Assembly: GCF_003704095.1 (NCBI RefSeq)
Contig: NW_020845843.1
Coordinates: 62,001 to 126,000 of the forward strand
Source: Pocillopora damicornis
Taxonomy: Eukaryota
DNA length: 64,000 bases
Direction: 5' to 3'
Both the position numbers and the translations under genes were made by a program. Shown piece by piece: positions 1-64,000 of this stretch. The notes below the pieces were generated by a model. That model made no database searches. It was not told the DNA's origin and was given only the letters and a program-made list of their open reading frames with translations. Numbering within the stretch: the stretch's first letter is position 1; each line of letters opens with the position of its first letter.

Positions 1-110
1 TTCCTTTTTTGTACAGTGCTAATTTCTAAACTGATTGAGATTGTGTTACCTCTATGGATTGGTTGACGTGTCCCCGTCTCACTTTCTCCTTATGCTTTGT
101 TATCTTGCAG

Positions 111-3100
111 CCCGCCTTTTAAGATCAAATATTCTTCAACCCCCTTGTGGTGAGTAACAACAATTTATTCCTCTTTAAATGCACTTTCAAGAGCTTATTT
201 CTCAGGTAGATTTTTACGTTTTCAAGATGAAGAATGTGAAACCATGAGTGGGGAACTATTGGCAGCTTTGTGTCGCTCCTTCTAATGTATGATAAGACAT
301 TCTTTGGTTCTAGTGATTAATCATGGTCATACTTTTGCACTCAAAGAGTTTAGAAGACTGCACAGTAAGTCAGATATTATGTTCAGTGAAGTAGATTGTT
401 ACTACAAAACAGCATGCGCCCAAACACTTAGTTAGAAGATTATGCTTATCAGAGAACTCGCCCGTGTTTCGTTTTTAAACAGATGCAGAGACAACAAATG
501 TACGTTTAGATTGCATAGGAGGTAAGTGGCCGTGTGTATCAACTGGGAGCGACTTTCAATCCTGAGTGAAACAAATCAGCTGATAATTCAAAGTTCACGG
601 TTTTTGTTAAGTGAGTACACACGTGTTATGCTAGGAAACAACTTTCTCTCTTTTCCCGACAGAGTTAACAAACAAAGAGGTTAGTATCTTTTGGTTTGGA
701 ATCGCTGTCTTTACTGCGAGTCATTTTTCATACATGTCATTGGTTTTGCGGCCTATACATGTGTCTTTCAACCTCCTCATCTTTTTGCACCTCTACTTAC
801 TCACTCAGGAGCTCTTCTACGGATTACAGTCTGGTGAGTTTAGGATCGAGTGTAACACACAGCTGACTTAGTAAGTTTAATGACCGACCGATCGACTGAG
901 TGACAAATTGATTAACTGTCTGACGGACTTGCTACTGCGCTGTCTACACACATGTCGTTGGTAGCCGTGTAGTGTTTTAGTGCTCTTACATCGTAGCCTA
1001 TTCTTTCCTTGGGAAAGAAAAACAAAATGACTAACTCATACATACCTGAGGCAGTTTTCCCAAGTTTATGCGCGCACGTGCGATTTTTTGACGCGCACGA
1101 CTTTTTTTATTCGCAATTGCATGCCATCTTTGGCCCGTTTTATTCGCGTTTTTCGGTTAACGTATGCGCGAGCGGTGCTGTATGCAGGATACCTGTGTGT
1201 TCACCCGATAAGCTTGCCTATTAATCATTTCTTTTTTTTCTTCAAAAGATGGCAAACTGAACTATTTGCCTTCCTTTTTTTCATTCGACAGTGATAGGCC
1301 GGTTCTTAGATATTGACCACCTAACCTCTATGTGTGTTCAGCTTCCCAAGCAAGAAACAGTGAAAACAGCTGAATCCAAAATCACAACAGTTATATACCT
1401 GAAGCACACCCTGGAGCTTGTCGAGCCTTTAAGAACGGCTCTACAGGATACCGAGGCGGACCTTTTCAAAGCTTATTATGAGGTACAGTTTTAGAGACAT
1501 GACTAACATGCTGGTCAAAGTCGTCGAGCTAAAAAACGTCAGCTAAGCTTAGGACGTTTGCTCAGACAATTGCCTTTTAAAAAGAGTGAATTTGAAATAT
1601 TCTTTCATCGGCTAGTTTTTTTTTGTGTCACACAGTCACTCAATGATAGCAGATTTGCAACCATCATGGAGAAGATTCAGACTGTCATACATGATGACAC
1701 TCGGTATCAGAAAGGAACTCTCAACATGAGGACTCAGAAATGCTTTGCTGTTAAGGTACAAGCATGGACTAATACACCTCAACAGGGGCTCAAGCTAAGA
1801 TACTGATTTTGAAATCAGGAAATGCTTTAAAAGTTATTTTCAGATCACTTCAGTTTTCTGTGAGCGATCTTAAGATTTTAGCGCGATAAGGCCAGAATGG
1901 AGGGTTTCGTCTCCCACATTGATCTTCTCTGGGTACGAATTCAATCACAATTCTAATCTTCCTTATTTTAATGGAATAATGGAATCGTTTCCTACAATAG
2001 GAATTCCCGCGATGATTTTATAAGGATCTTTATTTAATCAAAGAATTCGTAGGAATTGTTATTAATTACACATGGAGTAGGTTCGAGCTAACTGTTTTGT
2101 GCATTGCAATACTAACTTTTATCTTTACTGCCTTTTTCCAATAAAAAAAAAATCAATTTGAAACATGGATGAAAGCCTCATATAAACGGTAAGAATATCT
2201 TCCATCTTAACTTATCCTATTTTAATTAGTACAGGAGATATTGACCATGGTATGACATCCTTGCAGGCCTGTTGGACGTTGCCAGGAGAACGTACACTGA
2301 GATTGTCGATGACATAACTGGTGAGTTAATTAGATCTGTACCCCTTATAACGTGCGGATAATGATTCAATACGTATAGCATGATCAATAAAATGTTTAAT
2401 AATGAGATAAATTATAATATACGATGTCTTTTTATCCTTATGCATCTGCCAGTGAGTTGAATACAAAGTATGTATCAGATCGTTTTACGAACTTTGGAAT
2501 CTTGTCGGATTAGGACCTCGTTTTGAGACCTGTGTGCTCTTGCTACATGTATACGTTATGTTCACTCCTTTGGTAACCGCTGGGACATATATATCTATGT
2601 CATCTATAGCATAAGTTGGTCTTGATTTCAGAGATGATCAAGCAATTGGGGGAAAGGCACAACTTACCCCTAAAAACTGGTTTCAACGGCACCAAGGGGT
2701 TTTTTGTGCAAATGACGCTTAACCGAGATGAACATATTGACTTAAAAACACTGCCCAACGAGTTCCTAAAAGCAACGAAGGTCAGAAGTGCTGTCTGTTT
2801 TACCACGGTAGATCTGGTTAGTATAAGTAATAGATATATCGATACCAAAAGAAGACTTATTTGAAGACGTGTTGTAGAAGATAACTTAAACTTTTACGTT
2901 TAGTGCTGAATTGTATTTTTTTCCTCTGCTCTTTTCTTTTTTGTTTCTTTGATACTTTAGCTACTTTCTCTTTCGTCGAAATCGAACTCGTTTTTTGCTA
3001 GTAAAGAAGAATATTATTTATAAGTGATAAACGTAAAACTAGGTGATTTTGCAATATGTAATCATGAACTAAAAGAATCTCAGTTAATGACAATATCTAG

Positions 3101-6100
3101 CCATACTGATTTATTGCAGCTACTGACTTTTATTTCTTTTCACCCTCACTGCTCCTTTTAATGGCTTTAGATAAAGCTTAATGGTGAGTTGTCTAGTCAT
3201 TTCATAAATAACTTGAGCGTTTATCTCTTGGTGCCAACAACAATATTTAAAGAGTGTCTCAATTTCTTACCATAGACAGGATAAAGGAGTCTTTGAATGA
3301 AATATATCTCATGACAAATGTGTAAGTCTTGCAATTTATTTTTGTATGGACTTAAAGTGCAGCCTCGACATTCGCTAATTTTGTGTCCGCTAGGGAAACT
3401 AATTTATTAAGGTTAATAAGTCGCCATTGAATGCTGCAAAGAGGTACAGAACTGATGCAAAACAAATTTTCCTATATGTCAGTCTGCGTCAAGTTTCTTT
3501 AGGCGTGGCTCCCACCAGCTGCATTGCAATCGAAATGATAATGATAGGTGGCCTTCAGTCATGTCTGTGCGACGAACCAAAAATCTTGACGGACATAATT
3601 TTGAGAGCAATATCTAACTTTTTTTTTATCTTTTTAACATTTATAGGGTAGTATCTGAACTTCTGAGTGAAATAAGGGAACACATGGGTTGCCTTTATAA
3701 ACTTGCTGAGCTTGTCAGTGTGATGGACATGTTGGTTTCATTTGCTCACCTATGTACTTTGTCTGACTATGGTAGGTTTGTTCTTTATGGCTCGTCTCTA
3801 GATGCGTTGTCAGTTTTATAATTAAGAGGCACATTCTTGTTTCTTTTTAAGTTCGACCAGAATTCACGGATACTTTGGCGATTAAGAATGGACGTCATCC
3901 TATTTTAGATAAAATACTTCCCGAACCACCAACAGCAAATAACACGGTCAGTATAATAGGATAAACTGACATGTTCCTTTCAAATTTTACGAGGAACCTT
4001 TTCAGGGCGTTGGATTCATGATTAGCTTCTTTAATTCGTTCACTGTAGAGCTAGCAGGCGTTTTGGCAATTTGGTTCCTAATGAAAACAGAAGAAAATAG
4101 ATTAATGGGTAGAAGTAAAACTGGGTTGCCCCAAGCTAATTATTAATTATGTTTTCTTTTCAGTATGCTACTGAGGGGTCAAATTTTCTAGTCATAACAG
4201 GACCTAACATGGTATGCTAGTGCCTGGTAGAACAAATTAAACTGTCCCTTAAACACTTTTAAAAACAAATACCAATGCGCGATGTTTTTTAACTGTAGAG
4301 TGGTAAATCTACATACCTGAAACAGATAGCCATGCTCCAAATAATGGCCCAGGTTGGATGCTACGTACCTGCGGGATACGCTTCATTCAGAGCCGCTGAT
4401 CAAATACTTTCAAGGATAGGAAGCGATGATGACATTGAAACCAATTCCTCCACCTTCACCCTTGAAGTGAGTTTCATTTACTTCGAAAGTGGTTTCCATA
4501 AAGCTTATGGCTTCCGACGGTTCCATTTAAGGGAAAAGTGTTTTTCACAAACCCTTTAATTTTCATTTCCACTGTTGAAAAGCCTACGATAAAATTTACC
4601 CTCCTATGGCGATTTCAGATTCCATATATTTAACTAGTCGTTCAAAAATTCGTACTCACCTAAATGTAATTTTTGCCATGATACCTACTGACGGTACATG
4701 AGCAGGCCAAAAACAAGAATAACTACGATATATCGTAAGCTCAAAAGACTAAAGGCATCCTGTTTTATTTCGTAGATGCGAGAAATCCACTACATCATTC
4801 AGGTGCGTTTCCATTTCTTTTAAATGGAGTGTACATCTTCGTTTCCACATTTCAGTCTTTAGTTTGCACGTTTACAAGGAATTTAAATTTTTTTCTAGAA
4901 TGCCAGTGACATGTCACTTATCATAATTGACGAGCTTGGAAGAGGTACATTACTCAGATTCACAGTGACGTACTAAATTGTTAGGACGTTGTTGAGGGAG
5001 AAAAGCTGAGCATGCCATAAGGAGCATCCTGTGGCTCTCTTCATTCGCTGCGATATTGCTCTGTGTCTTTTACACAACCACTACTTCAACTACTTCGGCG
5101 TCTAACTTCGTGTGTCTTGTATCGGTTAGTGTCATCAAAAAATGTAAATATAAAAGGAGAACAGTAATGGTGAAAATAACAATAACAACAATGAGAAGAT
5201 TGACTTAAAAAAGAAGTTAGAAATGAAGAGAAGGTAATTTTGACATTAGCTGCCACTATATCTCAACTGCTATCTTTTTTCCAGGAACTAGTAGCGAGGA
5301 AGGAGTTGGAATTTGTTTCTCCATTGCTGAAACTCTACTGAAAAGAAAGGTAACAATCAACCTGAAGGTTAATATGAAAAAATATAATCAGCATTTATTA
5401 GCGTTTAAATATTCCAACTGCTTTCCAAAAGCTCGCATTTATCTCACTAGATAGAAGATAAAAAAACGAATAGGTGAATGCAAATGTAAAATGTTCGTAG
5501 ATTTTGGTAGAGGCATTTAAAATGTCGGAAGCACTGTAGATGTAGTAATAGGTTTCTCTCTTATTTTATAGACATTTACATTCTTTGCAACCCACTTCCT
5601 TGAATTGACAACAATGGATAGCTTATACCCTAACGTAGAAAAGTAAGTGGAAAATGTGCCACCGTCGCAGCATCTCGGTAACGAATATTCTTAATACGAG
5701 TATCTTACTTATTGATTGATCGGTAGGTTTGATGAACTGATTGACTCATCGATTGATGAAGATTAAAGTGCTATTGTGTACTAGGCTATCCTGCGAAAAT
5801 ATCCAATTGATGTTATCACTGTTACTCTTATCATCGATGTCATCATTATCATTATTACTACTACATATAGATGTTTACATTTGCAGCCAAAGGAATTACT
5901 GTTATTTCAATGGAAACATACACACTGCTTAGAGGTACAACTGACATTAGTTTTCTCTCTTTACAGTTTGCATTTGAAGATCCAGGTAATTATTTTGAAA
6001 CATTACCACAATAGGTTAGTCAGATTTAAACTGGTAGCTTGTTACTTCCCAAAAAATTAATTTCCTGGGAACACGATCGTTTTGCTAATCCTCCACGCAG

Positions 6101-7685
6101 GTTATTGGTAAGCATTTATTAGTTGATGAATTTGTTCTAACTAGAATATTTGAAATATGTTTTCAGAAAATGTTTAGTGCAGAAGCTGCAAGTGAGAAAA
6201 TAACATACACTCACGTGGTATCAAAAGGAAAAACAGAAGAAAAACACTATGGTGAGTATTCAACACAAAAAATGATAATCTTGAATTATATATAGTAATT
6301 ACGAGGAATGTGATTAGTACCGGGCTTCATAATACTTGTAATTGTGCTCGCCTATAGATGCTGCATGCATGCTCAGTCTTGCCTCCTGGTGGTATTCCTA
6401 GAAATAAAACCTTAGTAATTCGCCTAAAAATTGAAATATTCTCTACTCACGCCCACCCATACTGGACTAGATTTTTTCACCTCTGCATATATTCGCCCTT
6501 TACTTCCTGTTGAAATGTTGAATTCAATAGGGACTGTTTCTCAAAGCTTTAACACCTTACACTAAAACTGGCATTATCTTCCCGGAAATACTGTCGCGCG
6601 TGACTAGAAGGCTTCCTCTTGTCTGTAACGAGTTGCGATTTTTTGGATGAAAATAAGGTTGCTCGAGTTATTAAACTGGAAGCGTTTCATCCATGACAGG
6701 TGTTCAACTTGCTGAGTTCTCGACGTTGCCTCAGTCAATCATCAGGGAAGCTCGAGAAATTTCAACCGAGTTGACAAGACAGAAAGAGGTAGATATGAAG
6801 TCGCAGTTCGTATTTCAGTCGCCGCTCTTTATTTCAATTTACCAAAGTTTTCGTAAGAACGAAACAGGAGGATTCTCACTTGCCCAATCTCAAATCATGA
6901 GTGAAGAATTAACCTTACTTCATCTTTCACGAGTTTCTGCTGCTTACCCTCCAGTTTATGTTCTCCTTCTTCCAAACTTAATTAACCCTTGGCTTAGAGC
7001 TCTTATTCCGTTTGACGTATGGAGATTATTCTCGTGACGACTACCACCTTGTGAGTTGGGAGAATTCCATTTGTTTATTCTTCATGGTGGTATGGGTTAA
7101 TTGATATCAATTCTTAGCTTTTTTGAGGAACCTGCTTGTGTCCTTTTTTAACCAGCCGTTGCAATTTACAAGACTTGACATTGGACCTTTGCATTCTCAG
7201 GCAGTGTGTTTAGATTTTTAAATCAAAAAGCTCTTTAAAAGAAAACTCTTAAAAAGAGTTTCGTTTCGAAATTCTGAGACAATTTTGGCGTGAGAGTGAA
7301 TTTTCTTTGGACAAAAGCAACCTCAACGTCACAGTTTGCTCGAACATAAATAAATAAAAGAAGTACGAAAAATCAAATTACGACGGCAGATAGTTTAAGA
7401 TAGCAAAGATTCAACTGCGAAAGATTGCAAATCTGGGAATTGCGCAACTTGAAAATTCAGGCTTAATTGTTGAAGATTTATGACTCAGCTCCTTTATCTA
7501 TGTCATTTCAGACGAGTCAGTTGTTGTCATCAGAGAGTCGCCAACAAATGGCAGTGTTCCGATTGGCAACTAAGCTTTTCCAAGCTGGACGCAACTCTCG
7601 CCTGGACAAAGCTGGACTGCAGGCTTACCTTTTGGGTCTTAAAAACCAGTTTGAGAGGGACTTTGTTCTTGAGGTCGAGGAATAG
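111..7685 (+). CDS. MSH4: MutS homolog 4 (meiotic), 3' portion; the 5' exons lie upstream of the window
   Basis: Exons 111-149, 483-521, 663-679, 809-833, 1292-1482, 1636-1755, 2176-2188, 2267-2320, 2632-2816, 3171-3183, 3276-3321, 3647-3771, 3852-3946, 4164-4211, 4299-4466, 4776-4802, 4899-4944, 5285-5349, 5572-5642, 5967-5985, 6167-6251, 6700-6788, 7512-7685 splice in frame with GT-AG ends. MSH4-specific peptides: [50 protein letters not shown]. Also Walker A GPNMSGKS, Walker [11 protein letters not shown] and FATHF. Confidence 0.96.
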
Positions 7686-8397
7686 AAAGGCGAAGGCATT
7701 TTAATTTTTAATCAGTCTTCCGCGAAAAGAGAATTTTTTTGAGGAGCCTCAACCGCTTTGCCCTGATGATATTAATTTTGATTTACCTCTATTGGGGTCT
7801 TAGCCGATATTTACCAAAGGAAAAAAACGATTTATACCAAAAAGCCACCAGAGTTGTGGTACTGGGAGAAAATGCTTGTGGTCCGAACTTGTGGCTATCA
7901 ATGCGCCAAGATTAATAAGGAAGCTGCTTTCTAGCTATCTTAACTATTTACCGTCACTTTTTTAACATTTATTACAAAATTTCACACCCATTTCGAACTG
8001 ATTTCTTAAGACTGTATTCTTCAAGATGCAGGTAGCTGAATTTCAACTAAAGTCATTCATTCTGAATTAATAAATGGCACTTACCGAAGACAGAATACGC
8101 CTTTGTCGGGTGACTATATTTAGTAAACAAGCTGCCCTAATACATATCACAGAGAGTCTGCAGGTTGCCATTGATACCTGTTTCATACAATAAAACAGTC
8201 CGTTGTTGTAAAAATAAACTCGGGTCTGAAGATGTGGGGGACTATGATTTCTGCTTTCGTTGAGTGTTTAGCAACCTGAATTGTTTGACAAACACGAACA
8301 TTTAGAGAACATTTTTACATTCAAACAAAACAGCAGTTAAAAATGGTTGAAAAGTCAGGCTTCCTAAAAGTGATTCAGATGTGCAATCAATAAAGCT

Positions 8398-8641
8398 CTG
8401 GGCCATGTTGTTCAAAGCTAGGTTAAGATGACCCGGGGTTAGTATGAAATCTGACCTCAGATCTGAAAGCTGTACAGGCATATTCTGTGTGTTTATTTTT
8501 GCCTACAATTTGATGCCTGAATGTTCTAAAAAGAATTGAAGAAATTATCTAAAATAGGCCTTTGAAGAAGGGAATAAAGAAATCCAGACTAAAACTTAAC
8601 CCCGGGTTAGCGCTAATCGGCCTTCGAATGACTGGGCGCTG
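8398..8641. mobile_element. MITE-like element with imperfect terminal inverted repeats
   Basis: The start CTGGGCCATGTTGTTCAAAG and end CTTCGAATGACTGGGCGCTGG are roughly reverse-complementary. Internal AACCCCGGGTTAG/ACCCGGGGTTAG motifs lie near both ends; no ORF. Confidence 0.55.
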
Positions 8642-9082
8642 GACATTAAGTGGAAGAGATCTACAGAAACTGACGCTAAATATACATTCCAACCTTAAAA
8701 ACCGTTGCGGATGAGACACGTAACAAGATTAAATTCGAACTAACAGATAAGAAACTGTTTGTTTCCTACTTGTGCCAGCAGCCGGAAGATCTCCTCTTTA
8801 GGGGTTAAAGTCCGTATGCAAATTTTTGCTTATCTCGCGTGGCCTTTGATTAATGCATGCGCCAATGCCACGCTAGACAACACGCTAACTTTCTTACTAT
8901 TTCTATTGAGGATTGTCCCTCATTCGGTCATCGAGTTGCTTTTCGTTAGTGTTAGATAAAAACGTTCGGCTCTTAAAACTCCATTAGTTCGAAGGTAGAC
9001 CCACAGTAAACTTAGCCAGATTAATGCTCGATAAAAAGTCATATTTACTTCTACCAACGTGAAATATTTACATTTCAGTCTA

Positions 9083-9222
9083 TCACGTGAAGGCCTCTTT
9101 GCCCACGTCTGTCACACAACCAGCCACAAATCACGTGGCGATATGGGATGAATGAAAACATTGCGACCTTTCGAAACGCCGTAAAAAATTAGCATTTTCA
9201 CAAAGTGAATAGGACCTATAAA
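9083..9222 (+). promoter_or_regulatory. Amt-A distal promoter: E-boxes and TATA box
   Basis: TCACGTGA at ~9083-9090, AATCACGTGG at 9129-9138 and TATAAA at 9217-9222; ATG at 9326. Confidence 0.65.
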
Positions 9223-9325
9223 GTACGTTGTTGTTTGGCGAGTGTTTCATCAGCCATTAAGGCCAAAAACACTTAAGTTCTTTACTATCATTTTCTGAGG
9301 AAGTAAAACAGAAGTAACAGTCGAA

Positions 9326-12300
9326 ATGGCCGACGCACAGTTTGAAAAACTTGAAGCCGGTTTTAAAGGATTAAGCGGGAACCTCGACCAAATGTTTTTG
9401 GTGATCATGGGATGCTGTATATTTTGTAAGTATAACTTCCCTTTTCACAAATATGGTCCTGGTGATATCCCTCCTACTGTTATTTGTGGCAGACCTTTAA
9501 CTCTTTCTCTTGGGCGTTATGATTAATTTTATTATATTTCGCTATGCGTGCGGACAATCTCGATTAACCCAAAATTCAACATGAATTATAAAATATTCAA
9601 ATAGTTCGCGCGCTCTGATTNNNNNNNNNNNNNNNNNNNNNNNNNNNNNNNNNNNNNNNNNNNNNNNNNNNNNNNNNNNNNNNNNNNNNNNNNNNNNNNN
9701 NNNNNNNNNNNNNNNNNNNNTTTGACCTGTTCTGTTTTTTACGAATCAACAACTCATATTTATTTTAAATGTGAATATATGAAAATCATAATGTGAAAAT
9801 TAAACAATCACGTCTAGTTACTTATTTTGTTGGATACGTTTGGTGTAATATGTTTTTCATGATTCGTGAACTTCACGAAATTGAATTTAACTCAGTGCGG
9901 CAGTCACGAGGCTTGCTACCAACAACTTAGGATCAAAACATTGACATTTCTACTGTAACACGTCAATTGCATATGGCTCCAGTCCTATTTAGTTCACAGC
10001 TAAGGTTTGCCAAGATGTCGTTGAAACAAAACGGTGGCTTCCTTTCCTCATGTACATCGCTGTATCGCACGTGTCACAAATATAAATCAAAACCCGTTTA
10101 CCCCTCAGAGCACGTAAGCAAGGAAGTAATGAAGTACGAGACACTCTTACTTAAGAACTGTACGAACAGTGAATCTCATATTCAGAGTTGGAATGATAAG
10201 GTAATATGTTTCTTTCGGTCTAACCTAAAATCATTTGGGCTTGAGATTATGTTAGTACGACGAAACTGTTTTCGCTTTGAAACAGAGGAAAAGTTGAAAA
10301 CTGATGTTTATCTCAAGAAACTATATCGTCACTTTGATGAACGCCACGCACATCTCATTGGACAATGACGACATAGTCCGAGTTCAAAGTCCAATCAATT
10401 GGGCAATTGTCCTCTTGAGACTTAAAATCTGAAATATCTACTTCGCACTTTGGAAAATCGACCCGAAGATTATCGGTCATCATATGCGATCATCTCGGAC
10501 ATGATGGAAATGGACTCACGTACACAACGAGATGAACAAAACTTCTGTTTGCCGAGCGAGAGTGATTGCGAGACTTTTGATGAGAAAGGATTTTTTAAGA
10601 TTCCATCAAATAAACTCGTTTCCGCAAGAAAGATTTTGCCACAAGAATCATTTGGAAAGGAAAGGGTCTTAGAACTTCGAATTGGTCTATGAAAATGTTT
10701 ATGGTGGTTGGGAGGGTGTATTTCAATCGTCTAAACTACATGAATGGATTAACTTTTAAAATCATTTTAACTTCAAAGACAACCCGCTTAGTGAACAAAT
10801 AAACAATACTACTTTTGTTTTTGCTTTGACCTGTTCTGTTTTGTTAAGTTTTCTATTTTTTTCGACTGGGTGTTCTTCGTTTTTCATGGACTTTGCTCGT
10901 CGTTCATACTATCATAACCAAACAATTCTTCCATAAATATCACGAGACACCTTATTTGCAAAACAAAGAGGAAGAAAAAGAGCTCACGTAGAAAATTACC
11001 ATTTTATGAAATGAGTCACCAGTGTTTCATCGTGTTCTAAATGCGTCCACTCCCGAGAGACTGCCCGTTTAATTACCCTTTAAAAAATTACATTCCACAT
11101 TCAATTCTCTCATTTGACTTCACGGCCTCGACTCTCTCTTTGAAGTCGTTTGCTCGCTGCCACTGAATAAAGCAAAATGAGCTTTGCCAGCGCAACTGAG
11201 TTTCTAGAGGTCAAGAAGACTTTAGCCATGTTACAAGGGAACATAGATCAGCAATTTTTGCTTTTAATGGGATGCCTCATCTTTTGTAAGTTCTCGAAAA
11301 TTGTCTAATAATGGAGGTGTTTACATGGACCTCCACAGTCACTGTGATTTAATACATGATATTTTATTTCATTCCATATTTGTGATAGGTATTGTGAAAA
11401 CAACTTACATTTCTCATTGCAGTTTTTCAGTCCCCTGTTCAAACTCACCAGTTGCAATTCTATCGGGTCAAACATTTTCACAAACTAACGCAGAAACGAG
11501 CGCATCTATTCATTTAATAAACTAGTCATGCACAATAACATTGGGACATAGAAGAGAATTATCCAGTGATTCCTATTTCCTATATGTTTTCTGCGGAAAC
11601 AGCTTCAAGCATCCAATCCGCGCTTGGTAGAGAAAATACCAAATGACGTTGCTAACAACAAGAAAGGAGCTCGGATTAAAACACTCAAGTGTGGGTGTTT
11701 TACTTGAAGCTACTTTAACCTCAAAACCTGTATCATTTCTGCGACTTTTGCTGACTTATAATGTTTTTTTTTTTGCGAGCAATGCGCCTAAACGAACTAG
11801 CAATGCAATTTTGTTTGGAAATAATTACAGAATGCAGAGCCACAAAGGTCTCTCTTGCCGGTATGCTTTGACAAGTCTAAGAATAACAAAGGAATAATAA
11901 TAAAAGGAATATGTGGTCCTGTATTATGTAGTTATTAATTTTTGGTATAAAATATTCAGGTTACTGAATTCATGTCAATATTTTGCAGTTATGCAGGCAG
12001 GATTTGCTTTCCTCGAGGCCGGATCAGTGCGATCGAAGAACACGACGAACATCCTAATAAAGAATTTCTTGGATGTGTGTAAGTATGGATTACACAAAGC
12101 CTCCCGTAAAAGAGTGAAAGTAATGATTTATAAGCATTAGTATTTGTGCCCTCTACGTCTAATTAGCAATTGCGAATCATTTGATTGTCTTTGAAACCGT
12201 GATGGATGAATTTTCAGTTCTATAGGCAGACAGCCAAGTCCTTAGCTTTCTCTCTATGTAAGGGTAAGTTTCTCTCGATCAAGTCGAGGTTTTCAAGGGG

Positions 12301-34911: not shown

Positions 34912-37839
34912 TGTTGATCACGGAAATATTGAAGTGCAAGGCTTTCGTTAACAATTTCGCAGCTTCTAAATTCAAGTGCCATATTTCGGTGGCAAATAAG
35001 AATCCACTCAAAATTTTCGACTATCATCCAGGTGATATATCTTCACTGCAGTGCATTTAATCTGTGAAACATATTTTCACGGGCCACTTGATCATTGGTA
35101 TCAAGATAAATTCTAATAAATTCGATAAATATCAGCAGACTGAAAATAGTAGTCGTTCGTATAACATTCATCACTCGCTGTAACTTCTCTGGTGACTTTA
35201 TATTGAGACAAAACTTATAGTTATGCATTGTCGACCTATGTCGGAGAAATGGATAGACTTTAAGAGCTTTTAGAGTACGAGGAGGTTATTTGGCCCGACG
35301 AATGAAAATAATTGTTTAAAAGAATCTGTTTCTAGGTTTAGGTAAAGAACGCTAGGAGACGTTTTTCAACTATACGCTTTTTGCACAGAAATACAATTTA
35401 ACCGATTAAATTACAATAGCTCAGTCTTTCCCTGTTGTGCAGATGCATAGCTCGGTATGCACGAGGATGTACGATTCCTTTATTTCATCAACTTCTGAAT
35501 TTCTTGTATACTTGCATTAAGAATAAAACGTTTCTAAACAGCACAGGAGATTCAGGTGTAGGTGGACTAAATATCCTCATCATCAAGTTTCAAGTCGTGG
35601 TTCCATGATTACAGTTTATTCATCTGCCAAACACTCCTTAGAAATGAAATGAAACGTCACTCATAATATAAGCCCACTCGCCATCTTAAATTCGCAACCG
35701 GGAGTTTCCTCCAGGAATTCACAGTTTTATACATTTGAAGTTTTTTTTTTTTTATCTTTTTTTTGTCCTTATCCGGAAACTTTGGAGCTCAAAAAGGGAA
35801 ATTTAGGCTTGACGTCTAATGATCCCTCCCGGTGTGAGAAGCTTAGGGTGTACTTCTTACAACTACCTGTTTGACATGATAAACATACGTAAACCGACAA
35901 ACTTAAACTAACACTTTCACAGAGATGAAAATTATTGTCCCGTACATATCTTACTCAAGCCCAAAATCTTCACTTCTTTTAGCTACATCGCTAAAGGTAA
36001 TTTTCGGAACATAAGGCATATGCGCAGATAGAAAATCATTTTTCAAGAGCTTTTGTTATTACATGACATTACATAATGTTGAATGATAGCTACTGGCACT
36101 TTTATGGTATGAAACATTCAAACTTAAATTTATACTTTCACAAAATTTCAGTCCAAATCCACTGGGTGTCAGCAGAAAAAGTTAAAGGAGATATAGGTGT
36201 AGTGATTACAAAAAGGTACCATACTCACAGTAAATAATGGACTCCCACGGAAAAATCAGTCGCCCAATGATTTCTCAGGCGTTAAAATTTGCAACCAAGT
36301 TACAGCCAGGTTCTTTAGACTTTGCACTAGATGTTAACTATTTTTCTTTTTGATTAAGAAAACCATTTTTTGTCAGCTCACATGAAATTTTTGCGATGGA
36401 TCCTACATATGACTAAACGAAGAAATCGGAGTGCCTCCCGAACAGTTCCGTAGACAAATAAAAGATTTAATATGTGAAAGCACAAGAGAAGCAATTGACT
36501 GCCGAATTATGCGGCGTCGCTTATCATTTCGTTCACGTGTTGCAGAGTGTTTTTCTATCTTGCATAAATAAAAGAGCGCGTGGACCCCAGACTTTGACCC
36601 TTAATGATACTGACTTCTAAGCTGTATATTTTGTCAAATGTTTCACTTGTTTTTGAGTCAAATCGTGAGAACAGCCAAGTGAAACGACTATAGAAATACA
36701 GCCCTTGAACACATCTAGCAGGGGCTGCGAGACATGAAAGATCTCCAGAAGATGGGAAGATGGTTACGCAGGGACTATCATATATTGCGGAACATGAACT
36801 ATTCTTTAATTTTGGCCAAGAGAACGTTACGACTGATGTGACGAGGTAGGTGGTGTAGTGGGCTCCGTGGACATATAATTATTAAATCCGGTTTGACCGG
36901 TTTTCGACAAAAGTGATTTCTCAAAACAACACGACAGTGATATGCTGATTTCTTTGTCTCAAGTGGATCACGGGTTTCAAGAGGGTTACAAATATCGAAC
37001 ACCGGCTATATTGGCTCTTATTAAGCAATCTAGCTATTTTAACGCATTTGTGTACTACGTGAAATAGGTCTTGCTTGTATCGATCGTTGGCGAGTGGCAC
37101 AAAACAGGACACTTTATATGTATTTCCCTTTTGATTTAAGTTTAGAATGCAAGTTATTTTGACAATCTCTCCATAAAAACACGGAAGTTGACATTTAGGC
37201 TCTTGAGCGTGTAACGATAAAGATACATCCGATAGCTTGGAATCCCAAAATAAAGTACAAAAATGCAAAGCAATTCCACCCTCTATAAAACTGCTTCGTT
37301 TTTTCTGAGAAGGTTCAGTGATAGATTTGTCGAAAAGAAACGTTTGTAAACTCACATGTTCCATACAATTTACGTGTAGTATTGCATAGTGAGTCGTCGT
37401 ACACAATGCTGCGAATCTAACCTAGCCGCCTGGCCACTGCAATTCGATTAGATACATATTTATTCTCTATTAGCCTTTTCAGCGTCTCAATGCGTCTAAT
37501 TTGGTCCCTGTTGGTGATCAAGGGCAGATAATGAAAAACCTTACTCAATTTTCCGACAAAACAACCGAAACATTGATAAATAGAAATAAAGGAATACAAA
37601 CAACAACTGATAAGTGGAAAATCATTCGAGAAAAAGATACGAAACAGACGACTCTGTAGGACGCATCGTTTACATAATAATGGTATTTCAAGCAAAAGAT
37701 AAGATCTTTTCGATAGGAGGCTCAAACCAAACGCCAGAAACAGAATCTAGAAAGGAACGGAAGCAGACATTTTGGCTCACCAACTTCTGCAAAACAACAA
37801 TTCATCAATATTTGAAAGTGATGTTATAAATTCGAAAAC

Positions 37840-39458
37840 GATGAAAAATGCCTGTTACATTCCATGAGGTTTTACGTGAGCTGAAGCTCTTACGATCTGA
37901 CGCATCACCTGGCCCTGACCTAATTCTAGCAAATTTTTTAAAACCTATTGCTGAATATATTGCGAGCCCTCTAACAGACATAATAAATTAATTGATAGAA
38001 TTATGCGACTTTCCAGATAAATGGAAGCAAGCTTGTATAGCTCCAATCCAAAGTTGGATAGTCCTCAAGATAACAATGATTTTCGACCAATCTCTGTATT
38101 GCCTGTTTTGTCTAAAATCTACGAGAGGCTTATTCACAACCAAGTTGATGAGTTTTTGGAAAATCACCATCTCCTTGAAGATAACATTTCTGAATTTAGG
38201 AAAAGCCACTCTACAACATCTGTTCTATTAAGTATACAAGATGACATATTGAAAGCGATGAACCGGAGCGAATGCACTTTGCTCGTCTTAGCTGACTTCT
38301 CGAAGGGTTTTGACACTGTAAAGTAAAGGTCTGTCCTTGAGAAAATGAATGCTCTTGGATTCTCAAGGTCATACCTTAAATGCACTGTCAAATACTTTTG
38401 TGAATGACAGCAGTTTGTTCAAATCGACGACCGTATTTCAAAATCTGTTAGCATTAGCTTAGTCCCACAAGGCTCAATCATGGGTCCTCTCATTTTTAAC
38501 ATATATATTGCTGATCTGCAAGGGAAACTTGATTGTGCCTGCCATCAAAATGCTGATGCATTTATCAAGCATCGAAGCCTGGTGAATTTACATCTTGCAT
38601 TACCTTAGTGTAACGTAATGTGGATAAAATGCAATGCTAGGCGAACGAAGCGAAAGCTAGCAAAGCGAAGTACTAGTTATTATCTTCCAGTAAACTTTCT
38701 TCTGATCACGAACTTAACAACACTGACATTGACCTAAGAGTTGGAACAACATCTTCAGAGCGTGTATCTTCGGCAAAACTTTTAGGTACCTACATTGACC
38801 ACCACCTTAAATGGGAAGAAAATGTTAAGCAAGTCTCAACCTCTTGCTATTGCACTCTTGGAATCTTAAAGAAATTTTCTTTCATTTAATGATCATAAGC
38901 AGTTAGTTCAGGCCTTAGTACTTTCCAAGTTGTATTATAATTGTGTTTTTTATCATTACATACCACATTACTTTATTAAACGCCTACAAAGAATTCAAAC
39001 AGCATGTGCGAGATTTGTTGTAGGTAAATTTGTTGAAAGAGAGGATATCATAAAGCTAAATTGTTACCCGTTAAAGAACATATTGAATGGTAGTTGTTAA
39101 AGTCATTTCATAAGGCGATTGGCGATGAATGAACGGCCAAGTAACTTGCGACTAAAGCAATTTGAGCACAATCGAACTCTGAGGTCCAGTGCAGCTATCA
39201 GTGCAGCTTAAAATCCCACTGGTATCACACATTTATCAAGATCAAGCTGCAGGTATTTTACCTGAATGTTCTCTAAAATTACTTTTCAGCATTTGATGAA
39301 AAAGGTCAAAGATAACCTTTCAGCTCGATGTAGTTTTTACTTTACATTTAGCAGATGAATTTTTAAGCAGATGTATTTTGCAAATGAAGAGCCACCTTGT
39401 AGAAATGTTGAATAAAGCCATTACTATTATTATTATTATTATTGTTATTATCATTATA

Positions 39459-39488
<30 letters not shown>
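37840..39488 (+). mobile_element. Degenerate, 5'-truncated L2/CR1-group LINE (RT domain) with a (TTA)n tail
   Basis: Peptides PGPD, FPDKWKQA, DFRPISVLPVLSKIYER, FRKSHST, ADFSKGFDTV and VPQGSIMGPLIFNIY with stops and frameshifts. The 3' end AATAAAGCCA is followed by a TTA microsatellite at 39421-39488. Confidence 0.85.
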
Positions 39489-39490
<2 letters not shown>

Positions 39491-39749
39491 GCGAGAAGCT
39501 AACACACTTCACATGAAAAAAACGCCGAATAAGGAGCATTGACACCATTCATGTCATTTTGTGCTGTTTCAGGGATAATGACACTACTCAGAGGCTATGT
39601 ATTTGAACAAAAATGTAATTGCCAATTTACAATAGTAAATTACTGTATTATTGCTATGTGGCCATGCAGAATATTGTTATACAATGATATCTATTTTTAT
39701 ATCGCACATTTAAATTTACGGAAATAGTCAAAAGGTCCAAATAGAAGCT

Positions 39750-40012
39750 GATATGTAACGAATTTAAGAAAATTAACGACACTTTTAGAATTCAAAAACA
39801 TGTTTCGACAGTTCTTCTGTCATCTTCAGTTCTGGATGATACAAAGTACAAAGTTGAATTTACAATGTGTAACAAAATGCTGATTGGACAAAACAAACAA
39901 TAATAACAGAACAATGTATGCATTTACAAGGAAAATTGTAAATTAACATGATAAAGTTGATGAAAAAGAGTAGGTTTCTCCCACTGAATGTGAATAGCTT
40001 CTTCGATTTTAA
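39750..40012 (-). mobile_element. Penelope-like element 3' fragment with a hammerhead motif at 39794-39832
   Basis: Colinear with 13820-13980 and 25690-25900. Minus strand reads GAA-CUGAAGA-U-GACAG-AAGAA-CUGUC-GAAAC-AUGUU. Confidence 0.8.
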
Positions 40013-42668
40013 ATAGCCTTATTTTAGGAAAGTGTAGTTTTCGTACGTATGACTACATTGCAATCAAAAGCAGCCATTTTCGTATAATCAGTTGTTTTAG
40101 TATCTCTATTTTACCTTTTGTTTTGTGGAAGTGACAAATGTAGTCTGTTTTTGTTCATAGTAGTTGCACTAAGTTGATCGTAGCAATGATGGCGGTCAAT
40201 GTTACATTTCTTAACTACATACAGCTTACACCTATTTTCATAGTCAGTGTTGCAGGAAGGGCTAGTTTCCTCTCTGGGGACTGTAGCCCACACTGCAGGG
40301 CCTTATCCCTATCTCTATATGAGGCATGAAATGACCTGGAGCATTGCTCAAACACCTGGATGGGATGCTTCTCCATTTTAGGCCTGTCGAGTATTTCGTG
40401 AGGTTTGACTGGAAGTTTGCAGTTACTCATGTAAACTCCCGAGTGTAAAGAAGTGGTGTATCTTACTCAGGAACACCTTGTCTCCGGCGTCGCCTGGCAA
40501 ACGGGGAATCAAGTGAATAAAGAGCCTTCGAGGGCATTATAATCCAATGTTAACAAGCACAAACTTGTAGCTTTAAAGGATGGGTAACAATCGAAAGAGT
40601 TAGGTTCTTAGATGGAATCCACATCAGCTGTTTACAGCTGTTTACATCTGCTATGTAGAGAAACTCAGCTGGAAATTTTGTTCATTAAATATTATTATTC
40701 GGCTGCCTTTGAGAAAAATCTAGCCTTGAGGAGTCATGCAGTGATCCAACCTTTGATAAAAGAAAGAATGCTTAAGAAGACCCGAAGACACAAGGCTTGC
40801 TATTAGTAATGCATTGTATGTTTCCTTAAAGTTCAGCGAACCTTTACGATGTAAACCATGCAACAAAAACTGACTTTAATAACGCTCCATTGAGCACAAA
40901 CTCTGTATCATTATTCCCTCCAGGTGGCAAGTGTGTCCAAACTTGCATTACCCTGCAAGATCTTGGGAATACTTCTCAATATTAGTAAATGCAATTTACA
41001 TTTGAGTTTCCTATCTTCTATTATATCATAACCAAAACATTTATTATGCCAAGTTTTCAAAGGTGCGATTTAAAATTCGCTTTCAAAATTATGTGAGTAC
41101 ATCAGGATCATGGTCGTTCTTAATTTTCATCAAACACAGTCGCTGGTCGCTAGTTACCAGAGATGATATTTTCGATTCCTCTGTTTCGTAACTTTGGAAG
41201 CAGTGACCAAAAAACCTCAAACGCGAGCCACAACACTTAGAGTGTATGAAGCTCATAGTTACTTTTGGGAACAATAAAATCTTGAAGTAGGCAAATACAG
41301 TCTTAAAATCTATTGTCAGTCCATCTTATTCTACAAAGTTCTTATTTTTTTCTTCATAGTTTGAATACTAGTGATTTTATGCCTAAATTTGCATCTAAAT
41401 GCAAGTGGAAAAACATTTTTCCTTTCATATCGACAGGGAATCTAATGCACCTAAAATGTAATCAGGGAGCGACTTGTATGAAATGTTTCGGGGAGTAATT
41501 TCACAAAACAGGAATAAATTTAAAGCTAATAGAGATTGTCAATAGCAACGAGGAAAGACGTCATTTCTTCCTTCAAATAGGATACCTGAAAGCACTGATC
41601 AATCTAAAAGATATGTACGTGTTTGAATATTTCTTTACGTCAGCTTTTGAAGACCTGCAAACGTGTCTCGTGGGCAAATGAGAGGCGCTTAGGGTTGTGC
41701 TGCTAATCAGCGGACAAGTATAAACAAAAGATGCTACGCCATCGAGCGGATACCACCAGATTTTTAAGATAATAAAGTTAGCCACCTTTCGAACAAGAAA
41801 ATGAATCTTTTAACTGGAGATCTGTTATATTAGCTTCGACCAGCAACAGATTGTAAAACGGAGACAATTACGACAAATTCTGTTGACGTAACGTGAAACT
41901 TGAGAGATGCCAATATTACGCGCTATTCCATCAAGTACAAATTTACATACGAAAAAGAGCTACGTAACAGGCTATCGTACAACAAAGGTGATGAACGACT
42001 CAGTCGTTAGCTACTTGTAAACTATTCTGATGTCTGACAGTTCTTAACAGTCAACACAACAGCTGCTCCCCCACCAAAATCTAAAGTTGTGCTGAATAAC
42101 AACTTTGTGATAAGATCACGTTTTCCGTTTCGTGTCAAGAGATTGAGTCCAATACAATGCCTCCCTTTTTTTTTCAATTTGAAACACTGTGATTGGTTCA
42201 GATCAAAAATCAAGCGGAAAGGTATTACTGTGTTTACACAATGACGCTTATTTTATGAAACTAAAATAAAATCGTTATACCGTGAAGCCGGTTTCACCGG
42301 TTTACGATATGAACGCTAACCCCACCTAAAACAGTTCCAAATAAGTTTTCTAGGGCAAAAAGAAAAGACTTTATCCTAGATCCTCTGTCTCATTGGCTGT
42401 CTATTTTTGCGAATAGGATTTTCCTGACTCCTACACCGTTCGCACTTTGTAGTGGTAAAAATTATTAGACCTTTTTACAGACTATAATATAGTTTTTTGC
42501 GTGTTTATCAAAAGGAAGGATGACCTTAAATTCGAAAGGAAATAAATGTGACGGCGTAGAGTAGAATTGACCAACTGTTTCTATTTTCTAAGTAGTGTGT
42601 GGGAACTTTGCATTCTTGAGGTTCAAAGTCTGTATTCTGTTTTGCTCGTGCATGCCGGAGAACAAATA

Positions 42669-42760
42669 AATCACGTGGCCAAGCTTAGCGACAAAACACC
42701 GACAGTTACATAATTTAATACGTTTTGTTACCCCAGTCATTGCACGGCTATCAATATAGA
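42669..42760 (+). promoter_or_regulatory. Amt-C promoter: E-box and TATA-like box
   Basis: AATCACGTGG at 42669-42678 and TATAGA at 42755-42760; ATG at 42840. Confidence 0.6.
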
Positions 42761-42839
42761 CACGCAAGTTCTGACAAAGCTCTCCATATTTTCGTGTGTT
42801 CTATCAACTCAAATTACTTCAGCAGAAGCAGAGGTCAAA

Positions 42840-45800
42840 ATGGCGAAGACGCCAATAGAGATTTTGCAAGGCAACCTTGACCAATTTTTTTTGATCATCA
42901 TGGGCTGCCTTATTTTTTGTGAGTATGATTTTCTTCCTTTTTATTCAACATTATTCCTTCAGCCACTTTCTTAGTGCGTTCGTCATTTTTATCATCGAAA
43001 TGAAAAACTCTACGAAGACTTACTAAAGTAGAATTTACGTCTGTATTCTACTGGGCCTGTTAAGTAACGTCTACATAATTGAATACATCAGAGCAGAGCA
43101 CAAATATTGGATATATGAACGCCTTCAGCGACAAATTCCAGTGTCGAATATGAAGCGCACTTACGTTTTCTTGTCATAATTGTTAGAATAGATTTACCAG
43201 AACTTGCTCACATATCAACAACACGCCTCTATATTTGGCACACCGGTGGAACTTGGACCACTGAAACATGCGATGCGGAACGAGATTCGAAAAATCTCGC
43301 CGAAGAACTTCAATGACCTTGGCTTGAGTTTATACAAATAAGAGAAAAATATCCAAGTGAACTTGACGTAACCTGTCGTCGATATGAAACTGAGTCAAAA
43401 CTATCAAAGAGAAATTTGAAAGAGTTTATAACCAATTGCAACTTAAATTCAGTGGACATTGTCTACAAAGTAAGAAACTTGCCGGCATTTTCAGGAAAAC
43501 AGAAAAAAAACTTGTCCTAAGCTTTAAATAAGTGATAAACGCTCAAACCTTGTCTGAAGTTATGTCCAAAAATTTGAAAGTGCAGCTAGTAAACCTGCAG
43601 GTCTAGCGTTACCACAACAAATCCGAGAGAAGCTTGTCAATGAATACATCAAATTAAATCACAAGTCAGTATCTCTTAGCTTCTTTTACATGCTTTTAAA
43701 CCGCTATGATCTGTTCAGTTGGGCGTGAATAACATTTCGCTTAGATCATTTTCAGCACAGATTGGTTTCAATAGGTCTGGTTACTATGAGTTTCTCTCTT
43801 TCTCTGTTCCTTTCACTGTAATCAACCAGCTCAAAGATTCTCTAGGACTGATAAACACAAAAGCGACTCATATCTCAGTTTTGCCGCAGTCGGCGAACCA
43901 ACAAAAGAATGTCACTGCTAATTTTGTTCTCGTCTTTTTTTCGAAAGGGTGTTGTAGCTCATACGATTTCGTGACATAAGTAATATTTGAAAAAAATTGA
44001 ATATGAGAGTGGTAGTACGGCAGACAAGGAGAAACCTTCTCATGGTATATATGGGTTCTTCCAACTTCTTTCACCAAAAAAAGATGAATGCGAAGGAAGC
44101 TGAAGTGTCTCTTTGGAGTTGACCTTTTGCATCACCACAACGGTGATTAAGAGGGTGCTGAGAATCTTGGTTGCAAAACTCCTTCTAGCACTATAAAATT
44201 GACATGTTCATGAAATTAAAAAAGCGGAAATGACATTGGATATTTTCTCCTTAACTCCTGCAAGTATATTACGCGTCTGACGACTGAATAACTAAAATAG
44301 GAACGCTTTTAGAACACGATGACGGTGCCAAAATGAAACAGTTTTGGAAAAATTCTTTGATGCTCTAGGCAATACTCAGGCTTTTAATGCAAGACAACTC
44401 GGCAACATCACATTTATCTAAGAAAAATTTTGTGAACTAAACAAAGTTTACGACGAAATAAAATCAGGCCAATATTTAGATTTAAGAGTGAGAAAGAGAG
44501 GTTTTATGTCATGTTGGCTGCCATCATGATGCTCTCACATACGTTCTCGCTCTTAAAAAGGTGGAATGGAGCAAGCTCTAAGTTCTTCATTTTTTGGTTT
44601 TTTTGGGGGGGAGGGAGAATGTAAAACAAAAACGCAGAACATAAATCCAGGGAAGATCTGTTTTCATCAAAACGATATTAAAGAAATGTGAAGATGATCA
44701 AATCAGGGGTTTATGAAGGCTATTTTTCACTCTCTTATACGATGTCAAGAATTCATCGATACTTAACACCACCCAGTATCAGCATAAGCGACTAACATTT
44801 TCAACGAAAACTCACAAATTGAGAACAGGAGACAAATAACATGATCGTAAAGAACTCGGCTTATAATTGACAAGACAAGCGCTGCAAAATTTAGGCAGCA
44901 TAGGAGGCTAGAACACACAGGTTTTGTGAACAACGTCAGTCTCTTATTTTGTTTATCGATGCAACTCTTTGATGATGCTTCTCCGCTTAAGGTCGTTCGA
45001 AACTCAAGAGAAACTTACGCATGAAAGGATAGCATTCTCCTCTCCTAAGTTGTTCTTAGTCACCTTGGCAACGTCAAAACACAAATAAATCTAGAGCCTT
45101 CCTTATATCTGCGCCGGAAGCTGATCATAAGCTTGATAAACAATGGATATTTCAAGATATTTTTATCCGTATTAAGCATTGCCATAATGGCTTATTGCGA
45201 AGCCGACTATTATTTTGCTTATTAAAGTAAGGTGGAATTTCTGCCCCCCAAGTGTAACCATTCCGCCTACTCTAANNNNNNNNNNNNNNNNNNNNNNNNN
45301 NNNNNNNNNNNNNNNNNNNNNNNNNNNNNNNNNNNNNNNNNNNNNNNNNNNNNNNNNNNNNNNNNNNNNNNNNNNTCTTACCCAATCAGTGGTTGGTGGC
45401 TGATGGCTGATCTGTCTTTTTGCAGTTATGCAAACAGGATTTGCTTTTCTTGAAGCTGGCTCAGTAAGGTCGAAGAACACAACAAACATTCTGATCAAGA
45501 ATTTCCTGGACGTGTGTAAGTATTTATTAAAGAGAGTAAACATTTACAGGAAAACTAACAGCTTCAAAATTTCAAACACATTGGCATTGCTCCTTTACAA
45601 ATGCGATTTGATGCAAAATTCATCCAAGTCAGTTCTTCAATTAGATCAAAAATTGATGGTCATGATGTAACTGATTTATATCTATTTTCATCCTAAATAG
45701 TTATCATTTTAGGCTGTTATGTACAGCTGTCTTTGAGCTAGAGTTTTAATAGTCCCAATAAATTTCTGAGTGTGGCAATTCCGTGTGTAAACTATGTGTC

Positions 45801-48800
45801 GCGTTTTACTTTTTACAGTTATTGGTGCAGTGGCCTATTGGCTGTTTGGGTACGCATTTGCGTTTGGAGTAGAAAGCAATGGCTTCATTGGACACAAGTT
45901 TTTTGCACTAGCCGATTTACCAGCTGACAAATACTCTCATTGGTTTTTCCATTTTGTTTTCGCTGCCACGGCAGCAACAATTGTCAGTGGTGCCATGGCA
46001 GAGAGGACAGAGTTCAAGGCTTACCTGTTATACTCTGTGTTTCTCACTGGTAAGTTCCAAATCCTATTCCTTATTTTTGTCGGGTGGTACCAAGGTCTCC
46101 AGTTTTCTACAAGCCATTGATATATTTATTGTTCTCCCTCAGGCTTTGTGTACCCAATTGTCACTCACTGGGCTTGGGATGAAAATGGTTGGCTGTACAA
46201 GGGTGTGGAGTACACTAAGGACAACGTAACCATGACTGTAGCATACCAGGTGAGATTCAAATAACAGCCATCTTGATATGTCACTAAAAAGAATCTTTCC
46301 CAGGTATACTTGTACCTACCAATCAAGATAAATCAAGATCCTTAACTTCAGCTTTTTTTTGTTGTTGAATAAATCAAGGATTTTGCTGGCAGTGGGGTCG
46401 TTCATGTTCTTGGTGGTACTGTTGCCTTAGTCGGAGCAGCCATTGTTGGACCAAGGCTCGGACGATTTGTGAATGGTGTCCCTGTGCTGCTTGCAGGCCA
46501 TACTGTACCGGTGAGTAAAGAACTTCTTGTGTATGCCATTTCTCGATAGGACTTTGAATTTTCAGACTATTCCATTCATAAAACCGGCCATTTAAAAATT
46601 TCAAACATGACTTTTTTTCTAGAAAGCGGCCCTTGGAGGATTTATCCTTTTTTTCGGCTTCCTGGCTTTCAATGGTGGCTCACAGGCAGCCATTGCTAGT
46701 CCAGGCGATGCAGATGCTGTAGCACTGTCCATTGTCAACACAGTTCTTGGAGGTGAGACACTGGAACTATTTAACTGGAAGCCAATTTTTTTCTGTTTCC
46801 AGTCCTCCTTGACAAAAGAATCTTATGCGGTTCTCTTCTCTCATTTAGGAGCTTCAGGTGCGCTAACTGCCATGATCATCAAACGTCTGGGATTTGCAGA
46901 TAAATACTGGAGTTTGCTTTTCACCATTAATGGTGGACTTACTGGAATGGTATAACACATTAGTTAAATTACGAATATGCATAGGCTCTGAATTTCAAGA
47001 GCACCTTCCACGAGCAGCTTCAAAGAGAGACTGACTTTAATTACCATTACATTCCTTTATCCTTTTAATGTGAAATTGCTATCAAATAAATCATGGAATT
47101 ATTCTCTGCAACTTCAAGCACCAATTCATTATTTTTTGAGCCATAAAGATGTTTAAAAATATGGAATTCAAGCTGGTATTCTTCCCACCAATTTGAGTAG
47201 AAAAGGTTTTTGATCAGTTTTTGAGCTTTTTGTCGGCTGCAATGCATTTGAAATGCCATCTGTTAATTCACCTTCCTTTTAGTCTAAAAGGAGTTGCATT
47301 GTGTTTCAGATCACAAAACAAATGCGTCTGTAGGACAGTACATTCGATGATATTCCAAGATGAAAACAAATAGCAATCGCCTGATTTATTGGAAGTGACC
47401 ACGCTCTTATAGATGGGTGGATCATGCCCATTTTGGCTGGCTTAATGTACTAATTAGATGTTTTAACTTTATCAATTCTATTACAAATGACAACCTTGGC
47501 ATTTGTTTCTTAGGTGGCCTTGTGTGCAGGTTGCAATGCCGTCCATCCTTATGCTGCTTTTATCATTGGCATAATTGCTGGAATGGCCTACGTTGGATGG
47601 AGCACTCTTATGATTCGTTTAAAGATTGATGATCCACTAGATGCTGTGGCTGGTGAGTTGCTCAAGCACTGATCCACCCCATCTACTCATGTTCTGTTTT
47701 CCAGCCAACTTCTTGCGAAAAGTCTTGTTTAGCACCCACCGTTCTCCACGCGGTACTTTTCGATCAATTACATTGGTTTTAGTGCGCTGAATCGCTGACT
47801 CAAAGTGAAAGCAATGTCGGACTACTTTTGAAAAGAAATGAACTTCTCACTGGATAATTTGGTTTTATCGAGCGTTAGCCTTTCGCTCTGACGAAGGGCT
47901 AATGCTCAAAACGTCAGCTTAGAAACTCTTGGTGGTGGCCAATTTACATTATCAACCCAGTTGATAATGACCAAAGTATCTTGTTATACTCATCCACCGA
48001 CGCAACATCACAGTTTCTTTGGAAAGTTACCCCCTTTATTCATAAACTTTTCAGTGGTAACCTTGTTTGATTATTCTTCACAGTTCATCTCGGTGGTGGT
48101 TTCTGGGGCGTGCTGTCTGTTCCCATCTTCAACAAAGACAGTGGAATATTTTACGATGGAAGCGGTCATTCATTCCGTTTGTTTGGCTGGAATCTGCTGG
48201 GAGTGCTTGTCATCATGGCCTGGTCGGCAGCACTGAGTTTAATCTTGTTCGTTGTGTTGCGCGTCACAAAGCAGCTTCGTGTCAGTGCGGAAATCGAGGA
48301 GAAAGGTAATAATATGGACAAGATTCATCAATTCTTTGTCAGTTTCACGCTTACACTGTCTACATGTACGTACATGCTGACACTCCTCAAGGGTGCACCT
48401 CGTCATCGTGAGACTCGGGAACCCTTCTTTTCATTAGTAGGTTTAACTTTTTAATAACTTATTTGACGTGATGTTAGCAAAAGCATCCGTGAAGGTCTGA
48501 CAGACATAGGTAATACCCCTGTTACATCTACGAGGGTGATATACTGTTACCAATAAGTTATGTGTAAGTAGTTATCTAGTTACGCCCAAGTTGATTCGTC
48601 ATCATCTGGTAGTTCATAAAAATTTTGTTATATTCATTTAGAATATTTTTCATTTCCATGAAACCTTGGTTGATGTGTGTGTCTGTTGAGTGTTTTCGGT
48701 ATTAGTGAACTTGTAAAAAAAATTGATAACATCTAATCAAAGCAAATCTCAATTTCGCGGCAAATTATAGTTACCTCAGTGATATTTGTCAAAAGGGCTA

Positions 48801-49147
48801 ATGTCACTGAGTGATATTGATTCGCCGGTTTTCTTTCCGCCAAGTGATTTGAGATCAGCTACAATGCGACAAATTATGCTTAAAATTTTTGAACAACTTT
48901 CAAAAACTGTGTCTTTTTTGTTCTAGGTCTTGATATTCCCAAACACGGCGAGCCCGCGTACCCACTGGCCAGTTACGGAGACGGATGGTCGGAGTCGCCA
49001 TCAGCACCGAGACAGACCTTGCCGTTTAGTCATAGTAATGGCGTCACCCCTGTCCAAAGTAACTATCCTGAGAAAGGAGGTGGAATCGATAATCCAAGTC
49101 TTGAGGTTATTGAAGCTCCAAACAAGAACGAAACCACAGAGTTTTGA
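42840..49147 (+). CDS. amt: Ammonium transporter Amt-C, ~483 aa
   Basis: Exons 42840-42918, 45426-45515, 45819-46049, 46143-46249, 46379-46510, 46623-46752, 46849-46949, 47514-47652, 48084-48305, 48927-49147; ends TTEF. Intron 1 spans an assembly gap. Confidence 0.94.
45276..45375. other. Assembly gap (N run) in Amt-C intron 1
   Basis: 100 N. Confidence 1.
47854..48044 (+). mobile_element. Short hammerhead-bearing retroelement (family B) in Amt-C intron 8
   Basis: Hammerhead-like motif at 47885-47918 (GAAA mutated to AAAA). Degenerate TSD AACTTCTCACTGG (47841-47853) / AACTTTTCAGTGG (48045-48057). Absent from the paralogous Amt-D intron. Confidence 0.75.
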
Positions 49148-52100
49148 ATATAACAGACCAGATCGAAAGAATGCTACTTGCCCACTTCATGCCAAATATG
49201 GGAAAATAAATCTTTCGTGTGGCATACGCTAACTCACAACACTTATTATAGTTTCATATTGCTCAGTGAATGATATTAACCGCAATTGTTGGCAGCAATA
49301 CTCGACACAAAAAAAACAAAATAACTTCAATTTACCTGAGAAAAATGTAGGCTTGGCCATAGGTGACCCGAAATTGCTCAGACGGTAAACATCAATAGCA
49401 ACGAGGAAAGGAAAACAGCCTAGTTAAGATCTTATCTTCTACATTTATTTAGTTTTTATCGTTATATCGTACTTTGTAACCCTTGATAGTTATTAGAGCA
49501 TGTGTCAATTCAAAAGTATTTTAAATTCAGGATGGGGATCAAAATAGTCGTCAAACTTGTTTTTCATGTGAGAGACTGGACTCCATCAGATTATAGCGAG
49601 TGGGGACTGAAGCCACAGTCTATCCACTAGAGTCCAATCCCCACTTACCTTCCAAGGGCCACAACATTTGTAGACACTGGTGTAGGTTATAAAAACTAAT
49701 TAAGAAATCATCGCTTTTCACGCTTTTAAATGCACGGCTCACTTGTTAAGAACTGATATGTCTAGATATTATAACGTATATTGTGTTAATTAAAACATTA
49801 GCTACATCATTTCCTCACAGTCATACAGCATGTAAATGTGCACAGCCAACTACATTCATGTAGTCTGGAAGTAAAGGAATAAAAAAAAAAAATCTTTGTT
49901 ATGTTAGTGGTAACCTTGTATGTGTGACTTTACTTTCAAACCTAAATGCTTTACCTAGCCTGACTTCAGCCGTGATCCTTTCTCACCACAAACACTATGA
50001 ACCTATAGGCATTACTTCTACACAAAATTAATTCTAGCGTTGCGTCACAGGGCTTTATATATGTGATTGGACCAATCTACCAAGATAAACCTTACCCTTA
50101 GCAAACCCTGATGGTGAGAAGGACACTAAAAATACTGAAAGGTTTGGTCTGATTCAAATTAACTTCCTGTCAAATACTTTTTTTTTCCCAAAAAAACCCC
50201 CTTTGAAATAAGGGGGATTTTACAAGAACTTTGAAATACACAGATCAAAGTTCCCATGTCAGCCTGGCATTCCTCAGTTGTCAGGCGTTCATAAATATAA
50301 AACTCAACACAATCATTTAAATTCCATTTACAAGCGAAAGACAAATAAGAACAATTTGCAAGCCTTTTACTTAGTTCTTGAAGCATACATGGGGAAAAAC
50401 TTGAACTCACACATAAACAGTCATGCCTCAGTTAAGTATAAGGCATTTTTTATTACCTGGTTAGGCATGGATTGGAGGATATCAAATGTTTTCAGGGGGA
50501 ATGTGGGAGGGTCTCAGTCTTGGCGAACTGTGTATAAAGGAAAGTTTACTGCTAATTAACTGCTGATGAGAGACAGGGAGGGAACCCCAGTCACAGCAGT
50601 CACTGTTTAATGTTAGTGGCACCTTATGGAAGATAATCCTACAGGAAAGAAAAAAACCCAGGCAATGGGACCACTTCTGAAAAGAGATCCTGAGCAACTC
50701 TAGAAGAATACAACTTCATACCCCAACTGTTTTCCCCACAACTAACTGCCTTAGACTACCCTGACAAACTTATTACTGTTCACCCTTTTCCCTGGTTCAC
50801 AAACTCTGCCCACCAACAACACCTAAAAAATAAGAGACAAAAAATCACAAACCCACCGTCTACTACAAGACCATAAACAATACAGACAAATGGACCAACA
50901 AAATTGTTCACAACATTTTACAGAATCACCAAACAACGTGTAAAAAAATTTACAAATATCTATTAAAACTCAATGGAACTCCACACACTACTCCTAACTA
51001 GTAAAATTCTCCACAAAAATAGTCAATTTTCAAAATCCTAACACCAGTAATGGAGTTCCATCTGAAGCAAATTTTTTACTTATTGTTGACAATTTCATAT
51101 TTAAAAAATGTTTTTGTTTTTTCTCATTTTATTCTCTAAATAAAGGTTTTCTATCATGGTACCCATCTTTCAAATTCTAGTCATTTTAATGTAACAAATG
51201 CTGATTGTTCTTGGTATATCATTTTAGAAACATATCTTTTAGAATAATCGTTCAAGCCATTGGTATGAATTAAAGATTTAATGACTTTTTTTAAATAAAA
51301 TCTTACACTGAATTTACAATCATGAAAGACATAGCATTATCGAAAAAAAAACAGTTACCTACGATTAACATTTTCATATAAGATGTACATCACCCACCAC
51401 GTACATCCTCATTACAATTCCATGTTGTAAATACATGCCTATACTGTAACAAATAAAGGTACTTCTAAATATAGTTCTAACGCTTCCAGCCATTTTGTAA
51501 ATTTGTTAGCCTTTCCGCAGCGATAACTATCTTAATCAGTTTTCGATCCTTTCTTAATTCAACTTTCCGCATAACACTTTCCACTTGTAGCAATTAAACT
51601 TTTGTACCTAACTGGTTATGAACAACGCATCTTTCGTATATCTGTGCCAAAGATATAATCTTCACGTTCGGAAGAAAGATTCATGTATTCGTCCTACCAT
51701 TCTCTCATCGATAAATGATTTTTACATCACAAATAAATGCGGACTCCTCAACACAATAACTATATGCTTTTCGAAAGTAGAAAGAAAAATTAATATTAAA
51801 TTCGATCATTTACCAATGAACCGACAAACCGTCTAAATCGTTCTTACCTTTTCATCCGATGATTGCTCTTTTTGGGATATCAATGCCAACCTTCCCGCAA
51901 TCATTCGCTCCCAAAACACCCTTGGTTACTCTCATTACACTATGAGAGTTAAATGGACATCTCCAACAAGAAATCGAATTATCACGACAACAAAGTAGAA
52001 ATCTACAACGGGACCATGCTTCTTTTCGGGCCGAAACTCTTACGTAACGAGATCACGCAATCGTGGCGTCACCAGAGTAAAAAAAAAATCGTTCTTTTTT

Positions 52101-52643
52101 TTCTCTGGCTACCACACGCCGAGGCTCTTTCAAGAGAAAGCTCACACAAAGGATACCACAAAAATCTGTTTCCCCAAAACGTGAGTATCTTTCAGTTCTT
52201 TAATCACTATAAATTTTAGTTTGCATAGTTTTTATTTACTTATTTTAAAACTTGTTCCCAGAGTAATAGTTGGCTCTCTTGCAATTGTACTCTATTAACA
52301 TTTCGTACGAATAACAATTTTTATGCCAGAGGAAATCTTCTTTATTCCGGTACCAGTCACCGCTTTTCCGTTAAAAATTTATTTTAAGCATCTTTAATCT
52401 TTATAGTCAAGTTCTCTGAATAGTATTAAAAATGTCTATTGCTTTTCTCCTTCTTTCGGACTCATCACGAGGGTGGCGGGCAAAGGTCTGGTACCGGACT
52501 AAAAACACCCCGGCACTCTAAATCCCCACGGTATCAACGAGTGCTTTCCATTCATCTAGTTTTTTTAATCACTATATTCCCACCTATAGCGTAGTTCCAT
52601 TTTCTGCATGTAAACCCACATACTACCCACTTTTCCTCTAATC

Positions 52644-52738
52644 GCTCTGATGAAGGGCTAACGCACGTTAGCTTTCAAACACTTTACGGTGGCCAATTTA
52701 CGTTATCAACTCAGTTTATAACACTAAATTACCCTGTT
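52644..52738 (+). mobile_element. Degenerate family B hammerhead element
   Basis: GCTCTGATGAAGGGCTAACGC has lost its GAAA core, then continues GGTGGCCAATTTACGTTATCAACTCAG as in the copy at 47885-47975. Confidence 0.7.
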
Positions 52739-53604
52739 AGAAACACCCTAGCTTAGTTGGGCTTCACTCCTGTAGATTCTCTATCACATGTGCCTCAGCA
52801 TTGATGTTCCTCTCTACTTCACTGATAATAATCAAAGTTTTCCGTTCTCTCTTTTTCTTGACATTTACTGTCCTCTTCTCCAAGCCACCAAACACAATTA
52901 TAAGTCTATTGAATCAACCCAGCTTATCATTCTTTATTATTTTGAATGTGCTGACTTTCTTAAAAAGAAAAACACACAGTTTGACAGTTTGCATAGACTA
53001 TTTGCTGTACATTCCATGTAAAGACCAGGTCAGAACCAATCAGAATGCATAGAATTACCTCAGGACTAACTTGCCTTATAACATATATCTATATATTTCC
53101 CCAAATTATTCTGTCCCATCCAGTAACTTATCTCAGACACAGCAAACAATGGGATCAATAGCTAAACAGAATGGATACTAACTTCTCAACACTGAGCAAC
53201 TCTGATAAAAGGAGATGAACACACAAGAAAATCAATTTCATTACCAGCAATTTGAACATTAAATCAAAAACTTTATTTTACTTGACATCCATCATTAAAC
53301 CTAGCATTTTTGAATGAATAAGTCAGAAATACAAGAAATCTTTAATAAATTCCTCTCTATTGATCATCTCTTTTCAGAACAAACATTTAGAACATTGGTA
53401 TTAATGCAATTTCAAAGCTAATAATTTTTTTTTCATTTTGGCACTGCCTTGTGATTAACATGGCTGCCTTGCAGTTTGTAGGTCCCTCAACATTCGTGCT
53501 CAGTTTAAGGACAAATAATTTTTCTTTTGTTTTATGTTTACACTTTCAACACTTCCCACTTTTCCCCATTTAACCCACTATTTTTTTAGGAGATTTGGGA
53601 GGTC

Positions 53605-53815
53605 TTAACCCTTTAACTCCCATGAGTGACCAGGACAGAATTTCTCCTTACAATATCAATACAATATCAACCACATAAGTAACAAGAATATGGAAAAATA
53701 TCAATTTGGGGATAATTATTCGATCCAATACTAAATTCTCTGAACTAACATTATAAGAATTGTATGGTTGACAGTAAGGAGAATTACAAATTTGATCTGG
53801 GAGTTAAAGGGTTAA
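53605..53815. mobile_element. TTAA-bounded MITE with perfect 18-bp inverted termini, just upstream of Amt-D
   Basis: TTAACCCTTTAACTCCCA ... TGGGAGTTAAAGGGTTAA. Confidence 0.9.
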
Positions 53816-53959
53816 ATAGGGATCCCATGCTTGATGCCTATAATACACCAAAGGTTGCAAGATGAATCTACTGCGATATAAATTTTGTTAAAAAAAATAA
53901 TTAACAAAACTCTATTATATCAGTTAAAATTACTTCCGTCAGGAGAAATGGAAGTCAAA

Positions 53960-56900
53960 ATGGCAACAATGTCAGACCTACAGATTTTGCAAGACAACCT
54001 TGACCACTTCTTTCTGATCATTACAGGCTGCCTCATTTTTTGTGAGTATAGTTTTCCATCTCTTTTCTTTAAAGTTTGAGATATCCATGCATGAAGTGAT
54101 TGTTTTACATAAAAGAATATATTTTTTAGGAAGAGTTAAAACTGTTTTCTTTGCTTAAATAAGAGAGAAAAAATGGTATGCTGACTTAGGCACCTACTCT
54201 GCCTCTGGGATCACTATATTAACAGTATACAAATGAAACCTGACACTATAATGAATACATTGAACTTGAACTTAGGGGAAAAATAATTAACCCTTTAACT
54301 CCCAGATCAAATTTTGTAATTCTCCTCACTGTCAACCATGAAATTCTAATGTCGTATTTCAGAGAATTTAGTATTGGATCAACTAATTATCTCCAAATTG
54401 AAAATTTTCTATATTCTTGTCACTTAATTGGTTGACATTGTATTGGAGAAAGTTCTCACAGATTGCAAAAGTGACAAACTTGAAAAATGCAGGCAAACTT
54501 TTCCAGGATGGAAATGTAAGAACTGTCAGATAATCCAAATGGACTAAAAATGTAAGCAAATGTTTCCAGGATGGACAAATGGTGTCCAGGTGCAGTTCCC
54601 TTAAATAGATCCCCTGCATTACATATGCCTAGTCGCATTTTAAAGAAACCCTATAATCAGATTGATAAATGACAGAGAAAAACAACTGAGGACAAGAGAT
54701 ATATGACATCTTACCCATTCAGTGGTTGGTAGTTAATGGCTGATCTGTTTTTTTTTCAGTTATGCAAACAGGATTTGCTTTTCTTGAAGCTGGCTCAGTA
54801 AGATCAAAGAACACAACAAACATTCTGATCAAGAATTTCTTGGATGTTTGTAAGTAGTGATGATAGAAATAAGTCATTTACCAGTATCCAAAGAGGTACA
54901 AAAGTTCAAAAAAGAAAGATGGCATCTCTCTTATGCATCAGTTCCTCAATCAGATCAAAATTTGACTTTCATGATTTGTTTGTTCTTTTATTTTCATTCC
55001 AAGAAGTTAACTTTTATACTGTACAGCCATCTTTAGGTTAGATTTTCAATAGCCAAGTGAACCTCTACACATGGCAATTCCCTGAGTAAATAATGTGTCT
55101 TGTTTTATGTCTTACAGTTATTGGTGCAGTGGCCTATTGGCTGTTTGGGTATGCATTTGCATTTGGAGCAGAAAGCAATGGCTTCATTGGACACAAGTTT
55201 TTTGCACTGGCAGATTTACCAGCTGACAAATACTCTCACTGGTTTTTCCATTTTGTTTTTGCTGCCACGGCAGCAACAATTGTCAGTGGTGCCATGGCAG
55301 AGAGGACAGAGTTTAAGGCTTACCTGTTGTACTCTGTGTTTCTCACTGGTAAGTTCCAGGCCCTACTCCTTATTTCTGATAGGTGGCACTTGCATCTCTA
55401 GTTTTCAACCTTATGGTGGCAAGCTGTTGTTATATTCATCATTCTTCCTTAGGCTTTGTATACCCAGTAGTCACTCACTGGGCTTGGGATGGAAATGGTT
55501 GGCTGTACAAGGGTGTGGATTACACTAAAGACAATGTAACCTTGTCTGTTACATTCCAGGTAAGACAAGACATGGAAGTAGTAAGATAATTTAACAGTCA
55601 CTTAGACACTAATAATGGCTGTCATTAAAGGTCACTGAAACCTGATCTTTTGCACATATATCTGTACATACCAGTCCACTACTGTGCTATTCTTTTCTAA
55701 ATCAAGGATTTTGCTGGCAGTGGGGTTGTTCATGTTCTTGGTGGTACTGTTGCCCTAGTTGGAGCAACTGCTGTTGGACCAAGAATAGGAAGATTTGTGA
55801 ATGGTGTCCCTGTTCTACTTCCAGGCCATACTGTACCAGTGAGTGAAAGACTTCTTAAGCTTGTCATTTTCAAGGGTGGATTTTGCATTTAAAGACTGGT
55901 CCAGTTACTGTGCAGGACTCTTAAAATCTCAACCATGCTTTTGCATTTTTTTTTATTCTAGCAAGCAGCTCTTGGAGGATTCATCCTGTTTTTTGGCTTC
56001 CTGGCATTCAATGGTGGCTCACAGGCAGCCATTGCTAGTGCAGGTGATGCAGATGCTGTAGCATTGTCCGTTGTCAACACAATCCTTGGAGGTGAGACAG
56101 TAACTATTTAACTATGAGCCTTATTTTCTCTCCATTTCCAGTTCACTTGTCAACACAGTTCTTGAAGGTGAAACATAATAACTCTTTACCCAGGAGCTTA
56201 ATTTTATTTCTGTTTTCATCCTCTTTGCCAAAAGAATCTAATGTGGTTCTCTTTTCTCATTTAGGAGCTGCAGGTGCCCTAACTGCCATGATCATCAAAC
56301 GTCTGGGCTATGCAGCAAAGTACTGGAGCTTACTTTTCACCATTAACGGCGGACTTACTGGAATGGTGCAACACATTAGTTAGATTATAAATATGTGTAG
56401 GCTTTGAATATTAAGAGCACCTTCCACATGAAGCCCCAAAGAGAGTTTGAAATCGCTATGAAATAAAATAATTCTCTGCAACTTCAAGCGCCGATTCATT
56501 ATTTTTTAAGCAATAAAGATGGTTAAAAATATGGAATTCAAACCGGTACTCTTTCTACCAATTTGAGTAGAGAGGGTTTTTCATCAGTTTGTGAGCTAGT
56601 TGTTAGCTGTAATTCATGTGAAACGCCATCTGTTGTTCCATCAGCTTCTTTTTAAGTCTAAAAGGAGTTGCATTGTGTTTCAGATCGCAAAACAAGTACA
56701 CCTGAAGGGCAGTACATACAATGAGTTTCTAGAAAGAAAAAAAATAGCAATCAATATCTGCCTGATTTATTGGAAGGGACCATGCTCTTATAGATGGGTG
56801 GATCATGCCCATTTTGGCTGGCTTACTGTACTGATCAGATGTTTTAACCTTATCAATTCCATTACAAATGATAACCTTTGCATTTGTTTCTTAGGTGGCC

Positions 56901-58410
56901 TTATGTGCAGGTTGCAATGCTATCCATCCTTATGCTGCTTTTTTCATTGGCATCATTGCTGGAATGGCCTACGTTGGATGGAGCACTCTTCTGATTCGTT
57001 TAAAGATTGATGATCCACTGGATGCTGTGGCAGGTGAGTTGCTCAAATACTGATCCACCTTATCAACTCGTGTTCCATTTTCCAGCCAACTTATTGTGAA
57101 AAGCATTGTTTGGCACTCCCTAATCTACACACCATGCTTTTCAATTGATTGCTGTAAAAACCAAATCTATGCTGTTTTGGACCAATAAAACCATATCAAG
57201 GAAACTTTAAGTAAAACGTGTAAATGGTCTGATGCAAGGGCCAGCATAAGGAAAGGGATCAAAAGGGCATTGGTTTTATTGGGCTGAAGGTTTGTTGCAA
57301 GTATTGTGGATCAATCACTTACAAAATCAATGCAATGCCAGATTACTCTTGGAAAGCAACTGAACTGTTCACCAGTAACATTGTTTGACTATTATGTACA
57401 GTTCACTTTGGTGGTGGTTTCTGGGGTGTGCTGTCTGTTCCCATCTTCAACACAGAATCTGGAATATTCTATGTTGGAAGCGAGCATTCATTCTGTTTGT
57501 TTGGATGGAACCTGCTGGGAGTGCTTGCCATCATGGCCTGGTCTGCAGCATTGAGTTTCCCCATGTTTTTCATGTTGCGCATCTCAAAGCAGCTTCGTGT
57601 CAGTGCAGAAATCGAGCAGAAAGGTAACAGTCTGGACCAGATACATCAATACATCAATTATTCCATGGAGTTTCATGCGTAAAATTTATATTTTCCTACA
57701 TGCAGACACTTTCCAGGTGTAGAGACCTCATGCACCTCTTGGTTACCATACAAGTTGGCAACTTTTAAATTCATTAGTGGCTTTGCATTTCTAAAGTCTG
57801 ACAGACATAGGTTATATACCTGTTAATGTAAGTCAATAACATTAATATGGTTTTTAATGGTCTGAGAGATACAGGTAATACATCTGTTACATCTACTGGG
57901 GTGATATGCTGATAACATTTATGCCATATTTAAAGGTCTGACAGATAAAGGTAATACCCCTGGTACATCTCCTGGGTGATATGATGATAATAATGCCCAA
58001 GTTGACTCATCATCATCTGCTAATATATATCAATTTTTATATACTCATTTAGAATGTTTTTCCTTTCCATGAGACCCTGGTTGAAATGTGTGTCTGTTAT
58101 GCTATTTGTGGACTTTTAAGGAAGAATTGAATACATTTAATCAAACCTAAGCTTGTTTTCAAGACAGATTATAGCTACAGGTACTTCAGTAATATAGAAT
58201 TGTTGGTTATCTTTCTACCTGATGATTTGAGATCAGCTACAGTGGCACAGATCATATCTATGTTTTTTTTTTTACAACATTCAATAAAACAAAACTTAAA
58301 ATTTTTTGTTTGTCCTAGGTCTTGATATTCCCAAACATGGCGAGCCAGCATACCCATTGGCCAGTTATGGAGACGGTTGGTCAGAGTTGCCACATAATCC
58401 ACAGTCCTAA
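53960..58410 (+). CDS. amt: Ammonium transporter Amt-D, ~441 aa; C-terminally truncated duplicate of Amt-C
   Basis: Exons 53960-54041, 54760-54849, 55118-55348, 55453-55559, 55707-55838, 55962-56091, 56265-56365, 56895-57033, 57402-57623, 58319-58410. Open frame, both His residues kept; ends WSELPHNPQS*. Introns align with those of Amt-C. Confidence 0.92.
54287..54452. mobile_element. Partial second copy of the 53605-53815 MITE, in inverted orientation, in Amt-D intron 1
   Basis: TTAACCCTTTAACTCCCAGATCAAATTTTGTAATTCTCC... is the reverse complement of the right half of the first copy. Confidence 0.85.
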
Positions 58411-60277
58411 AAGCTACACATGTTAATACTCACTTTTGCATGAAAAACTGTTTATTGCAAATTTTTGAAGATGAAAAAATGATTACACAGAGGAAAGTAA
58501 TGATACTACTCAAAATGTTTAAACATGTCTGTGATGCTGCTGAATATGAAAAGTATCATGTAGGATCACCTTAATTCCAAATTCAAAATGCACTCAAAGA
58601 AATAAAGCTTACTGCTTTCACTGCCCTATTACGTTCTTTCTCAGACTGAAATGTTTAAGTCCTTCCTAAGCCCACTCCTTCCCTCTCCCACTGAACTTTA
58701 ACTCTAAAGTATTGGTTGTATTATTGTCGTTCATTTGATTGTACTATATTGTGCTTAGCTTGATAGTCATTTCCTTCTCCTTCATTGCTTTGGATTAAAA
58801 AGAACAATACCCTCCTCCACTGGGGGAATGCAACACTATTTTAACGCAGTCCATTACCTCCCCTTTCCCTCCACGTTTCTTTGTTCACAATTGAGTGGTG
58901 CTTGCATATTTTCGTAATTTTTTTAATCTTACTACAAAGGAGAATATTCTCGAAGTTGTATAAGCGCATCGATAACTTGTCATTGCGCATTGGAATCGAT
59001 TTCTCGCAGAAACAATGGACAAAAGGAACGAATCGATAATCTCGAAACCCTTGTTACAAAATGTTCTTGACCTACTCACGATTAGAACTTCGGATACATG
59101 TGTAACCATGTATAACTTACCATAAAATTTTTAAACATGCGGTATAAACCCGATTGCCTGTACGAGTAAAGATCCAACATACTAAATTATTGCCCGTCCT
59201 GTTTCCACGTGAGAAGGTCCTTGTTTCCAATTACACTCGAGTCTTCATTCGTACTTGGCAGCGTCAGCAAGGGTAGATACTCTGGTTGCACTGTGCATGA
59301 CAACGAGGCATAATAACAACAGGTCCTTCCAGGTTTGGTGAAAGGAGGATTGCGCGCTTTTTGTTTCTCTATTCCGTTAACCGCGCTTAACCGTTAACAA
59401 ATACTTGTTTTCTGGTTCTTCCATAGTTAATTCACTTAGGTCTTGAATAGCACATGCGCAAAAATCGCACTCACGCATATGCAATCGAGCCTTCAGTTGA
59501 CGGCGATTTTTGACATCTTAAACTCAGGCCTCAGTCCCACTTATTCAGACTAATTTGCACACGTATTGTCTTAATTACGCTAGTCATTTCATTATGACTC
59601 AATAGGATTACAGGCGCTCTCTGACTGGTCAAACACATTTTGTATATTTCCCCAAAACCTCAAAGCTATTTACAGCAATTTTTGTCAGTTAATGGTCGCA
59701 ATAACCTACCCAACACAACATATTTCCTGACGTTTCTTTCATTAACCAGATATTTTCGTCGTAAAAACTGTACTTTGTTGGAGACCAAACTTAACTGAGT
59801 TCAATTTTAAGTTACATTCTAGATAACGCTTGTTACCAAAGTTATTCAAGGACCCTCGGCCAAAGCTACAAATTACTAACAAGGAAAACCGTTTTTGGAT
59901 GTTATTACTTCCCCTTTCTGATGTTTCCGGGTGAAACAAAACTTAAAAAACAAAAAAATGACCTTAGCTTTAAAGAAATTTACACAAACTAAGGCCTGCA
60001 ATTCGGGCGTATTTTAGGGAGAGACTTTACTCTAACCCAGAACAAAACATGGTGGATCGTCAAACGATTGCGATCATGTTCCCCCTTCGTATTGGACACC
60101 TGCGTGGCAAGCTACTCAAAATATATTCACAAGATCCGTGAATATTTACGTCCAAGGAGAGTTTATTTCTTAAGATTCTGTAAGTATGATCTGTATCTTT
60201 TTAAACTTTTTTTTTTTCAATTTAACTCTACCAGGAAACTAGCAAACCAGCAAAGCAGGTTTTGCTGTTTATCTGCT

Positions 60278-63200
60278 CTACGATAAATTCTCGAATTCTC
60301 CTCCAAGGCCGGCGTCTGCCTCAAGCATGTTCATGAAAACTGACATAGTTTCTTCGCTTTGTTCCATGGGAGCTTCCATTGACTCAATTGCATTCTGCAT
60401 TCCAATCAACTGTTCCAACAAGTGTGCCTGTGACAGCTGCAGCTGATTATCCAAACCAGCTCCAACCGCATGCGAGCCCGTTCTATCGGTAGACGGAACT
60501 CTTGGGGCATTTGGTGCGTTCGGTGAAATGTCGTCAATGTCTATCGTACTCACACCACCCGTATTAGATGGAAGACCCTCATTCAGTCGATTAAGACCTA
60601 GTCCGAACTGGAACTCCCTGAGATAATAGAAAGTAAAAGGCGAGTCACCTCTTTTCCAATTCATTTTTTAAATTACTGACGAGGAAATGAATAGCAGCTG
60701 AAAGAGAGAAGTACCATTCAGATCTCGGGAGTTTGAGAGTTCAGAGGGAAAGGGCCTGTTGTTAAATTAGGCGCTCGTCAAGAGTGCATAGCTCTTTTAC
60801 GACAAACACTCCTGACTCCTCAATATTACTGGCTCCTAATTGAAGACAACCCTAATGTACGGGCAGAGAAATAACCTCGGCAGGACTTCCTCCCTTTTCG
60901 AAACTTCACCTTAATGCAAGCAAACTTTCATTGGAATAATTGTTTGATGGTTCGATGCTGCCACACTGTTTCGTTTGCTTGTATTATCAAAAAAATAGAG
61001 ATGGTTTCAAAATCTTACTGTCACTAGAGGGGCGGGGTAGTCCTTCAAAAACAAGTTCTTTTTATGAAAAGGACAGTACCCACCTGTCTTGTGTTTCCTG
61101 GTTTTGAACCTGTTCGGCCACAATGGCCCCAATACGACTCGCACCTGCATTTCCCACATTAGCCATAGCAACGTCAAGTTCATGACTCTTCTTGCCAGCT
61201 GACATGGACCCTAAAATGGAGGAATTAACGTTTAATTTGCTTCCTCATAGCTTGGAAGACAAACTTAACGAAAACTGATTACTTTCAACAGGAGAAAACG
61301 TTTTAAATTCATTAAAAACTTCTGATTACAATAAAGGTAGAAATTATGACTATTTAGTGCCAATTCCACCGCCCAAATTTGGTCCAACACGCTTCATATG
61401 CCGACTAAGTTATCTAGCCTTGTAGGAAGGTTTCCATATCTATGCCATGATAACTCAAAACAAATAATCTGAAACAACACAGGGCGGTAATAGTTCGAGG
61501 GATGGTACGAGCTGGTCTGAGCGTATTGTAGTCAACGACTTACAGAACTTATTTTAGGATTGCAAAAAGAAGACTTGCAAACGACAAATAGGTCATGACT
61601 GCAGGCGGAGAGTGAAGTTTTGAGACATAACTACACTAACTACACTCAGCGGAGGAAAAGAGAAATCTCGTCCTTTTGAACTGACATTTTCAAGAAACCC
61701 CACTGCACAAGTAAAATAATATTCGTAGAACCTAATGAAGAAACTACATTTGATAAATGATGCAACTCAAAACGAGGAAAGAAGAATGATGAGTTCCTGT
61801 CTTTTTTTTTGTTTGTTTGTTTTTTTTAAACAAAAATATTTTCTTCCTTGAATTCACCGCTGGGCCTCGACTTGATCAACTTGACCAAGTCCCCCTAGGT
61901 CGATTTCAAAGATATTGAACATAGATTGCTGAGAGATTTTCCAGAGGATCAAATGCAAATTGAGAGCATTTTCAAACTTATTGAATGCTCAAAAAAAAAA
62001 AACTAAGTGATACACAATCGTAATCTTGACAAGAGCTAACCTGCATCTAACTGCTGCCCACGTTTCTTCAATACTTCTAACACTTGCTGTACACTCGTCT
62101 TTCCAGCCATACTGTCAGTTTGAGCTGAAGACCCAGATCCTACACTACTTGCGAGCTGCAAACTGGTGCAGGACACATCAGACGGAGGAGCTGCCAGGGG
62201 CAATGAAATTGACTCCAAACCCCTTAAGACAAAACACTAGTCATTATGGCAACCAACAATATCATGATTTGCTTGAGAGGCCTCTCCTATCCTTCATAAC
62301 AGTTTCATGGCGGAAAGTGAAGTCGAAGCCCGCACAAAGTTATTTTTTTCAGAATCAGTTATCTCCGGAACTCTCGCTGATTCTGCCCCTGGGTTGTTGC
62401 AAATTCATTCAGCATCTAGGCTTGTGATACTTTCAAATAAAAGATCCCGAGGCGTGAGACACAATTGAAAATAAAATACCCCTTCTTCGTTCGTGAAAAA
62501 CTTTTTTTTTCCACTAGGAGTCAAATTCTCAGGGAAAATGAGCACGTGAAAAGTAACGCTGCATACTATCTTAAAACACCCTCAACAATAGAGAAAAAAA
62601 AAGATCTAGTATGCTATACTCACGTGACCACAGTGTTGACGCAAACTAGAAACTCCAGTTCCTTTGACCAGGGATTTCGGAACACATTCGAACAAGTTCG
62701 TAATGGAAGATAGTGACCTGCCTTGCATCGAAACCTGTAAACATCAGTTGAAACAATCTCCCCCTGAAGAGCCCGACGATGGGAAATTGCTATTGAATTA
62801 AGGTCTTCTTGATGAAAATATTCATAACCAGAACTTCCTATGAGCTCCTGAGGTAGATAGCCAGTTATGGCGGTAGTTCTGCAAAAGGCAAAAGGTTCAG
62901 TCACCTTTAGGGCCAATAAAGTTATCATGACGGAAATTATCCCAGTATTCAGTGGCATGAAGTGAAGCAATGTGGAGTACTGCTGTGCCCCCTTTTACAA
63001 AAAGTTGGTCCAGTACAGTATTTCCCTCTACATTTTATTAGCTTTTCCTTACACCTATTTAAACCTCTTGAGTAGAAAGAAGCACTGTAAAAGTAGTGTC
63101 TTGGCCAAGAATACAACACTTTGACCCCAAGGTTCAAAGTCTGCAGCACTAACCACTTAGTCACCACATAACTAGTGTCAATGTTCTTTCACTAAAATCC

Positions 63201-63688
63201 TTTGTAAAAGGAGCTAGTATACATAAATTGAAAATCTTCCCAAATAAGCGAGCAGAATTAACCTGCTCTTGTCTTCTGATGCTCAATACACTACCAGATT
63301 TGTTCCTGAAATCAAATCAGAGTCAAAATTGACAGAACACCTTTACTTTAATTGTACCTTTACATTCTACACCAGTCTACTACAAAGAAATTCCACCAGT
63401 ATACCACATATGTATAGGAATAATTTCCCAGTCAAGGAGAAGGGAGAGGAGGCTAGATGTTTCCAACTCACCTCTGATCAACAAAGATAAATTTTCCATC
63501 TATACTGTGACGTGAGATGAATTTTTTGGCAATTCCTGGTTGTGAGAAATCTGTTGCTTCATCATAAATTGTTTCCAGTCTTCCCACTGCTACAAGACAA
63601 CTGAGATTTCTAGATTCGTTGTCTTCATCGTCCTCATCAAGTGAAGCTCCAGAGGGCGGCCATGATTTAAGGTATCCTGTACAATGAA
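60278..63688 (-). CDS. BMAL1: BMAL1/Cycle bHLH-PAS clock transcription factor, 3' portion (end of PAS-A, PAS-B, TAD); the 5' part lies beyond the window
   Basis: Minus-strand exons 63688-63472, 62878-62624, 62222-62041, 61210-61084, 60617-60278. BMAL-type peptides GYLKSWPP, NLSCLVAVGRL, SRHSIDGKFIFVDQR, YLPQEL..YEYFHQED, NPWSKELE, AGASRIGAIVAE, and the TAD LEADAGLGG. Confidence 0.93.
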
Positions 63689-64000
63689 CTAATTCACAAA
63701 ACAAAATAAGGGTTGGAATAATTAGTAAGAAATTTCAGCATTTCATTTGTTAGTTAATAGACAAAGGAAGAAAGAGAACTAAGTAGCATCATACAATAAA
63801 ATGTGTATTGACTGAGTTAGGTCAGGCCAGTCATGCCTTACAGACCAAGTGTATCAAGTAAGATATTTACCTGTACAGCCCTCCTACTCGGTCAATAAAG
63901 CCATTGTACCATATAGTTTAACTGTGTTAAGAGGTGGGCTCTTAGCTACACATAGCCACTGCATACAATTCATATGTGTCACACCCACCTACGACATATG

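What the first reader, a model, noticed from the sequence alone, without database searches (positions are those of the whole stretch)
9129..42678. The same AATCACGTGG E-box in three Amt promoters, in an array next to the BMAL1/cycle gene
Seen: the exact 10-mer AATCACGTGG occurs at 9129-9138, 28731-28740 and 42669-42678. Its CACGTG core lies 194, 194 and 168 bp before the ATGs of Amt-A(1a), B and C, each upstream of a TATA-like box. The surrounding promoter DNA shows no similarity I can align. I saw no other copy of this 10-mer in the window, and the array ends tail-to-tail with BMAL1. Established: CACGTG is bound by CLOCK:BMAL1, but also by USF, MITF/TFE and MYC/MAX; ammonium flux is central to cnidarian-dinoflagellate symbiosis. 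Inference: a co-regulated, possibly clock-gated or TFEB-type ammonium-transport module.
Basis: partly seen in the sequence, partly recalled or inferred. Interest (0 to 1): 0.7.

Follow-up and report, generated by a model that had tools for sequence, protein, structure and literature searches.

The report
Conserved switch on coral ammonium transporters
Four of five neighbouring ammonium-transporter genes in a reef coral, and matching genes of other corals, keep the same short DNA element just ahead of the gene, likely the docking site of a regulator that sets ammonium uptake; that regulator is untested and is more likely nutrient-linked than the body-clock protein encoded next door.

Summary
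AATCACGTGG sits 194, 194 and 168 nt before the ATGs of Amt-A, B and C. A fifth paralog outside the window (Amt-E) carries the same 10-mer at -208, a held-out confirmation. Amt-D lacks it and is the least expressed of C and D. In other corals, 25 of 36 Amt1 first exons with enough upstream DNA carry RTCACGTG at -138 to -241; the 11 without are a separate alternative-exon class (7) or divergent animals (4). The conserved unit is RTCACGTG, not the exact 10-mer. In Orbicella and Acroporidae these appear to be alternative first exons of one gene, so the element was kept through repeated promoter duplication. Glutamine synthetase and GOGAT also have a proximal TCACGTG. The cycle/BMAL1 gene lies inside the array, not at its end, and the linkage is shared with Acropora, Montipora, Oculina and Orbicella, but nothing ties it to regulation. 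The binding factor is unknown: a USF/TFE/SREBP-class protein is favoured (about 0.5) over CLOCK:CYCLE (about 0.3); Amt-C also has a conserved D-box, which keeps a light or clock input open.

The parts
9129..9138 (+). AATCACGTGG element, Amt-A exon-1a promoter (core -194)
9082..9090 (+). second E-box ATCACGTGA in the Amt-A promoter (core -242)
9326..9425 (+). Amt-A coding exon 1a, spliced to 11989 in 4 of 4 RNA runs
11177..11285 (+). Amt-A alternative first exon 1b; no CACGTG in 400 nt upstream; no joint listed in 4 RNA runs, but a P. verrucosa isoform uses it
   Evidence: P0071
9326..17602 (+). Amt-A, intact 10-exon Amt1 gene, 514 aa
28731..28740 (+). AATCACGTGG element, Amt-B promoter (core -194)
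28928..34911 (+). Amt-B, intact 10-exon Amt1 gene
42669..42678 (+). AATCACGTGG element, Amt-C promoter (core -168)
42705..42714 (+). D-box-like GTTACATAAT; TTACATAA starts 34 nt after the E-box core, as in locus L048
42840..49147 (+). Amt-C, intact 10-exon Amt1 gene, well expressed
53605..53816 (.). high-copy MITE-like repeat with terminal inverted repeats, at -355 to -144 of Amt-D, where the E-box would lie
53960..58410 (+). Amt-D, intact, closest to C, no CACGTG in 400 nt upstream, CpG-depleted, low expression
60278..64000 (-). 3' part of the cycle/BMAL1 gene (continues beyond the window; Amt-E with the fourth AATCACGTGG lies upstream of it at G000:C2478:133448-139788, element at L002:3991-4000 minus)

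Best explanation
The 10-mer is a conserved E-box (consensus RTCACGTG[G/A]) in the promoters of coral Amt1 first exons that likely binds a constitutive or nutrient-responsive bHLH-zipper factor of the USF/TFE/SREBP class, USF most likely, and would drive ammonium-transporter expression together with glutamine synthetase and GOGAT. Shown: the element, its position, its retention in four paralogs whose flanks no longer align, its presence in other corals, and that the exons behind it are transcribed. Inferred: it was copied with the promoter-plus-exon-1 cassette at each duplication (whole genes in Pocilloporidae, tandem alternative first exons in Orbicella and Acroporidae) and kept by selection; it activates rather than represses; the factor's identity; action in gastrodermal or alga-hosting cells. 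Individual copies add other inputs (a D-box in Amt-C), and Amt-D and exon 1b lack the element and so likely serve another cell type or condition. The neighbouring cycle gene is likely old linkage without regulatory meaning.
For: Held-out paralog E has the exact 10-mer at -208; it is the only shared word of 7 nt or more among the A, B, C, E promoters. Fourfold sites differ at 38-45% among A, B, C, E; 47 of 148 are identical in all four, giving about 0.004 for neutral survival of any 10-mer in 400 nt. 25 of 36 metagenome loci with 250 nt or more upstream carry it, background 2.5% per 150 nt; T at -1 in 21 of 21 representatives, A at -2 in 17 of 21. It is not a general promoter word: ATCACGTG 130-200 nt before AAAATGGC occurs 17 times, about 21 expected by chance. 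GS has TCACGTG at -167 (reverse strand) and -446 and CCACGTGG at -494; GOGAT at -202. C is expressed far above D: about 105 against 0.5-1.6 reads at the 3' ends in X21, contig depth 4684 against 163 in X15. A 5' T separates Myc from Max and USF prefers 5' GT; SREBP contacts ATCAC (PMC8431614, passages). Stylophora alga-hosting cells express USF1, MITF and ammonium transporters (PMC8162421, passages). Orbicella, Montipora and Acropora isoforms share C-termini but differ in exon 1.
Against: No binding data. The flank is mostly ATCACGTG, not USF's GTCACGTG (4 of 21). T at -1 does not exclude CLOCK:CYCLE: two of three cryptochrome E-boxes here also have it. No USF gene was among the 37 of 71 bHLH matches I read. 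The regulon rests on two genes in one genome; 0 of 3 GDH and 0 of 3 Amt3-type genes with a readable start have the site, and its conservation at GS and GOGAT was not tested. The 25 loci collapse to 16 clusters and two alignable groups, so they are few independent lineages. The C-D expression contrast is one pair, confounded by a repeat insertion and CpG depletion, in whole-tissue runs of related species. Which Amt genes alga-hosting cells express was not seen.
Confidence: 0.5

Rival explanations
1. The element is a CLOCK:CYCLE site and, with PAR-bZIP D-boxes, gates ammonium transport by time of day or light.
For: Canonical CACGTG core. Amt-C has TTACATAA 34 nt after the core, at the same offset as in L048, whose exon shares KTPI with C; Amt-E has ATTACGTAAT at -98. 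Amt-A has two E-boxes. Cryptochrome E-boxes here also carry 5' T. 'Ammonium transport' is enriched among night-peaking genes of symbiotic Euphyllia in light-dark (PMC9481131, passages). cycle is linked to Amt1 in several corals.
Against: Sites are single, unlike the three E-boxes at 13-nt period in the cryptochrome promoter. Within 400 nt a D-box occurs in only 2 of 4 own E-box promoters and 3 of 25 foreign ones. No 'ammonium', K03320 or PF00909 in seven searched supplements of an Acropora tenuis time course, including its rhythmic host list (PMC11271600; low power, 6-h sampling). The Euphyllia enrichment was not found in darkness or without symbionts and uses human gene names, so it need not refer to Amt1. 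In Nematostella CACGTG is enriched only in pacemaker genes, not in rhythmic outputs (PMC11093582, passages).
Confidence: 0.3
2. The element is a CLEAR-type MITF/TFE site tying Amt1 to the lysosome or symbiosome programme under mTORC1.
For: TCACGTG core; 6 of 21 representatives read TCACGTGA. MITF gene present (L087). MITF is expressed in alga-hosting cells and proposed to act on E-boxes in Aiptasia (10.1101/723312, passages).
Against: No Amt site is GTCACGTGAC. Three of four V-ATPase promoters carry CATGTG-core boxes and none has CACGTG in 700 nt.
Confidence: 0.12
3. The motif is a neutral leftover of duplication or a chance match.
For: The genes are paralogs, so the copies share ancestry; the motif was first chosen after inspection; ATCACGTG is 1.7-fold enriched genome-wide over its reversed control.
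Against: Held-out copy in E, unalignable flanks, diverged fourfold sites, and fixed position in other coral families.
Confidence: 0.04

Closest known systems
Class-B E-box bound by USF1/2, MITF/TFE, SREBP, MLX, MAX (PMC8431614, passages)
   Same: CACGTG core with 5' T, single proximal site, purine at -2
   Different: Mostly ATCAC rather than GTCAC; 3' flank G or A; no binding shown in corals
Circadian E-box of CLOCK:BMAL1/CYCLE targets; E-box plus D-box module of zebrafish per2 (module recalled, and named in earlier finding e1-9201043)
   Same: Same core; Amt-C pairs it with a D-box at conserved spacing
   Different: Single site; D-box missing from most copies; no rhythm data for these genes
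CLEAR element GTCACGTGAC (10.1101/723312, passages)
   Same: TCACGTG
   Different: Flanks differ; V-ATPase promoters of this genome use CATGTG cores
Variable first-exon arrays with one conserved promoter element per exon, as in clustered protocadherins and UGT1A (recalled, no call)
   Same: Repeated promoter-plus-exon-1 cassettes splicing to shared downstream exons, each keeping one element
   Different: Two to a few short exons, an E-box rather than a CTCF site, and whole-gene duplication in Pocilloporidae
Coral Amt1 tandem array; SpiAMT1d (PMC10236652 passages and figure legends; Capasso 2022 not held)
   Same: The Amt1 expansion in Pocilloporidae is published
   Different: No promoter element is mentioned in the passages read; which paralog is AMT1d was not determined

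Membership tests
Class-B E-box promoter element | CACGTG core | tested here: met
Class-B E-box promoter element | upstream of a transcribed first exon | tested here: met
   exon 1a spliced in 4 of 4 runs; C spliced; start sites not mapped
Class-B E-box promoter element | conserved above its flanks | tested here: met
Class-B E-box promoter element | bound by a bHLH protein and needed for expression | not testable with these tools
   needs EMSA, ChIP or reporter
CLOCK:CYCLE target | clustered E-boxes like the cryptochrome reference in this genome | tested here: not met
   single sites; A has two 48 nt apart
CLOCK:CYCLE target | accompanying D-box | tested here: inconclusive
   2 of 4 own, 3 of 25 foreign; exact spacing shared by C and L048
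CLOCK:CYCLE target | rhythmic in constant darkness, CLOCK-dependent | tested here: inconclusive
   absent from Acropora rhythmic list; Euphyllia tables not informative for Amt1
CLEAR / MITF-TFE site | GTCACGTGAC or the motif seen at V-ATPase promoters | tested here: not met
USF site | 5' GT flank | tested here: inconclusive
   T 21 of 21; G 4 of 21, A 17 of 21
USF site | USF gene present and co-expressed | tested here: inconclusive
   not among 37 of 71 bHLH matches read; reported in Stylophora and Euphyllia
MYC:MAX site | no T 5' of the core | tested here: not met
   T invariant; rule from PMC8431614
Amt1 ammonium transporters | PF00909 domain, intact ORF | tested here: met
BMAL1/cycle | bHLH closest to BMAL1, PAS domains | tested here: met
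   88 bits to BMAL1 against 75 to ARNT; PAS; named cycle; a separate ARNT-like gene exists (L083)

The most novel reading that the evidence does not exclude
Stony corals run host nitrogen capture (Amt1 uptake, GS, GOGAT) from one ancient E-box regulon; Amt1 diversified by duplicating the promoter-plus-exon-1 cassette, so that copies add a light input (D-box, Amt-C) or drop the element for another tissue (Amt-D, exon 1b). This would name the cis-element through which the host sets nitrogen supply to its algae.
Probability: 0.25. Interest if true: 0.75.

Novelty: new member of a known kind. Interest (0 to 1): 0.5.

Why it matters
Host control of ammonium is a leading explanation for how corals limit their algae, but the transcriptional switch is not known from the papers I could search. 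A conserved, precisely placed site with natural negative controls (Amt-D, exon 1b) gives a small target for reporters, footprints and CRISPR, and separates clock, lysosomal and lipogenic regulators in one experiment. The element type is ordinary; the value is in making the question testable.

Tried and rejected
Searching for a wider regulon with ATCACGTG-N130-200-AAAATGGC gave 17 hits, 2 of them Amt-B and C; none of the others shown gave an interpretable gene set (L093 was not printed). Other Amt/Rh loci: 12 examined, no proximal site at the 3 with a readable start; an AATCACGTGATT 522 nt before an Amt3-type exon could not be placed relative to a start. Flank conservation between own and foreign promoters was significant only for E (P 0.02, four tests; A 0.40, B 0.16, C 0.16), so a longer composite element is only suggested. 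Synteny could not be read from metagenome contigs; accession numbers were used instead. A homolog search with one exon-1 peptide found nothing. The clade of L021 and L048 could not be fixed, so conservation of the element in complex corals is not shown. Aiptasia and Nematostella supplements gave no Amt rows. A weak Pfam hit between B and C (below cut-off) was not called a gene.
Full report
Observation. The 10-mer is at 9129, 28731 and 42669 and nowhere else in the window (0.02 expected). The cores lie 194, 194 and 168 nt before ATGs at 9326, 28928 and 42840. The genome holds 322 copies in 234 Mb. Named proteins on a contig of the same length as this one identify it as Pocillopora damicornis.

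Locus. The order is an MSH4-like gene (MutS domain; the name MSH4 is my reading), Amt-A, a tyrosine phosphatase on the minus strand, Amt-B, Amt-C, Amt-D, cycle/BMAL1 on the minus strand, Amt-E on the minus strand and a choline-kinase-like gene. All five Amt genes are intact with ten exons of matching lengths. The bHLH exon matches BMAL1 better than ARNT. BMAL1 is therefore inside the array. Amt-A has two alternative first exons, 1a and 1b.

Held-out test. It carries AATCACGTGG at -208, followed by TATAAAA. Among the 400-nt promoters of A, B, C and E the only shared words of 7 nt or more are parts of this 10-mer; 0 of 5000 random quadruples and 1 of 5000 intron quadruples share a 10-mer. Fourfold sites differ at 38-45% between these genes, so neutral survival is unlikely (about 0.004). 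Amt-D, the closest relative of C, has no CACGTG in 400 nt; a high-copy repeat sits at -355 to -144 and the region is CpG-depleted. D is nonetheless intact and has a Stylophora counterpart, so it is not simply decaying.

Other corals. A pattern for the end of exon 1 found 44 metagenome loci. Eight have under 250 nt upstream and were set aside (one, L033, still shows AATCACGTGA). Of the other 36, 25 carry RTCACGTG at -138 to -241 against a background of 2.5% per 150 nt. The 11 without are seven loci whose promoters cluster together and whose peptides resemble exon 1b, and four divergent ones. L038 (with the site) and L039 (1b-type, without) lie 3.7 kb apart on one contig, repeating the arrangement of Amt-A. 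None of the foreign promoters aligns with ours. They reduce to 16 clusters and two alignable groups, so they are few independent lineages. The first A of the 10-mer is not conserved; T at -1 is invariant in 21 representatives and -2 is always a purine.

Architecture. Orbicella, Montipora and Acropora Amt1 isoforms share a C-terminus and differ in exon 1; L037 and L051 match Orbicella isoform X1 exactly and L032 resembles X2. Many foreign loci are thus likely alternative promoters of one gene. The inference is that the promoter-plus-exon-1 cassette was duplicated repeatedly and kept the element each time, apart from the 1b class. Whether L021 and L048 come from complex corals is unresolved.

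Expression. Exon 1a splices to exon 2 in 4 of 4 RNA runs; no 1b joint is among those listed, with five joints not shown. B-type and E-type joints appear as cross-mapping reads. C is far above D at the 3' ends. These are whole-tissue runs from the same or close species, mostly contigs, and cannot give start sites or precise levels.

Which factor. References within the genome differ from the Amt sites. One cryptochrome promoter has three E-boxes at 13-nt period; 2 of 9 photolyase-family starts have CACGTG within 400 nt. Three of four V-ATPase promoters have CATGTG-core boxes and none has CACGTG. GS has three CACGTG within 500 nt and GOGAT one at -202; three GDH genes have none nearby. The site is not a general promoter word (17 found, about 21 expected). 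A review gives 5' T as separating Myc from Max, 5' GT as a USF preference and ATCAC as an SREBP half-site (PMC8431614, passages). SREBP-, MITF-, MAX-, MYC- and CLOCK-like bHLH exons are in the genome by my reading of their sequences; USF was not among the 37 of 71 matches read. Stylophora alga-hosting cells express USF1, MITF and ammonium transporters (PMC8162421, passages).

For the clock. Against: most copies lack a D-box; no ammonium transporter appears in the searched Acropora tenuis supplements (PMC11271600, passages and seven supplements); Nematostella rhythmic outputs are not enriched for CACGTG (PMC11093582, passages and supplements); the Euphyllia enrichment is limited to symbiotic light-dark samples and uses human names (PMC9481131, passages and a truncated supplement).

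Linkage to cycle. Using record lengths and accession order as a proxy, cycle and Amt1 share a scaffold in Stylophora, P. meandrina, P. verrucosa, Orbicella, Oculina, four Acropora species, Montipora capricornis, Porites lobata and P. lutea, with near-consecutive accessions in Acropora and M. capricornis (XP_044184562 and XP_044184563 in A. millepora). They are on different scaffolds in Desmophyllum, Porites harrisoni and P. evermanni and further apart in P. lobata. An A. cervicornis model fuses cycle with a choline kinase domain. The linkage is old, but I did not measure background microsynteny, and a factor need not lie near its targets.

Verdict. A real, selected promoter element of a known kind (about 0.9 that it is functional). 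Best mechanism: a USF/TFE/SREBP-class activator shared with GS and GOGAT (0.5); CLOCK:CYCLE 0.3; MITF specifically in a CLEAR-type role 0.12; neutral 0.04. Ten searches found no prior report, with the gaps listed. Interest 0.5.

Noticed in passing
L064 (G000:C3822, about 565058-565084, minus): Cryptochrome promoter with three CACGTG at 13-nt period, 232-258 nt before the ATG; a likely clock target.
   Followed up: partly
G000:C37:12680-38161: Tandem cluster of six cryptochrome/photolyase-domain genes; the first has an E-box, several CACGTT and a D-box-like site.
   Followed up: partly
L068, L070, L072: V-ATPase c, G and F promoters carry CATGTG-core (TCACATG) boxes within 120 nt of the ATG; subunit D does not.
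   Followed up: partly
L067 and L088: Glutamine synthetase and GOGAT promoters carry proximal TCACGTG; GOGAT also has ETS-like CCGGAAG sites and TTACATAA at -436.
   Followed up: partly
window:52800-58410: Amt-D and its upstream DNA are strongly CpG-depleted (o/e 0.10-0.16 against 0.6-0.7 in the other Amt bodies), with two copies of one MITE-like repeat flanking exon 1 in opposite orientation; D has a shortened C-terminal tail shared with Stylophora.
   Followed up: partly
P0036-P0038, P0045-P0050, P0096-P0102: Orbicella, Montipora and Acropora Amt1 isoforms differ only in exon 1, pointing to tandem alternative first exons.
   Followed up: partly
L020, L026, L032, L049 and Amt-E promoter: AGAACA about 15 nt before and ACAAAGAAAA just after the E-box recur; weak support for a longer composite element.
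   Followed up: partly
L005:868: Palindromic AATCACGTGATT 522 nt before an exon of an Amt3-type gene; start not placed.
   Followed up: no
window:18600-24300 minus; 38000-39100 plus: Receptor-type tyrosine phosphatase gene between Amt-A and B; degraded reverse-transcriptase fragment between B and C.
   Followed up: no
P0001: An Actinostola gene model of 1350 aa holds several Amt repeats, suggesting a tandem array in an anemone too.
   Followed up: no
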